Positions 1 through 40,131 of a DNA stretch of 40,131 bases are shown piece after piece. The notes beneath the pieces were generated by a model that saw only the letters and a list, made by a program, of their open reading frames with translations, was not told where the DNA came from and did not search any database. Positions within the stretch are counted from its first letter, which is position 1, and each line of letters begins with the position of its first letter. This DNA comes from a virus, in the UHGV virus genome UHGV-1363679. One strand, written 5' to 3'. A program made the translations under genes and the position numbers.

Positions 1-432
1 AATGAGAGAAAGTATAACCAAACAGATACCTAATGAAAATTCAAAATTTTGTAGGACGAAGTAAAATTGTTCGCTAAATAATTGACTGGTTGGAAAAATA
101 CTTGGGATAATATATAAATACTTTTTGTTATAAATCTCCTTAGTTGAAAGATCAACATAATAGCATAACAAGATAGTGGCGATAGCAAAGAAAATAATAG
201 CTAACAAATTTAAAAAATAAACATTTACATAGTTGTATGTTAAAAGCTTTAAAGCTACTAATCCTGGTCTACCAATGGAAACCCAATGTTTTAAGTAGCC
301 TCTGTAGTTAGTCATTAAGTGCATAGTATCAATAGCATAAGTATTGTTAAATAGTTTAATACCATAAGTAGCAAAGACCATCAAAAAGCTGTAGATGGCT
401 AAGCCTTTGTTTTCTTTAAAAAAATATTTCAT
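1..432 (-). CDS. 5' part of a polytopic membrane protein gene (N-terminal ~144 codons; the gene continues beyond the window start). Likely host.
   Basis: Manual minus-strand translation from ATG at 432 (MKYFFKENKGLAIYSFLMVFATYGIKLF...) stays open to position 1. Hydrophobic TM-like segments. No phage-like features. Confidence 0.45.
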   Translation of the reverse strand, partial: MKYFFKENKGLAIYSFLMVFATYGIKLFNNTYAIDTMHLMTNYRGYLKHWVSIGRPGLVALKLLTYNYVNVYFLNLLAIIFFAIATILLCYYVDLSTKEIYNKKYLYIIPSIFPTSQLFSEQFYFVLQNFEFSLGICLVILSLI

Positions 433-808
433 TTTTTTCTCCTATCGTTTTATTTCTTAACCATATAAATTTACTTAGTTTTGAAATTTGAAAAAATTTT
501 TGAATTTTTCATAAATTATACTAACAAACACATATTTACTAAATAGAAAAAAACTTTTTTGAAAAAAGTCTTACTAGTTAAATAAAATAACCTATAAATT
601 ACCAAAAATATATTTATACAGTACATTAATTATAAAATAAGAGCACCTCAAATTCCAGTTTTAATTAAAAACAAGTAATTAGATAGTTCTTGTTTCGACA
701 AATCACTTATTAATATCAACAGCTAGTTGTATGAAAAAAACTATATATAATTATAAAAATAGATAGAGTCAGCTAAGATGACTTAAAAAATTAACATGAT
801 GGATATTT

Positions 809-1390
809 TTAAGGTGTCTGAGAAGATGCTTCTAGGATTCCAGTTTGTTGTTCAGATGACATTTGTCCTTTATTTTTAAGTTCAAGCCATTGCTCTAGCG
901 TAATGTTTCCAAGATAACTATAGATTTGATTTTCAGTAGATAAAGTGCCATCTAAGTTTTTTGTAAATGAGAGAGAGGTATTATTAATTATAAAATTCAT
1001 TGTAATGCTTCCGTCAGCGTTACTTAGAAAATTAGGACTCTGAATAACTCCATTTGGCTGGCCAGATCCAGACATTTTTCCATCAGGATTAATGAAAAAG
1101 AAATTACCACTTTGCGGAATACCCCAGCCACCAACAAAAGAAGACAAACTAGCTGGATCCTCAGTATGTGATTGTTCTTCTTCAGTTTGGGATAATTTTC
1201 TGTCAGCAGTTGAAGTAGTTGTTGTGTTAGTGGACAGTATGTTTTTTTCATTTATACTATTATTAGATGATTTCTTTACTGTAGAGGTGACAGTAGTTGA
1301 TGACCCTTTTGTATTTTCTGTTTTCGTATTTTCATTAGTACAAGCTGTTAGTAATAATAATGCAAAGACCAGCGAAAGAGATTTCTTCAT
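809..1390 (-). CDS. Ser/Thr-rich secreted lipoprotein (probably host-encoded, just outside the prophage).
   Basis: ORF-track 193 aa. N-terminus MKKSLSLVFALLLLTAC has a signal peptide with an L-T-A-C lipobox. Low-complexity S/T/N-rich mature part. It lies left of the candidate attL core. Confidence 0.65.
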   Translation of the reverse strand: MKKSLSLVFALLLLTACTNENTKTENTKGSSTTVTSTVKKSSNNSINEKNILSTNTTTTSTADRKLSQTEEEQSHTEDPASLSSFVGGWGIPQSGNFFFINPDGKMSGSGQPNGVIQSPNFLSNADGSITMNFIINNTSLSFTKNLDGTLSTENQIYSYLGNITLEQWLELKNKGQMSSEQQTGILEASSQTP

Positions 1391-1512
1391 TTGTAATCAT
1401 TCCTTTCAATCTATTCATAAATTTAGTAATGTAAATAACTGCTGTAAAAAAACTATACCATACTATAAAAATATAATAAAAAAAAAGAGTCAAAAAGCTA
1501 AGGCTATTAATA

Positions 1513-1736
1513 GAGGGGCAAAAAAGGGGCAAAAGTTGTAAAAGGTTGTAAAAAAATATATAGTATTAAATTATAATATTCTTGATTTAACAGTGTTTTT
1601 ACAAGGCTATAAATAGTCGTAAAATACGCTTGAAAGACTAAGCAAGTGCCGCCATGTGTCTGAATTATAGTTGATATAAAAGGCTTTAAGCCTTTTTTTA
1701 TTTGTTTTGAATTAAAAAAGGGGCACGAAAGGGGCA
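1513..1736. repeat. Four copies of A(A)GGGGCA in two tandem pairs (1513-1520/1524-1531 and 1718-1725/1729-1736, about 11-bp phasing). Also GTTGTAAAA x2 at 1535..1553. Candidate arm-type recombinase / RDF binding sites.
   Basis: Direct repeats read from the sequence between the int stop (1738) and the candidate attL core (1429). Confidence 0.4.
1676..1704. terminator. Rho-independent terminator-like hairpin (AAGGC-TTTAA-GCCTT). It is flanked by an A-run and a T-run, so it could act in both directions. It lies immediately downstream of int on the minus strand.
   Basis: Palindrome aaaaggctttaagcctttttttat read from the sequence. Confidence 0.5.
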
Positions 1737-1737
1737 A

Positions 1738-2874
1738 TTACTTGCCATATTTATTTAGAGCTTCTACCAGATTTGTTTTAGCTTTTTTTGTAACATGAGT
1801 ATAAATTTTTAAAGTTGTTTCCGTGTCAACGTGGCCTACACGTTCCATTATTGCTTTTACTGGTACATTTAATTCTGCAAGTAGTGAAATATGAGAATGT
1901 CTAAAAATATGACTTGATATAGTTTTGTTTATTTTATTTTTACCTAGACTTTCATTAGCTTTCTTTAGAGAGGCATTAAATGAATTAACTTGAATTGGTT
2001 TGCCCGTTTTGCCAACAAATAGATAATTTGTTTGCTCTTTGAATTTTATTTCTCTTTCTAAAATTAACTCTTCGATTATTTTCACAGCTCTATTTGATAA
2101 TTCTACTTTCCTGAATGATGCTAGAGTTTTAGGTAATTCTTTTGTAGCGTTTTTATAACCGTTAGAATAATCCAGAGTTCCATTAACTAAAATAGCATGT
2201 TCATTTTTTACATAATCATTTATAGTAAGACTAATTGCTTCACCAGCTCTTAATCCAGTTAAATACATAAACTCTGCTAAACGACCATGATGGACACTTT
2301 GAAATGTAGAATAATAATAGTTTAATAATTGATAAACCTCTTTCTCTTCTAGGTATTTACTTTCTATATTTTCAAAATTTTCTTTTGTTAGTGGGGGTTT
2401 AACAACTTTCACTCTATTGATAGGATTTTCATCAATCATTCCCATGTCTTGTGCATAAGTGAAGGACATGTTAAGCACACTTTTGAATTTTTTCTTATAC
2501 TCCCACGAATGCGGTAAATCATTAATAAAGTCTTGGAAAAATTTTGTATCTGTGTTTCTTATGAGTACATCAACATTCATATTGGAAAATATATATTTTA
2601 AAATTTTTCCGTAAGCTTTAACTGATGTTTTCCTAATAGATAATTGATGTTGTTGCCACCAGCTATTTAAGAGATTCTCTAATGATACTTTTTGTTGATC
2701 TTTTTTCTCCATTCGATTATTAATCTTATCCTGTAATTCCATCATCGCTTGTTTTTTTGCTTGGTTAGACTTCGAATTAAGTGTAACTGAAACACGTCGA
2801 TATTTTTCCGTGTACGGATCTTTATATCGCTCAAAGTATTTAAATTTTCCATTAGGAAGTTCCTCGATCCACAA
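1738..2874 (-). CDS. int: Phage tyrosine integrase (site-specific recombinase, phage integrase family).
   Basis: C-terminal catalytic region ...IFRHSHISLLAELNVPVKAIMERVGHVDTETTLKIYTHV shows the R..HxxR..Y pattern of tyrosine recombinases. The N-terminal LWIEELPNGKFKYFERYKD motif is typical of phage integrases. Likely TTG start at 2874, preceded by AAAGGAG with a 7-nt spacer. The ORF-track's longer 5' extension is probably not translated. Confidence 0.9.
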   Translation of the reverse strand: MWIEELPNGKFKYFERYKDPYTEKYRRVSVTLNSKSNQAKKQAMMELQDKINNRMEKKDQQKVSLENLLNSWWQQHQLSIRKTSVKAYGKILKYIFSNMNVDVLIRNTDTKFFQDFINDLPHSWEYKKKFKSVLNMSFTYAQDMGMIDENPINRVKVVKPPLTKENFENIESKYLEEKEVYQLLNYYYSTFQSVHHGRLAEFMYLTGLRAGEAISLTINDYVKNEHAILVNGTLDYSNGYKNATKELPKTLASFRKVELSNRAVKIIEELILEREIKFKEQTNYLFVGKTGKPIQVNSFNASLKKANESLGKNKINKTISSHIFRHSHISLLAELNVPVKAIMERVGHVDTETTLKIYTHVTKKAKTNLVEALNKYGK

Positions 2875-2941
2875 TGTTAAAACTCCTTTCGAATGTATGT
2901 TCTCAAGTATTGAAAAAAGAAAAGCCCGAAGGCCATTCCTT

Positions 2942-3139
2942 TTACTTAAACAAATCCCAAAAGCTAAAAGTTGTTTTATTATATACTTTATTATACATAG
3001 CTTTCTTGGGGTTCTTAATGAAACCAGTTCCTTTTTGCCCATAACCAGGAATTACTGCTTTTTTAAGCTTACGTTTAGCTTTTCCAGTAGTACGAGCACT
3101 TATTGATTTTTTTATACTTGGTTTACGCATTCCTACTTT
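2942..3139 (-). CDS. Small, very basic hypothetical protein (~65 aa, Lys-rich) between int and the lipoprotein gene.
   Basis: ORF-track 2942..3151. An internal ATG at 3139 is preceded by GGACGTG. Product MKVGMRKPSIKKSISARTTGKAKRKLKKAVIPGYGQKGTGFIKNPKK... No recognisable domain. Confidence 0.3.
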   Translation of the reverse strand, partial: KVGMRKPSIKKSISARTTGKAKRKLKKAVIPGYGQKGTGFIKNPKKAMYNKVYNKTTFSFWDLFK

Positions 3140-3157
3140 CATGTAAAACACGTCCTT

Positions 3158-4042
3158 TTATATATTATTTAAAGCATAAGTTATTTCTGAATCGGTAAAA
3201 CCTTCATATGACAACTGGTCTTTTAATTTTTCTTTAGAGATATCCATACTTTCCATATACTCTTTAGCCTTATTTACCGCTTGTTTATTCCAATTGGTAG
3301 ATATATTTTCTACTGCAAAGTTTGCTGCTTCATCAGAAAATTTTTCATACTGAAGTTGTTTATATAAGCTAATTTTTGAAAAAGAGCTGTGGTTAATATA
3401 CTCTTCAGCTTTTATCTTTGCATTTGTGTATTCCAGAGGAACTTTACTAGATTGCGAGGAAGAAGCAGTTGTTTCTTGCGCCTTTTTATCCTTACCAGCT
3501 AGTACATCTGCTAATAATTCGTCTAAATCATTACTATTTAAATCATTGTTAAAAACAAAAGTGACAAATTTATTATCATCTATTGAATTTTCAGATTTAC
3601 GAGTATATTTTTTTGAATTATCTGGAATACTATTTTCTAAAACAAGAATTAAATCATCAAACTTTTTTTCTACTACGCTATTTGCAAGTCTCATAGTAGA
3701 AAAAATGGTTAGCGCAGAAGGCTGTTTTTCATCGGTTTTTGTGAACAAAGCAAAAGCAATCGGTGACAAACTTTCTTTAAATATTTCAACTTTTAGATTT
3801 TTTGATGTCAGATAGGAATCATACTTATTAGTAAGTTCATACTTACTTTCGGTTAATTCATTTAAATTAGATTCTATTACTTTTTTTGAATCTATTCCCA
3901 ATTTATTTTCAGGTATTTTGGTAGTTTGTTTTTTTTCATGCGTTTCCGCTTCTTTTGTTTTATCATCGTTACCACTGGCACTACAACCTGATATAAAAAT
4001 AATAGGTAGTAGTAGTGAAGTTAAAATAACCCCTTTTTTCAT
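3158..4042 (-). CDS. Ltp-family (host cell surface-exposed lipoprotein) protein, a candidate superinfection-exclusion lipoprotein.
   Basis: Signal peptide plus lipobox (LLLPIIFISGCSASG). The C-terminus carries two tandem ~45-aa repeats (AEEYINHSSFSKISLYKQLQYEKFSDEAANFAVENISTNW / AVNKAKEYMESMDISKEKLKDQLSYEGFTDSEITYALNNI) matching the Ltp repeat (…FS..L..QL.YEGFs...A.YAv.n). Its position between int and the repressor matches ltp of S. thermophilus phage TP-J34. Confidence 0.7.
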   Translation of the reverse strand: MKKGVILTSLLLPIIFISGCSASGNDDKTKEAETHEKKQTTKIPENKLGIDSKKVIESNLNELTESKYELTNKYDSYLTSKNLKVEIFKESLSPIAFALFTKTDEKQPSALTIFSTMRLANSVVEKKFDDLILVLENSIPDNSKKYTRKSENSIDDNKFVTFVFNNDLNSNDLDELLADVLAGKDKKAQETTASSSQSSKVPLEYTNAKIKAEEYINHSSFSKISLYKQLQYEKFSDEAANFAVENISTNWNKQAVNKAKEYMESMDISKEKLKDQLSYEGFTDSEITYALNNI

Positions 4043-4106
4043 TTTTAAAACTCCCCATTTCTGATATAATGTATTTATTGAATAATTCTCATAAATGAGG
4101 AAAGAG

Positions 4107-4133
4107 TTCCGTGTTGTAGCACGGGGCTTTTTT
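4107..4133 (+). terminator. Plus-strand-oriented intrinsic terminator hairpin (CCGTG-ttgtag-CACGG followed by GGCTTTTTT), lying between two minus-strand genes.
   Basis: Hairpin plus T-run read from the sequence. On the minus strand the same element is A-run then hairpin, which is not a terminator. Confidence 0.4.
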
Positions 4134-4605
4134 ATTGTAAATTTGTATTTAAAATCATGACTGATAAATCATTAAACTCGAAAATTCTTCCTTTATAAAA
4201 ATGGGTATCACCAAATTTTTGTCGATAATAGGCGAGTACATTTTTGAGCGTTTCAACGTCTACCCCTAAAAATTCAGCACACGTGTAATGATTACTGAAT
4301 CCTGATTCTGAACACTTAATTAGATCATCCAAAGTGACTAATTGTTCTAAAGCATATTGTCTAGCTTTTAGTTCTTGTTTACGATTTTCTAAACAATCTT
4401 GGTTTAATATGTCACCAAACGATGTATCGTGGTGGCCAAGTTCCTCAGCTAGCACATTTCTTTTTTTAATTAGACTCAACGATTTTTCAATATAAATTCT
4501 ACCATCACGGTACAAACCATAGCATCCAGTATTTTGAAACAAATCTGTTTCAATAACTGGTGCTTTTTTCTGTACCTCTGACACCAACAGTTCATATTCG
4601 TTCAT
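4132..4605 (-). CDS. ImmA/IrrE-family (DUF955) metallopeptidase-like protein, co-transcribed with the repressor.
   Basis: Degenerate zinc-peptidase region LAEELGHHDTSFG. Position immediately downstream of the XRE repressor matches the ImmR/ImmA arrangement. Start chosen at ATG 4605 (CAGGAGTA-tttt-ATG, MNEYELLV...) rather than the longer overlapping ORF-track start. Confidence 0.65.
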   Translation of the reverse strand: MNEYELLVSEVQKKAPVIETDLFQNTGCYGLYRDGRIYIEKSLSLIKKRNVLAEELGHHDTSFGDILNQDCLENRKQELKARQYALEQLVTLDDLIKCSESGFSNHYTCAEFLGVDVETLKNVLAYYRQKFGDTHFYKGRIFEFNDLSVMILNTNLQ

Positions 4606-4621
4606 AAAATACTCCTGAAAA

Positions 4622-5146
4622 TTATTCTTTATCATCTGATGCATCATCAAAAAGATGTTTACATTCTTTTTGCTTCCTATCATAATCAGCATCCACTTTA
4701 TCTAGAAATTGATTAATTTTAAGTTTCTCTTCATCAGTAAATACTTTATCAGGGTCTGGTGAATGCGCAGCTAAAGTATCGTATTTTTTCTTGTTAATGT
4801 TAACTACATTATTAGAAGCTTTGTTTTGTTGCACCAATTGCTCTTTAGCAGTCTCATATACAATTTTTTGTCTTTCTGGCTCTAGAATATTATAAATAGA
4901 TTCTAGAGATGAAGGGTCACTGTTTTCTTTGTAAGTAGTATCGATATCACTTTTTTTGATTTTAAAATAATCAGCTATTCTTTGGATTACGCCATGAGAA
5001 GGGTTTGACCTAAGATTCATATAATCGCTCATTGTTGATGGAGATATTCCGATTTCTTCAGCTAATTTTTTTTGTGTAATATTACTTTCTTTAAGATACT
5101 TTTTTATGTTAGTTGCTATTATCTTATTACGTTGTTTGTCTTCCAC
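4622..5146 (-). CDS. CI-like lysogeny repressor (XRE-family HTH).
   Basis: N-terminal HTH_XRE (KKLAEEIGISPSTMSDYMNLRSNPSHGVIQRIADYF). GTG start at 5146 preceded by AAGGAGGTG. Divergent from cro across the operator region. Confidence 0.85.
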   Translation of the reverse strand: MEDKQRNKIIATNIKKYLKESNITQKKLAEEIGISPSTMSDYMNLRSNPSHGVIQRIADYFKIKKSDIDTTYKENSDPSSLESIYNILEPERQKIVYETAKEQLVQQNKASNNVVNINKKKYDTLAAHSPDPDKVFTDEEKLKINQFLDKVDADYDRKQKECKHLFDDASDDKE

Positions 5147-5169
5147 GATAACACCTCCTTATATTTCAT

Positions 5170-5198
5170 ATTATACGAAAAAATCGTAAGGATGTAAA
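5170..5198 (-). promoter_or_regulatory. Leftward promoter P_L for the repressor operon. On the minus strand: -35 TTTACA (5193..5198), 17-nt spacer, -10 TATAAT (5170..5175). Operator O1 lies in the spacer.
   Basis: Hexamers read from the reverse complement with correct 17-nt spacing. Confidence 0.55.
5174..5188. promoter_or_regulatory. Operator O1: palindrome TACGA-AAAAA-TCGTA.
   Basis: Perfect inverted half-sites. Same motif at 5237..5251 (O3) and 5474..5488 (O4). A half-site copy (ATACGAAAAAAACGAA) at 5206..5221. Confidence 0.6.
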
Positions 5199-5229
5199 TA
5201 GACAAATACGAAAAAAACGAATTTTATTA

Positions 5230-5258
5230 TTGACAATACGAAAAAATCGTATTATAGT
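5230..5258 (+). promoter_or_regulatory. Rightward promoter P_R for cro and the early operon: -35 TTGACA (5230..5235), 17-nt spacer, -10 TATAGT (5253..5258). Operator O3 (5237..5251) fills the spacer.
   Basis: Consensus -35, near-consensus -10 and exact 17-nt spacing read from the sequence. Confidence 0.65.
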
Positions 5259-5284
5259 TATGGCATAGAAAGGAGGGATTAGAT

Positions 5285-5548
5285 ATGAAAACATTAAAAG
5301 AATTAAGAGTTGAGTATGGGTTGACTCAAGAAGAATTGGCTGACTTGTTTAAAGTGACTTCTAGAACTATTCAAAATATGGAAAAAGATTCATCCAATAT
5401 AAAAGATAGTTTACTAAAAAAATATATGGATGCCTTTGCCGTAAAATATGATGATATTTTTTTAGGTAATGAATACGAAAATTTCGTACATTTGGAAGAA
5501 AAGAAAAAGTCTATTATTTTAACCTTTAAAAATAAGCAGTTAACTTAA
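5285..5548 (+). CDS. Cro-like XRE-family HTH regulator.
   Basis: HTH_XRE motif (LTQEELADLFKVTSRTIQNMEKD). RBS AAAGGAGGG 8 nt upstream. First gene of the rightward operon. Confidence 0.8.
   Translation: MKTLKELRVEYGLTQEELADLFKVTSRTIQNMEKDSSNIKDSLLKKYMDAFAVKYDDIFLGNEYENFVHLEEKKKSIILTFKNKQLT
5474..5488. promoter_or_regulatory. Operator-like palindrome O4 (TACGAAA-A-TTTCGTA) inside the 3' part of the cro coding sequence.
   Basis: Same TACGA/TCGTA half-sites and spacing as O1/O3. Confidence 0.5.
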
Positions 5549-5586
5549 AAATTTAAGCAACAAATAAAAAGGAGGTAATAAAAGAA

Positions 5587-5838
5587 ATGTCACAAATCAC
5601 ACTAGCAAAGACTATCGAAGTACAGCAAGCGTGGATGGCAAAAGATGAAGCAATTATTTATTTTGGCTATCAGCATCACAAACCAACATTTCAAAAACTT
5701 CTGAGAGAGTTTAAGGAACATAAAGAATTTAAAGATGGATATAGACTCGTTACATCATGCATGCCAATTATTCACATTCAGAAATTTGATGAATTTTTGG
5801 TTTGGCGGGAAAAAAACAAGTATAAGCGAAACAAATAA
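5587..5838 (+). CDS. Small protein in the excisionase position (DUF771-like / putative DNA-binding; function uncertain).
   Basis: 83 aa, RBS AAAGGAGG. Sits between cro and the antirepressor, where lactic-acid-bacteria phages carry DUF771/Xis-like genes. Assignment by position and size only. Confidence 0.4.
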   Translation: MSQITLAKTIEVQQAWMAKDEAIIYFGYQHHKPTFQKLLREFKEHKEFKDGYRLVTSCMPIIHIQKFDEFLVWREKNKYKRNK

Positions 5839-5857
5839 ACGTTACAGGAGGAAGAAA

Positions 5858-6610
5858 ATGGCAGACTTAGTAATTATGAAAAATGAACAAGCAGTAACAA
5901 GTAGTTTACAAATTGCAGAGACATTCAATAAAAATCATCAACATGTTTTGCGCGACTTGGATAATTTGAAAGAGGGTGTCCAAAATTGGACAGACCTATT
6001 TTACGAAGATACCTACATTCATCCGCAAAACAAACAATCCTATCGCCAAGTTATCATGAATCGCGACGGCTTCACTTTATTAGCAATGGGGTTCACTGGT
6101 CAAAAGGCATTGCAGTTCAAACTGAAATATATTGAGGCTTTTAATCAAATGGAAAATCACATCAAGGAACAATTAGATACGTCAACTTTAAGTCCAGAAC
6201 TACAATTCATGAATAGCGTAGTCCAATCACTCGCAAAACAAGAAATAGCGAACAAACGTCTTGAAAACAAGGTAGATAACATCACGGATATTATCGCTTT
6301 AAATACAACTGATTGGCGCAAAGAATGCCGTAGCCTGGTTAATAAGATGGCAAAAACACAAGGTGAATTTGGTGCTTATCAAGAAATACAAACAGCGATT
6401 TATAACGAAGTAGATCGTCGAGCTGGCTCATCGTTGAAAACACGTTTAACCAATTTAAAAAATCGCATGGCATACGAAGGTGCTTCGAAAACCAAAATCA
6501 GGAATACAAATAAATTAGATGTCATAGACAATGACAAACGACTAAAAGAAATCTATTTAGCAGTTGTTAAAGATTTTGCTATTAAATACGGAATCTGGAA
6601 GGAGAATTAG
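5858..6610 (+). CDS. Phage antirepressor / regulatory protein, Rha family (Phage_pRha N-terminal domain).
   Basis: MADLVIMKNEQAVTSSLQIAETFNKNHQHVLRDLDNL... matches the Rha N-terminal signature. Start at ATG 5858 (AGGAGGAAGAAA-ATG), not the ORF-track 5735. Confidence 0.8.
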   Translation: MADLVIMKNEQAVTSSLQIAETFNKNHQHVLRDLDNLKEGVQNWTDLFYEDTYIHPQNKQSYRQVIMNRDGFTLLAMGFTGQKALQFKLKYIEAFNQMENHIKEQLDTSTLSPELQFMNSVVQSLAKQEIANKRLENKVDNITDIIALNTTDWRKECRSLVNKMAKTQGEFGAYQEIQTAIYNEVDRRAGSSLKTRLTNLKNRMAYEGASKTKIRNTNKLDVIDNDKRLKEIYLAVVKDFAIKYGIWKEN

Positions 6611-6611
6611 G

Positions 6612-6908
6612 ATGGATATTGAAGAAAAACGAGCAGTAAAGGAATTCTTGAGTACTATCGTTTCAGAAGAATCAGCCAACCAATTGGTAAATCTGGAAGG
6701 GCAAAATTTAAACGATGTGTACTATACGTTACAAGAACAAATGGAATACGAAGGTCTTGCTCCTGAAGAACCGACAGTAAAAAGTGTTATTAATGAAATT
6801 CGGGAGTTACTAGAAATTAATCTAAGTGATGATTTTGGGATTAAAGACTATCAAGACCTTATTTATCAAAAAGTAGATATGTTAAGTAGCATATTAGGTA
6901 TCGAATAG
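6612..6908 (+). CDS. Hypothetical early protein (98 aa).
   Basis: ORF-track frame. ATG 6612 preceded by AGGAGAATTAGG. Confidence 0.45.
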   Translation: MDIEEKRAVKEFLSTIVSEESANQLVNLEGQNLNDVYYTLQEQMEYEGLAPEEPTVKSVINEIRELLEINLSDDFGIKDYQDLIYQKVDMLSSILGIE

Positions 6909-6922
6909 GAGGGAATTTGAAA

Positions 6923-7081
6923 TGAATGAAGAAGGAAAAGAAAAAATACGCGAACTAGCGTTGGAAATTGTAGAGATATTAAAAGAACAAAGCAACCCTA
7001 ATACAAAAATTGAAATCAGCATAGACAGAATCGAACAGACAAGTGTTGACTGGTCAGAGCCAACACCTGAATGGAATTAAT
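6923..7081 (+). CDS. Small hypothetical protein (~52 aa).
   Basis: Manual: GGAGGGAATTTGAA-ATG, MNEEGKEKIRELALEIVEILKEQSNPNTKIEISIDRIEQTSVDWSEPTPEWN*. Confidence 0.3.
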
Positions 7082-7296
7082 TAGTATCCATGTCTGTAAG
7101 GGTATCTTTTGATGTTTTGATGGTAGTAGCTGCCCTTTGAAGGGGACGACATTAGACCATCGTAGACATATTGAGGTACACCTAAATGCGTGTATGCTCC
7201 GTTGTGGAATTGGACCGTCAGCTCTTGGCTAGAAGAGTCATATCCTGCAGCAACCATATTGCTAGAAGAAACAGGAATCATATCCATGCTATTCAC
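7081..7296 (-). CDS. KTSC-domain protein (71 aa), encoded antisense to the early operon.
   Basis: VSSSNMVAAGYDSSSQELTVQFHNGAYTHLGVPQYVYDGLMSSPSKGSYYHQNIKRYPY fits the KTSC domain pattern (SSN..AVGYD...L.V.F.NG..Y.Y.GVP..VY..L..A.SKG.YF...I...Y.Y). RBS AAGGCGGTG upstream of ATG 7296. Confidence 0.6.
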   Translation of the reverse strand: MNSMDMIPVSSSNMVAAGYDSSSQELTVQFHNGAYTHLGVPQYVYDGLMSSPSKGSYYHQNIKRYPYRHGY

Positions 7297-7492
7297 CGCC
7301 TTAATTTATTTTAGCACAAACATGCTAATAACTAATTATATCAAAATTTGGTAATCAGAGGAGAATTTTAAATGTCTAAAGAAAATATCCAAGATAAATA
7401 TCATGAATCTTTAAAGGAACGGAGTATCACAGACCCATACAAAGAACTAGCTGAACGTCTCAACGGAGTCAAACAAAGTTAGGAGTGTCAAT

Positions 7493-7678
7493 GTGGCTTA
7501 TACAATAGAACAAGAAAGCTGGATACTCAACCAAATCAAAAAAGAGCGGAAACAGCTACAAGATGATAGAGCAGCGCTTAGACAATCAGAACAACTGACC
7601 GAAGGAAAAACATATCAAATTGAAAGAGAACTTGAATTTTTAAGATACTTAGAGATTCAAAATAGAATCCATGTATAA
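7493..7678 (+). CDS. Hypothetical small protein (61 aa, GTG start).
   Basis: AGGAG 7 nt upstream of GTG 7493. Confidence 0.4.
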   Translation: MAYTIEQESWILNQIKKERKQLQDDRAALRQSEQLTEGKTYQIERELEFLRYLEIQNRIHV

Positions 7679-7689
7679 GGAGAAATGAA

Positions 7690-7862
7690 ATGAGAAAAAT
7701 TTATAACTTAAGAAGAATTGCAGTATTGCTAATCGTTTTCGGATTGGGGTTGATAGTGGGTGGAAACTTTAATCCAATCATCCAAAATGTGTATATTGGA
7801 TTGTTCATTATTTGGACATTATTTTATGACTTAGCTCTTGAAGATAGAGAGGTAAATAAATG
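7690..7862 (+). CDS. Small membrane protein (57 aa).
   Basis: Manual: AAGGAGAAATGAA-ATG, MRKIYNLRRIAVLLIVFGLGLIVGGNFNPIIQNVYIGLFIIWTLFY... has two hydrophobic segments. Confidence 0.4.
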
Positions 7863-7970
7863 ACAAGGAAAGAAAAATTACAGCAAACGAAAAAACTTGC
7901 TGATTTATGGTACCAGCAACAAAAGGGGCAGATATATATTACTCAACAAAAAAAGAGAAGAGGTATTTGA

Positions 7971-8273
7971 ATGCCAAAATTATATGATTTTAAAAAAGCT
8001 AAAGATCTAATCGATGTCGAAGTGGATAATGCAGATGTTGATAAAGTATGTTTAGGAACTCTCTCAGATTACTTTTGGACTGCCGAAACTGTTTGGGAAA
8101 AAGGCAAATATATTATTGACTTGGGAAAAGTAAAGACTATTGCTGGAATTCCAGGAAGTGATTGGGATACTCCAATTATCAATATTTATTATTCTGATGG
8201 AAAAGAGAAGAAAGTCGAATGTTTCAAAGAGGTAACAAGCGATGAATTTGCTGATTTTTGTCGGAAGTTATAA
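7971..8273 (+). CDS. Hypothetical protein (100 aa).
   Basis: ORF-track. Compact operon context. Confidence 0.45.
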   Translation: MPKLYDFKKAKDLIDVEVDNADVDKVCLGTLSDYFWTAETVWEKGKYIIDLGKVKTIAGIPGSDWDTPIINIYYSDGKEKKVECFKEVTSDEFADFCRKL

Positions 8274-8463
8274 AAAAATGCCCAATCGTCTGCCAACGAT
8301 TAAGGCACATACAAAAATTATACAAGAAAAATTATATCACAGAAACGAGGTCTTGTGAATGAATCGTAGTGAAGCAGATGCGCTAGATCAATTTTTAACA
8401 GAGCCGTTAGAAGAATTACAGAAAATCGAACCAGAATGGGAGTATGACGAGGAGGAAGATAGC

Positions 8464-8944
8464 CGTGGCAACACTTTATGAACTTAGCAACGATTATTTA
8501 AAAGTTTTGTCATTAGCTGAAGAGCTTGATGATGGAACATTAAAAGATACGTTAGATAGTATTAGCGATTCAATCGATTTAAAAGTAGAAAACACAGCAA
8601 AAGTAGTTAAAGAACTTGAAAGCAACATATCTATTGTTGAAAAAGAAATCAAACGGCTACAGTCACGAAAAACAACGCTTTCTAACAATGTAAAGAATCT
8701 AAAAGGATATCTGCAAGATGAAATGGAAAAGGTAGGCAAAACGAAAATCAAGGGCGAATTATTCAATGTAGGAATTCAAAACAATCCAGTTTCCGTGAAT
8801 ATTATAGACGAAAAATTAATTCCTATTGGCTTTTTAATTCCTCAACCTCCCAAAGTTGATAAAACAGCTTTGAAAGAAGAACTGAAACATGGGGAAATCA
8901 AAGGTGCAGAATTAGTTCAAACTAAGAGTTTGAGAATTAGATAG
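8464..8944 (+). CDS. Sipho_Gp157-family protein (Sfi21 gp157-like, phage-resistance associated).
   Basis: N-terminal ATLYELSNDYLKVLSLAEELDD... matches the Gp157 family start. It sits immediately upstream of a Sak4-like ATPase, as in Sfi21-type replication modules. GTG 8464 after GAGGAGGAAG is preferred over ATG 8444. Confidence 0.6.
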
Positions 8945-8955
8945 GAGGTTTCAAT

Positions 8956-9972
8956 ATGGAAATAAAAAAGGCTAAACGCGAAAAAATAAAAGTTCCTATC
9001 ATGATAACTGGCGCAAGTGGTAGTGGAAAAACAGTAAGTGCGTTGTTTATTGCTAAAGGAATTATTGAAAAAATGCATTCAGACTTATCAGAACAAGAAC
9101 AATGGGAAAAAATAGGTGTCATTGACACTGAGCACAAACGATCGTTGTTATATGCTGATTCAACTATTGGGAATGTCGACATAGGGGAATTTTTGCATAT
9201 TGATTTTGAAGCACCATTTACTGTACAGCGATATATACAGGCTTTTAATTTATTCAAACAAGCTGGGGTAGAGGTGGTCATAGTCGATTCTCTAACACAT
9301 GCTTGGAGTGGTGAAGGTGGCATTTTAGAACAAGTAGAAAACCATCAGAGAGGCAACTCTAAAAATCAAATGTTGGCTTGGAATAAAGTAAAACCATTAG
9401 AGAAAGAATTTCTTAAGTTAGTAACAGGAAATTCAATGTATGTGATTGGAACGTCTAGAAGTAAGCAAGCCTACGACATGGAAAAAAATGAACAAGGTAA
9501 AACACAAGTAGTAAAACTAGGGTTGAAACCTGATCAAAAAGATAGTTTGGAATATGAATTTGCTATCGCTTTACGTATTGATCAGGACCACATAGCGGAA
9601 GCTACCAAAGATAACTCAAATATGTTTAATATGCCTTTTAAAATAACAAAAGAAGTAGGCGAAAAAATATATGAATGGAGTAGCGAAGGAATAGATTTAG
9701 AAAAATTAAAAGATGAATTAATTAGTAGTATTACAGAACTTGCTACACAATCTGAAAATCATGAAAATATGTTTAAAGAGTTGCACAGCAAGATTAACAA
9801 CGTACCTTTAAAAAACGTAAAAACTAAAGTTCTTGAGCGTATGAAAGAAATGTTAGAAAAGATTGAAGTTCCTAGTGTAGAACAACAAAGTGAAAACGAA
9901 CTAGATGAAGAACAAACAGAATTATTTGACGAGGCAAATCCTCCTATTGCAAATGATTTTGAAAAGAAGTGA
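8956..9972 (+). CDS. Sak4-like RecA-fold ATPase (AAA_24), a phage single-strand annealing / recombination helper.
   Basis: Walker A GASGSGKT. Walker B hhhhDS (VVIVDSL). Position between gp157 and the replisome organizer. Confidence 0.7.
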   Translation: MEIKKAKREKIKVPIMITGASGSGKTVSALFIAKGIIEKMHSDLSEQEQWEKIGVIDTEHKRSLLYADSTIGNVDIGEFLHIDFEAPFTVQRYIQAFNLFKQAGVEVVIVDSLTHAWSGEGGILEQVENHQRGNSKNQMLAWNKVKPLEKEFLKLVTGNSMYVIGTSRSKQAYDMEKNEQGKTQVVKLGLKPDQKDSLEYEFAIALRIDQDHIAEATKDNSNMFNMPFKITKEVGEKIYEWSSEGIDLEKLKDELISSITELATQSENHENMFKELHSKINNVPLKNVKTKVLERMKEMLEKIEVPSVEQQSENELDEEQTELFDEANPPIANDFEKK

Positions 9973-9976
9973 TTGA

Positions 9977-10618
9977 ATGATTGGAAAAATCATAAACCAC
10001 AAAGGGAATAAATTGGTCATCGAATTTGAGGATGAAATAAATTCAAATTTTCTCGAACTTCTGGCTAATAACGATGATAATTTAGCGAAAGTTGAATTCT
10101 TAGATAATCGACAGATGTCTCAAAAACAGAATGCACTTTCTCACGTTCTAATAGCCGATGTGGCACGTTGGAGCTATGACGAACCTAAATGGATTGAAAG
10201 TGTCTTGAAATACTACTACGAGGCTAAGAGTGGTGTTTATTTTGAACATAGTCGAGCTACCAAGAATGAAGCGACTGAGTGGATTGGTTTCTTGATTGAA
10301 TTCATTTTGAAAAACGATATACCATTGGAAAAAAGATACCAATACTTGCTTGAAAACAACAAATGGTTTTATTACTGCCTGAAATATCGTAAGTGCTGTA
10401 TTTGCGGTAAGCATGCTGACGTTTGTCACATTGAGGTTGTTGGTATGGGGCGTAATCGTAAAAAAATCAATCATGAGACATTCACATTTTATGCTGGTTG
10501 CCGTCAACACCATCAAGAGGAACACCAAATAGGCACTAAGAACTTCTTGAATAAGTATCAAATTAAACCGGTGAAATTGAACACTGATGAACGTAAAAAA
10601 TTAAACATAGGGGGATAA
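9977..10618 (+). CDS. Putative HNH-like nuclease (HNHc_6-like), part of the replication module.
   Basis: Cys/His cluster CCICGKHADVCHIEVVGMGRNRKKINHETFTFYAGCRQHHQEEH. Position after Sak4. Confidence 0.5.
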   Translation: MIGKIINHKGNKLVIEFEDEINSNFLELLANNDDNLAKVEFLDNRQMSQKQNALSHVLIADVARWSYDEPKWIESVLKYYYEAKSGVYFEHSRATKNEATEWIGFLIEFILKNDIPLEKRYQYLLENNKWFYYCLKYRKCCICGKHADVCHIEVVGMGRNRKKINHETFTFYAGCRQHHQEEHQIGTKNFLNKYQIKPVKLNTDERKKLNIGG

Positions 10619-10621
10619 CAA

Positions 10622-11428
10622 ATGGAGAGAGCGTTTAAAGGTATTTGGATCCCTAAAAACGTTTGGCTTGATGATGAATTAAGCTGGATAGAAAAATTTT
10701 TGATAGTTGAGATCGATAGTTTAGACAATGAAAATGGCTGTTTTGCTAGCAATGAATACTTTTCAAATTTCTTTGGTCTTAGTAAAGATAGGGTTTCTAA
10801 ACTTATATCCGGATTAAAAGAAAAAGGCTACATTGACGTAAGTTATCAGTACAAATCAGGGACAAAATCAATAGAGAGACGTGTAGTTAAAATTACCGAT
10901 AGGTATAGGCGAAAACAACTAGAGGGTATAGGTGAAAATAACTATAGGGGTATAGGCGAAAACGCCAAAGATAATAATACATTACTTAATAATACAGAGA
11001 ATAATACAAAGAATAAAAAGAATAGTGTTGAGCCGAGCTCAACTATGCCTGAATTATTCGAAAAAGTTTGGAAAACTTATCCAAAGAAAACCAACAAGAA
11101 AAAAGCTAGAGAACAATTTTTAAAGAAATTTAAGTCAGAAGAAGATTTGGTCCAGTTCGAAAAAGGATATAAAGAATATCTTGCGTATATTAAATTAAAC
11201 GATTGGTACCATCCACAAGAATTATTTCGTTGGATCCGTGATGATCGTTATAACGATGAATATGATTTATCTAAAACAAATAAACTGCCAGCCTATTCTA
11301 AGGTGCCAATGAGACAAGAAAAGTTACCTGATTGGGCTAACAATCAGAAGCAAGAAGAAGAGAAACTTTCGTCAGAGGAACAAGCTGAGCTTGATAGACA
11401 AATAAAAGAATACTTGGAGGGTAAATGA
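10622..11428 (+). CDS. Phage replisome organizer / replication initiation protein (Phage_rep_org_N, DnaD-like).
   Basis: IWIPKNVWLDDELSWIEKFLIVEIDSLDNENGCFASNEYFSNFFGLSKDRVSKLISGLKEKGYI matches the replisome-organizer N-domain. The gene contains the iteron array. Confidence 0.8.
   Translation: MERAFKGIWIPKNVWLDDELSWIEKFLIVEIDSLDNENGCFASNEYFSNFFGLSKDRVSKLISGLKEKGYIDVSYQYKSGTKSIERRVVKITDRYRRKQLEGIGENNYRGIGENAKDNNTLLNNTENNTKNKKNSVEPSSTMPELFEKVWKTYPKKTNKKKAREQFLKKFKSEEDLVQFEKGYKEYLAYIKLNDWYHPQELFRWIRDDRYNDEYDLSKTNKLPAYSKVPMRQEKLPDWANNQKQEEEKLSSEEQAELDRQIKEYLEGK
10902..11010. repeat. Origin-of-replication iterons inside the rep gene: GGTATAGG(C/T)GAAAA(C/T) x3 at 10902, 10925 and 10949 (23-24 bp period). 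An AT-rich tract follows with AATAATAC x3.
   Basis: Direct repeats read from the sequence. Intragenic iteron ori is typical of Sfi21/TP901-1-type replication modules. Confidence 0.6.
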
Positions 11429-11736
11429 TGAATGAATTAGTTAAATTAATTGAGAAATGGGCAAGAGAAAAAAATCTAGATATCGCAGAGCCTGAGAAAC
11501 AAATGCTAAAAGTGGTTGAAGAAGTCGGAGAAGTCGCAGCAGCATTAGCAAGAAATAATAAAAATGATTTAAGGGATGGTATCGGTGATGTTGTTGTGAC
11601 ACTAGTTATTCTCGCTATGCAAAATGATATGGATTTATATGAATGTCTGAACCAAGCGTATAACGAGATTAAAGATCGTAAGGGAAAAAATGTCAATGGT
11701 GTGTTCGTTAAGGAGAGTGATTTGAATGATAAATAA
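11425..11736 (+). CDS. MazG-like nucleotide pyrophosphohydrolase.
   Basis: [14 protein letters not shown]...[11 protein letters not shown] motif of the MazG / NTP-PPase family. Confidence 0.7.
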
Positions 11737-12253
11737 TGTGGTATTAATCGGAAGGCTGACGAAAGATATAGATTTACGCTACACCGCAAGTGGTTCTGCA
11801 GTTGGAAGCTTTACTCTTGCTGTGAACCGTAATTTTACAAACCAAAACGGCGAACGAGAAGCGGATTTTATCAACTGTGTAATTTGGCGTAAGCCTGCTG
11901 AAACAATGGCTAATTATGCTCGCAAAGGAACATTATTAGGAGTTGTTGGAAGAATTCAAACTCGTAATTATGACAACCAACAAGGCCAACGTGTCTATGT
12001 GACTGAAGTTGTTTGCGAAAGTTTCCAATTATTAGAGTCAAAAAGTACCAATGAAAATAGAAATAGCATCCAGACGTCACAGAATGACGGTACAAGCGTT
12101 CAAAATAATTTCGAGAGTAATTATGCCACAAATCAAAATAAAGGCTTAAATCAGCAAAATAACAGCCAACAAATGTCGTTTGGTGGAGATGTGGATCCGT
12201 TCGCAGATGCAGGTAATTCAATCGACATTAGCGATGATGATCTGCCGTTCTAG
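11726..12253 (+). CDS. ssb: Single-stranded DNA-binding protein.
   Basis: OB-fold N-terminus ([31 protein letters not shown]...). Gln/Asn-rich linker. Acidic tail DDDLPF. Confidence 0.9.
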
Positions 12254-12265
12254 GAGGTTAAAGAA

Positions 12266-12595
12266 ATGAACAGTGTAATTTTTGAAGATATAGCACGTAT
12301 TCAAGCTGAAAAAAAGCAAAAGCGAAAAGAAATGCTCAAGCTAATGAATGAGAATCCGGACTGGTATAAACATCCCAAAAGCATGGTCTATCGTCAAATT
12401 AAAATGCTTGGTAAGGATATTGGTGAGCAAACAATGGATAAATCTAAACCAATCAACTCAATTGATAAAGACAAGTTTACCATTCAAGAATATTTGTATT
12501 TGCAGTGGATTGGTTATTCAGTGAATGCAATCATAGAAGCGTTAGGAATGCCTAGAAACAAATTTTGGGAATATAAAGCTGAACATTTAAATTAG
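12266..12595 (+). CDS. Hypothetical protein (109 aa).
   Basis: ORF-track. Confidence 0.45.
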   Translation: MNSVIFEDIARIQAEKKQKRKEMLKLMNENPDWYKHPKSMVYRQIKMLGKDIGEQTMDKSKPINSIDKDKFTIQEYLYLQWIGYSVNAIIEALGMPRNKFWEYKAEHLN

Positions 12596-12614
12596 ATTTA
12601 TGAAATGAAAGCGA

Positions 12615-12821
12615 GTGTTCATTTTGCTGGAGATTTATTACACGCCAACATCCGCTATTATTGCGGATACATTGGCTAAAACATATGAGGTCGTTTCTTT
12701 AGAAACAGCTAGAAATATTGCCAAGAAATTTAAGGCTAGTTTAAAGCAGAAAACGGACCTTTATGTGATCGAGGGAATTTTGATTGATGCTGGTTATAAA
12801 AATGAGCCAGTGAATTTATAG
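12615..12821 (+). CDS. Hypothetical protein (68 aa, GTG start; start uncertain).
   Basis: ORF-track. Confidence 0.35.
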   Translation: MFILLEIYYTPTSAIIADTLAKTYEVVSLETARNIAKKFKASLKQKTDLYVIEGILIDAGYKNEPVNL

Positions 12822-12842
12822 AAGGGAGTGGAGGGTTTGAAC

Positions 12843-13022
12843 ATGAGAAAAAATTACAGATTGATTTACAAACAGTGTTTCATGGGTGAAGAATTGCAGG
12901 ACACAATTATGAAATACAACAAGACAATTGCTGAGATGGAGCAATCAGTAAATGACTTGTACAGCGATCCTCATGTGTTTAGTGTTCGCTATGAAGAGGT
13001 GCAAAATGATACCGAAGTTTAG
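12843..13022 (+). CDS. Hypothetical protein (~59 aa).
   Basis: GGAGGGTTTGAAC-ATG. Confidence 0.35.
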   Translation: MRKNYRLIYKQCFMGEELQDTIMKYNKTIAEMEQSVNDLYSDPHVFSVRYEEVQNDTEV

Positions 13023-13437
13023 AGCGTGGGATACCTACGAGAAAGAAATGCTAGAAAATGTTACACCTTTGTTTGATGAATCGAATAGCATGATGGCCAT
13101 AATTACGGATTTTCAGATTAAAGGCAGTCCTGGTACGTCTGAAATAGAGATAGTAAGTTATGATACAACTTTTAATTGGGATGAATTTCCTTATGTCATC
13201 ATGCAATCAACAGGCTTGAAAGACAAGAACGGCGTTGAAATTTTTGAGGGTGATGTATTATATTACATTCCTTTCGAATCGCATATAAATAATAGCATCA
13301 TTGTATTTGAAAAAGGCTCATTCTGCAAAAAAATGTTAAGAAATGGAAAATTAACATCGGTTAAATTCATTGACAGCGAAGAATATGAAGTTATTGGAAA
13401 TATACACGAAAACCCAGAATTATTGGAGGGAAATTAA
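13006..13437 (+). CDS. YopX-family phage protein.
   Basis: MIPKFRAWDTYEKEML... N-terminus typical of YopX. RBS GAGGTG before ATG 13006. The ORF-track start 12952 is probably too far upstream. Confidence 0.6.
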   Translation: MIPKFRAWDTYEKEMLENVTPLFDESNSMMAIITDFQIKGSPGTSEIEIVSYDTTFNWDEFPYVIMQSTGLKDKNGVEIFEGDVLYYIPFESHINNSIIVFEKGSFCKKMLRNGKLTSVKFIDSEEYEVIGNIHENPELLEGN

Positions 13438-13773
13438 ATGCATGAACTAATAAAAGAAATTGAACGTCAACTAGAAATGGATCGCATAGAAGCAAATATG
13501 TCAGCAGAAGATATTTTGTACATCGTCAAAGGTTTTAAAAGGCCATATCTAAACGAAAATCAGCAGGTTGTGCTTGATTGGTTGAAAGAAAAATATACAG
13601 TCACAAATATTGAACCTATAGAATTATTTTGGAGACTGAGAGTCAATTCTATAAAACCAGACTATCGTGGTAGACTTGTCTATAGAAGTTACAGATATAT
13701 GTCAAAAATTGGGCAATTACAAGTCTTACAAGCGTTTGGCTGTTGGGCCATTGAACAGGAGGAAGCTGAATGA
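13438..13773 (+). CDS. Hypothetical protein (111 aa).
   Basis: ORF-track. ATG overlaps the previous stop (TAAATG). Confidence 0.45.
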   Translation: MHELIKEIERQLEMDRIEANMSAEDILYIVKGFKRPYLNENQQVVLDWLKEKYTVTNIEPIELFWRLRVNSIKPDYRGRLVYRSYRYMSKIGQLQVLQAFGCWAIEQEEAE

Positions 13774-14003
13774 GTCTTGAAAAATGCAAAGCATGTTCTG
13801 ACTATTTCAAATGGGATGACGACGTTATACAAGTAGACAATGATTATTACCATAAAGACTGTGTAACGTTATACCCAACCGGCTATTGCGCTTTCCTTTA
13901 TGAGGACTGTTTAGGAGAAACGGAAAATGATGATGGTGATATGGCTTTTAATCTTTTGAGTAAGGGTGAGTATATAGATTTGGATGAGGAGGAATCGGAA
14001 TGA
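13770..14003 (+). CDS. Small Cys-containing hypothetical protein (77 aa).
   Basis: ORF-track. CKAC....HKDC pattern. Confidence 0.4.
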   Translation: MSLEKCKACSDYFKWDDDVIQVDNDYYHKDCVTLYPTGYCAFLYEDCLGETENDDGDMAFNLLSKGEYIDLDEEESE

Positions 14004-14323
14004 AACTATATCGATATGAAAGTTCAAAAAATACTGGACATTGGACAGAAAGTAAAGGACAGGCAAATAAAGAATTCGAAGATGAAAAAGACTACTTAAT
14101 GGCCGATGAGCCCGATGAAGACGAAACAGTAAAATTAGTCTCAATTGAGGTACCTGATGATTTGATAGATGAACTAGAAGATGAATCCAAAGAAGTGAAA
14201 CAGGCCGTATTAATGCATGATCCAGATTGTTTGGACGAAAACCCAAGAGATGATGGCTGGGACTTCGATTATTACGCTGCTTGGTCTGATGGTGTTGAGA
14301 AACGCAAGGAGGAAGTGAAATGA
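14000..14323 (+). CDS. Strongly acidic hypothetical protein (107 aa).
   Basis: ORF-track. Long D/E runs (DEPDEDETV, DDLIDELEDESKE, DPDCLDENPRDDGWDFDYY). Confidence 0.5.
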   Translation: MKLYRYESSKNTGHWTESKGQANKEFEDEKDYLMADEPDEDETVKLVSIEVPDDLIDELEDESKEVKQAVLMHDPDCLDENPRDDGWDFDYYAAWSDGVEKRKEEVK

Positions 14324-14487
14324 AACAATTAAAAATAAGCTATATAGATTTAGCTGTAATAATTGAAAGCATCTATTACGGAGGAGATGAAGATGTATCT
14401 GATACTGAGGACTTATTGAAATATTTGCGTAATAACGGACATCTGTCTACTGTTTTAACAGTTTCAAGAGGGATTAGCGATGAATAA
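14320..14487 (+). CDS. Small hypothetical protein (55 aa).
   Basis: Manual: ATGA overlap with the previous gene. MKQLKISYIDLAVIIESIYYGGDEDVSDTEDLLKYLRNNGHLSTVLTVSRGISDE*. Confidence 0.3.
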   Translation: MKQLKISYIDLAVIIESIYYGGDEDVSDTEDLLKYLRNNGHLSTVLTVSRGISDE

Positions 14488-14677
14488 ACGTCAAAAAAAT
14501 AAACAATTAAAAAAATGGCTAATTAAAAATGGGTATCCAGACAAAAAAGTAAAACTTTATTGTGTAGAATGCGACAACAGATTAAGTCTTAAAAATGAAT
14601 ACCATAAAAGATATATGGTATGTAACGAATTGTGCTATATGCACAGTGTGGGATTTAGTTTGAGTGATTTTCTATGA
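14480..14677 (+). CDS. Zinc-ribbon-like small protein (65 aa).
   Basis: CVECDN...CNELC Cys pairs. Confidence 0.4.
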   Translation: MNKRQKNKQLKKWLIKNGYPDKKVKLYCVECDNRLSLKNEYHKRYMVCNELCYMHSVGFSLSDFL

Positions 14678-14695
14678 AAGAATGGAGGAACAGCG

Positions 14696-14935
14696 ATGAA
14701 TAAACTTAATAATCAAGAAATAAAAACAAGAATAGAACAAACGTTTCCTGAATTGGTTTTAGGATGGGCAAGTGATACTGGCGTCCCAAGTATTTATTCA
14801 AAACGACTTTGTCGTGTAATAGCCTATACGTATCATGGAAAATGGATATTGAAATCTGAAATAAGTGAATATTCCAATCATATTGCAGCTATTATCAATT
14901 TGTTGGAACAATGGGATGGAAAAAAGGAGAATTAG
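14696..14935 (+). CDS. Hypothetical protein (79 aa).
   Basis: ORF-track. RBS GGAGGAACAGCG-ATG. Confidence 0.45.
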   Translation: MNKLNNQEIKTRIEQTFPELVLGWASDTGVPSIYSKRLCRVIAYTYHGKWILKSEISEYSNHIAAIINLLEQWDGKKEN

Positions 14936-14937
14936 CG

Positions 14938-15489
14938 ATGAATAACCAAAAATTGATTGAGAAATGGGAAAGTAAGGAAGGTGTTCCGTCATATGAAATA
15001 AGTGCCTTTCCAGTTAATCCATCTTTAAATGAAATGTATATTGCAGGTTATGGCGTTGCACGAAAAGAAATCCTAGACGATTTAAAACAACTAGACGAAC
15101 CGAAAAAAGTCGTGATACCACAAGTTGTGGCTGACTGGGTTAAATATGCTAAAAGACAAGGCTATGGATTTATGCAGTCGTATGATCCAATATATATGTC
15201 TTATCCAATTAACGATGGCCTTGATAAATGGATAGATGATAATGAAGAGACGTTTGCTCATGCTTGGCTTGACGGCTACGAAGTCGAGAAAGAACCAACG
15301 TATGTAATAAGCATTCCCAACAACAGTTTTTATAAACACTATTTAGCTAGATTTATAAATAATAATTTTGAGAAGCCTGTTTTTAGACACATTGGTGAAG
15401 AAGACCCGTTATTTTTTAAAGACAAAACAAAAGCAACTGTTATTGCTGATTGGGTGAACGGTACGGTTGAGAAGTGGGAGGATCAATAA
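14938..15489 (+). CDS. DUF1642-like phage protein (183 aa).
   Basis: Start at ATG 14938 (GGAGAATTAGCG-ATG). ...KKVVIPQVVADWVKYAKRQG... resembles DUF1642 proteins of dairy-phage early regions. Assignment from memory. Confidence 0.45.
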   Translation: MNNQKLIEKWESKEGVPSYEISAFPVNPSLNEMYIAGYGVARKEILDDLKQLDEPKKVVIPQVVADWVKYAKRQGYGFMQSYDPIYMSYPINDGLDKWIDDNEETFAHAWLDGYEVEKEPTYVISIPNNSFYKHYLARFINNNFEKPVFRHIGEEDPLFFKDKTKATVIADWVNGTVEKWEDQ

Positions 15490-15690
15490 ATGATTAAATT
15501 TAAAGAATTCAATACTCAACCTTACGATGTTCACATTACTGGATTTTTTAAAGATTTAAACAAGAAAAATCCAGGTGATGTTTTTGAATATGTTGACTTG
15601 AAATGCGTTGATAGAAACTTAGTGATATTAGTTTACCGTCAAACTAATAGAGGGATACGTCAGCTCCAAAATGTACTTAAGGGAGGATAA
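15490..15690 (+). CDS. Hypothetical protein (66 aa).
   Basis: ORF-track. Translationally coupled (TAAATG). Confidence 0.4.
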   Translation: MIKFKEFNTQPYDVHITGFFKDLNKKNPGDVFEYVDLKCVDRNLVILVYRQTNRGIRQLQNVLKGG

Positions 15691-15693
15691 GCA

Positions 15694-15885
15694 ATGCTAA
15701 GTTATCCAGAAGTTTATATTTTAGGGCGACAAGTCGATGGCGTTTATGTTGAGTATCTGAGAAGAACGTTTTACACACTATCAGAAGCTAAACGTAATGC
15801 AGATTTTTATAACAAACATTATAATGGCGAATGGAAAATTTTAAAATACGGTAGACCGATAACAGTATTAGGAGATGATGGTTAG
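15694..15885 (+). CDS. Hypothetical protein (63 aa).
   Basis: ORF-track. RBS GGGAGGATAAGCA-ATG. Confidence 0.4.
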   Translation: MLSYPEVYILGRQVDGVYVEYLRRTFYTLSEAKRNADFYNKHYNGEWKILKYGRPITVLGDDG

Positions 15886-16293
15886 TTGCGGACGTCAACA
15901 TTTAACTATATCAAAGATATTTTAGGAGACTATTATAAAACCGATGACTATATTCGGCAACGAGAGTTAGAACTACGACATCCGTATAAAGAAACGGATA
16001 TCAATGGCGATATTCAAGGCAAAGGGACTAATTCGGCTACGACTGAACGGTTAGCTATTACTATCGCTACAGATCGTCGGTTATGGAATTTAGAAAGGAA
16101 CCGCAATATTATCCAAAGTTGCCTAGCAGAATCGGATGAACAGACGCGGGTAATCATTGAAGAGCTTTACTTAAAAAACAGACCAACACTCACTTTATTA
16201 GGGGTAGCTCAACAGTTATTTATCAGTAAAAACACAGCCTATCGATTAAGAAATACTTTTTTTGAAAGAGTCGCAGAAGAATTAGGATTGTAA
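15886..16293 (+). CDS. ArpU/RinA-family late-gene transcriptional activator.
   Basis: The C-terminal sigma-region-4-like HTH ends ...LGVAQQLFISKNTAYRLRNTFFERVAEELGL (compare RinA ...ISRLAEELGEE). The N-terminal DYxxxDDYIRQRELEL block is also RinA-like. Position just upstream of the packaging genes. Confidence 0.7.
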   Translation: MRTSTFNYIKDILGDYYKTDDYIRQRELELRHPYKETDINGDIQGKGTNSATTERLAITIATDRRLWNLERNRNIIQSCLAESDEQTRVIIEELYLKNRPTLTLLGVAQQLFISKNTAYRLRNTFFERVAEELGL

Positions 16294-16461
16294 TGGGAAT
16301 TTGTTGGGAATTTTAACTGTAGTCAATATGGTAAATTAGTAGTGTGAGAAGTATAAGGAAATCAAAAATAAATATTATCTCGTTGCTAACACTGATCACA
16401 CTATCACTCGCAAACTGATACGTTCTCTTATTAGAGGGGAGGTGAAGAGCCTTCTCTTTTT

Positions 16462-16491
16462 TTCTATAGGGTTGCGAGTGCTGCTATTATA
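16462..16491 (+). promoter_or_regulatory. Candidate promoter for the moron gene: weak -35 TTTCTA, 18-nt spacer, extended -10 TGcTATTAT.
   Basis: Read from the sequence. Extended -10 TGn present. RBS AGGGGTG 6 nt before ATG 16543. Confidence 0.35.
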
Positions 16492-16542
16492 AAAACTAAA
16501 CCTTTGGTATACTTAAATAAAAAATTATCAGGGGTGCTTTAG

Positions 16543-17187
16543 ATGGAATGGTGGCAATTATGGATTCCTTTTGGTGGAACTATAGCGGGAATTTTTGCAA
16601 ATGTATATATTAATTATAGACAGACAAAGAAAAATGAAGAACTTCAAAAAGAAATAACTCAAAAACAAATTGACGCTAATTTAAAAGCAAAGGCAAGAAT
16701 AGAATGGATTACCGAGGTACGAAACTTAGTTAGTAAATATTTATCTTATCTGTTCGATATTAAAATATTGGTTAGCAGAATGCAAGATATTGAAGAGGAA
16801 TTAAGTGGTTTAGAGAAGCAAACGATTCAAGAATCAACTTATATTGATAGACAAAGGGAGTTAAAAATAAAACAATTAAAAAAAGAAGATGAATTAATGA
16901 TTTGTATACAAGCATCCATTTTAACTGCAGAAAAAATATTACTTCATTTCAGCAAAAAAGACGAGCATAAGGCTATTGAGAAAGAATTATCAGATTCTGT
17001 AAATATTATAAAAGATATAGAGGCAAGAGAAGCGAGACCAGGTTTCTACGATATGTATTTGCCAAAAACTGATAAAACTTACGCTAGTAAAATGAGAGGT
17101 TTGATTGATAATTCAATTACTCGTATACGTAATATTTTTCGTGAATATCTAAAAACTGAATGGGATAGAGCAAAAAAGGGACAATAA
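16543..17187 (+). CDS. Membrane-anchored coiled-coil protein (214 aa) of unknown function, a moron inserted between ArpU and terS. Candidate defence / superinfection-exclusion / abortive-infection factor.
   Basis: One N-terminal TM helix (WWQLWIPFGGTIAGIFANVYINY), then ~190 aa charged helical sequence with heptad-like spacing. It has its own candidate promoter and its own intrinsic terminator. Appears more AT-rich than neighbouring genes (estimated by eye). Confidence 0.6.
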   Translation: MEWWQLWIPFGGTIAGIFANVYINYRQTKKNEELQKEITQKQIDANLKAKARIEWITEVRNLVSKYLSYLFDIKILVSRMQDIEEELSGLEKQTIQESTYIDRQRELKIKQLKKEDELMICIQASILTAEKILLHFSKKDEHKAIEKELSDSVNIIKDIEAREARPGFYDMYLPKTDKTYASKMRGLIDNSITRIRNIFREYLKTEWDRAKKGQ

Positions 17188-17196
17188 GAATTATAA

Positions 17197-17226
17197 TAGA
17201 TCACTTAGTGAGTGGTCTATTTTTAT
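17197..17226 (+). terminator. Rho-independent terminator after the moron gene (TAGATCACT-tagtg-AGTGGTCTA followed by TTTTTAT).
   Basis: 9-bp stem (one G·U), 5-nt loop and T-run, read from the sequence 10 nt after the stop. Confidence 0.6.
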
Positions 17227-17254
17227 ACATAAAATTACATAGGAGGTGAATAAC

Positions 17255-17728
17255 ATGATAAGGAATCCAAAACATCAGGTTTTTGCTGATGAATGGCTGA
17301 TTGATATGAATGGTACGAGAGCGTATAAAGTCGCATATCCAAACATAAAAAAAGACACCACAGCAAGAGTGAATGCAAGTAGACTGCTAACAGATGCTAA
17401 CGTGAAGCAATATATCGATGAACAGCTAGAAAAGATGCAGAACGAAAGAGTTGCAGATGCACAAGAAGTCCTAGAGTATCTCACTAGCACCATGCGTGGT
17501 GAAAAAATGAAGGGTGTTTATAATACCGAAACAACTAATGATGAAGGGGAAATATTTACGCATCAGAAAAGCTATGAATATACTCCTAGCACTGAGGAGA
17601 GGACTAAAGCAGCCGAATTACTTGGTAAACGTCATGCGCTGTTCACTGATAAACAGGAGATTTCAGCGACTGTAAGAACAGATAAACTTGATAGTATCTT
17701 ACAGCAATTAGGTGATGAAGATGACTGA
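17255..17728 (+). CDS. terS: Terminase small subunit (Terminase_2-like).
   Basis: ...FADEWLIDMNGTRAYKVAYPNIKKDTTARVNASRLLTDANVKQYIDEQL... fits the TerS N-terminal HTH pattern. ATG 17255 is 6 nt after AGGAGGTG. The ORF-track GTG 17246 lies inside the RBS. Confidence 0.7.
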   Translation: MIRNPKHQVFADEWLIDMNGTRAYKVAYPNIKKDTTARVNASRLLTDANVKQYIDEQLEKMQNERVADAQEVLEYLTSTMRGEKMKGVYNTETTNDEGEIFTHQKSYEYTPSTEERTKAAELLGKRHALFTDKQEISATVRTDKLDSILQQLGDEDD

Positions 17729-19109
17729 GTTGGTTTTGTCACCTAAGTATAAAAGATTTCTGAAATATGACACAGATGTTGAATTTCTCGAGGGGACCAC
17801 AGCAGCTGGGAAGACCACTGTAGGTGCTGTAAAATTTCTTTTTAAAGTTGCTGAATCAGATAGAAAACTGCACATCATTAGCGGTTTAGATTTAGGTACA
17901 ATCGAAAAAAATATTATACAATCCGAATTGGGAATTATAGATATATTTGGAGATCTGGTAACCTACCATTCTAAAGGGAATAAAGATCATAGTTTACCGC
18001 ATTTGAAATATAAAACATCTAAAGGTGAAAAAATAGTCTATGTTCTTGGTTATGACAATAAAGCTCGTTGGAAAAAGGTTCTTGGTGGCCAATATGGTTG
18101 TTTGTACATTGATGAAATAAATATCGCAGACATGGAATATGTACGAGAAATTTTTATGCGTGCCGATTATGTAATGGCTACTCTAAATCCAGATGATCCT
18201 GAATTACCAATTTATCACGAGTACATAAACCATTCTAGGCCATTACCTGAGTATGAAAATGATGCACCTAGAGAGATTAATGATCAGTTGAACCAGTCTC
18301 CCAAAGCAGGATGGGTTCACTGGTTTTTTGGTTTTTCTCATAATGATGGATTAACTGAAAAAAAGAAACAGAAAATAATATCTGCTGTACCGACAGGAAC
18401 TAAATTATATAAAAATAAAATTCTAGGTATTAGAGGTCGAGCGGAAGGCCTTGTGTTCTCTAATTTCGAATACAAAAATAACGTGATTACAGAACAAAAA
18501 GCGATGAGTAAGAACTATGTTCATTTTTCTTGTGGCGTAGATACATCTTATTCAGCGCAATCGAATGATACAATTTCGTTTATATTTCAAGGAATCACAG
18601 ATGTTGGAGAATTAGTGATACTCGAAGAAGAAGTTAAAAATAATAAAGACGAAAATATACCTTTTTCCCCAAGTGATGTAGCAGCTAATCTTATTCAATT
18701 TCTTGATAGGTGTAGAAAAAAGTGGGGCTTTTCTCGAATGGTCTATGTTGATAATGCCGATCAAGCTACTATTACAGAACTAAATAAGTTGAAACGACTT
18801 AAACCTAATGCATATACAATTGTTGGTTCTGATAAGCGTATGAAGATTATTGATCGTATTAATTTAATGTTAGGCTGGATTAATTCAGATGGAAAAGCCC
18901 CTATATACTTAGTCGTAGATACTTGTAATGTCCATATACATGAGTTAAACACATACGCTTATGATGGAGATCAGCCAGAAGACAAGAACGACCATACTAT
19001 AAACGCTAGTCAGTATGGGTTTTTACCGATAAGAGAAAAAATAGGATACGCATACAAGAAATCTGATACAAAGAAAAAAATTAAGCGTATCAAAGAATTA
19101 GGATTATAA
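17712..19109 (+). CDS. terL: Terminase large subunit (ATPase + nuclease).
   Basis: Walker A GTTAAGKTT. Length 465 aa. Overlaps the terS stop. Order terS-terL-portal. Confidence 0.9.
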   Translation: MMKMTELVLSPKYKRFLKYDTDVEFLEGTTAAGKTTVGAVKFLFKVAESDRKLHIISGLDLGTIEKNIIQSELGIIDIFGDLVTYHSKGNKDHSLPHLKYKTSKGEKIVYVLGYDNKARWKKVLGGQYGCLYIDEINIADMEYVREIFMRADYVMATLNPDDPELPIYHEYINHSRPLPEYENDAPREINDQLNQSPKAGWVHWFFGFSHNDGLTEKKKQKIISAVPTGTKLYKNKILGIRGRAEGLVFSNFEYKNNVITEQKAMSKNYVHFSCGVDTSYSAQSNDTISFIFQGITDVGELVILEEEVKNNKDENIPFSPSDVAANLIQFLDRCRKKWGFSRMVYVDNADQATITELNKLKRLKPNAYTIVGSDKRMKIIDRINLMLGWINSDGKAPIYLVVDTCNVHIHELNTYAYDGDQPEDKNDHTINASQYGFLPIREKIGYAYKKSDTKKKIKRIKELGL

Positions 19110-19122
19110 AGGAGGAGAAGCA

Positions 19123-20661
19123 ATGGAAAATGAAGAAGGCCTAAAAGTTAATGAATTTGAACATGGATCGGACATCAGCTATTCAAGTGATGTGAATGAA
19201 AATTTTGTTAGCTTTGGCGTAGAATCCAATATTCATTATAGATATAGTTCTGCGGATGAATTGTTGGAGAATGCTGATGTTTTAGCAAAAATGATTGCGC
19301 ACCATAATGAACACCAGGTTCCACGTCTACAGGTTTTGGATGATTATTATAAAGCGAAGAATACAAACATCATCAAAAATCGTCGCCGTAAGGAAAAAGA
19401 AAAAGCAGACCATAGAGCTGCTCATAATTTTGGAAAAGTTCTTGCAACGTTTGATGTTGGATACAATACAGGCAATCCATTAAAAGTCCAAATTAATAAT
19501 AAAGCTAGTCAAGAGGCCATTGATAATTTCAATCAAGATAATGACATTGATGGATTGAATGGAGAATTGTGGTTAGATATGGATAAATACGGTCGAGCTT
19601 ATGAAATCATATATCGAGATGAAGATGACGTTGATTATGTTGATCTATGCAATGTTTTTGAAACGTTTGTTGTTTATGATACAACGGTCAAGCGTAGACC
19701 AATACTTGCTGTTCGTTATCCTAAAACTAAATTTACTATAGATGCAGACAAACAGTATATTCAACCGATAATTTACACAAAAGACAAAATCATTACTTAC
19801 GCTGAAACGACTCTTGCTACGATTAAACTAAGTGATCCAAAAGAGGATTCTCATGATTACAAAGAAGTTCAGATAACTGAGTTCTCTCCTAATCGTTTTA
19901 GAATGGGATTGTATGAAGATATTTTATCTCAAATCGATTTGTATGATGCTGGACAGTCTGACACTGCTAATTACATGACGGATTTAAACGATGCGCTGTT
20001 AGTGATTAGTGGGGACATCGAAGCAGTGGGTCTATCAACCGAAGATGCTATTAAGCAAAAAGAAGCGAACATGCTTTTGCTTGAATCTGGCACAGATATC
20101 AACGGTAACAAGACCTCAGTGAATGCTAACTACATCTATAAACAATACGATGTAAACGGCGTTGAAGCTTACAAAGAACGAGTGAGGAAAGGGATACATG
20201 AAATATCTATGATTCCAGATTTAACAGATACAAATTTTTCTGGTGTTCAATCAGGAGAAGCAATGAAGTATAAAATGTTTGGTTTCAATCAAATGACGGC
20301 AGTAAAGCAAAGACTATTTAAAAAAAGTCTTGTGCGGCGCTATCGTCTTTTATTTAATCTGAAATCAAGTGTTTCTGAGATTGATAACTCCGATTTAAAA
20401 GGATTGCGAATTATCTTTACTCCTAATCTTCCGAAAGCAATTCTAGAAGAATTAAAAACATTGATTGACTCTGGAGCTGAGTTAAGCCAAGAAACAATTT
20501 TAGGTCTAGCTTCGTTTGTTGATGATGTTCAAGCTGAATTAGAACGTGTAAAAAATGAAAATAAACCATTAGATATTACTGATGAAGAAGTAGCCAAAAC
20601 GAAAGTAAATCAGGCAAAATTTTTAGCTAAACAATCGGAAAAGGAAACCGAGGAGGAATGA
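19123..20661 (+). CDS. Portal protein.
   Basis: 512 aa immediately after TerL. RBS AGGAGGAG. Acidic C-terminus. Confidence 0.8.
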   Translation: MENEEGLKVNEFEHGSDISYSSDVNENFVSFGVESNIHYRYSSADELLENADVLAKMIAHHNEHQVPRLQVLDDYYKAKNTNIIKNRRRKEKEKADHRAAHNFGKVLATFDVGYNTGNPLKVQINNKASQEAIDNFNQDNDIDGLNGELWLDMDKYGRAYEIIYRDEDDVDYVDLCNVFETFVVYDTTVKRRPILAVRYPKTKFTIDADKQYIQPIIYTKDKIITYAETTLATIKLSDPKEDSHDYKEVQITEFSPNRFRMGLYEDILSQIDLYDAGQSDTANYMTDLNDALLVISGDIEAVGLSTEDAIKQKEANMLLLESGTDINGNKTSVNANYIYKQYDVNGVEAYKERVRKGIHEISMIPDLTDTNFSGVQSGEAMKYKMFGFNQMTAVKQRLFKKSLVRRYRLLFNLKSSVSEIDNSDLKGLRIIFTPNLPKAILEELKTLIDSGAELSQETILGLASFVDDVQAELERVKNENKPLDITDEEVAKTKVNQAKFLAKQSEKETEEE

Positions 20662-20665
20662 TTGA

Positions 20666-21604
20666 ATGTCCTACTTGAAAAATCGTGAAGAATCTTGGAT
20701 CAAAGAACAGATGAAGCTAGATCGCAATAGAGAAAAAGAAATTGTTCAACAGCTTCAAAATGCTATTGATGCGATTCAAACCGAAATTGAAGCTAACTGG
20801 GATAGATTTTCCAATGGTCAAAAGATTACGATTAGCGAAGCAAGAAAAATGGCTAATAAGATGGACGTAAAACGCTTCGAAAGAAAAGCGAAGGAATATG
20901 TGAAAAATAAAGACTTTAGTCCACAGGCCAATAAAGAATTGAAAATCTATAACTTAGTAATGCGAGTGTCTAGATTAGAGCTATTAAAGTCTCGGATTGG
21001 CTTAGAACTAATCACGTTGTTTGATGAGCTTGACAAGTGGGGATATTCTCAGTTATCTGAAGCAGCAAAAGATGAGTATTTAAGACAGGCGGGAATATTA
21101 GGCGAAACCGTTAAAGAAAATTATTCGTCTAAGGTTAGAAAAATTGTTAATGCATCATTCAAATCAAGTGACTTCCCTTCGTTTAGTGATAACATTTGGC
21201 AAAATTTTGTTGAAATGAAAGCTGATTTAGAAAAAACAATCACTCAGGCAATCACTCAAGGTAAAAATCCAAGAGCCGTCGCAAAAGAGATGGCTAAATT
21301 TTTAAAGCCCAACCAACTAAATATAAGATACAAGCTAAACAGGTTGATGATGACTGAAATATCTGGTATTCAAACAGATATTCAAAAGCAAAGTTACTTA
21401 GATGCAGATATCGAAGAATATGATTACATTGCAGAACCATTTGCCTGTGAAATATGTAAAAGAGTAGCTAAGGGTAGTCCTTATAAAGTATTAAAGATGA
21501 AAAAAGGCATTAATGCTCCATACATGCATCCCCATTGCAAATGCTCTACTGTCCCTAAAGTTAGTGAAGATTATGAAAAGTCGCTGAAAGAAAGAGGTTT
21601 GTAA
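20666..21604 (+). CDS. Head morphogenesis / minor capsid protein (Phage Mu F-like, SPP1 gp7-like).
   Basis: Position after portal. C-terminal Cys cluster CEICKRV...HPHCKCS is common in this family. Confidence 0.7.
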   Translation: MSYLKNREESWIKEQMKLDRNREKEIVQQLQNAIDAIQTEIEANWDRFSNGQKITISEARKMANKMDVKRFERKAKEYVKNKDFSPQANKELKIYNLVMRVSRLELLKSRIGLELITLFDELDKWGYSQLSEAAKDEYLRQAGILGETVKENYSSKVRKIVNASFKSSDFPSFSDNIWQNFVEMKADLEKTITQAITQGKNPRAVAKEMAKFLKPNQLNIRYKLNRLMMTEISGIQTDIQKQSYLDADIEEYDYIAEPFACEICKRVAKGSPYKVLKMKKGINAPYMHPHCKCSTVPKVSEDYEKSLKERGL

Positions 21605-21874
21605 ATGGATAATCTATATAAATGTAATCAATGCAATAAATACACTCCGTTAGTTAGAAAATCTGAAAATATCACGAAGGATATTGAACACCATTATGCT
21701 GAATGTGCCAATTGTGGGTATAAAGCGACAATAATGTATATGAATACCGAAATTAAGCTATTAATGCATGAACAAAGAAAAACAAACTTTGGCACAAAAA
21801 AGAAAGGTAAATTGACAGAAAAGCTAAACAGACTAATTTCTAAATTAAGAAAAGAAGTCGAGGGATCAAGTTGA
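21605..21874 (+). CDS. Small zinc-ribbon protein (CNQCNKYTP...ECANCGY).
   Basis: Four-Cys motif. ATG overlaps the previous stop. Confidence 0.45.
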   Translation: MDNLYKCNQCNKYTPLVRKSENITKDIEHHYAECANCGYKATIMYMNTEIKLLMHEQRKTNFGTKKKGKLTEKLNRLISKLRKEVEGSS

Positions 21875-22092
21875 AAAGTTATTCTTTAGTTTATTGGTCA
21901 GGTGTTGACGATGAAACTGGCGCGTTTAAGCAAATAGATTGTCTCATTAATGATGAAACAGTTCAGAAATTGCTTGAAGGTAAACCTAAATTTATCTCAA
22001 TTATTATTGATGATGGTGAACAAATGTTAATTCAAACGGATAATATCAATCAGATAAAACAAGTTTATGAAAAATACGGCAGAAAGGAGTGA
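21871..22092 (+). CDS. Hypothetical protein (73 aa).
   Basis: ORF-track. Overlapping start. Confidence 0.4.
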   Translation: MKSYSLVYWSGVDDETGAFKQIDCLINDETVQKLLEGKPKFISIIIDDGEQMLIQTDNINQIKQVYEKYGRKE

Positions 22093-22286
22093 TTCTATGA
22101 ATGACGATCCTTACGATTACTTAGATGCTGATTATGAAGAATATTTAAAGAGAGAAGAGTCTAACAAACGTTAGGCTTTTTATATTGCCTTCTTACTGCT
22201 TACAGGCACTAAAGAGAAAGCTGTTTCGATTGATAGGCGTAACTTATCAAATATATCGGGTAGCGGCGTAACCGTGGAGGATAATC

Positions 22287-22886
22287 ATGAAAACAAAAAA
22301 ACTATTATTGCCAATGCATTTACAATTCTTTGCTGATAATCCAGATACTGGCACTGGAGGTACGGACCAACCGGCCGGAGGTCAAGAGCAAACACCGCCA
22401 GGAGACAGCGGCAAAGATAAAGGTAATGAAAAAACGTTTTCTCGTGGTGAAGTAGCAAAAATGATCGCTGCTGAAGTATCAAAAACAAAAGAAGCTTGGG
22501 AAAAAGAGCAACAAGAAAAACAAGCAGAAGCAGAAAAACTGGCAAAAATGAATGCTCAGGAAAAAGCTGAACATGAAAAGAAACAGCTAGAAGCAAAAAT
22601 TGCGGAATTGGAACGTAGTCAAGCATTAGTTTCCATGTCAAAGGAAGCTTCTAAAATGCTTTCAGAGGCTAGTTTGCCGCATGACGATGATTTGCTAGGA
22701 TTGATTGTTTCAGATGATGCGGAAGCTACAAAAAAAGCTGTCGCTATTGTTACGAACTATGTATCAATGATTAAGAAAGAAAATGCTCGCCAAAAAACAC
22801 CAGGTGAGGGTGGACAATTTTCAACTGATAAAAAAGAAACCGAATCAGTTGCAGCTCTTGCAGCAAGTAAACGAATTGTAAAATAG
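22287..22886 (+). CDS. Scaffolding protein.
   Basis: N-terminal MKTKKLLLPMHLQFFADNPDTG (LQFFA motif of lactic-phage scaffolds). Charged helical remainder. Immediately upstream of MCP. Confidence 0.8.
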   Translation: MKTKKLLLPMHLQFFADNPDTGTGGTDQPAGGQEQTPPGDSGKDKGNEKTFSRGEVAKMIAAEVSKTKEAWEKEQQEKQAEAEKLAKMNAQEKAEHEKKQLEAKIAELERSQALVSMSKEASKMLSEASLPHDDDLLGLIVSDDAEATKKAVAIVTNYVSMIKKENARQKTPGEGGQFSTDKKETESVAALAASKRIVK

Positions 22887-22898
22887 GAGGAAATATAA

Positions 22899-23831
22899 AT
22901 GAAGAAAAAACAATTAATGAAAATGGATATTCAAATGTTTGCTCAAACATGGAATCCAGACAACGTCACTGTATTAGAGAAAAAAGATGGAACAATTCCA
23001 GATAAGTACAACACGTTAATTTTAAAAGATGTGATGGAAAATTCTAAGTTAATGCAGTTGGCTAAATATGAAGAAATGGACGGCAAAGAAAAGAAATTCG
23101 AATACTTTGCAGAAGGTCCTGGGGCGTACTGGGTTGGTGAAGGCGAAAAGATTAAAACGTCTAAACCTAAATGGTTAAACGTAACGATGACTGCGAAAAA
23201 AATTGGTGTTATTATCCCAGTTTCTCGGGAATATTTAACTTATAAGATGTCTGATTTCTTTACTCAAATGCAACCAAAAATCGCAGAAGCATTTTATAAG
23301 AAAATTGATGCGGCTACTATCCTTGATAAAGAAAATCCATTCTCTCAATCTATTGAAAAATCTGTCATTGCAGCTAGTAATGTAATTGAGGGCGACTTGA
23401 CATATGACAATATTTTAGCATTAGAGGATTTGCTTGGAGAAGGTGAATACGATCCGAATGCTTTCATTTCTAATCGTAAGAATCGTACAGTGTTACGTGA
23501 AGCAAGTAAAAAAATTGGTGACACAACTCAATTTATTTATGATCGTGTCAGCAATACTATTGATGGACTACCTGTAGCAGATCTAAAATCTATGGATAAG
23601 GGAAACCTTTATACTGGTGATTTTGATTACTTGCGCTATGGTATCCCATTTAACATTAATTTCAAAATTTCAGAAGAAGCTCAATTATCTACTTTAACGA
23701 ATGAAGACGGTACGCCTGTCAACTTGTACGAACAAGAATTGGTTGCTTTACGAGCTACAATGGATATTGGTTTCATGGTCATCAAAGATGAAGCATTTGC
23801 TAAGATTCAACCAAAAGCTGCGGGGGAGTAA
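22899..23831 (+). CDS. Major capsid protein (0-frame product). A longer variant is predicted by a -1 frameshift at 23822..23828.
   Basis: Size, position after scaffold, and a Q-M-F-A N-terminal motif paralleling the scaffold N-terminus. Confidence 0.75.
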   Translation: MKKKQLMKMDIQMFAQTWNPDNVTVLEKKDGTIPDKYNTLILKDVMENSKLMQLAKYEEMDGKEKKFEYFAEGPGAYWVGEGEKIKTSKPKWLNVTMTAKKIGVIIPVSREYLTYKMSDFFTQMQPKIAEAFYKKIDAATILDKENPFSQSIEKSVIAASNVIEGDLTYDNILALEDLLGEGEYDPNAFISNRKNRTVLREASKKIGDTTQFIYDRVSNTIDGLPVADLKSMDKGNLYTGDFDYLRYGIPFNINFKISEEAQLSTLTNEDGTPVNLYEQELVALRATMDIGFMVIKDEAFAKIQPKAAGE

Positions 23832-23893
23832 CTAGCCCTGTTGTCGGAAAAGTAACACCGACAACAAATGGGGCGACAATCGAACTAACTTAG
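23822..23893 (+). other. Putative -1 programmed frameshift cassette at the MCP 3' end. It comprises the G-run slip site GGGGGAG (23822..23828), a 0-frame TAA (23829..23831), a 9-bp-stem hairpin (23839..23866) and a -1 frame encoding GVTSPVVGKVTPTTNGATIELT* (to 23893).
   Basis: Manual translation of the -1 frame. Hairpin TGTTGTCGG/CCGACAACA. The extension is homologous to the one at the major tail gene. Confidence 0.5.
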
Positions 23894-23904
23894 GTGGTGT
23901 TTTG

Positions 23905-24237
23905 ATGTCAGAGATAGCAAATGATGTAAAAAAATTATTAAATGGCAGTCTTGATGAAAAATTAGAAATCATTGAAAGACGTACAAAAGATCGGCTTCAA
24001 AATATATTGAATGTCACTGAGTTACCAAAAAGTTTTGATTCAGTTGTATATGAAGTCACTTTAAAACGATTTAATCGTATTGGCCAAGAAGGAATGCAAT
24101 CTTATTCTCAAGAAGGTTTATCTATGGCATTTCCAGACTCTGATTTTTCTGAATATCAAGATGAGATTGAAGAGTATAAGAATAAGGAAATAGAAGAACT
24201 TTATAAGCCTAAACGTGGGAGGTTTACATTTTCATGA
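23905..24237 (+). CDS. Head-tail connector protein (gp6-like).
   Basis: Small protein right after MCP. ATG 23905 after GGTGGTG. Confidence 0.55.
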   Translation: MSEIANDVKKLLNGSLDEKLEIIERRTKDRLQNILNVTELPKSFDSVVYEVTLKRFNRIGQEGMQSYSQEGLSMAFPDSDFSEYQDEIEEYKNKEIEELYKPKRGRFTFS

Positions 24238-24569
24238 GATATTTAGATGAAATTACCTTTGTAAAAAAATCTTCAGAATCGCATTATGATCCAAATTCAG
24301 GTGAATGGATTGAAGAAGAACCGTTTAGAAAAACTGCTGATGTCAATGTAACTGATATTGGTACAGATCGTTCTATTACTATTTTCGGAAGCATTAAAGA
24401 AGGGGCTAAGGTCATTAGGACACAGCCCCTTTTCGTTATTCCAGAATTTGATTACATTGAGTTTGAGGGTAAAACTTGGGAAGTTATTACAAGTAGAGTT
24501 CCTGCATTAAGAAATAGCTTGATTATTCAGGAAGTGACTATTGATGGCAAGAAGTCAAGTAAGAATTAA
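24234..24569 (+). CDS. Head closure / head-tail joining protein.
   Basis: Size and position. ATGA overlap. Confidence 0.5.
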   Translation: MRYLDEITFVKKSSESHYDPNSGEWIEEEPFRKTADVNVTDIGTDRSITIFGSIKEGAKVIRTQPLFVIPEFDYIEFEGKTWEVITSRVPALRNSLIIQEVTIDGKKSSKN

Positions 24570-24924
24570 TGGATTAGCTGGAATTTCTAAAAAACTAAAG
24601 AGAAATGCTCAACTTGATGATGTGAAAAAAGTTGTTAGAAATAACACAGCAGAATTAACCGCCAATATGCAAGCTGAAGCCGGAAAAGTGTTAACTGGAC
24701 ACTGGGAAGGTAAAAAGTTTGTTAAACCTACTGGGGCAACAAAAAGAAGTATCGTTATGAGGCTTTCGAACAATGGTTTTTCTGGGCATACAGGACCAGG
24801 AACGGAATACGCACCGTATTTAATAAACGGTACGAGATTTATGGTGAAACGTGATTTCTTTTTACCACCGCTGAAACAACAAAAAGTGAAATTTAGAACG
24901 GACTTGGAAAGGTTGATGAAATGA
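24544..24924 (+). CDS. HK97 gp10-family tail-completion protein.
   Basis: Position. Overlapping start. Confidence 0.5.
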
Positions 24925-25310
24925 TTAAAACAAGAGATCAATCAATCTTCGATGAAGTGTATAAGAAGTGTCAATCACTGGGTTATGAAACCTACGATTA
25001 TAAACCTATGAATGATGTAGGTTATCCATTTGTCGAATTAGAAGATACTCAGACACTGCACCAAGCCAACAAAACTGATATTAAAGGTTCGGTTACATTG
25101 AATCTATCTGTATGGGGATTGGCAAAAAAACGTAAACAAATATCGGATATGGCTTCAGCAATTTTTGCTGAGGCTCTATCTATTTCTGAAACGGAAGGTT
25201 ATTATTGGTCGCTAAATATCCAATCAAGCGGTATTCGGTTAGTAGATGACATTTCGACTAACACAACATTGAAGCGGGCAATGATATCTTTAGAATTCAA
25301 AATACTATAG
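24921..25310 (+). CDS. Tail terminator-like protein.
   Basis: Position immediately upstream of the major tail protein. Confidence 0.45.
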
Positions 25311-25325
25311 AGAGAAGGAATATAA

Positions 25326-25856
25326 ATGGCTAATGAAGCAAAAGTAGCGACTAAAGGTATTGATATTATTTTACTGCTCCGTGTGTTAAAAAAATCAAAA
25401 GAGGAAGCAGCATGGAAATTAGCTTTCCAGACAGAGCATGAAAATACAAAAACAAAAGATAGCGACTCCGTAGCAACTAAAGATGGTCCGATTCGTATCC
25501 CAGGATCATTGGAAATTGATTTTTCGGCAACATCTATTTTATCAGTCGCTGATCCGTATGTTGACCAGCTAGAAGAAGCTTTAGACAATGACGATATTAT
25601 TGAAATCTGGGAAATCAACAAAGCAGAAAAAGGTACAGGAGATAATGCTGACAAGTACAAGGCAACTTATTATCAAGGATATTTAACATCATTTGGTAAA
25701 TCACCTAATGCTGAAGACACTGTAGAAGTTTCATTAGAATTTGGTATCAATGGCAAAGGTGCAAAAGGATTTGCAACATTAACTGCTGATCAAGAAGAAG
25801 TAGTTCAATACATCTTCAAAGATACGACTATTGAAACAGATGATTCGGGAAAGTAG
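25326..25856 (+). CDS. Major tail protein (TP901-1-type; 0-frame product). A longer variant is predicted by a -1 frameshift at 25847..25853.
   Basis: 176 aa. ...KGIDIILLLRV...W..AFQTEH...TKDG..RIPGSLE... fits TP901-1-family MTPs. Position before the chaperone / TMP. Confidence 0.7.
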   Translation: MANEAKVATKGIDIILLLRVLKKSKEEAAWKLAFQTEHENTKTKDSDSVATKDGPIRIPGSLEIDFSATSILSVADPYVDQLEEALDNDDIIEIWEINKAEKGTGDNADKYKATYYQGYLTSFGKSPNAEDTVEVSLEFGINGKGAKGFATLTADQEEVVQYIFKDTTIETDDSGK

Positions 25857-25918
25857 ATAGCCCTGTTGTTGGAGGTGTAACTCCTACAGTCGATGGGGCA
25901 TCTATTGAATTAAGCTAA
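25847..25918 (+). other. Putative -1 programmed frameshift cassette at the major tail gene 3' end. It comprises the canonical heptamer G_GGA_AAG (25847..25853), a 0-frame TAG (25854..25856), an interrupted ~8-bp hairpin (25863..25889) and a -1 frame encoding VDSPVVGGVTPTVDGASIELS* (to 25918).
   Basis: X_XXY_YYZ heptamer in the correct register of the MTP frame. Manual -1 translation. Hairpin 9-12 nt downstream. Confidence 0.6.
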
Positions 25919-25933
25919 GAAAGGAAAATAAAT

Positions 25934-26392
25934 ATGGTGGATACTTTTAAAATTTATAAAGGCCAAACCGAAGTTGTTTCCGGCACATCACCTTTAACTA
26001 TAACAGGAATGGAACCTAACACCTCTGTGCCAGTTGGTGAGTACCAAGTAACTCGTGTTGTTAATGGGAAAGAATCAGAGCGAGTAGATATTCCAGCTTT
26101 TAAAACATTGTCTATTGCTGTAACTGGCTTAGAGTTTTCTCCTAAAACATCAACAGCAGATGCGGGTACTGCAGGTAGCCGACAAATCACAGCAACTGTT
26201 TTACCTGAAAATGCAACCAACAAGAAGGTAAACTATGATATTTCACCTGTAACAGAAGGTCTTGCTGTCTCTGAAACAGGAAATATTACTTGGACAGAAG
26301 CGGTACCGACTGGTGTTTATACCACAACAGGAACAACAGAGGATGGTAAAAAAACAGCTCAACACACCTTAACATTGAATAATCAAGCTTAA
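25934..26392 (+). CDS. Bacterial Ig-like (Big_2) domain protein, a candidate decoration / adhesion protein.
   Basis: ITATVLPENATNKKVNYDIS...GKKTAQHTLTL matches the Big_2 consensus (atvlP.nAtnk.vtW.S ... tatv.v). RBS GAAAGGAAAATAAAT-ATG. The ORF is in the same frame as the MTP -1 extension, separated only by TAA plus 15 nt. Confidence 0.65.
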   Translation: MVDTFKIYKGQTEVVSGTSPLTITGMEPNTSVPVGEYQVTRVVNGKESERVDIPAFKTLSIAVTGLEFSPKTSTADAGTAGSRQITATVLPENATNKKVNYDISPVTEGLAVSETGNITWTEAVPTGVYTTTGTTEDGKKTAQHTLTLNNQA

Positions 26393-26406
26393 AATATAAA
26401 TTTAGA

Positions 26407-26433
26407 GGGCAGCTTATCGGCTGCCCTTTTCTT
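26407..26433 (+). terminator. Rho-independent terminator (GGGCAGC-ttatcg-GCTGCCC followed by TTTTCTT) after the Big_2 gene.
   Basis: Perfect 7-bp GC-rich stem plus T-run. Confidence 0.65.
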
Positions 26434-26447
26434 ATGGAGGAAAAGGC

Positions 26448-26798
26448 ATGCAAATCGAAATTAAAGGAAAAAAATATAACTGTATTTTTGGAGTCAAGTT
26501 TATTCGTGAATTGGATAAGCAGCATGGGGTAGTTCGCAATGATGTGAATCTTGGAATGGGGTTAACAACATTATTACCGCAGCTAGTAAGTGGAAATATC
26601 GTTGTTTTATCTGATGTACTTTACACAGCTACCATTACGGAAAAAAGTAGACCTTCTAAGGATGAAGTAGATGAGTTTGTTGAAACTGTTGATGATATTG
26701 AGACATTATTTGATGAAACGTTGAAAAACTTAGAAGAAAGCAATGCGGGAAAGTTAACGGTCAGAAATTTCAAGAAAGCTCTGATGGAGAACAAGTAA
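26448..26798 (+). CDS. Tail assembly chaperone (gpG-like; 0-frame product).
   Basis: Position between the MTP region and TMP. Contains the slippery heptamer. Confidence 0.65.
   Translation: MQIEIKGKKYNCIFGVKFIRELDKQHGVVRNDVNLGMGLTTLLPQLVSGNIVVLSDVLYTATITEKSRPSKDEVDEFVETVDDIETLFDETLKNLEESNAGKLTVRNFKKALMENK
26765..26771 (+). other. Canonical -1 slippery heptamer A_AAT_TTC for the G/GT tail-chaperone frameshift. The -1 frame stays open from 26771 through ORF 26891..27148, giving a ~230-aa GT fusion ending at 27148.
   Basis: Manual translation. The -1 frame upstream of 26891 has no stop back to the heptamer. The heptamer is in the correct register of the 26448 frame. Confidence 0.7.
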
Positions 26799-26890
26799 GA
26801 GAGGAACTAAGCTCAGCTGAAGCTTATGAAAATATTCTTATTAATTGTTTTCGTTACCTAGAAATTACTGATTTATCAGAAATTGAACGA

Positions 26891-27148
26891 ATGACTTTGT
26901 ATGAATATGAAGTTAGGCTATTGGCGTTTCAGTTAAAAAGACTCGACCATGAAAGAGACCTCTATCTTCAATCTTGGCTAAATAACCAAATTAAGGCGAC
27001 TAAAGGTAAAAAATCTGAACCTTATTATAAGGAATTCAATAAGTTTTTCAATTATGAAGAACGAGAGAAGCTTATTTTGGGTAAATCATTAATTGATGAA
27101 AAAGTTGATATAGGAGCAATTGATTTATTAAGAAAAGCAAATAAGTAG
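26891..27148 (+). CDS. T portion of the tail-chaperone GT fusion (probably expressed only via the -1 frameshift, not as a stand-alone gene).
   Basis: In the -1 frame relative to gpG. Open back to the slippery site. Confidence 0.55.
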   Translation: MTLYEYEVRLLAFQLKRLDHERDLYLQSWLNNQIKATKGKKSEPYYKEFNKFFNYEEREKLILGKSLIDEKVDIGAIDLLRKANK

Positions 27149-27163
27149 GAAAGGAGGAAAATA

Positions 27164-30100
27164 ATGGAATCATATTCAGTCGAAGCAATACTTACTGCTA
27201 CTGATAGAACGTTTAGTAGCACGATGAGTAGCGCTGAACGTTCAATGGCTGGTGTAAACAAGCAATCTGGTGAGCTAGGGGATGGATTGGATAAAAGCAC
27301 CACTAAAGGGAATCAATTAGGCAAGTCAATTCTTAGTATTGGAGCAGGTGTGGGTGCCGTAAAATTAGTGTCTACGGCCGTAAATATGGTTAAGGATTCT
27401 GTTGAAGGAGCTATTAACCGTTTTGATACGTTGAATAAATATCCTGTAGTTATGAAGGCTCTAGGTTACTCAACAGAAGATGTAGATAGATCAATGACTA
27501 AGTTAAGTGATGGAATTGATGGGCTTCCTACATCGTTAGATGAAATCGTATCAAATACGCAACAGTTAGCAATTTCAACTGGTAGCTTGAGTAAAGGAAC
27601 TGACACAGCTATTGCATTAAATGATGCCTTTCTTGCTTCTGGAGCTTCAACTGCTGATGCAACTCGTGGTATGCAACAATATATTCAAATGCTCGGTAAG
27701 GGTGAAGTTGATATGCAGTCTTGGCGAACATTACAAGAAACAATGCCGATTGCGATGGATAAAGTTGCTAAGTCTTTCAAAGAACAAGGTGTAAACTCAG
27801 TTAACCAATTATATGATGCCTTAAAAGAAGGAGATATTACATTTAATGAGTTCAATAATCGTTTGATTGAGTTGGACAAAGGCGTAGGTGGTTTTGCGGA
27901 TTTAGCCAAGAAAAACTCAAAAGGTATCAAGACCTCATGGGCAAATATTAAAACAGCCACCGTTAAAGGTGTAACTACAGTTATTAAATCATTTGATGAA
28001 TTATCCAAAGCAGTGACAGGAAAAAATATTGCCGAAAACTTAGACTCTTTAAAAAATGTAGTTAATATAACTTTTAAGGCAATTGATGCAGCGATTCAAT
28101 CAACTATTCCGTTGATGAAACTATTCGGAAAAGCTATTACGTCGATATGTACAGCCTTAACACCATTACTACCAACAATTGCCAGTTTTGCTGCCACTTT
28201 TACAGCATTGAAAGTAATTCAGCAAGTGACAGGTTATATAAAACAATCTGAATTGGCAATCAAAGCTTATACAACCGCAATAAGTTTATACAATGGAATA
28301 TCAAAACTGGCAACGTTGTCTACCACAGCACTCGGAAGAGCATGGATGTTAAACTTAGCAGCCGATAAAGCCAATTCTGCAGCAATAGCAATAAAAACTG
28401 GTCTTTTAGTGGCGCAAAATACAATCATTGGCGTTTTGACCGGAACAATTAGTTTAGCTACAGTAGCTACAACTGTTTTTAGTACCGCTATGAAATTGTT
28501 GATGGGCCCTATTGGTTGGGTAACAGCTGCAATAGGAGGACTAGTAGCTGTAGGGGTAAACTTGTGGAAATGGTTAAATAAGGAAACTGAATCAACTAAG
28601 GCAGTTAAAAAAGAACAAGAAAGCCTTATGAAAACAACAGATGATTTGATTAAAAAGAATCAAGAACATGCACAATCACGAAAAGATGAAGCTATTGAAT
28701 TGGATAATACTAAAGAAAAATATAATTCAATGATTTCTGAAATGGAAATGCTCTCTGCAAAAGAGAAATTGAGTAACAGCGAGAAAAAACGCATGACAGA
28801 AATTGTTGAAGAGTTAAACGGTAAAATGACAGGTTTAAACTTAGTTTATGACGATCAAAAAAATATTTTATCTGAAATGCCTGGAACAATTCAACAACAA
28901 GTTGATGCCTATAATGCTTTAGATGAAGCTTCTCAAGCTCAAGAAAACATTAATCAAATGTTAAAAGAACGAAATGATAATGAAGCGAAGCTGATGGAAA
29001 TCAATGCCGCTAGAGAAAAATGGAATCAGACATTAAAAGAATCTGGCGGGAATACAAAAGAAGCTCGTGAAAATATTGAAAAGTTGGGCGAGCAAGAGCA
29101 AGTGTTAAAGGGCGTTCAACAGGAATTGACGAATGAAATTATAAATACAGCTAATGCCCATGAACAATCAATGCAGCGTGCAAGCCAAGCTGTGGAAAAT
29201 GGTGTGTTAAATCAAACAGTTTCATACAATGCTTTAAGTGGTAAGACGAAAGAAACAATGGATGCAATGCGTTCAGAATATTCATCACTTGAAGAAAAAG
29301 TAGGGAGCGCCTTTGATGTTATCCAGCAAAAACAAGCTATTTCAGTTGATCAAATGGCTGAAAATTTACAAAAAAATCAAGAAGCTGTTAGCCAATGGAG
29401 CACTAATATTGCTACATTAGCACAACGAGGGGTAGATGAAGGTCTTTTAGAGCAACTAAGAAAAATGGGGCCAGAAGGTGCTGCTCAAGCAGCAGAATTA
29501 GTTAATTCTTCAGACGAACAATTACAACGCTTAAATGATGTTTATCGTAATACAGGCGAAACTTCCATGAACGCAATGAAAGAAGGTTATCAGTTAGGTA
29601 AAAATGGTGTAAATGAGGAAATAGCAAGCTTAATCCCAACACAAAAAGATACATTAATGACACAAATTAAGAGCACCGATTTTAATAGCGTTGGTCTAAG
29701 TGTAACCGAAAACTTTAAAGCAGGTATTGAGAACGGGCGTACAGCAGTCGAAGAAATGACCAAAGGAATTGTTCCTAAAGTCGGGGAAGACATGAAAGGG
29801 GAAGTCCAAAAAGCTGATTTCAGAGGTATTGGTAAGTCCATTCCTCAAGGATTAGAAAAAGGTGTTGACGACGGCAAAGGAGTTCCTGTAAAAACATCTA
29901 ATCAAATGATTGATGATATTGTTTCTGGTGCCAGAAAAGGTTTAGATTCTCACTCTCCTTCTCGTGTATTTCACTCAATTGGTGAAGATGTTGATTCTGG
30001 ATTATCAAACGGTATCGAACAAAACGCAATGAATCCAGTAAGAGCTGTTGAGTCTATTGTTGATAAAATAATTTCTGCAATGGATAAATTGCCATCAGAA

Positions 30101-30571
30101 ATGAATTCTATCGGAGCAAATGCAATTGATGGATTGACTAATGGTATTAACGCCAATGCTAATAGTGCTTTAGCTGCAGCAAGAGGTGTGGCAGATCAAA
30201 TTGTAAGTACAATGAAAAGCGCTATGGATATTCATTCTCCATCACGTGTAATGCGTGACGAAGTAGGTAAAATGATTCCTGCAGGAGTAGCGGTTGGTAT
30301 TGATAAATATTCAAACTTTGTAGAAAAATCTATGCAACGACTAAGTAAAAAAGTAGCCATGCCAGCGCTGGATAATTTAAATTCAAATCTGTCATTTAGT
30401 GGCGGAACACAAAGTTTAGCGTTTTCTGGAGATGTATCTTCAAAATTCACTGTGGAGGTACCTGTTATTTTCGATAGTTCAGAGGTTGCAAGGGTTATTG
30501 CTAAACCAATGAGTAAAGAATTGCAGAATCAACAAGATAAAAAGAATGTTTCTTTAGGAAGGAGGCGCTAA
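27164..30571 (+). CDS. Tape measure protein (1135 aa).
   Basis: Length. Long helical/TM-rich middle. C-terminal repeated HSPSRV motifs (DSHSPSRVFHSIGEDV, DIHSPSRVMRDEVGKM). Position after G/GT. Confidence 0.9.
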   Translation: MESYSVEAILTATDRTFSSTMSSAERSMAGVNKQSGELGDGLDKSTTKGNQLGKSILSIGAGVGAVKLVSTAVNMVKDSVEGAINRFDTLNKYPVVMKALGYSTEDVDRSMTKLSDGIDGLPTSLDEIVSNTQQLAISTGSLSKGTDTAIALNDAFLASGASTADATRGMQQYIQMLGKGEVDMQSWRTLQETMPIAMDKVAKSFKEQGVNSVNQLYDALKEGDITFNEFNNRLIELDKGVGGFADLAKKNSKGIKTSWANIKTATVKGVTTVIKSFDELSKAVTGKNIAENLDSLKNVVNITFKAIDAAIQSTIPLMKLFGKAITSICTALTPLLPTIASFAATFTALKVIQQVTGYIKQSELAIKAYTTAISLYNGISKLATLSTTALGRAWMLNLAADKANSAAIAIKTGLLVAQNTIIGVLTGTISLATVATTVFSTAMKLLMGPIGWVTAAIGGLVAVGVNLWKWLNKETESTKAVKKEQESLMKTTDDLIKKNQEHAQSRKDEAIELDNTKEKYNSMISEMEMLSAKEKLSNSEKKRMTEIVEELNGKMTGLNLVYDDQKNILSEMPGTIQQQVDAYNALDEASQAQENINQMLKERNDNEAKLMEINAAREKWNQTLKESGGNTKEARENIEKLGEQEQVLKGVQQELTNEIINTANAHEQSMQRASQAVENGVLNQTVSYNALSGKTKETMDAMRSEYSSLEEKVGSAFDVIQQKQAISVDQMAENLQKNQEAVSQWSTNIATLAQRGVDEGLLEQLRKMGPEGAAQAAELVNSSDEQLQRLNDVYRNTGETSMNAMKEGYQLGKNGVNEEIASLIPTQKDTLMTQIKSTDFNSVGLSVTENFKAGIENGRTAVEEMTKGIVPKVGEDMKGEVQKADFRGIGKSIPQGLEKGVDDGKGVPVKTSNQMIDDIVSGARKGLDSHSPSRVFHSIGEDVDSGLSNGIEQNAMNPVRAVESIVDKIISAMDKLPSEMNSIGANAIDGLTNGINANANSALAAARGVADQIVSTMKSAMDIHSPSRVMRDEVGKMIPAGVAVGIDKYSNFVEKSMQRLSKKVAMPALDNLNSNLSFSGGTQSLAFSGDVSSKFTVEVPVIFDSSEVARVIAKPMSKELQNQQDKKNVSLGRRR

Positions 30572-31501
30572 ATGTTATACAACTTTATTGATGTAAATGA
30601 ACAACAAACAAAAGCCTCTTTGCCTTCGGAAGCCATGAATTTTAATGGTTCCTTTTTAGAAGATTTAGTTCCAGGTTATAGAACATTATCTGTTGTTGGA
30701 AGAGAGTTAGCTCCTACTGAGATACAAAGCTACCAGTTGGGAATTCGTGATGGAATGCGACATGTTTATGCTCGTATTCCGGAAAGAGAATTAACGGTTA
30801 AATTCAAAGTTGAGGCTAACTCTAACGAAGCGTTTAGGGATTCTTTTAACAGACTAAACGTTGCTTTGTTTACAGAAAAAGATGTACAGATTTGGTTTAA
30901 TGATGAACCAGAAATGCTTTGGTCGGGTAGTAAATCAGACATTGATGCAGTTCCTGAGGGATTGAATCGAGTCGTTGGTACATTTACAATTTTGTTGAAT
31001 AATCCATATAAATATACTCGAAGCGATGCTACTAGTGTTATGTGGGGTTCAACAGAAATAACGTTTCAGGCTAACTATCTTATGGGTAATACTGGATCAG
31101 GGGCTGTTGACTTACCAATTACGATTGAAGGCGGAGCATACTGGGGATCTACTATGATTACTTTTCAAAACCGTTCCTATTTAATGGGGGATAACGGTCA
31201 AGAGGTGAAGCCAATTGAAATATATCCAACTGTTGAAGGGTTAAAAGTAAAACCGATTATTACTATAAAAGGCACTGGTAGAGGCGTGTGGATAAAAACT
31301 AGAAGCGATACTATTGATATTGGTGATTTTGATAAATCAGAAATAGTGATTGATACAGAACAGTTTAATATTACGAAAAATGGGAAGCCAATGATTCGTC
31401 CTATGAACGATTTTTATATTTATCCAAATGAGCCACTATACATCCAAGCGAAAGATAGTACTTTTAATCTAACTATTCGATATCCAAATCGTTTCTTATA
31501 G
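30572..31501 (+). CDS. Distal tail protein (Dit).
   Basis: ~300 aa immediately after TMP (AGGAGG-cgctaa-ATG). Confidence 0.7.
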   Translation: MLYNFIDVNEQQTKASLPSEAMNFNGSFLEDLVPGYRTLSVVGRELAPTEIQSYQLGIRDGMRHVYARIPERELTVKFKVEANSNEAFRDSFNRLNVALFTEKDVQIWFNDEPEMLWSGSKSDIDAVPEGLNRVVGTFTILLNNPYKYTRSDATSVMWGSTEITFQANYLMGNTGSGAVDLPITIEGGAYWGSTMITFQNRSYLMGDNGQEVKPIEIYPTVEGLKVKPIITIKGTGRGVWIKTRSDTIDIGDFDKSEIVIDTEQFNITKNGKPMIRPMNDFYIYPNEPLYIQAKDSTFNLTIRYPNRFL

Positions 31502-31517
31502 GAGGTGTTGCTAAAAT

Positions 31518-33536
31518 ATGTTGATGGCAATGGATTTAAAAAGAGAATACACGGCAGTTTTAGATAACGCTTATAATGTTGGATATGAAAAAATTGAAAA
31601 TCAAATAGGGAATCTAGAATTTTCAATGCCGTTGGATGATCCTAAAAATGAATTTTTGCAAGAAATGTTATGGGTTGAACTAACAGATAATGAGAATGAA
31701 TATATAGGGTTATACCGTGTTATGCCTTCAACGGTTCGCAAAGATGCTAGTAACAATTCAATCACGTATACGGCAAATGAAGCCCTGTGTACTTTGCTAG
31801 ACACAGTTCTTTTTGGTTATCATGAACTAGTGAATCGAAAAACGGTTGATGTTATTAACTATCTTTTGAATAAACAAAGGACAAAACACTGGGTTTTAAA
31901 AAAATGTGAATTCACTCGGTATTTTAGTTATGCATGGGAAAATGAAAATGGTCTCGCTGATGCCTTGTTTAGTATTCCTCAAGCATTTGATGAAGACTAT
32001 ATGTGGCAATGGAATACCCGAGTTTATCCATTTGAATTATCTTTAGTGAAGCCACCAACAGAGCCTATTGCTCGTATTCAAGAAGGATATAATATGCAAG
32101 GATTTGAGATTGAAAGAGATCCCAACAATTTAGTTAATCGAGTTTATCCTTTAGGTGCTGGTGAAGGCGTCAATCAGATAAATATTAAATCAGTAAATAA
32201 AAATATTCCTTATGTTGAAGATGCAAAGTCTATAAAAGAACATGGTTTAGTTGAATATGTTTGGGTAGACCAACGATTCACAGTTCCACAAGCTTTAAAA
32301 GACAATGCAATCAACATGTTAAAAAAATGGGCACAACCTAAAATTTCTTGGGATGTGACTGCGGCTGATTTATTGAAATTAACAGATGAACCTTTAAGCA
32401 TTGATAAGTTAAGACAAGGAACTGTGATTATGATCAACACAGATGAATTTGGAAGTATAAATTTGCGTATAAAAAAAGAGACAAAACAGGATGTGTTCGG
32501 CGCCCCACAAGATATTCAGCTAGAGCTTGGTAATTTATCTGACGATTTTACTACAACAATGTCTGATTTGAAACGTAAACAGGAAATAAATGAGACATAC
32601 TCGCAAGGTGCAACGAATATTTTGAACTACAGTTATCAAGATAACTGCGAAAAGGCATACCCAGCAGAAATTGAATTCTTCTTAGATGATGATGTTTTTC
32701 ATGTAAATACTGTGGAACTGACTTTTAAAACTAAGCGCTATCGTGGTTATACAAAAGCCGTAAAAGGCGGAGGAGCTACAGTAAAAAGTACGTCAGCTGG
32801 TGGAGCTTCAACACAAACGAGTTCAGCTGGTGGTGGAAGTGTCGTTTCAAGTTCAGCTGGAGGAGGCTATTCTAGCGGATCCACCACAGGTGGCGGAGGA
32901 GGTAGTATTCAATCTAGTTCTGTAAATGGACAAAGTTCTCAAACAAGTTCTGCTGGTGGAGATCATAATCACCTAGTTGCAACTAATAATGGTAGCACTG
33001 AATCAAGTGCATTTTATCGAGAAATGGATGCGGGGTCAGGTATGAGATTTAGACTGATGTCGACTGCATCAACAGATTGGTACACAAAGACGAGCTCAGG
33101 TAATCATACTCATAACGTGACTACACCAGCGCATTCTCATACTGTAAATACGCCTAATCATAGTCACAATTTTAATATTTCTATACCAAACCATACTCAC
33201 AGCATATCGGTTCCTAGCCATAGCCACCAAGTAAGAATACCGGCACATACACACCAAATTACTTTACCTGATCATAGCCATCCATTAGAATGGGGGATTT
33301 ATGAGGCGCCAAGTAGCGCAACTAGTGTTGATATAGTTGTAGATGGTACCACCATTCCAGTTCATGATACTAGCCAACAAAGACTAAACATTGTTAATTA
33401 CCTTAGGAAAACTAGTGGCGGTAAAATCTCTAGAGGTAATCATACAATCAAGATAATACCTAACAAACTTGCACGAATCGAAGCGCAGGTTATTTGTCGT
33501 GTCTTTATACAATCACAATTAGGAGGACAATTTTAA
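31518..33536 (+). CDS. Tail-associated lysin / baseplate hub (Tal, Prophage_tail N-domain) with a C-terminal fibre region.
   Basis: Position after Dit and length 672 aa. Gly/Ser-rich tract (32762..32965). Eight tandem H-x-H motifs (33102..33281). Confidence 0.7.
   Translation: MLMAMDLKREYTAVLDNAYNVGYEKIENQIGNLEFSMPLDDPKNEFLQEMLWVELTDNENEYIGLYRVMPSTVRKDASNNSITYTANEALCTLLDTVLFGYHELVNRKTVDVINYLLNKQRTKHWVLKKCEFTRYFSYAWENENGLADALFSIPQAFDEDYMWQWNTRVYPFELSLVKPPTEPIARIQEGYNMQGFEIERDPNNLVNRVYPLGAGEGVNQINIKSVNKNIPYVEDAKSIKEHGLVEYVWVDQRFTVPQALKDNAINMLKKWAQPKISWDVTAADLLKLTDEPLSIDKLRQGTVIMINTDEFGSINLRIKKETKQDVFGAPQDIQLELGNLSDDFTTTMSDLKRKQEINETYSQGATNILNYSYQDNCEKAYPAEIEFFLDDDVFHVNTVELTFKTKRYRGYTKAVKGGGATVKSTSAGGASTQTSSAGGGSVVSSSAGGGYSSGSTTGGGGGSIQSSSVNGQSSQTSSAGGDHNHLVATNNGSTESSAFYREMDAGSGMRFRLMSTASTDWYTKTSSGNHTHNVTTPAHSHTVNTPNHSHNFNISIPNHTHSISVPSHSHQVRIPAHTHQITLPDHSHPLEWGIYEAPSSATSVDIVVDGTTIPVHDTSQQRLNIVNYLRKTSGGKISRGNHTIKIIPNKLARIEAQVICRVFIQSQLGGQF
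33102..33281 (+). repeat. Coding tandem repeat: eight HxH motifs spaced ~7 residues apart (NHTHNVTTPAHSHTVNTPNHSHNFNISIPNHTHSISVPSHSHQVRIPAHTHQITLPDHSH) in Tal.
   Basis: Read from the translation. CAT/CAC-NNN-CAT/CAC codon periodicity in the DNA. Confidence 0.7.
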
Positions 33537-33710
33537 ATGAGATTAACAGTAAAACTAATTAGCAAACAAGAAGAATTTATAATTAATGATGAATCAGGTA
33601 AAACGTTAGATGATTATTTTGCAGAACTGATTGATAATAGTTCGCCATTCATCAAAATAGGAAATCGTATTTTACAAAAAGCTACAATTGAATACATTAA
33701 TGCAGAGTAG
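33537..33710 (+). CDS. Small hypothetical protein (57 aa) between Tal and the RBP.
   Basis: Manual: AGGAGG-acaattttaa-ATG, MRLTVKLISKQEEFIINDESGKTLDDYFAELIDNSSPFIKIGNRILQKATIEYINAE*. Confidence 0.4.
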   Translation: MRLTVKLISKQEEFIINDESGKTLDDYFAELIDNSSPFIKIGNRILQKATIEYINAE

Positions 33711-33720
33711 GAGTGAGAAA

Positions 33721-35484
33721 ATGGCTATCGAGCAAATTAAAGAAACCGACACGCTGAATCAAGGTCGAATAAAAATTAATGCAATTTTGGATCAATCTAA
33801 TACTGCTGTTGAAAAAATAAATGATTATCAAAGTCAGTTGACAGAAGGAATTAATGATGCCAAAAAAATTGCTGACGATGCCGGAAAAGAAGCCGTACAA
33901 ATTGCAGAACAAGCAGGGAATCAAGCGAATGAAACAGCAAACCAAGCTTTAACTAATTCTCAAACGGCTATTAATACTTCAAATCAAGCGGTATCTACAG
34001 CAAACAACAATAAACAAGAATTTGATGCTTTGCGTAATGACTTTGAAAAACTTGTTGGAGAAGCTGGTGACAGTAATCCTGAAATCGTACAAGCGAGAAC
34101 AGATACACAAGGGATAACACAATCAACATTAGCTACTCGATTACAAGTTGACTTTAATGACCGCATGACAAAATCAGAAGGAGTATCGTTACTTTCTGGA
34201 ACAACAAACGTAAAAGTACCTATGGATTTCACTGGAAAAACAGCGGGTAATACAGCAACAAATGCAAATCAATATTTTACAGATGTAACAGCTAAAGTAC
34301 TAAAAAAACCAAAAGATACATGGAATGAAGTTTCTCAATCTGATTACAACAAATTAGTAAGCCGTGATGATTCTGGAGTGAGTAGTGGTTCGACGCAAAG
34401 CGGAGTTATACCACAACAGTTAGGAGTGTTCAATGCTTTAGAAGCTGCAAAAAAATTAATTCCTCAAAATTTTGAAGGATTAAGTCAAGAAGAAGCGGTG
34501 GTTTTATTAAAAGATAGTTTTGTCGCTTTTACTATTAGTGAACGTGTTAAAGCCACTACACCTAACAACAAAACAATTAAAGTTTCCACTTATATTGAGT
34601 CAACTGACTCGTGGACCACTCAAATTCAAGAAAATGCTGGCGAATACAAAGATTTATCAGTTCAAGTCACTGATAAAAATTTCATTACTAGCGAGGGTCT
34701 TATCTATCTAATTAGCTATACAGATCCATCAAATGGAGTGACAACTGCTAATCTGGATGTTGACTATTCAGCTATTCAATTAGAAATTAGTATTAATGCG
34801 CAAGATGTATTAGCAAAAAGTGGCTTTGTAAGAGAGGAACAACTAAAGGAGCATACGGAAAGTCAAGACAATCCACATAAAGTGACAGCAAGTCAAGTTG
34901 GCTTGGGCAATGTTAAAAATTATGGATTTGCTACTGATAGCGAAGCATCTGCTGGAACATCAACGACCAAATATATGAGCCCTAAAAATGTTGCAGATGC
35001 TATTAAAGGGCAAGCGGTGACTCAAACTGGAGACCAAGAAATAGCAGGAACAAAAGATTTTATGAATCCTCCGAAAATCGCTGGACAAACTGTTATTTCT
35101 GAAAAAGTAATAGCTTTTTCTGCCCCTAATACAGTATCAATCAGTGGTACAGGAATTAAGGTCATTCCTATTTCTCAAAAGGTCATCACTAATAATGAAT
35201 TTTTTGAGTTATCAGCGAATAAAATTAAAGTATTAAAAGATGGAATAATTAGTGTTGTTACTAGCTATACAACCAATGCTCCAGCAGGTTGGTGTAATAT
35301 TGAGCTTACAAAGAATAATGCGGTTATGAACAGGAGTAATCAAGGTACAGGAGGATTACACGCTGCTGGTTTGACAGATGTATTTGATGTAAAAGCTGGC
35401 GATACTATTGCATTTCAAAGTAATTCTAATCAATCTTCATATACGGTTTTATATTTGAGAGGATTTTTAAGATACTTAACGTGA
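33721..35484 (+). CDS. Receptor-binding / upper baseplate protein (BppU-like N-terminus).
   Basis: MAIEQIKETDTLNQGRIKINAILDQSN is BppU_N-like. Coiled-coil middle. Beta-rich C-terminus. Start at ATG 33721 (TAGGAGTGAGAAA-ATG), not the ORF-track 33688. Confidence 0.65.
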   Translation: MAIEQIKETDTLNQGRIKINAILDQSNTAVEKINDYQSQLTEGINDAKKIADDAGKEAVQIAEQAGNQANETANQALTNSQTAINTSNQAVSTANNNKQEFDALRNDFEKLVGEAGDSNPEIVQARTDTQGITQSTLATRLQVDFNDRMTKSEGVSLLSGTTNVKVPMDFTGKTAGNTATNANQYFTDVTAKVLKKPKDTWNEVSQSDYNKLVSRDDSGVSSGSTQSGVIPQQLGVFNALEAAKKLIPQNFEGLSQEEAVVLLKDSFVAFTISERVKATTPNNKTIKVSTYIESTDSWTTQIQENAGEYKDLSVQVTDKNFITSEGLIYLISYTDPSNGVTTANLDVDYSAIQLEISINAQDVLAKSGFVREEQLKEHTESQDNPHKVTASQVGLGNVKNYGFATDSEASAGTSTTKYMSPKNVADAIKGQAVTQTGDQEIAGTKDFMNPPKIAGQTVISEKVIAFSAPNTVSISGTGIKVIPISQKVITNNEFFELSANKIKVLKDGIISVVTSYTTNAPAGWCNIELTKNNAVMNRSNQGTGGLHAAGLTDVFDVKAGDTIAFQSNSNQSSYTVLYLRGFLRYLT

Positions 35485-35557
35485 TAATGATTTTTATAAA
35501 TTTATTTAAATGAAATAACCGTTTAGCAAAAAGCTAAGCGGTTTTTAAATTGGAGGA

Positions 35558-35785
35558 ATGATTTTGTCAAATGAAATAGTTGTTGCTGTAATAGGGTTAG
35601 TAGGCAGTACATTTGGTGCGTTTATTGGCGTGGTAGCTAGTGCCAATTTGACAGCTTACAGAATAGAACAGTTAGAAAAAAAAGTAGAAAAACATAATGG
35701 TGTAATTGAAAGAACCTTTAAATTAGAAGGTCGAATGCAAGAAGCGGAACATGACATAATAGAATTGAAAGGAGCAAAAAAATGA
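35558..35785 (+). CDS. Small membrane protein with coiled coil (lysis-associated; XhlA-like architecture).
   Basis: One N-terminal TM then a charged helix. Immediately upstream of the holin. Confidence 0.4.
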   Translation: MILSNEIVVAVIGLVGSTFGAFIGVVASANLTAYRIEQLEKKVEKHNGVIERTFKLEGRMQEAEHDIIELKGAKK

Positions 35786-35985
35786 TTCTACCAGATAAGT
35801 ACTACAAAATTATCAAATGGGGAGTACTTACTGTACTTCCAGCCATATCTGTTTTAGTAGCAACGTTAGGCAAAGGTTATGGATGGCAGCAAACAGATAT
35901 GGCTGTTTTAACTATCAATGCCATTGCAACTTTTTTAGGAGTAGTAACAGGTGTGTCAGCATATAATTTAAAAGACAAGGAGTAA
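35782..35985 (+). CDS. Holin (two TM segments).
   Basis: 67 aa with two hydrophobic helices and a charged C-terminus (NLKDKE). Directly upstream of the endolysin. Confidence 0.6.
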
Positions 35986-35990
35986 ACGAA

Positions 35991-37250
35991 TTGAAAAAGA
36001 AAATTTTAGTCGGAGCGTTAATCGCTCTATTTTTTATGCCTTTAAATGTATTTGCTACCAAAGGCGATCAAGGTGTTGATTGGGCCATTTATCAAGGTGA
36101 ACAAGGTCGTTTTGGTTATGCTCATGATAAATTCGCTATTGCTCAAATTGGCGGCTACAATGCTAGTGGTATTTACGAGCAGTATACCTATAAAACGCAA
36201 GTAGCAAGTGCCATTGCTCAAGGAAAACGAGCGCACACTTATATCTGGTACGATACGTTCGGTAGCATGGACATTGCTAAAACAACAATGGATTATTTCT
36301 TGCCACGTATCCAAACGCCTAAAAATTCCATTGTTGCATTAGATTTTGAACATGGAGCTAGTCCTGATGTAAACGCCAATACGGAAACAATCCTATATGG
36401 CATGCGCCGAATTAAACAAGCAGGGTACACGCCAATGTATTATTCATACAAACCTTTTACATTGCAATATGTAGATTATCAGCGAATTATTAAAGAATTT
36501 CCTAACTCTTTATGGATTGCTGCATATCCTAGTTATGAGGTAACACCAAGTCCATTGTATAACTATTTTCCAAGTATGGATGGTATTGCAATTTGGCAGT
36601 TTACATCTACTTATATTGCTGGTGGGTTAGATGGTAACGTAGACTTAACAGGTATCACTGATAATGGTTATACGGCTACTGACAAACCAGAAACGGACAC
36701 ACCAGCTATTGAGGAAGGTAAAGAAGCAGATAAAACACCTACTTCTGCAGTTGAAGTCGGTGATACCGTCAAAGTGAAATTTAATGTTGATGCTTGGGCA
36801 ACTGGTGAAGCTATTCCAGATTGGGTAAAAGGAAACAGCTATAAAGTGCAAGAAGTAACTGGAAGCAGAGTGTTGCTAGAAGGCATCTTATCGTGGATTA
36901 GTAAAGGCGATATTGAACTATTGCCAGATTCAACAACTGTTCCTGATAAACAACCAGAAGTAACACATGTGGTTCAATATGGCGATACATTATCGAGCAT
37001 TGCTTACCAATACGGTACTGATTATCAAACTTTAGCTTCGTTAAATGAATTGGCTAATCCAAACCTTATTTACCCTGGACAATTTTTGAAAGTAAATGGA
37101 TCAGCAGTAAGCAACGTTTACACGGTTCAATACGGTGATAATTTATCAAGTATTGCAGCCAAACTTGGTACGACATACCAAGCTTTAGCACAGCGAAACA
37201 GGTTAACTAATTTTAACTTAATTTATCCAGGGCAAACATTAATTTATTAG
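35991..37250 (+). CDS. Endolysin: GH25 muramidase with an N-terminal Sec signal peptide and two C-terminal LysM repeats.
   Basis: Signal peptide [24 protein letters not shown]25-like GVDWAIYQG...FAIAQIG. LysM repeats [43 protein letters not shown] and [46 protein letters not shown] start 35991. Confidence 0.8.
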
Positions 37251-37262
37251 GAGAGTGGCAGT

Positions 37263-37643
37263 ATGAAATCAGAAATAAAAAAACATATTCGTCAATTATT
37301 ATGTGATTATAAAAAAATAGAAAAACAATTAAAAAAGTATGAAGATGCATTAGTTTACCCCCAATCTTCTTTTTCTTTATACTTTGAAGAAAAGTCAAAT
37401 GAAAAAATAAGTTTGAACCAAATAGTTTTTCATAAGTTTTTTTTAAATACAGTTGAAGAGGTTTTATCAGATGCAACATCGGATGTACGTGATATTTTTA
37501 TTTCTAAGTATAAAAATGGCTATCCACGTAAAAAGAATGAAATTGTGGCCTATGAAACTTATTTAAGTTTATCAACGATTAAAAGGAGGGATAGTGAATT
37601 CTTAGAGGAATTAGCACGACAATTAGGTTGGTTAGAAGTTTGA
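37263..37643 (+). CDS. Second RinA/ArpU-like sigma-type regulator (126 aa).
   Basis: N-terminal IRQLLCDYKKIEKQLKKYEDAL parallels RinA (LCDYPNYHKQLEDLRSEI). C-terminal HTH LSLSTIKRRDSEFLEELARQLGWLEV parallels RinA ...ISRLAEELG. Confidence 0.5.
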   Translation: MKSEIKKHIRQLLCDYKKIEKQLKKYEDALVYPQSSFSLYFEEKSNEKISLNQIVFHKFFLNTVEEVLSDATSDVRDIFISKYKNGYPRKKNEIVAYETYLSLSTIKRRDSEFLEELARQLGWLEV

Positions 37644-37731
37644 GCAAAAAAAGGGTGTGTTTAGTTATAGACTTTAGATAAGGACATATGTTCTCCATGG
37701 ACGCATGGAAAGAATATTAAGGAGGGGAATT

Positions 37732-38997
37732 ATGGCAGACACATGGTTAAGTCCTCTTGCTGTTTCTTATCAAGCAACTCAAGAATGGGATGAACCTGAT
37801 TATTTGAGCGGAGGACAAGCAGGAATTCACGGAGGCATTGACTTAGCTCCAAAAGCAGGTACTAATCCACCTGTTTATTCAGCTAAATCTGGGACAGTAG
37901 AAGAGGTAGTACCAAATCATCCAATTGGTGGTAATTACATTGTTATCAGACATATGGATAACTACTGGACCTATTATGGGCATTTAGCAACTATAAATGT
38001 ATCAGTAGGACAACAAGTAACAAATCAAACGGTTCTTGGATTATGTGGAGCAACTGGGGGTGCCACAGGTATCCATCTTCATTTTGAAGTATGGCGTGGT
38101 GGTAAATGGCAGAGAATCAATCCACGAGAAGTAATTAATTTAGATGGATCTGGCAGAGACTCTAGTAATAACGGTGGCAATGGTGGAATTTATACAGGTG
38201 GAGCTTTATTAAATGCAGGAAAAAGCATTTCAGAATCAAATATTCGTCTAATCATTTCTGCTGGAAAAAAATATAATATCAAGCCAAGTTTTATGATTGC
38301 ACAAATGTTTATTGAAAGTCATTGGGGAGATCCAAGCATTTCAATTGTTGGAAGTAAAGACAATAATTGGGCAGGAATTTCAGAACCTTTTAGCGTTCCA
38401 GCTGATTTAGGAATTAATATGAGTCGTGGATCAGCAAGACCAGTTGGTGAAGGTGGTTATTATATTCATTTTGCAACCATGAACGATTTTTTTAAAGCAT
38501 ATGCATTTGTATTATCAAAAAGAAATGGCTTATATAATGTTGAAGGTGCAAATTCAATTGAAGAATACTGTAAAGGCTTATTTCGCATAGGTGGAGCAAA
38601 TTCAGACTATGCCGCGACAGGCTATCAAAATTATTTTAATATGTTAATACCAACTTATAATTCAATAAACAAACAAAATCCTGGTAAACTTGCACAAATT
38701 GATGCAAGTACTGAAGAAATTACTAATAATGGAGGACTGACAACTATGCAATGTTTATATGAACGACCAATTAATCCGAATACTGGAGCTTTAGATATAA
38801 ATGGCTCAGCAACTACAATGATGTTTTGTAATGGGGTCAATACACGACGAGTATATCATAATGATGAAATTAATATTGTTAAAGAGCTATATCGTAAAAA
38901 CAATGGAAAAGAAATCCCGGTATATTATAAAAAAGATTGGCCTAAAACTTCGCCATGGTATATTCGACTAGAGGCAATGTTTCCAGTAGTGAAATGA
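37732..38997 (+). CDS. Two-catalytic-domain peptidoglycan hydrolase: N-terminal M23 (LytM-type) peptidase, central GH73 glucosaminidase, C-terminal ~140-aa putative wall-binding region. No signal peptide.
   Basis: M23 motifs HGGIDLA...HLHFEV. GH73-like PSFMIAQMFIESHWG. Start at ATG 37732 (AGGAGGGGAATT-ATG). Confidence 0.7.
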   Translation: MADTWLSPLAVSYQATQEWDEPDYLSGGQAGIHGGIDLAPKAGTNPPVYSAKSGTVEEVVPNHPIGGNYIVIRHMDNYWTYYGHLATINVSVGQQVTNQTVLGLCGATGGATGIHLHFEVWRGGKWQRINPREVINLDGSGRDSSNNGGNGGIYTGGALLNAGKSISESNIRLIISAGKKYNIKPSFMIAQMFIESHWGDPSISIVGSKDNNWAGISEPFSVPADLGINMSRGSARPVGEGGYYIHFATMNDFFKAYAFVLSKRNGLYNVEGANSIEEYCKGLFRIGGANSDYAATGYQNYFNMLIPTYNSINKQNPGKLAQIDASTEEITNNGGLTTMQCLYERPINPNTGALDINGSATTMMFCNGVNTRRVYHNDEINIVKELYRKNNGKEIPVYYKKDWPKTSPWYIRLEAMFPVVK

Positions 38998-39009
38998 TTT
39001 TATGTAAAT

Positions 39010-39044
39010 AACCCTATTCCTAATAGAATAGGGTTATTTTTATT
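39010..39044 (+). terminator. Rho-independent terminator (AACCCTATTC-ctaata-GAATAGGGTT followed by ATTTTTATT) at the prophage right end.
   Basis: 10-bp perfect stem plus T-run. Overlaps the candidate attR core. Confidence 0.65.
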
Positions 39045-39060
39045 AACAGAAGTTTGAAAT

Positions 39061-40131
39061 TTATTTTGATAAATTAACAATTATACAATCATCTACCACT
39101 CTGATGGAATCTTTACTAGGCCAGACGTTCATTTCCGCTTGTAAAGCTTTGTGTTTTTCAAAATCTTCTGGTGTAGGATCATTAAAATTTAATCCAAATG
39201 TTTTCATATAAACTAGAGTATTTAAACTAGTGTGCACCGAGTTAGGCATGAATTCAAATAATGAAACACCGTTTGTTTCACCTTTTATATTCGAAACATT
39301 CCGAGGAGAACGATTTCCATACATTAAAAGTTTATAGGATTCAGGATTTTCAATTTCCATTGAATAAATGTTATTTGTAATCATTTCAGCAGTACGTAAA
39401 TCTTCTTCCGCTGTTAGATACTCAGAATATTCTAGGTTGGTTGTTTCCCGAACTTGAATAAAAGTAAAGAGAATTACTATACCAATTAATAAATGTTTAA
39501 GCACAAAGTTGTATCCCCAGTAAATCATAATAAAGATGAGTAATAACGCTAAAACAGCAGGAAAGTTAGGTACTTCACCTCTAATTGCTGGACGTTTTCC
39601 ACCTAAAATTGTAAACATGAGTGGAGTGATTAGAATACCTAACAAGGTAATAAAGATGAAGAAAACATTTTTGCGTTTCAGATAGGACATATTAATTAAT
39701 ACAATGACCAGTAAAAGAACACATATCAAAAACAGCGGTGTAAAAAAAGTGTCTCCGACTGGAGGGAAGAATAGTTCTTTGGCGTAATCTTTAATATCGT
39801 TGATAGAATCTATAAAGGGACGTTTACCCCAAAGAATCATATTATCTAGATAGGAGCTTTCAACTTTTAAAACTTTTTTCGCTAACATCGCCATTAGTTG
39901 AGATAGAACGAGAGATGAAATAGCTAGTAGAATAAAATGGCCGATTTTGAAGGCATAGTCTTTAAAAGAAATTTTAAGATCATTTAACTGAGCAAAATAC
40001 AATGCCATTAAAATCTTGAATAAAATTAAGGTACACGCAAATACAAAGAATGATTGATACATAGTAAGTGTAAACGTCAGTAACAAAAAGCCGAATAATT
40101 TAAAAATTTTATTGGAAATATGGTAAATAGT
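39061..40131 (-). CDS. 3' part of a host polytopic membrane protein gene (multi-TM N-region plus ~150-aa C-terminal soluble domain). The gene starts beyond the window end.
   Basis: The ORF-track M at 40086 is internal, because the frame stays open to 40131. Many hydrophobic helices. Confidence 0.5.
   Translation of the reverse strand, partial: TIYHISNKIFKLFGFLLLTFTLTMYQSFFVFACTLILFKILMALYFAQLNDLKISFKDYAFKIGHFILLAISSLVLSQLMAMLAKKVLKVESSYLDNMILWGKRPFIDSINDIKDYAKELFFPPVGDTFFTPLFLICVLLLVIVLINMSYLKRKNVFFIFITLLGILITPLMFTILGGKRPAIRGEVPNFPAVLALLLIFIMIYWGYNFVLKHLLIGIVILFTFIQVRETTNLEYSEYLTAEEDLRTAEMITNNIYSMEIENPESYKLLMYGNRSPRNVSNIKGETNGVSLFEFMPNSVHTSLNTLVYMKTFGLNFNDPTPEDFEKHKALQAEMNVWPSKDSIRVVDDCIIVNLSK

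Follow-up and report, generated by a model that had tools for sequence, protein, structure and literature searches.

Small, lysogen-expressed prophage proteins associated with the membrane can block the genome entry of related phages. Examples are Ltp of Streptococcus thermophilus phage TP-J34, a lipoprotein, and Sie2009 of Lactococcus (cited in PMC6356687); they vary between phages, act at the outer membrane face and have their genes between integrase and repressor. Accessory genes may also lie within late operons as morons, which by definition bring their own promoter and terminator. In Staphylococcus aureus, PdpSau depolarizes and permeabilizes the membrane upon infection (PMC10127798). In Enterococcus faecalis, the abortive-infection gene Abi-alpha (ef2833, DUF4393) of V583 prophage 6 has a mapped promoter of its own that drives constitutive expression; many prophages of Gram-positive bacteria carry it, as do some chromosomal islands (PMC6356687). 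In the comK prophages of Listeria, the TERi locus combines a conserved promoter with alternating cargo, some of it proven defenses (bioRxiv 10.1101/2025.02.27.640495). In phage phiFL2A, which forms plaques, direct repeats downstream of the late activator gene bind ArpU and are needed for terS transcription, and the Ltr protein by itself is enough for terS expression (PMC3753634).

The window analyzed here is the whole 40,131 nt stretch of the UHGV virus genome UHGV-1363679, an Enterococcus prophage in which a gene for a 214-aa protein lies between a late activator gene and terS. A previous sequence-only reading had proposed a self-contained accessory cassette at the junction of the late activator and terS, and this proposal is supported in part: the same protein is found in differing phage backbones, the gene is present or absent among relatives, and other cargo takes its place. 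The gene is an accessory cassette in a variable cargo slot between a candidate RinA-dependent late promoter, with its leader, and terS. An anti-phage role for its product, similar to Abi or Sie proteins and exerted at the inner membrane face, is our best guess, and a tentative one.

Anatomy of the cassette

The features of the locus are listed below.

15886..16293, plus strand: late-gene activator of the RinA family, Ltr superfamily (NCBIfam TIGR01636, 7e-53; PHROG 36)
16294..16313, plus strand: two direct repeats TGGGAATTT (16294-16302 and 16305-16313), presumed RinA binding boxes, read from the sequence
16329..16337, plus strand: candidate activator-dependent late promoter with the extended -10 TGGTAAATT, 15 nt past the second repeat
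16339..16480, plus strand: conserved structured leader (fold prediction)
16339-16347 paired with 16396-16404, plus strand: leader stem P1 (fold prediction)
16405-16415 paired with 16470-16480, plus strand: leader stem P2, enclosing the terminator-like hairpin (fold prediction)
16433..16466, plus strand: terminator-like hairpin (16433-16459) and T7 within the leader (terminator scan)
16461..16490, plus strand: promoter motif TTTCTA (16461-16466), 18 nt, TGcTATTAT (16482-16490), read from the sequence
16505..16513, plus strand: second candidate extended -10 TGGTATACT, a conserved motif
16530..16536, plus strand: ribosome binding site AGGGGTG, 6 nt 5′ of the ATG, read from the sequence
16543..17187, plus strand: gene for the 214-aa protein, ATG start
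17197..17224, plus strand: intrinsic-terminator-like hairpin (17197-17219) and T5 (17220-17224), 9 nt past the stop codon
17225..17249, plus strand: conserved right junction ATACATAAAATTACATAGGAGGTGA, including the terS ribosome binding site, common to phiFL2A and a related locus (L009)
17255..17728, plus strand: terminase small subunit gene terS (Pfam Terminase_2, 4.9e-26)

The cassette is real, comprising the reading frame, its ribosome binding site, a promoter-like extended -10 and a hairpin followed by T5. Both the 214-aa reading frame and the good ribosome binding site that had been claimed are in place (16543..17187 and 16530-16536). Checking GC content and GC3 also upholds the AT-richness that had been judged by eye, though it is modest: the gene has a GC content of 29.3%, compared to a gene mean of 34.6% (sd 3.0; z = -1.76; third lowest among 41 genes), and a GC3 of 0.20, compared to 0.27. 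The gene thus has the deviating base composition expected of a moron, to a modest extent.

The clean intrinsic terminator described after the stop codon is likewise found, as a hairpin with a dG of -12.5 kcal/mol and a z of -3.9 against shuffles. The same hairpin occurs 3′ of diverged alleles in other loci (L009, L044-46, L055/56, L083 and L085). While the window gene therefore has its own terminator at 17197-17219, as morons do, the terminator is absent from the large group of E. faecium-type phage homologues, where the gene ends only 45-46 nt short of terS; overall, the terminator is missing from 14 or so of the 47 distinct phage loci (about a third), and the distance to terS there is only 45-48 nt. 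The sequence-only reading had named homologues uniformly embedded in late operons, with no signals of their own, as evidence against an autonomous cassette, and part of the family, the E. faecium type without the terminator, does have this arrangement. The right junction is conserved independently of the gene: phiFL2A, which does not carry it, is 90% identical over 17202-17249, and L009 shares the junction despite a different terS. The terS start agrees with the gene call in another locus (L004).

The promoter proposed for the gene, TTTCTA-18 nt-TGcTATTAT, is present as described and has the top sigma-70-like score (9.5) within the 110 nt upstream of the gene, but the promoter scan did not call it and its -35 matches at only 3 of 6 positions. 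In a related locus (L007), its -10 is kept, there without the TG. The second candidate belongs to a motif, TG[G/A]TATACTTAA, located about 38 nt 5′ of the ATG and kept in the window, L007 and L001, whose upstream sequences are otherwise unlike. The gene is preceded by two candidate extended -10s, one of them kept in three contexts, in AT-rich DNA where chance matches are common; the scan of this region returned 9 matches, compared to 10.9 expected from shuffles. Across the family, 36% of the genes have an upstream sequence with a promoter-like score of 10 or more, compared to 8% of other ORFs, a difference whose significance is inflated by the non-independence of related loci. The promoter-like extended -10 and the terminator hairpin co-travel with the gene.

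A candidate late promoter and its leader

The upstream gene had been taken for ArpU; it is instead a member of the RinA family, the Ltr superfamily being common to RinA and ArpU. The gap between the activator's stop codon (16293) and the cassette gene is 249 nt long, and its claimed unusual length is not borne out, as the genome has further gaps of 1360, 682, 506, 365 and 356 nt. Nor is the gap empty: the stop codon is followed directly by two direct repeats, then by a candidate late promoter and a structured leader, the latter with a second terminator-like hairpin. Most of the gap consists of the activator's presumed binding repeats and the conserved, structured leader of the late operon, a region also found in phages without the gene. 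Other Ltr alleles have their own two to four repeats each at the corresponding place after the activator, and the repeat-to-promoter geometry recurs after them; the block shared with another locus (L005) begins at 16328. Because the gene is located 3′ of the presumed RinA binding repeats, it lies inside the late transcription unit and not simply between operons.

The P2 pairing of the leader is well supported, with 97.4% of cells paired across 18 distinct sequences, compared to 33-56% when the alignment is slid, and with three compensatory pairs. No Rfam family was matched by the leader in a search of 15800-17400 at E values up to 1, and nine related loci searched at gathering scores yielded only tRNAs. 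The terminator-like hairpin inside P2 has a predicted dG of -15.1 kcal/mol, with a z of only -1.2, and is kept in related phages. A hairpin loop in the leader, GGAGGTGA, was considered as a small ORF or a Shine-Dalgarno sequence and dropped, as no plausible start codon was seen by eye.

Mobility of the cassette

The identical protein is flanked by different late activators and different terminases. For example, the window and L005 have a DNA block in common, 16328..17649, with 99.6% identity; the identical allele follows a 135-aa RinA protein in one context and a 139-aa DUF722 protein in another, and it is paired with at least three types of terS. More broadly, the Ltr genes next to members of the family represent three families (RinA, DUF722/ArpU and Sigma70_r4). 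In nearly all of 59 IMG/VR loci, terS/terL follows the gene after 0-4 ORFs, often across a gap of 45-66 nt. Some sequenced phage isolates, such as phiFL2A and EFC-1, do not have the gene. The same flanks carry different cargo in related phages: a tRNA in phiFL2A, tRNAs in many IMG/VR phages, and other ORFs, as expected of a moron, whose presence at one junction varies between closely related phages. In a Lactiplantibacillus prophage, the Septu genes PtuA and PtuB (5e-132 and 6e-80) adjoin a family member. The commonest occupants of the slot are tRNAs, and it is thus not exclusively a defense hotspot.

A large family of predicted membrane-tethered bundles

The 214-aa protein matches PHROG 19998, a group of unknown function, across its full length (E = 9.9e-122; residues 1-214 against profile positions 1-212 of 212), whereas neither it nor 26 diverse relatives have significant matches in Pfam or NCBIfam. 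In PADLOC-DB v2, the window protein has no match, and 26 diverse members give only two isolated weak matches (1e-3 and 8e-3). A profile search collected 457 clusters, mainly from Firmicutes, in which every named member is annotated as "hypothetical" and no V583 locus tags appear among the cluster names; the family is large and has never been annotated. Among 50,697 phage records, only 3 have a detectable homologue, whereas an assembly collection lists the exact protein in 258 blocks; all fetched loci and all source names seen are Enterococcus, mostly E. faecalis. Strains with the exact protein include GCA_000394975 and LR961925.

Topology and fold were predicted for the protein as follows.

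Residues ~4-27 of the product of 16543..17187, plus strand: predicted membrane helix
Residues 33-91, 98-134, 140-164 and 178-211 of the same product: predicted helices of the bundle

The protein is predicted to have a membrane helix at its N-terminus and to fold otherwise into an antiparallel four-helix bundle on the cytoplasmic side. In the AlphaFold2 model, which contains helices only, this bundle replaces the coiled coil that had been claimed. The hydrophobic N-terminal helix of the sequence-only reading is also predicted, but in the window allele it is only moderately hydrophobic (Kyte-Doolittle 1.18), while other alleles have clear membrane helices. In all alleles the helix is followed by Lys or Arg, and for this reason the bundle is predicted to be cytoplasmic; this domain is K/E-rich and near-neutral in composition, with a pI of 8.9. 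A four-helix bundle is a generic fold, and activity cannot be read from such a model. Foldseek found no match in BFVD at E values up to 1e-3, and the best match of the family profile to PDB sequences (E = 0.027) was coiled-coil noise. A HEPN reading, suggested by a conserved His after helix 2, was rejected, as only part of the family has the His and an Rx4-6H motif is missing.

Conservation across the family follows the predicted bundle axis. The end nearest the membrane is invariant and is made up of two motifs, IDANLKAKARIEWI..VR, where helix 1 begins, and YLKxEWDKAKxG, at the C-terminus, together with the turn between helices 2 and 3. In contrast, the far end is hypervariable and exchanged by recombination, as is the middle part of the sequence. 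Compared to the window protein, one member (P0005) has an N-terminus with 33% identity and a middle with 89% identity; conversely, two others (P0017 and P0033) have 98-100% identical N-termini and middles with only 20-31% identity. The family has at least four types of membrane helix, which are swappable, and paralogous copies are found in tandem or nearby (L061, L015 and L084). Outside phages, members occur singly between housekeeping genes of the chromosome (after rplS in L014, before valS in L038, and between iscS and iscU in L020) and in ICE-like and integrase islands, which argues for a function that does not need the surrounding phage genome.

Discussion

According to the phage-exclusion reading, the protein would be made in the lysogen and act as a single-gene exclusion factor. 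At the inner membrane face, some component of an infecting phage would be recognized by its variable tip; its conserved base and membrane helix would then respond, either by permeabilizing the membrane (abortive infection) or by blocking genome entry. The anatomy of the cassette, its movement between phages, the predicted fold and the makeup of the family are shown here, whereas expression in the lysogen and anti-phage activity are inferred. Several observations favor this reading: the movement of the gene between differing activators and terminases; a slot that elsewhere holds tRNAs, other ORFs and Septu; the shuffling of modules, at least four membrane-helix types and tandem paralogues; the members outside phages; raised promoter-like scores, a co-travelling terminator and extended -10, and a modestly low GC content; and the existence of sequenced isolates without the gene, including the plaque-forming phiFL2A. 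The prophage-encoded Abi-alpha of E. faecalis and PdpSau of S. aureus are precedents (PMC6356687, PMC10127798). However, the reading is weakened by the absence of a matching PADLOC, Pfam or NCBIfam model, by the location inside the late transcription unit 3′ of the activator boxes, by the prevalence in the slot of tRNAs, which are typical lytic-cycle cargo, and by the third or so of distinct phage loci that have no terminator and lie 45-48 nt before terS. Chance promoter-like motifs in AT-rich DNA, the non-independence of related loci, the generic fold and the moderate hydrophobicity of the window allele's N-terminal helix weaken it further.

It is possible, though doubtful, that the protein is the founding member of a new and widespread single-gene immunity family of Firmicutes, built as a membrane-tethered cytoplasmic four-helix bundle. 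The conserved membrane-proximal base would then be the effector or anchor, and the distal tip, swappable by recombination, would be a specificity module that recognizes what an incoming phage brings. The family would be disseminated by temperate phages, ICEs and small islands, using the cargo slot next to terS.

A serious rival, if on the unlikely side, is that the gene serves the phage's own lytic cycle as a late-expressed accessory, the first late gene transcribed from the RinA-dependent promoter, whose product might tune the timing of lysis at the membrane, exclude secondary infections during lytic growth, or organize a late step there. The position of the gene, upstream of terS and downstream of both the Ltr binding repeats and their candidate late promoter, is consistent with this role, as are its adjacency to Ltr genes of three families, its placement within 0-4 ORFs of terS/terL in nearly all 59 IMG/VR loci, the terminator-free junctions of about 14 of 47 distinct loci, and the usual presence in the same slot of tRNAs, useful for late translation. 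However, sequenced relatives do without the gene, phiFL2A even forming plaques, and detectable homologues are rare among phage records (3 of 50,697) when set against the 258 assembly-collection blocks of the exact protein. Moreover, members reside in chromosomes and integrative elements, the gene is not near the lysis genes, and the pairing of one allele with at least three terS types argues against co-adaptation to the packaging machinery. Those same chromosomal singletons between housekeeping genes, together with the autonomous anatomy of the cassette, would suit a lysogenic-conversion or host-physiology factor apart from phage-phage conflict, such as a membrane-associated stress or signalling adaptor. 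We consider this improbable: a hypervariable, recombining middle and tandem paralogues are more typical of conflict systems, the strong positional tie to phage late regions would be hard to explain, there is no output domain, and the resemblance to sensor domains is generic, such domains being extracytoplasmic while the bundle is predicted to be cytoplasmic.

Hypervariability and module shuffling could also arise if the variable tip tracked variants of a membrane-associated host defense that the protein counters, and a place in the late transcription unit of temperate phages would fit such a counter-defense factor. Yet late expression would be badly timed for most counter-defense, and the upstream terminators and promoters that accompany the chromosomal and integrative-element copies suggest that these are expressed without infection, making this role distinctly improbable. 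Least plausible, and in our view highly improbable, is a membrane-tethered, anti-sigma-like regulator of the adjacent RinA/ArpU activator. The gene does lie directly 3′ of sigma-region-4-like Ltr genes in many phages, and anti-sigma domains are likewise small helical bundles; however, one and the same allele is found after the 135-aa RinA and after the 139-aa DUF722 protein, and many members have no Ltr gene nearby, observations on which the anti-sigma idea was rejected. In addition, a leader with a terminator-like hairpin lies between the two genes, and the phiFL2A Ltr protein is by itself sufficient for terS expression (PMC3753634).

If phage exclusion is the function, the family would add to known defenses one that PADLOC, Pfam and NCBIfam miss, common in E. 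faecalis and E. faecium, for which phage therapy is in development, and found more widely in lactic acid bacteria and gut Clostridia. The module swaps that have arisen naturally provide ready material for the study of specificity, as some alleles differ in the middle but not in the membrane helix, and others the other way round. The slot between the late activator and terS, with its conserved flanks, can be mined for further accessory genes. Should the gene act in the lytic cycle instead, this would point to an unrecognized membrane step at the onset of late gene expression.

Comparison with known systems

The sequence-only reading had ranked the gene as the best candidate in this DNA for an uncharacterized anti-phage function, a ranking made doubtful by a separate gene of the same prophage.

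3158-4042: Ltp-domain gene encoding an Ltp-type lipoprotein, in the classical superinfection-exclusion slot

The 214-aa protein itself has no Ltp domain and, unlike Ltp and Sie2009, its bulk is predicted to be cytoplasmic and not an extracytoplasmic or lipoprotein domain, and its gene precedes terS instead of lying between integrase and repressor. Nor does it resemble a holin or a lysis regulator: no holin match was found in Pfam or PHROG, and the endolysin gene (35991-37250) is about 19 kb away. Similarly, sensors of the 4HB_MCP type have an extracytoplasmic bundle between two membrane helices and a signalling output, an arrangement not found in the window protein.

PdpSau of S. aureus and AbiP of Lactococcus are closer in architecture. 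Like the window protein, they are single proteins of ~200-280 aa on prophages or mobile elements, with an N-terminal membrane helix and a cytoplasmic remainder, a topology that the window protein has by prediction. However, the cytoplasmic domain of PdpSau and AbiP binds nucleic acids, resembles an OB fold and is positively charged, while that of the window protein is predicted to be a near-neutral four-helix bundle with no OB-fold-like domain; there is no sequence or PADLOC match between them, and pdpSau adjoins lysis genes whereas the window gene adjoins terS. Abi-alpha is of a different family, since its DUF4393 has no Pfam match in the window protein or 25 relatives, but it too is a single prophage gene of the same host species, E. 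faecalis. The TERi locus differs in belonging to the early module on the opposite strand and in carrying small soluble terminase inhibitors, compared to a slot whose commonest cargo is tRNA. Nevertheless, the TERi locus, lambda-type morons and the slot described here share the same organization, in which conserved flanks and regulatory DNA surround interchangeable cargo.

Candidate late promoter and leader upstream of the gene

DNA searches identify the window as an Enterococcus faecalis-type prophage, in which the 214-aa gene lies between a late activator and the terminase genes.

Features around the 214-aa gene
15886..16293, RinA-family late activator (TIGR01636, 7e-53; PHROG 36)
16294-16302 and 16305-16313, two direct repeats TGGGAATTT, immediately 3′ of the rinA stop
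16329-16337, extended -10 TGGTAAATT, 3′ of the two repeats
6 nt 5′ of the ATG of the 214-aa gene, + strand, RBS AGGGGTG (read from the sequence)
16543..17187, + strand, 214-aa protein gene (ORF call)
17255..17728, terS, downstream of the 214-aa gene (Terminase_2, 5e-26)
Downstream, with terS: terL

The sequence-only reading had named the upstream gene ArpU; it belongs instead to the RinA family, both being members of the Ltr superfamily of late activators. The 249-nt gap that follows, thought unusual for this genome, is exceeded elsewhere in the window. The suspected AT-richness of the gene is borne out, though it is modest: its GC content of 29.3% ranks third lowest among 41 genes, whose mean is 34.6% (z = -1.76). 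The window minimum (26.5%, z = -2.7) belongs to a 126-aa ORF at 37263-37643 (+), between a GH25/LysM endolysin (35991-37250) and an M23 peptidase/glucosaminidase gene (37705-38997); it has no match in a Pfam search and may be another accessory gene close to the prophage end.

All other Ltr alleles collected likewise precede 2-4 repeats of their own and, equally spaced, a similar -10. In phiFL2A, a related phage without the gene, repeats of this kind bind ArpU and are required for terS transcription, and a terminator lies within the ltr-terS intergenic region (Quiles-Puchalt et al., PMC3753634). We infer that a RinA-dependent late promoter is located 5′ of the 214-aa gene, which would therefore lie within the late transcription unit.

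A conserved leader begins at 16328, and variant forms are present in phages without the gene. Within it, the terminator scan finds a terminator-like hairpin (16433-16459 plus T7), which is enclosed by a long-range helix between 16405-16415 and 16470-16480. Across 18 distinct sequences, 97.4% of the helix's cells are paired, compared to 33-56% when the partner is slid, with compensatory double changes at three pairs as well as G-U wobbles; an Rfam search of the leader returned no matching family. Late transcripts have to read through two hairpins, this one and another, before reaching terS, an arrangement that suggests an antitermination or processing element. The late-operon leader as a whole, made up of direct repeats that differ by allele, then an extended -10 and a structured RNA whose helix encloses a terminator-like hairpin, is conserved in the window (16294-16480) and in the related loci L002 (1760-1975), L007, L001 and L103-L182.

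A mobile cassette in a cargo slot

That the cassette is accessory and mobile, and occupies a cargo slot, is firmly supported. Gene-specific sequence runs from about 16481, just past the 3′ arm of the leader helix, to the hairpin at 17197-17224, and is followed by the junction ATACATAAAATTACATAGGAGGTGA, which occurs without the gene in phiFL2A and with a different terS in locus L009. Window positions 16328..17649 are shared at 99.6% with L005, a prophage whose activator and terL both differ from those here.

The cassette had been read as carrying its own promoter and terminator. The proposed promoter (TTTCTA at 16461-16466, 18 nt, TGcTATTAT at 16482-16490) is present, but the promoter scan did not call it, and promoter-like matches in the AT-rich stretch are at chance level (9 found, 10.9 expected). 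An extended -10 TG[G/A]TATACTTAA about 38 nt 5′ of the ATG is kept in three otherwise differing upstream contexts. Further, 69 distinct family genes have a mean promoter-like score of 9.2 over the 110 nt 5′ of the gene, and 434 other ORFs one of 8.07; scores of 10 or more occur in 36% and 8%, respectively. The p-value of this comparison is inflated by relatedness among the loci. The terminator-like hairpin past the stop holds up (17197-17219 followed by T5, -12.5 kcal/mol, z = -3.9), and it also accompanies diverged alleles. Across the family, a clear terminator-like hairpin follows the gene in 18 of 47 distinct loci; in about 14 of the 47, from E. faecium-type phages, the distance to terS is constant at 45-48 nt and the hairpin is absent. 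What would have counted against the sequence-only reading, homologues uniformly embedded in late operons and lacking a promoter and terminator of their own, therefore applies to part of the family and not to the whole. The E. faecium-type loci L021, L024, L048-L053 and L081 have short gaps, no terminator, and the gene order ArpU, a protein of about 420-450 aa, a 70-90-aa ORF, the family gene, 46 nt and terS.

In IMG/VR, the leader is followed by a tRNA in 56 of 70 instances and by a family gene in four, an under-count because the search pattern left out the window-type T7 variant. In phiFL2A, some 500 nt of non-coding DNA, including a tRNA-Arg, occupy the slot. As the slot mostly holds tRNA genes, it is a general cargo site and not one for defence alone. 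These commonest cargoes are found in L103-L182 of IMG/VR, L002 (2358-2432), L027 (3647-3860), L082, L086 and L088; tRNA-Trp begins 5 nt past the leader helix in many phages, and tRNA-Glu, -Arg, -Lys and -Ser also occur. In a Lactiplantibacillus prophage, a family member shares the slot with a membrane protein and the Septu genes PtuA (5e-132) and PtuB (6e-80); in this locus, Septu (L027, 6136-8066) lies some 600 nt past the family member, in the stretch that follows ArpU.

Extent and architecture of the family

The 214-aa protein matches PHROG 19998, of unknown function (1e-121), and has no match in Pfam, NCBIfam or PADLOC. A first search found 88 homologues, all from Enterococcus and all "hypothetical"; profile searches yielded 457 clusters at E up to 1e-3 among 1.84 billion cluster representatives and 253 matches among 5.8 billion proteins. 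Among the 120 matches listed of these 253, all that bear a name are "hypothetical", and a Pfam domain occurs in none. Species-representative genomes with members include Enterococcus, Vagococcus, Lactococcus, Lactiplantibacillus, Pediococcus, Sporosarcina, many Clostridia, one Neisseria MAG and one Prevotella MAG. In the assembly collection, 258 blocks list the identical protein; of 50,697 phage records, a homologue is detectable in only 3. Two records, PQ554527.1 (35192-35749) and PQ283533.1 (39443-40000), give identical match statistics (34.0% identity, 85% coverage, 89 bits) under the names Acinetobacter phage D2SVT and Enterococcus phage vB_ElaS_B1578; the genomes may be near-identical, with one host label wrong.

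The architecture is constant. The membrane helix is swappable and comes in at least four types; an invariant IDANLKAKARIEWI..VR follows, then a middle that is hypervariable but contains a semi-conserved LLxxF(S/G), and the C-terminus carries an invariant YLKxEWDKAKxG. The AlphaFold2 model (24 homologues; pLDDT 80, pTM 0.73) has a helix at 4-27 and four long helices at 33-91, 98-134, 140-164 and 178-211; searching BFVD with it returned nothing at E up to 1e-3. Judging from helix boundaries, every conserved segment would lie where the bundle is closest to the membrane, with the variable parts at its distal end. The window allele's membrane helix is only moderately hydrophobic, while those of other alleles are clear. 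In every allele K/R residues follow the hydrophobic helix, and the positive-inside rule therefore predicts a cytoplasmic bundle.

The homologue P0005 is 33% identical in its N-terminus and 89% in its middle, while P0017 and P0033 are 98-100% identical in the N-terminus and 20-31% in the middle, indicating recombination within the family. Paralogous copies also occur in tandem or close by. In some phages and genomes, namely L061 (3833-5152), L015 (4734-5528 and 7686-8465) and L084 (3974-4780 and 7088-7675), two diverged copies lie in tandem or less than 3 kb apart; one tandem example encodes 249-aa and 183-aa proteins separated by 18 nt. The 235-aa P0086, from a 1107-nt Logan contig, joins the family's N-terminal two-thirds to a C-terminal part matching PF16938, and is probably a chimera, from assembly or a frameshift, on that very short contig.

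Candidate functions

We propose that the gene encodes a prophage accessory membrane protein, a candidate exclusion factor from a family without annotation. Phage exclusion ranks first, if tentatively: a conflict system best fits a hypervariable family whose modules are swapped, whose paralogues form arrays, and which has copies outside phages and neighbours such as Septu. The non-phage members are singletons between housekeeping genes, or lie beside toxin-antitoxin-like genes, within ICE-like regions, or next to an AAA_14/DUF4143 ATPase on a small integrase island. Given the predicted orientation, any exclusion would act at the inner membrane face and not on adsorption.

The main rival, a late-expressed function for the phage itself, is a serious one, if somewhat less likely, and draws on the gene's position downstream of the Ltr boxes, on tRNAs as fellow occupants of the slot, and on relatives without a terminator. 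In nearly all of 59 IMG/VR loci, the family gene lies 0-4 ORFs upstream of terS/terL. Ltr genes preceding the family gene are of RinA, DUF722/ArpU and Sigma70_r4 types. Roles in host physiology, counter-defence or as an anti-activator are less likely.

Comparison with known systems

In architecture, the candidate exclusion factor is similar to PdpSau and AbiP, which are membrane-anchored Abi proteins but carry an OB-fold-like domain. Abi-alpha of E. faecalis has a similar lifestyle and belongs to a different family, DUF4393. The gene also resembles Ltp/Sie2009, whose location and topology differ. The prophage has its own 294-aa protein with two Ltp lipoprotein repeats (3158-4042, - strand; PF07553, 9.5e-27), encoded between the integrase (1738-3042) and an ImmA-like peptidase with a cI-like repressor (4132-5146), a family and position classical for a superinfection-exclusion gene. 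The slot itself is comparable to the Listeria TERi locus, likewise a hotspot where conserved regulatory DNA is combined with alternating cargo.

Follow-up and report, generated by a model that had tools for sequence, protein, structure and literature searches.

A putative split FN3-like adaptor domain for docking a virion decoration protein in an Enterococcus phage

The closest described system is that of the Ig-like domains added by frameshifting (Fraser et al. 2006), known from the Listeria phages PSA, A118 and A500, from SPP1 (gp17.1*), from Lactobacillus phage A2 and from the T3 capsid. In these phages, recoding at the 3' ends of the major capsid and major tail genes gives a C-terminally extended minority form with an Ig-like domain on the virion surface, and +1 shifts, -1 shifts and in-frame fusions seem interchangeable as routes to it (PMC5009743). 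The whole domain lies in the shifted frame and is attached covalently, and the extension of the capsid is not the same as that of the tail; upon reading the sequences, we find that in A500 the capsid receives a HeH/SAP-like extension and the tail a Big_2 domain, and that the tail of PSA receives an acidic 24-mer. Lambda gpV and T5 pb6 carry a C-terminal Big_2 domain on every tail-tube subunit, as in-frame covalent fusions without an adaptor module. T4 Hoc and T5 pb10 are free proteins that join a conserved virion-binding module to one or more variable Ig-like display domains; they are dispensable for assembly and decorate only the head, where the assembled capsid hexamer provides their binding site. 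In chaperone-usher donor-strand complementation and in SpyTag/SpyCatcher, a split CnaB2, a short peptide from a second polypeptide completes an Ig-like fold that is without one or more of its strands, and the resulting link is specific and stable; in pili a single strand, G, is donated for polymerisation, and SpyTag is engineered and forms an isopeptide bond. Finally, in the same phage group as the locus studied here, a -1 frameshift giving the same 21-aa capsid extension was proposed for ORF10 of phiEf11 and called speculative, with two bands of the major capsid protein (MCP) on gels and a predicted downstream stem-loop (Stevens et al. 2016, PMC5221750). That paper does not mention that the extension matches the C-terminus of the ORF15 tail protein and draws no link to ORF16, and we found no published description of the tag-docking arrangement proposed below, the phiEf11 capsid frameshift of 2016 being the only part proposed earlier.

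We analysed a stretch of 40,131 nt from a virus (UHGV-1363679), here called the window (Table 1). As in the Fraser type, recoding at the 3' ends of the MCP and major tail (tail tube) protein (MTP) genes would give a C-terminally extended minority form and bring an Ig-like domain to the virion surface, whereas here only two strands are appended, capsid and tail protein receive the same tag, and the remainder of the domain is made, together with the Ig-like domain, as a separate gene product. A Fraser-type fusion was rejected for the window, as both shifted frames close after 22 codons, the ORF that follows has its own Shine-Dalgarno sequence (SD) and ATG, and relatives do not keep the frame relation. 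As with Hoc and pb10, there is a free protein with a conserved, here predicted, binding module and a variable Ig-like domain, but the proposed binding site is a recoding-dependent peptide on head and tail that would complete the fold of the binder itself. The locus shares a Big_2 Ig-like domain with lambda gpV and T5 pb6; unlike in pili, the donated part would comprise two strands from the N-terminus, A and B. Compared with phiEf11, the capsid family and the slip site differ.

Table 1. Positions of the features in the window
Feature	Position	Strand	Basis
MCP gene, 0 frame, 310 aa, HK97-type	22899..23831	+	ORF list; Pfam PF05065, E 1.9e-31
Capsid recoding site G_GGG_GAG, then 0-frame stop TAA without gap	23822..23831	+	sequence; motif recurs in relatives
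Capsid tag, -1 frame, GGVTSPVVGKVTPTTNGATIELT, predicted strands A and B of FN3-like domain	23822..23893	+	sequence, family scan, models
Predicted hairpin 6 nt 3' of capsid slip site, GCCCUGUUGUCGG...CCGACAAC...GGGGC	23835..23874	+	folding
MTP gene, 0 frame, 176 aa	25326..25856	+	ORF list; Pfam PF06199, E 1.7e-16
Tail recoding site G_GGA_AAG, then 0-frame stop TAG without gap	25847..25856	+	sequence
Tail tag, -1 frame, GKVDSPVVGGVTPTVDGASIELS, stop TAA 25916-18	25847..25918	+	sequence, family scan
Predicted hairpin 3' of tail slip site, GCCCUGUUG...CGAUGGGGC, inner GGAG/CUCC stem	25860..25899	+	folding
Junction with Shine-Dalgarno-like GAAAGGAA just 3' of tail-tag stop	25919..25933	+	15 nt between tag stop and ATG
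N-module, residues 1-57 of 152-aa protein, predicted FN3-like strands C-G, without strands A-B	25934..26104	+	family alignment; AF2
Big_2-type Ig-like domain of 152-aa protein, plus stop	26105..26392	+	Pfam, family profile, AF2, Foldseek

Tags in the shifted frames of the capsid and tail-tube genes

The 0 frame of the MCP gene ends in ...GCG GGG GAG TAA (stop at 23829-31) and that of the MTP gene in ...TCG GGA AAG TAG (stop at 25854-56). When read in the -1 frame, the capsid sequence from 23822 gives GG VTSPVVGKVTPTTNGATIELT up to a TAG at 23891-93, and the tail sequence from 25847 gives GK VDSPVVGGVTPTVDGASIELS. We thus find, as the initial annotation had read, homologous tags in the -1 frame of both genes, with 47 of 69 nt identical; its count of 15 identical residues stands, although over 22 aligned residues and not 21. 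The two carriers are unrelated, as was also noted there, being a PF05065 capsid and a PF06199 tail tube in Pfam. The capsid tag ends at the same residue as the tail tag and has nothing downstream of it, and the 152-aa ORF (25934..26392) indeed follows the tail-tag stop after 15 nt, in the frame of the tag and with its own SD and ATG.

The tail heptamer G_GGA_AAG (25847-53) is a canonical X_XXY_YYZ site in the 0-frame register, is also present at the tail-chaperone frameshift (26747) and recurs at the tag sites of relatives. The capsid heptamer G_GGG_GAG is non-canonical and does not fit X_XXY_YYZ; in a -1 slip the P-site Gly tRNA would re-pair perfectly, and for the A-site Glu tRNA a central G-U pair on GGA would be required. 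Across ~100 related loci G_GGG_GAG is the commonest slip site of the family, occurring in dozens of diverged loci with the stop always directly 3', and cGGGGGAG followed by TAA or TAG ends most tag-carrying genes in the relatives and is present once in the window.

Distribution and conservation of the tag

We scanned the tag pattern in six frames over the ~100 related loci and observe matches on the + strand only, all of them where a capsid or tail-tube gene has its 3' end, a placement that, judged from these sequences, is far beyond chance. All 83 full-length loci carry at least one tag and 67 of them carry two, on PF05065 and PF25209 capsids and on PF06199 and PF04630 tail tubes, in at least 10 BLAST-unlinked clusters. 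The consensus is xxPxVxxVxPTxDGAxIxLx, over 21-22 residues, and it is reached by -1 sites, by +1 sites, by in-frame fusion and by a tag placed after TGA. For example, EfaCPT1 has +1 sites at CCC_UAG on both MCP and MTP, the Staph 187 capsid has one at CCC_UCG, and the phiEf11 capsid ends in A_AAA_AAA and then TAG, with IEAPKVESVIPTTDGASIVLS in the -1 frame. The tag is fused in frame to the MTP in phiEf11 and in locus L039, and there is no need of a frameshift in the MTPs of phiEf11 and Staph 187 or in GH15 ORF148. The +1-type tags have quite different DNA and retain the strand pattern.

Among 89 distinct tag DNAs, diversity by codon position in the tag frame is 0.34/0.29/0.59 and dN/dS is ~0.35, indicating purifying selection, and in most cases stops interrupt the other two frames. 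Since the tag is conserved on unrelated carriers, with third-position variability and a low dN/dS, selection acts on the shifted frame, as first argued, and the tag is kept in the relatives as a peptide, not as a drifting translation. Furthermore, both recoding events, in the capsid and in the tail gene, are very probably real, because the in-frame phiEf11 MTP tag and the +1 and TGA variants yield the same peptide. In phiEf11 virions two MCP bands ~3 kDa apart were observed, and the extension peptide was not detected by MS (PMC5221750).

The Asp at position 13 of the tag is best explained as part of a DG hairpin turn. An isopeptide pair of the SpyTag/SpyCatcher kind was rejected, as +1-type tags have other residues in place of this Asp (ETS in EfaCPT1, AKS in Staph 187). 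A covalent link of the tag is not indicated, because the Asp is absent from the +1-type tags and the MCP-L band of phiEf11 runs at 41-43 kDa and not at ~55 kDa (PMC5221750).

We also observe that the tag goes together with the N-terminal module (N-module) of the 152-aa protein. Loci picked by the N-module all carry tags, and loci picked by the VTPTTDGA DNA pattern come with an N-module ORF in all cases where the pattern marks a C-terminal tag and enough flank is present, whereas matches internal to other proteins never come with one. The initial annotation had suggested looking for co-occurrence with a separate Big_2 gene; the free N-module protein is always present, and it is the C-terminal domain that varies and can be absent. 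Across 43 distinct junctions the gap between tag stop and ORF is usually 1-18 nt, with the stop often inside the SD, as in TAGGAGG. The gap modulo 3 is distributed 14:18:11 over these junctions, so the frame shared by tail tag and Big_2 ORF in the window, which had been taken as meaningful, is on this comparison a coincidence. The split arrangement is common to phages of Enterococcus, Bacillaceae, Staphylococcus and others, and in Bacillaceae, Staphylococcus and Efquatrovirus phages the ORF with the N-module lies 3' of the capsid gene and not of the tail gene.

The N-module and the Ig-like domain of the 152-aa protein

The C-terminal domain of the 152-aa protein is a Big_2 (PF02368) Ig-like domain by profile and fold, its Pfam score of 18.1 bits being below the cut-off of 22.8. 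The family profile matches solved Big_2 structures (7quz, E 1e-18; lambda gpV and T5 pb6, E ~1e-6), residues ~58-150 form a beta-sandwich in AF2 with Foldseek in agreement, and many homologues carry PF02368. The N-module starts at residue 1 in 119 clusters, and in ~130 of the best 150 of 165 matches among 1.84 billion representatives. It lacks the same N-terminal part in more than 100 clusters, and the domain behind it is variable, being Big_2, He_PIG, two Ig domains or none. The AF2 model of the 152-aa ORF alone has a pLDDT of 95, with the N-module above 90 and the SPLTITG segment not a strand. Because AF2 folds it confidently without the tag, the N-module may be stable on its own.

Contiguous homologues (P0183, P0153, P0161, P0179, P0260 and P0252) hold a tag-like sequence, a loop of 6-8 aa and the N-module in one chain. 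The AF2 model of the P0183 segment (pLDDT 97) is a seven-strand sandwich, A-B-C-C'-E-F-G, in the expected order; its tag-like part forms the strands at 6-13 and 16-22, and by DSSP the equivalent of SPLTITG is a strand, unlike in the model of the 152-aa ORF. Foldseek matches this fold to Ig/FN3-like tandems, the copy in P0252 adjoins bona fide fn3 domains, and the only sequence matches of the tag and N-module profile in the PDB are FN3 proteins, weakly (E 0.3-0.8), with no Pfam family covering the domain. In the contiguous homologues and the AF2 models, tag and N-module are thus one domain, the tag being strands A-B and the N-module strands C-G, and on these sequences and models the domain of the window is split, with A-B on MCP and MTP and C-G on the free protein. 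The contiguous arrangement is rare among natural proteins, and P0184 begins with an orphan N-module and ends with an orphan tag.

Proposed docking and alternative readings

In our best explanation, the system is an FN3-like adaptor domain that is split and serves to dock a virion decoration protein. The N-module is without exactly the two strands that the tag encodes, and therefore the tag most likely plugs into the free protein. The initial annotation had proposed a docking peptide, such as a donated beta-strand, for Big_2; the docking itself gains strong indirect support from sequences and models, whereas the most likely partner is the truncated FN3-like N-module and not the Big_2 domain. 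We infer for this phage the frameshift efficiency, the physical complementation and the presence of the protein on its virions, and the steps would be the following. A fraction of ribosomes would move to the -1 frame at the last codons, at G_GGG_GAG before UAA in the capsid gene and at G_GGA_AAG before UAG in the tail gene, probably aided by the hairpin ~6 nt downstream and the adjacent stop codon, and would append a strand-turn-strand peptide of 21-22 residues to MCP or MTP. The tag would then donate the missing strands A and B in trans to the FN3-like domain of the 152-aa protein, where strand B is expected to find its partner in the SPLTITG strand, which otherwise has none, and the Ig-like domain would be held, without a covalent bond, on those head and tail subunits that carry the tag, at an occupancy set by the recoding frequency. 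By the literature on phage Ig-like domains, its role is presumably weak adhesion to cell-surface or mucosal glycans. That fold complementation in trans docks the Big_2 protein onto tagged subunits in this way is, in our assessment, reasonably probable.

It is unlikely, though it deserves weighing, that the tags are real but act alone, bracing neighbouring subunits or marking a subset of them, with the N-module/Ig protein acting by another surface and the shared ancestry being only history. The confident AF2 model of the N-module without the tag would fit such a reading, as would weak co-variation of the tags, since similarity averaged over all phages is barely higher within the same phage (0.61) than across phages (0.58), and co-variation therefore rests on a few deviant lineages. 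In those lineages, however, both tags change jointly (TGVxIxMxEGx in L053/L058, VNATxTGANVSL in L088, PNAKSVxISxE in Staph 187). Furthermore, tag and N-module co-occur strictly, whichever of the two the search starts from; more than 100 clusters have the N-module cut off at one and the same point, missing exactly what the tag encodes; and the stop of the tag adjoins the SD of the N-module ORF.

Similarly, we regard it as improbable that the N-module protein is an assembly factor or cap that shields the tag hairpin transiently in morphogenesis, or is itself shielded by the tags, with no stable decoration. Its gene sits among morphogenesis genes and some members of the family are N-module only, with no display domain, but most carry Ig-like display domains typical of surface decoration. 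Additionally, a 7-kDa protein encoded beside the MCP was found by MS in vB_EfaS-271 with 94% coverage, abundant in the preparations (PMC7503890). It is most likely an N-module-only protein, matched by size and position to the gene of the related phage EfaCPT1 that consists of an N-module only and follows the MCP.

We consider it very improbable that the conserved element is mainly an RNA structure, stimulating the frameshift or regulating the downstream gene, with the peptide as a by-product. Each of the two slip sites is followed, ~6 nt downstream, by a predicted hairpin (in the capsid gene -24.3 kcal/mol with z -1.7 over 23815-23900; in the tail gene -27.3 kcal/mol with z -3.0 over 25840-25925), the CCC and GGG arms hardly vary among -1-type tags, the codons of VVG are complementary to those of PTT, and the DG/GGGGC motif is absent from +1-type tags. 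Upon comparing 36 diverse sites, the proposed helix pairs in 63% of cells versus 33-47% for slid controls, but covariation is no higher than in shuffles and RNAalifold finds no consensus. Against a by-product also stand the third-position variability and dN/dS in the tag frame, the retention of the tag where no frameshift is needed and that of the strand pattern in +1-type tags despite their different DNA. Part of the conservation may still lie at the RNA level, because the conserved Pro and Gly-Ala codons double as arms of the possible hairpin.

Finally, least probable of all is the reading that an MTP-FN3-Ig frameshift fusion was interrupted by a stop and what remains of it is decaying, or that readthrough of TAA 25916 joins tail tag and Big_2 ORF: the two lie in one frame 15 nt apart in the window, contiguous homologues exist and Listeria A500 fuses a whole Big_2 domain to Tsh by +1 frameshifting, but the frames of tag and ORF are randomly related from one lineage to the next, the capsid tag stops at the residue where the tail tag stops and nothing comes after it, the ORF brings its own SD and ATG and lies behind the capsid gene in several phage groups, and selection acts on both halves across a wide range of hosts. 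The initial annotation had offered a fusion broken by a single TAA as its alternative, which fails as a recent event because the split is common to Enterococcus, Bacillaceae, Staphylococcus and other phages; an ancestral fused form is plausible on the sequences, since contiguous homologues exist. In phiEf11, the homologue of the 152-aa protein is ORF16.

Recoded tags at the ends of capsid and tail-tube genes

We found that the window region is 98% identical to the Enterococcus faecalis siphophages vB_EfaS_IME197 and EFC-1, and that from position 23852 onward it shares 92% identity with phiEf11. The genes come in the order scaffold, major capsid protein (MCP), connector genes, major tail (tail-tube) protein (MTP), a 152-aa ORF, tail assembly chaperone and tape measure, and the coordinates of the initial annotation all proved correct on reading the sequence. 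Past the 0-frame stops of both the MCP and the MTP genes a short peptide tag is encoded in the -1 frame, the two copies being identical at 15 of 22 residues and 47 of 69 nucleotides. The heptamer G_GGA_AAG is common to the MTP tag site and the tail-chaperone frameshift, where it sits within the PF12363 ORF (26448..26798) and the -1 frame is open through the ORF at 26891..27148. A third GGGAAAGTAA, at 14966, lies within an ORF in the wrong register and is therefore a chance occurrence.

Coordinates of the recoded genes, tags and associated features in the window
Feature	Position	Details
MCP gene	22899..23831	PF05065
Capsid tag	-1 frame from 23822, stop 23891-93	GGVTSPVVGKVTPTTNGATIELT; MCP end GCG GGG GAG TAA
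MTP (tail-tube) gene	25326..25856	PF06199
Tail tag	-1 frame from 25847, stop 25916-18	GKVDSPVVGGVTPTVDGASIELS; MTP end TCG GGA AAG TAG
Predicted trans-frame junction peptides		capsid ...IQPKAAGGVTSPVVGK and VTPTTNGATIELT; tail ...DDSGKVDSPVVGGVTPTVDGASIELS
152-aa ORF	25934..26392	starts 15 nt past the tail-tag stop, same frame; preceded by GAAAGGAA
Tail-assembly-chaperone -1 frameshift, canonical G/GT-type	26747-27148	G_GGA_AAG at 26747-53, in register

Megablast homology to phiEf11 begins inside the capsid tag. Upstream of it the capsid gene is of another family, and the tag looks like a mosaic junction where whole capsid modules are swapped. Additionally, short leaders ending in QFFA or QMFA open the scaffold (MKTKKLLLPMHLQFFADN, 22287-22340) and the MCP (MKKKQLMKMDIQMFAQTW, 22899-22950), an ending which we take, as a lead only, to recall the ribosomal L27/Prp cleavage motif of the Staphylococcus phage 80alpha capsid and scaffold.

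Through the family of the 152-aa protein we collected 97 related loci, 83 of them full-length. At least one tag is found in all 83 full-length loci and two in 67, which bears out the conservation of the tag among relatives. Across the 97 loci, tag matches are confined to the coding strand and to the 3' ends of ORFs of capsid or tube size; the carriers include capsids of PF05065 and PF25209 and tail tubes of PF06199 and PF04630, which fall into at least 10 BLAST-unlinked clusters. The tag frame is nearly always -1 relative to the carrier, with the 0-frame stop directly 3' of the slip site. The commonest recoding motif among relatives is that of the window capsid site, cGGGGGAG followed by TAA; others are GGGAAAG, TCAAAAAAA and CCCAAAAGCG, each followed by TAG, and GGGAAAC followed by TAA. 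In the lytic Efquatrovirus EfaCPT1 a +1 shift at CCC_UAG in both MCP and MTP yields STPPVVGQVTTTETSASIELS and STPPVVGQVTPADTSVSIELS, and in Staphylococcus phage 187 the capsid tag is reached by a +1 shift at CCC_UCG and the MTP tag is in frame. The phiEf11 MTP (197 aa) likewise carries its tag in frame (...KDDPEKVDSPSVESVTPTFDGASTELS), and the capsid protein of that phage, from another family, ends TCA AAA AAA TAG with IEAPKVESVIPTTDGASIVLS in the -1 frame. At two loci (L013/L014, ~8290-8370) the tail-tube ORF ends in TGA and the tag follows in the same frame (...TV-TGA-TEEPEVLNIEPTVDGADVGLE-stop), which suggests stop-codon readthrough as another route to a tagged minority form.

Among 89 distinct tag DNAs, codon-position diversity in the tag frame is 0.34/0.29/0.59 and the median dN/dS is 0.35, dN being lowered somewhat by the location of tags through their peptide pattern, and the remaining two frames are mostly closed by stops. 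On these sequence grounds we read the tag as a translated, selected peptide. The recoding sites are very probably real, and the view of the initial annotation that both frameshifts are genuine is well supported by this dN/dS and by the same peptide occurring on unrelated carriers through varied recoding. Both tags are altered together in deviant lineages; over the whole family, tag likeness is 0.61 for same-phage and 0.58 for cross-phage pairs, a co-variation too weak to use.

The likeness of the tags could also reflect a shared RNA element with drifting translation. At both window sites a hairpin is predicted to start 6 nt past the heptamer (capsid -24.3 kcal/mol, z -1.7; tail -27.3 kcal/mol, z -3.0), and the phiEf11 capsid hairpin reaches -28.2 kcal/mol (z -6.1). 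The hairpin stem is formed by the Pro-codon region (GCCC) with the Gly-Ala codons (GGGGC), and the VVG and PTT codons are complementary to each other. At 36 diverse -1 sites, helix pairing is seen in 63% of cells versus 33-47% in slid controls; covariation of the named hairpin at these sites was not above shuffles, and RNAalifold on 36 tag sites returned no consensus structure. Furthermore, +1-type tags are devoid of the DG/GGGGC motif. Taken together, these results argue that an RNA stimulator probably shapes part of the tag in -1 lineages; such a stimulator cannot account for the peptide conservation, and an RNA element as the main explanation is very unlikely.

The free companion protein and its N-terminal module

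The 152-aa protein is one of a large family whose hosts include Enterococcus, Oceanobacillus, Virgibacillus, Siminovitchia, Halalkalibacterium, Brochothrix, Staphylococcus and others. All members have a common start point (M + 0-8 residues + [FY]KIYKG) leading into a module of ~57 residues, the N-module, with the pattern FKIYKGxxVVxEGxSPLTITGLxPNTxVxxGEYQAVRVxxxxESxRVDIPAFKTLPI. This module is more conserved than whatever follows it, which may be Big_2, He_PIG, PF22359, two Ig domains, a Thr-rich linker or nothing. Its profile gave 165 matches among 1.84 billion representative proteins, ~130 of the best 150 starting at residue 1, and Pfam, PDB-sequence and PDB-fold searches yielded no named family or solved structure for it.

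As seen above, full-length loci selected by the N-module all carry tags (83/83). As a reverse test, we scanned a viral collection for DNA encoding VTPTTDGA: true C-terminal tags had an N-module ORF nearby in every case where the locus was long enough, and matches internal to other proteins had one in none. In the Enterococcus type the N-module ORF comes after the tail-tube gene, and in the Bacillaceae, Staphylococcus 187 and Efquatrovirus types it comes after the capsid gene; capsid tag, tail tag and N-module protein make up the constant trio. The initial annotation had looked to a separate Big_2 gene accompanying the tag; the free N-module protein is indeed its constant companion, but the domain behind the N-module varies or is absent. 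As partner of the tag, Big_2 gives way to the N-terminal module.

In nearly all junctions 1-18 nt separate the tag stop from the ORF start, and the stop often falls within the Shine-Dalgarno sequence (TAGGAGG), a closeness that would allow translational coupling. The significance attached to the frame shared by the tail tag and the Big_2 ORF is not supported: the frame relation is 14:18:11 across 43 distinct junctions, and because frames vary in this way we rejected a readthrough fusion of the two. The related proposal of an ancestral fusion broken by a single TAA survives as a possible ancient origin and otherwise does not hold.

An FN3-like domain in two pieces

The key evidence comes from a few internal matches of the N-module profile, in which tag-like sequence, loop and N-module are contiguous. 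Protein P0183 reads ...SPTLTELTPTKDGFTVKLT-GSNEDS-TFRIYDKSG...AFKTLPISV, then a Big_2 domain, and by its sequence equates to the window tag, a loop and the 152-aa protein in a single chain. The contiguous layout recurs in P0153, P0161, P0179, P0260 and P0252, the last with the tag+N-module domain beside bona fide fn3 domains, and in a joint alignment the free proteins start precisely at the third strand of the contiguous domains.

We modelled the window ORF alone and the P0183 segment, a natural contiguous homologue, with AlphaFold2. In the window ORF (pLDDT 95) strands form at 4-9, 12-17 and 37-43, and SPLTITG, the segment expected to pair with strand B, is not a strand; in the P0183 segment (pLDDT 97) strands 6-13 and 16-22 form in the tag-like part, and ITVT, the equivalent of SPLTITG, is a strand. 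Foldseek returned tandem Ig/FN3-like structures, FN3 proteins were the only PDB matches of the tag+N-module profile, weakly (E 0.3-0.8), and in Pfam no family spans the domain. On the contiguous homologues, models, Foldseek results and PDB profile matches, we therefore call the domain FN3-like. The models place strand A, a DG turn and strand B in the tag pattern xxPxVxxVxPTxDGAxIxLx, and we are almost certain that tag and N-module are parts of one split domain.

Protein P0184 (187 aa) has an N-terminal N-module without tag, one complete tag+N-module domain and a C-terminal orphan tag, a layout that might allow chains to form head to tail, or rings to close, through strand complementation. In the Staphylococcus Kayvirus GH15 (L100, 8341-9749) the Ig-domain protein ORF148 has an in-frame tag (...PSAPKNVQVTPKEDGADVSAE) at its C-terminus, and two N-module ORFs, ORF149 and ORF150, come next. 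These genes are located away from the main structural module of this large myophage, so the pair extends beyond siphophage capsid and tube proteins.

Proposed docking in trans and comparison with known systems

Fold complementation in trans is the most economical reading. Recoding would put strands A-B on a fraction of MCP and MTP subunits, an in-frame tag would mark all of them, and the free protein, devoid of strands A-B, would dock on tagged subunits and display its Ig-like domain on head and tail. We infer such binding and consider it likely; junction spacing, the joint change of tags, the P0184 layout and GH15 ORF148-150 are consistent with it. The donated-strand docking envisaged initially is well supported, the tag being the strands A-B missing from the free protein, but it is directed to the N-module rather than to Big_2. 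More broadly, we lean towards a natural, widespread 'tag/catcher' system in Firmicutes phages, with an FN3-like domain split between virion blocks (A-B, tunable recoding) and a free adaptor (C-G), and one decoration protein with an exchangeable display domain plugged onto capsid and tail. Some proteins may polymerise by this principle (P0184), and Ig proteins of large myophages may be linked by it (GH15 ORF148/149).

An isopeptide (SpyTag-like) bond is unlikely, with Asp13 replaced in +1-type tags and the phiEf11 MCP-L band at 41-43 kDa, not ~55 kDa. Virions of phiEf11 show two MCP bands ~3 kDa apart, and its authors proposed a capsid frameshift as speculative, unconnected to the MTP C-terminus or ORF16 (PMC5221750). 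Its ORF15 (MTP, in-frame tag), predicted at 21.5 kDa, runs at 28-30 kDa in SDS-PAGE, above the 23.4-kDa scaffold protein, and modification was suspected (PMC5221750); this band does not fit a covalent ORF16 adduct (~37.6 kDa). In vB_EfaS-271, a 7-kDa 'major tail protein' encoded beside the MCP was found by MS with 94% coverage (PMC7503890), and by size and position alone it corresponds to the N-module-only gene after the EfaCPT1 MCP.

Both cps and tsh are recoded in Listeria PSA, A118 and A500 (PMC5009743), but in A500 and PSA DNA the extensions are unrelated modules differing from the tag, and neither has an N-module gene. A cryo-EM paper on Brochothrix NF5 reports no decoration protein and has no bearing on the 152-aa family. 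Classical frameshift-fused Ig domains are complete and covalent, whereas here the domain is split between tag and free protein. Hoc and pb10 are Ig-like decorations that likewise come as free proteins, but their binding sites are hexamer surfaces and confined to the head, whereas head and tail are proposed here. Mechanistically, donor-strand complementation in pili and the engineered SpyTag/SpyCatcher pair come closest. We found no description in the open-access literature of a shared tag with a split-domain partner or of a strand-complementation decoration system in phages, and we regard the arrangement as a variant of frameshift-mediated Ig-like decoration with an apparently undescribed attachment principle.

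If correct, a virus would here have a new means of adding accessory domains: recoding would label a chosen fraction of two unrelated structural proteins, and one free protein, whose fold the label completes, would read it. This would account for the conserved recoding at the ends of both capsid and tail genes in many Gram-positive phages, the change of recoding type with an unchanged product, and the small, usually mis-annotated 'major tail protein' or 'Ig-like' genes beside recoded genes. It also offers a testable model of head and tail decoration, and the small natural peptide/domain pair may serve for cargo display on phage particles at controllable density. Annotation rules would follow for trans-frame products left out in IME197, EFC-1, Efquatrovirus and others.

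Public records call the N-module proteins 'major tail protein' or 'tail tube protein', apparently a systematic mis-annotation. Capsid and tail trans-frame products are unannotated there for IME197 and EFC-1 (-1) and for EfaCPT1 (L210, 4360-4460 and 6730-6810; +1, CCC_UAG).

Follow-up and report, generated by a model that had tools for sequence, protein, structure and literature searches.

The window analysed here, a stretch of 40,131 nucleotides (virus genome UHGV-1363679), belongs to a phiEf11-like siphophage of Enterococcus faecalis, and all features discussed below lie on its + strand. The gene for the major tail (tube) protein (MTP) occupies positions 25326..25856; the 176-aa product of its 0-frame, taken from the open reading frame list, matches the Pfam family Phage_tail_2 (PF06199, E = 1.7e-16), and the gene shares 65-67% nucleotide identity with the MTP genes of TP901-1, NF5 and B1578. 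It closes with the codons TCG GGA AAG TAG, the final two sense codons completing a slippery heptamer G_GGA_AAG (25847..25853) which the stop codon TAG (25854..25856) abuts. An earlier note on this DNA had pointed to both elements, and both are indeed present at 25847-25856 in the 0-frame register. In the -1 frame the heptamer is read on as GGG AAA GTA GAT AGC ... AGC up to a TAA at 25916..25918, giving a C-terminal tag, GK-VDSPVVGGVTPTVDGASIELS-TAA (25847..25918), with 21 residues after the slip; this translation agrees exactly with the one proposed before. The tag is followed by a ribosome binding site (RBS), AAGGA (25921..25925, 8 nt upstream of the ATG, identified from the sequence), and by a gene for a putative 152-aa decoration protein (25934..26392) consisting of an N-terminal module (N-module, residues 1-59, assigned to strands C-G of a fibronectin type III (FN3) fold) and a Big_2 Ig-like domain (residues 60-152). 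A hairpin with a T run, resembling an intrinsic terminator, lies 3' of this gene (26407..26433). Since MTP relatives that have neither tag nor decoration gene carry a terminator-like hairpin directly 3' of the MTP stop, the tag/decoration cassette occupies the space separating the MTP stop from the terminator.

The significance of the heptamer cannot be judged from the window itself, which is AT-rich and in which an in-frame X_XXY_YYZ heptamer is found at about 1% of codon positions. Eight stop-to-stop reading frames of at least 100 codons end in such a heptamer; the one closing ORF 16543..17187, for example, looks like chance and was discarded as a candidate. Heptamers being this common, a heptamer with an adjoining stop is not improbable alone, and the argument of the earlier note that heptamer, stop and hairpin together are unlikely by chance does not hold within the window, where the heptamer by itself is not significant. 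The claim that the site at the MTP gene end exceeds chance comes instead from the sequence comparison with other loci, and it is on this basis that interpreting the site as a -1 programmed-frameshift cassette is supported. G_GGA_AAG is highly shift-prone in Escherichia coli (review PMC5009743). Taken together with the conservation described below, a programmed -1 frameshift at the end of the MTP gene is very probable; that the ribosome slips at this heptamer, and how often, is what we infer from these patterns.

A two-tier stem-loop, presumed to stimulate frameshifting, spans 25860..25899 and starts 6 nt past the heptamer, a spacer within the 5-9 nt range of -1 cassettes. In the consensus register positions 25860-25864 pair with 25895-25899 (outer helix GCCCU/UGGGGC) and 25865-25872 with 25883-25890. 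The hairpin described before (CTGT..GGAG/CTCC..ACAG, 9 nt downstream) does exist, but it represents only one register of the larger stem at 25860..25899, and the spacer is 6 nt. Folding-energy calculations, suggested in the same note as a check, gave a stable structure: positions 25854-25933 fold with a minimum free energy of -22.6 kcal/mol (z = -3.1; a single one of 200 dinucleotide shuffles folded equally well), and the 62-nt core reaches z = -3.8. A consensus structure for 29 distinct cassettes was set by hand and tested against slid and shuffled controls; 74.8% of its cells can pair, compared with 32-51% in the slid controls, compensatory changes occur at five stem pairs, and position and 6-nt spacing are the same throughout. 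RNAalifold by itself returned only three consensus pairs for these 29 cassettes. The in-frame tags of phage K form no stable structure (z = +0.9 and +0.4).

For the comparison we assembled 79 viral-contig loci found through relatives of the 152-aa protein. None of them lacks a homologous tag just upstream: 75 have it in the -1 frame, preceded by a slip site, and the other four, phiEf11 included, have it in frame. The slip sites of the 75 loci are G_GGA_AAG (31), G_GGG_GAG (21), C_CCA_AAA (21) and G_GGA_AAC (2), of which G_GGG_GAG is outside the canonical tandem-slippage heptamers, and in every -1 cassette the 0-frame stop follows the slip site after 0 or 1 codon. The genes preceding the tags belong to unrelated families of tail-tube (PF06199, PF04630) and capsid proteins (PF05065, PF25209, PF20036); G_GGA_AAG is unchanged across all 31 loci that carry it, with two tail-tube families upstream. 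In the tag frame, entropy at codon positions 1, 2 and 3 is 0.67, 0.79 and 1.43, so that variability is concentrated at third positions, the pattern of a -1 frame that encodes a selected protein sequence. Conservation within the phiEf11-like group (at least 94% identical) could reflect descent. There, two distinct 1-nt differences place the identical 21 codons in frame with the MTP in the phiEf11-type loci and in L012/L106, and the remaining phiEf11-like loci keep G_GGA_AAG TAG behind a TCG, CCG or CTG codon. Among MTP relatives without a decoration gene the tag was not found.

Between the tag stop and the start codon of the next gene there are 1-22 nt in the 79 viral-contig loci; the distance is larger in phi12 and cd4. 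In the window, tag and 152-aa gene are in the same frame, parted by the TAA and 15 nt; in every related locus the decoration gene has its own RBS and start, and its frame relation to the tag varies. We therefore rejected a fusion of tag and 152-aa protein by read-through or bypassing, given that frame relation and gap vary and that each gene has its own RBS and ATG.

A sister cassette was identified where the major capsid gene (22899..23831) ends: a G_GGG_GAG heptamer is followed by TAA (23829-23831), and the -1 frame encodes a tag, GG-VTSPVVGKVTPTTNGATIELT-TAG (23822..23893), which is identical to the MTP tag at 15 of 21 residues. The two tags were the only matches in a six-frame tag search of the window. 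A stem-loop at 23835..23874 (-19.5 kcal/mol, z = -4.2) accompanies the capsid site, and no decoration gene follows this tag. The capsid site had been missed by the earlier note, as had the FN3 identity of the tag. Like the window capsid gene, its homologue ORF10 of phiEf11 is extended by 21 residues and accompanied by a stem-loop (Stevens et al. 2016, PMC5221750); it differs in its slip site, A_AAA_AAA, which is followed by TAG and a homologous tag. Virions of phiEf11 show two capsid bands on SDS-PAGE, and a -1 frameshift in ORF10 was proposed by the authors, who termed it speculative (PMC5221750). Peptides of the MTP were reported in that study only for the in-frame version, and none for the capsid extension (PMC5221750). 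The same study neither saw an FN3 fragment in the phiEf11 tag nor linked this tag to ORF16, and it found no frameshift for the phiEf11 MTP, whose tag is in frame (PMC5221750).

The gene following the decoration gene and the terminator-like hairpin encodes the tail assembly chaperone (26448..26798, Pfam PF12363 TAC). AAATTTC had been taken as the slip site of its G/GT frameshift, which we consider a mis-assignment: A_AAT_TTC (26765..26771) is restricted to the phiEf11 group, whereas a G_GGA_AAG at 26747..26753, in frame within an SN(A/T)GKL motif, is common to EFC-1, IME197, phiEf11, B1578, NF5 and TP901-1 and is thus the site conserved from TP901-1 to the window phage. This reassignment strengthens the case for frameshifting at the MTP gene end, because both sites are the same heptamer. 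G_GGA_AAG is also listed among the G-T slip sites of archaeal viruses (PMC5009743). With the lambda-type G/GT system the MTP site shares, in this group, an identical heptamer; the G/GT product, however, is an assembly chaperone absent from virions, while the MTP site would tag a structural subunit.

The 152-aa protein was modelled by AF2 with a mean pLDDT of 94.7. In this model residues 60-152 match the Big_2 fold, and Foldseek searches with the protein retrieved the Big_2-CBM56 structure 7quz (E = 1e-6, rmsd 1.9 A) as well as phi29 gp8, T5 pb6 and lambda gpV. On the Pfam Big_2 model (PF02368) the window protein scores 15.7 bits, under the cut-off of 22.8, and the homologue P0089 reaches 95.8 bits. 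The N-module is modelled with strands C, C', F and G and with an E segment that has no sheet partner. It begins at residue 1-11 in homologues and always at the protein start in close homologues; in P0097 it is joined to a different cargo.

Several comparisons indicate what this N-module lacks. In hhalign comparisons the tag falls on FN3 strands A-B, and the profile of the tag+N-module family aligns with FN3 across the junction (E = 7.5e-5, probability 62%), with weak matches to FN3 among PDB profiles (E = 0.06-1). Pfam fn3 (PF00041, cut-off 25) gave no match with the tag+N-module of the window or with four other concatenations from the family. For the Carnobacterium cd4 homologue, tag and protein together score 37.4 bits over model positions 2-83, compared with 23.7 bits (positions 52-83) for the downstream protein without the tag. 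In rare contiguous homologues (P0271, P0198, P0244) the N-module is immediately preceded by a tag-like segment, and in the AF2 model of P0198 this segment forms strands A and B (pLDDT 86-96); the best Foldseek matches of that model are tandem FN3 structures (E = 7e-9). It was thus in this contiguous homologue, and not in the pair from the window, that the seven-strand FN3 fold with the tag as strands A-B was seen. Tag and N-module are invariably split at the B-C loop. In phage K the pattern extends to a chain: ORF95 ends in a tag and is followed by ORF96, which comprises an N-module, a Big_2 domain and a second tag, and then by a 75-aa protein that is an N-module alone. Proteins fusing MTP, FN3 and Big_2 were found neither among 119 homologues nor among the best 120 of 195 tag+N-module profile matches, none of these 120 spanning more than 75% of the query. 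From profiles and models, tag and N-module are best described as one FN3 domain whose halves are encoded in two genes, and from their co-occurrence (79/79), the constant split point and the contiguous homologues we infer that the two bind each other.

These observations can be assembled into a mechanism in which a frameshift-made tag and split-domain docking of the decoration protein act together, and which we consider, as a whole, to be probably correct. Most ribosomes would terminate the tail-tube protein at TAG 25854. A fraction would stall at G_GGA_AAG (25847-25853), detained there by the stem-loop (25860-25899) and the adjoining stop, and slip back one base, by which VDSPVVGGVTPTVDGASIELS would be added. 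The resulting 21-residue tail would not be a domain in itself but FN3 beta-strands A and B. The next gene (25934-26392), with its own RBS and start, is predicted to begin at FN3 strand C and to run into the Big_2 Ig-like domain. The tag, displayed on a subset of tube subunits, would most likely complete the decoration half-domain by strand complementation and in this way fix Ig-like domains non-covalently on the tail at a density set by the efficiency of frameshifting. The capsid gene would make a like tag by a second -1 shift (23822-23893), and with the capsid also tagged, one and the same decoration protein could attach to head and tail alike.

It might be argued that frameshift and tag are real but that no docking takes place: the tag would then be a spacer, an assembly regulator or a weak adhesin, the 152-aa protein would bind through other contacts or not belong to the virion at all, and the FN3 likeness would be the trace of a once contiguous extension. 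That AF2 is confident on the N-module without the tag, and that the N-module may therefore be stable alone, agrees with this, as does the Listeria phage PSA, in which a +1 frameshift adds a short unrelated extension of 24 residues to the MTP with no partner gene. A relic half-domain should decay, however; the tag motif is instead kept across divergent loci, recoding types and in-frame versions, it always occurs beside, or in the same genome as, a gene with an N-module, proteins ending in the tag are followed by genes starting with the module (the phage K chain included), and the split point is constant at the B-C loop. Tag without docking thus appears unlikely to us.

We regard it as very unlikely that there is no programmed frameshift and that the window lineage has lost one nucleotide compared with a phiEf11-like in-frame ancestor, which would leave the 21 codons as a recent untranslated remnant. 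In its favour, phiEf11 reads the tail in frame, with a difference of one base at the junction, the relationship among phiEf11-like loci is close, and a heptamer at the end of a reading frame is not rare in the window; but most loci have the supposedly broken form, the G_GGA_AAG in it is perfect every time, and the changes seen in the adjacent codon and in the tag introduce neither stops nor indels. Unrelated MTP and capsid genes are laid out alike with other canonical heptamers, the stem-loop covaries, and the capsid gene of the window is arranged in this way too. Hairpin and short reading frame might also serve expression, through translational coupling or control of the next gene by mRNA structure, or transcriptional slippage might take the place of ribosomal slippage. 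The tag stop does lie 1-22 nt ahead of the next start in most loci, and the G5 and A7 runs of the window and phiEf11 capsid genes, respectively, could in principle allow the polymerase to slip. In GGGAAAG, on the other hand, the homopolymers are too short for efficient transcriptional slippage. The conservation of the peptide and not just of the RNA, with variability at third positions, the homologous in-frame tags of phage K without stable structure, and the window capsid tag without a decoration gene behind it likewise speak against a role in expression or a transcriptional origin, which we hold to be the least probable explanation.

The proposed frameshift-made, docking tag can be compared with recoded virion genes of other phages. 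In Bacillus phage SPP1 the MTP gene is recoded by a +1 shift. As proposed here, a minority of tube subunits in SPP1 (gp17.1*, with a reported gp17.1/gp17.1* ratio of about 3:1) are extended C-terminally by frameshifting at the MTP gene end, the extension being of FN3 type and outside the tube (review PMC8718954). The SPP1 extension is a complete, covalent FN3 domain, whereas here the -1 shift would add strands A-B only and the remainder opens a separate gene. Lactobacillus phage A2 has two -1 frameshifts, in its capsid and tail genes (PMC5009743), and the window phage, as far as its sequence tells, has -1 recoding sites in the same two genes; the A2 context C_CCA_AAA GCG TAA/TAG is identical to the slip context in 21 loci of the tag family. 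The A2 extensions differ in being contiguous Big_2-like domains of about 85 residues, with neither a split nor a separate decoration gene. In the Listeria phages A118/A500 (Tsh-L) and PSA a longer MTP also arises by recoding beside the stop codon, but by a +1 shift at CCC_UGA and with no partner gene after it; the A118 extension is Ig-like, a whole Big_2 domain, and the PSA tail is 24 residues long. Both extensions were considered as homologues of the tag and rejected, the A118 one because it comprises an entire Big_2 domain, the PSA one because it is acidic and unrelated. Like the SPP1/A2/A118 class, the window phage has virion protein genes, MTP and capsid, with a recoding signal at their very 3' end, beside the stop; its extension is not a complete Ig-like or FN3 domain but 21 residues assigned to strands A-B. 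A possible analogy is offered by donor-strand complementation in chaperone-usher pili and by SpyTag/SpyCatcher, in which an Ig-type fold lacking a strand is completed by a peptide of another polypeptide. Those systems involve another fold family and other organisms, the pilus subunit gives one strand and not two, and SpyTag forms an isopeptide bond, of which there is no indication here.

Recoding at the ends of capsid and tail genes that displays Ig-like domains is already known; here the recoded piece is a domain fragment, and the other part starts a separate protein. The literature searched, with most subscription journals lying outside the search, yielded no description of a split FN3 domain or of decoration by strand complementation in phages. 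The tagged MTP and capsid isoforms are absent from the EFC-1, IME197 and phiEf11 (capsid) records, whose annotation would have to be corrected. A broader view, for which we see the chances as evenly balanced, is that in phages of Firmicutes (sipho- and myophages of Enterococcus and Staphylococcus, Carnobacterium and others) the split FN3 domain is a modular connector. The A-B half would be a C-terminal tag of about 20 residues on a virion protein (of capsid, tail tube or another kind), in many cases sub-stoichiometric through -1 or +1 frameshifting, and the C-G half the N-terminal acceptor of separately translated Big_2 or other cargo proteins, so that one decoration protein could serve head and tail or form chains as in phage K.

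The sequence comparisons suggest a natural split-domain route by which an Ig-like decoration protein is hung on the virion. If the halves assemble, this would explain a very common annotation pattern, seen as two adjacent "major tail protein" genes in Enterococcus phages, as an Ig-like gene that follows the one for the tail tube in Staphylococcus Triavirus siphophages, and as a similar gene pair elsewhere in Kayvirus myophage genomes. The tag and its acceptor would then also represent a natural pair for the display of cargo on therapeutic Enterococcus or Staphylococcus phages, and the efficiency of frameshifting could set the density of a non-covalent decoration on both head and tail.

Over 25300-26450 the sequence shares 95.9% identity with Enterococcus phage EFC-1, 95.4% with vB_EfaS_IME197 and 93.8% with phiEf11. 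Here the gene for the major tail protein (MTP; 25326..25856, PF06199) is followed by that for a 152-aa protein (25934..26392), by the tail assembly chaperone gene (26448..26798, PF12363) and then the tape measure gene; upstream, head-tail connector genes separate it from the capsid gene (22899..23831, PF05065). The final MTP codons are TCG GGA AAG, then TAG (25854-25856), and the heptamer G_GGA_AAG (25847-25853) lies in register with the 0 frame, while the -1 frame reads GK-VDSPVVGGVTPTVDGASIELS up to a TAA at 25916-25918. The sequence thus bears out the slip site, adjacent stop and open -1 frame described in an earlier note. Folding, a check proposed there for 25860..25892, was run on 25854-25933 and predicted a stem-loop (-22.6 kcal/mol, z = -3.1), whose outer helix (GCCCU/UGGGGC) starts 6 nt past the heptamer; the hairpin described in the note does exist, but as a single register within the inner helix of this structure, which is larger. 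That the arrangement is unlikely by chance cannot be maintained from the window alone, where X_XXY_YYZ heptamers occur in frame at ~1% of codon positions and 8 long ORFs have a terminal one. The ORF at 16543-17187 (214-aa protein), for instance, carries A_AAA_AAG 6 nt ahead of its stop, with the -1 frame open for 25 codons and a terminator-like hairpin downstream, and this heptamer looks like chance. It is the comparison with other phages that strongly supports -1 frameshifting at the MTP end and makes it, in our view, very probable.

In phiEf11 the MTP is annotated with 197 aa, and this in-frame protein is present in virions (Stevens et al., PMC5221750). Its junction differs (CCA GAA AAA GTA GAT vs. 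CC(G) GGA AAG TAG AT), so that the 21 codons forming the shifted-frame extension ("tag") in our phage are in frame with the MTP. One metagenomic contig also has the tag in frame, through another inserted base (GAT CAC GGG AAA GTA); all remaining phiEf11-like loci have kept G_GGA_AAG TAG. The codon before the heptamer varies among them (TCG, CCG, CTG), as do several tag codons, and no stops or indels were found in the tag of the frameshift-type loci. The tag is absent from MTP relatives without a gene for the 152-aa protein, which end in ...PGK*, ...TGA* or ...PEG*, with a terminator hairpin, then the chaperone gene, directly downstream. In Lactococcus phage TP901-1 (L006, 2980-3100), 114 nt separate the MTP stop from the following gene, and this gap holds a short -1 ORF (GDKAENITGSAGVQL*) after AGG GGA TAA; according to an old proposal cited in the phiEf11 paper, its MTP and MHP exceed their predicted sizes through fusion with overlapping frames (PMC5221750).

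A search of viral contigs with the 152-aa protein yielded 80 loci, of which 79 include the upstream region, and in all 79 a homologous tag (V..P.V..(V/I)TPT..GA.I.L) immediately precedes the relative of this protein. The -1 tags follow G_GGA_AAG (31 loci), G_GGG_GAG (21), C_CCA_AAA-GYR-stop (21) or G_GGA_AAC (2), and in 4 of the 79 the tag is in frame with the upstream gene. The genes upstream are mutually unrelated, comprising tail-tube (PF06199, PF04630) and capsid (PF25209, PF20036) families. The G_GGG_GAG sites (L139, L141-L143, L150-L166 and 23822-23828 in the window) do not form a canonical tandem heptamer: after the shift the P-site GGG re-pairs perfectly, and for the A-site GAG, re-pairing to GGA would involve a G-U in the centre. 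Outside these loci, +1-frame tags follow TTA CCC AGC TAA of a tail gene in Staphylococcus phage phi12 (L167, 1380-1500) and AAA CCC TAA of the capsid gene in Carnobacterium phage cd4 (L169, 1370-1500), the latter resembling the CCC-stop +1 site of the Listeria type. The tag of cd4 terminates in LSW, a hallmark of FN3.

The window itself holds a sister cassette (23822-23893) at the capsid gene, which ends in GCG GGG GAG TAA and continues in the -1 frame as GG-VTSPVVGKVTPTTNGATIELT*. It combines G_GGG_GAG, TAA, a -1 tag identical to that of the MTP in 15/21 residues and a two-tier stem-loop of 13 bp (23835-23874; z = -4.2). No decoration gene follows this tag, and a six-frame scan of the window found exactly two tags and one gene with the N-module (residues 1-59 of the 152-aa protein). 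The homologous phiEf11 site is A_AAA_AAA TAG. For that phage, Stevens et al. (PMC5221750) reported capsid bands at 38 and 41 kDa and suggested, speculatively, that a -1 shift adds 21 residues; they found no peptides of this extension and linked neither it nor the MTP extension to ORF16. Lactobacillus phage A2, reported to require two -1 frameshifts (PMC5009743), ends both its capsid and its tail gene in C_CCA_AAA GCG TAR, a context identical to that of the C_CCA_AAA loci above.

From the heptamer on, the alignment of the cassettes is free of gaps. Among 28 ungapped ones, variability in the tag frame is concentrated at the third codon position (entropy 0.67, 0.79 and 1.43 at positions 1, 2 and 3). 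A hand-specified structure with a 5-bp outer and an 8-bp inner helix pairs in 74.8% of cells, vs. 32-51% with the 3' partners slid; none of 500 shuffles matched its pairing or covariation score, and five inner-helix pairs have changes on both sides. RNAalifold by itself recovered only three consensus pairs from the cassettes. The -1 tags fold much better than their shuffles (z = -3.8 for the MTP and -4.2 for the capsid in the window, -4.1 for the phiEf11 capsid), whereas the in-frame tags of Staphylococcus phage K, despite a homologous peptide, do not (+0.9 and +0.4). The in-frame MTP tag of phiEf11, which closely resembles the frameshift type in sequence, still folds well (-3.3). The stem-loop therefore belongs with recoding instead of arising as a side effect of the peptide. 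The tag could be a recent pseudogene remnant, the element could act as an RNA-level regulator or through transcriptional slippage, or the tag could be made and work alone. Peptide, slip site and pairing are all conserved across families, which argues against each of these three explanations.

The tag and the N-module would together constitute one FN3 domain. Homologues of the 152-aa protein number 119 (150-165 or 240-258 aa); all start with M..FKIYKG and none is fused to an MTP. The AF2 model of the 152-aa protein (mean pLDDT 94.7), with a C-terminal Big_2 domain, matched 7quz (E = 1e-6) and also phi29 gp8, T5 pb6 and lambda gpV in Foldseek; the first 59 residues supply strands equivalent to FN3 C, C', F and G, and the E segment (LTITG) is left without a sheet partner. 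A profile of 20 tag and N-module concatenations aligned with FN3 across the junction (E = 7.5e-5, probability 62%), with the tag corresponding to strand B and FKIY to strand C. The cd4 downstream protein alone matches Pfam fn3 at model positions 52-83 only (23.7 bits), but joined to its tag over the full length (positions 2-83, 37.4 bits). Searching with the concatenation profile retrieved 195 proteins, and the 120 listed all cover the N-module part only. In an exhaustive N-module search (95 cluster representatives) the module begins at residue 1-11 in about two thirds; the remainder comprises giant multi-FN3 proteins and, rarely, contiguous versions, in which the module follows directly on a tag-like segment, as in P0271 (...SPTLTELTPTKDGFTVKLT-GSNEDS-TFRIYDKSG...FKTLPISV-Big_2) and P0198 (PPEVESVVPTDTTATITM...TYHLYE...). 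AF2 models this segment of P0198 as strands A and B of modules predicted with confidence, and the model matches tandem FN3 crystal structures (E = 7e-9). The contiguous versions, the cd4 match, the profile alignment and the P0198 model together argue for a single domain, which stop codon, RBS and start codon would split in the B-C loop. Among solved structures, the best sequence match to the N-module profile is PDB 5e7t chain B 229-283 (E = 0.003), which forms the C-terminal end of the phage protein "Minor structural protein 5" (286 aa).

The G/GT frameshift in the chaperone gene, a shift common to long-tailed phages, had been assigned in the earlier note to AAATTTC. Two in-frame heptamers precede the overlap, of which A_AAT_TTC (26765-26771) is restricted to the phiEf11 group, whereas G_GGA_AAG (26747-26753), inside an SN(A/T)GKL motif, is conserved in EFC-1, IME197, phiEf11, B1578, Brochothrix NF5 and TP901-1. 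From this conservation, the shift most likely uses G_GGA_AAG, which is also the heptamer at the end of the MTP gene, and the earlier assignment has to be revised.

Several observations point, indirectly, to the two halves working as a matched connector. Tag and N-module co-occur completely in the sampled loci. The cargo of the N-module varies: it is a single or double Big_2 domain, a different domain in P0097 (180 aa; PF20622 match), or absent in proteins of 60-82 aa, and this occurrence alone or with varied partners fits an adaptor role. Homologues of 60-117 aa (P0142, P0159, P0135 and others) likewise consist of the N-module alone or, as does P0097, with a non-Big_2 C-terminal part. In phage K (L168, KF766114, 1337-2746) an in-frame tag closes ORF95, ORF96 contains N-module, Big_2 and a second tag (PADVTVEPGENSADITV*) at its own end, and a 75-aa ORF with the N-module alone follows, so that split FN3 modules are chained here with no recoding. 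The phage K genes lie at a distance from those of the tail, and in one related record they are annotated as capsid components. P0258 also ends in a tag.

The MTP cassette is a new case among the capsid and tail genes known to be recoded (SPP1, A2, A118/A500, PSA, T3). Unlike the SPP1/A2/A118 type, it adds not an Ig-like domain but two strands matching a separately translated half-domain, and no description of such a split FN3 was found in the searchable literature, outside of which most subscription journals fall. The most economical function, towards which we lean on balance, would be the non-covalent docking of the Big_2 protein onto frameshifted tail and head subunits.
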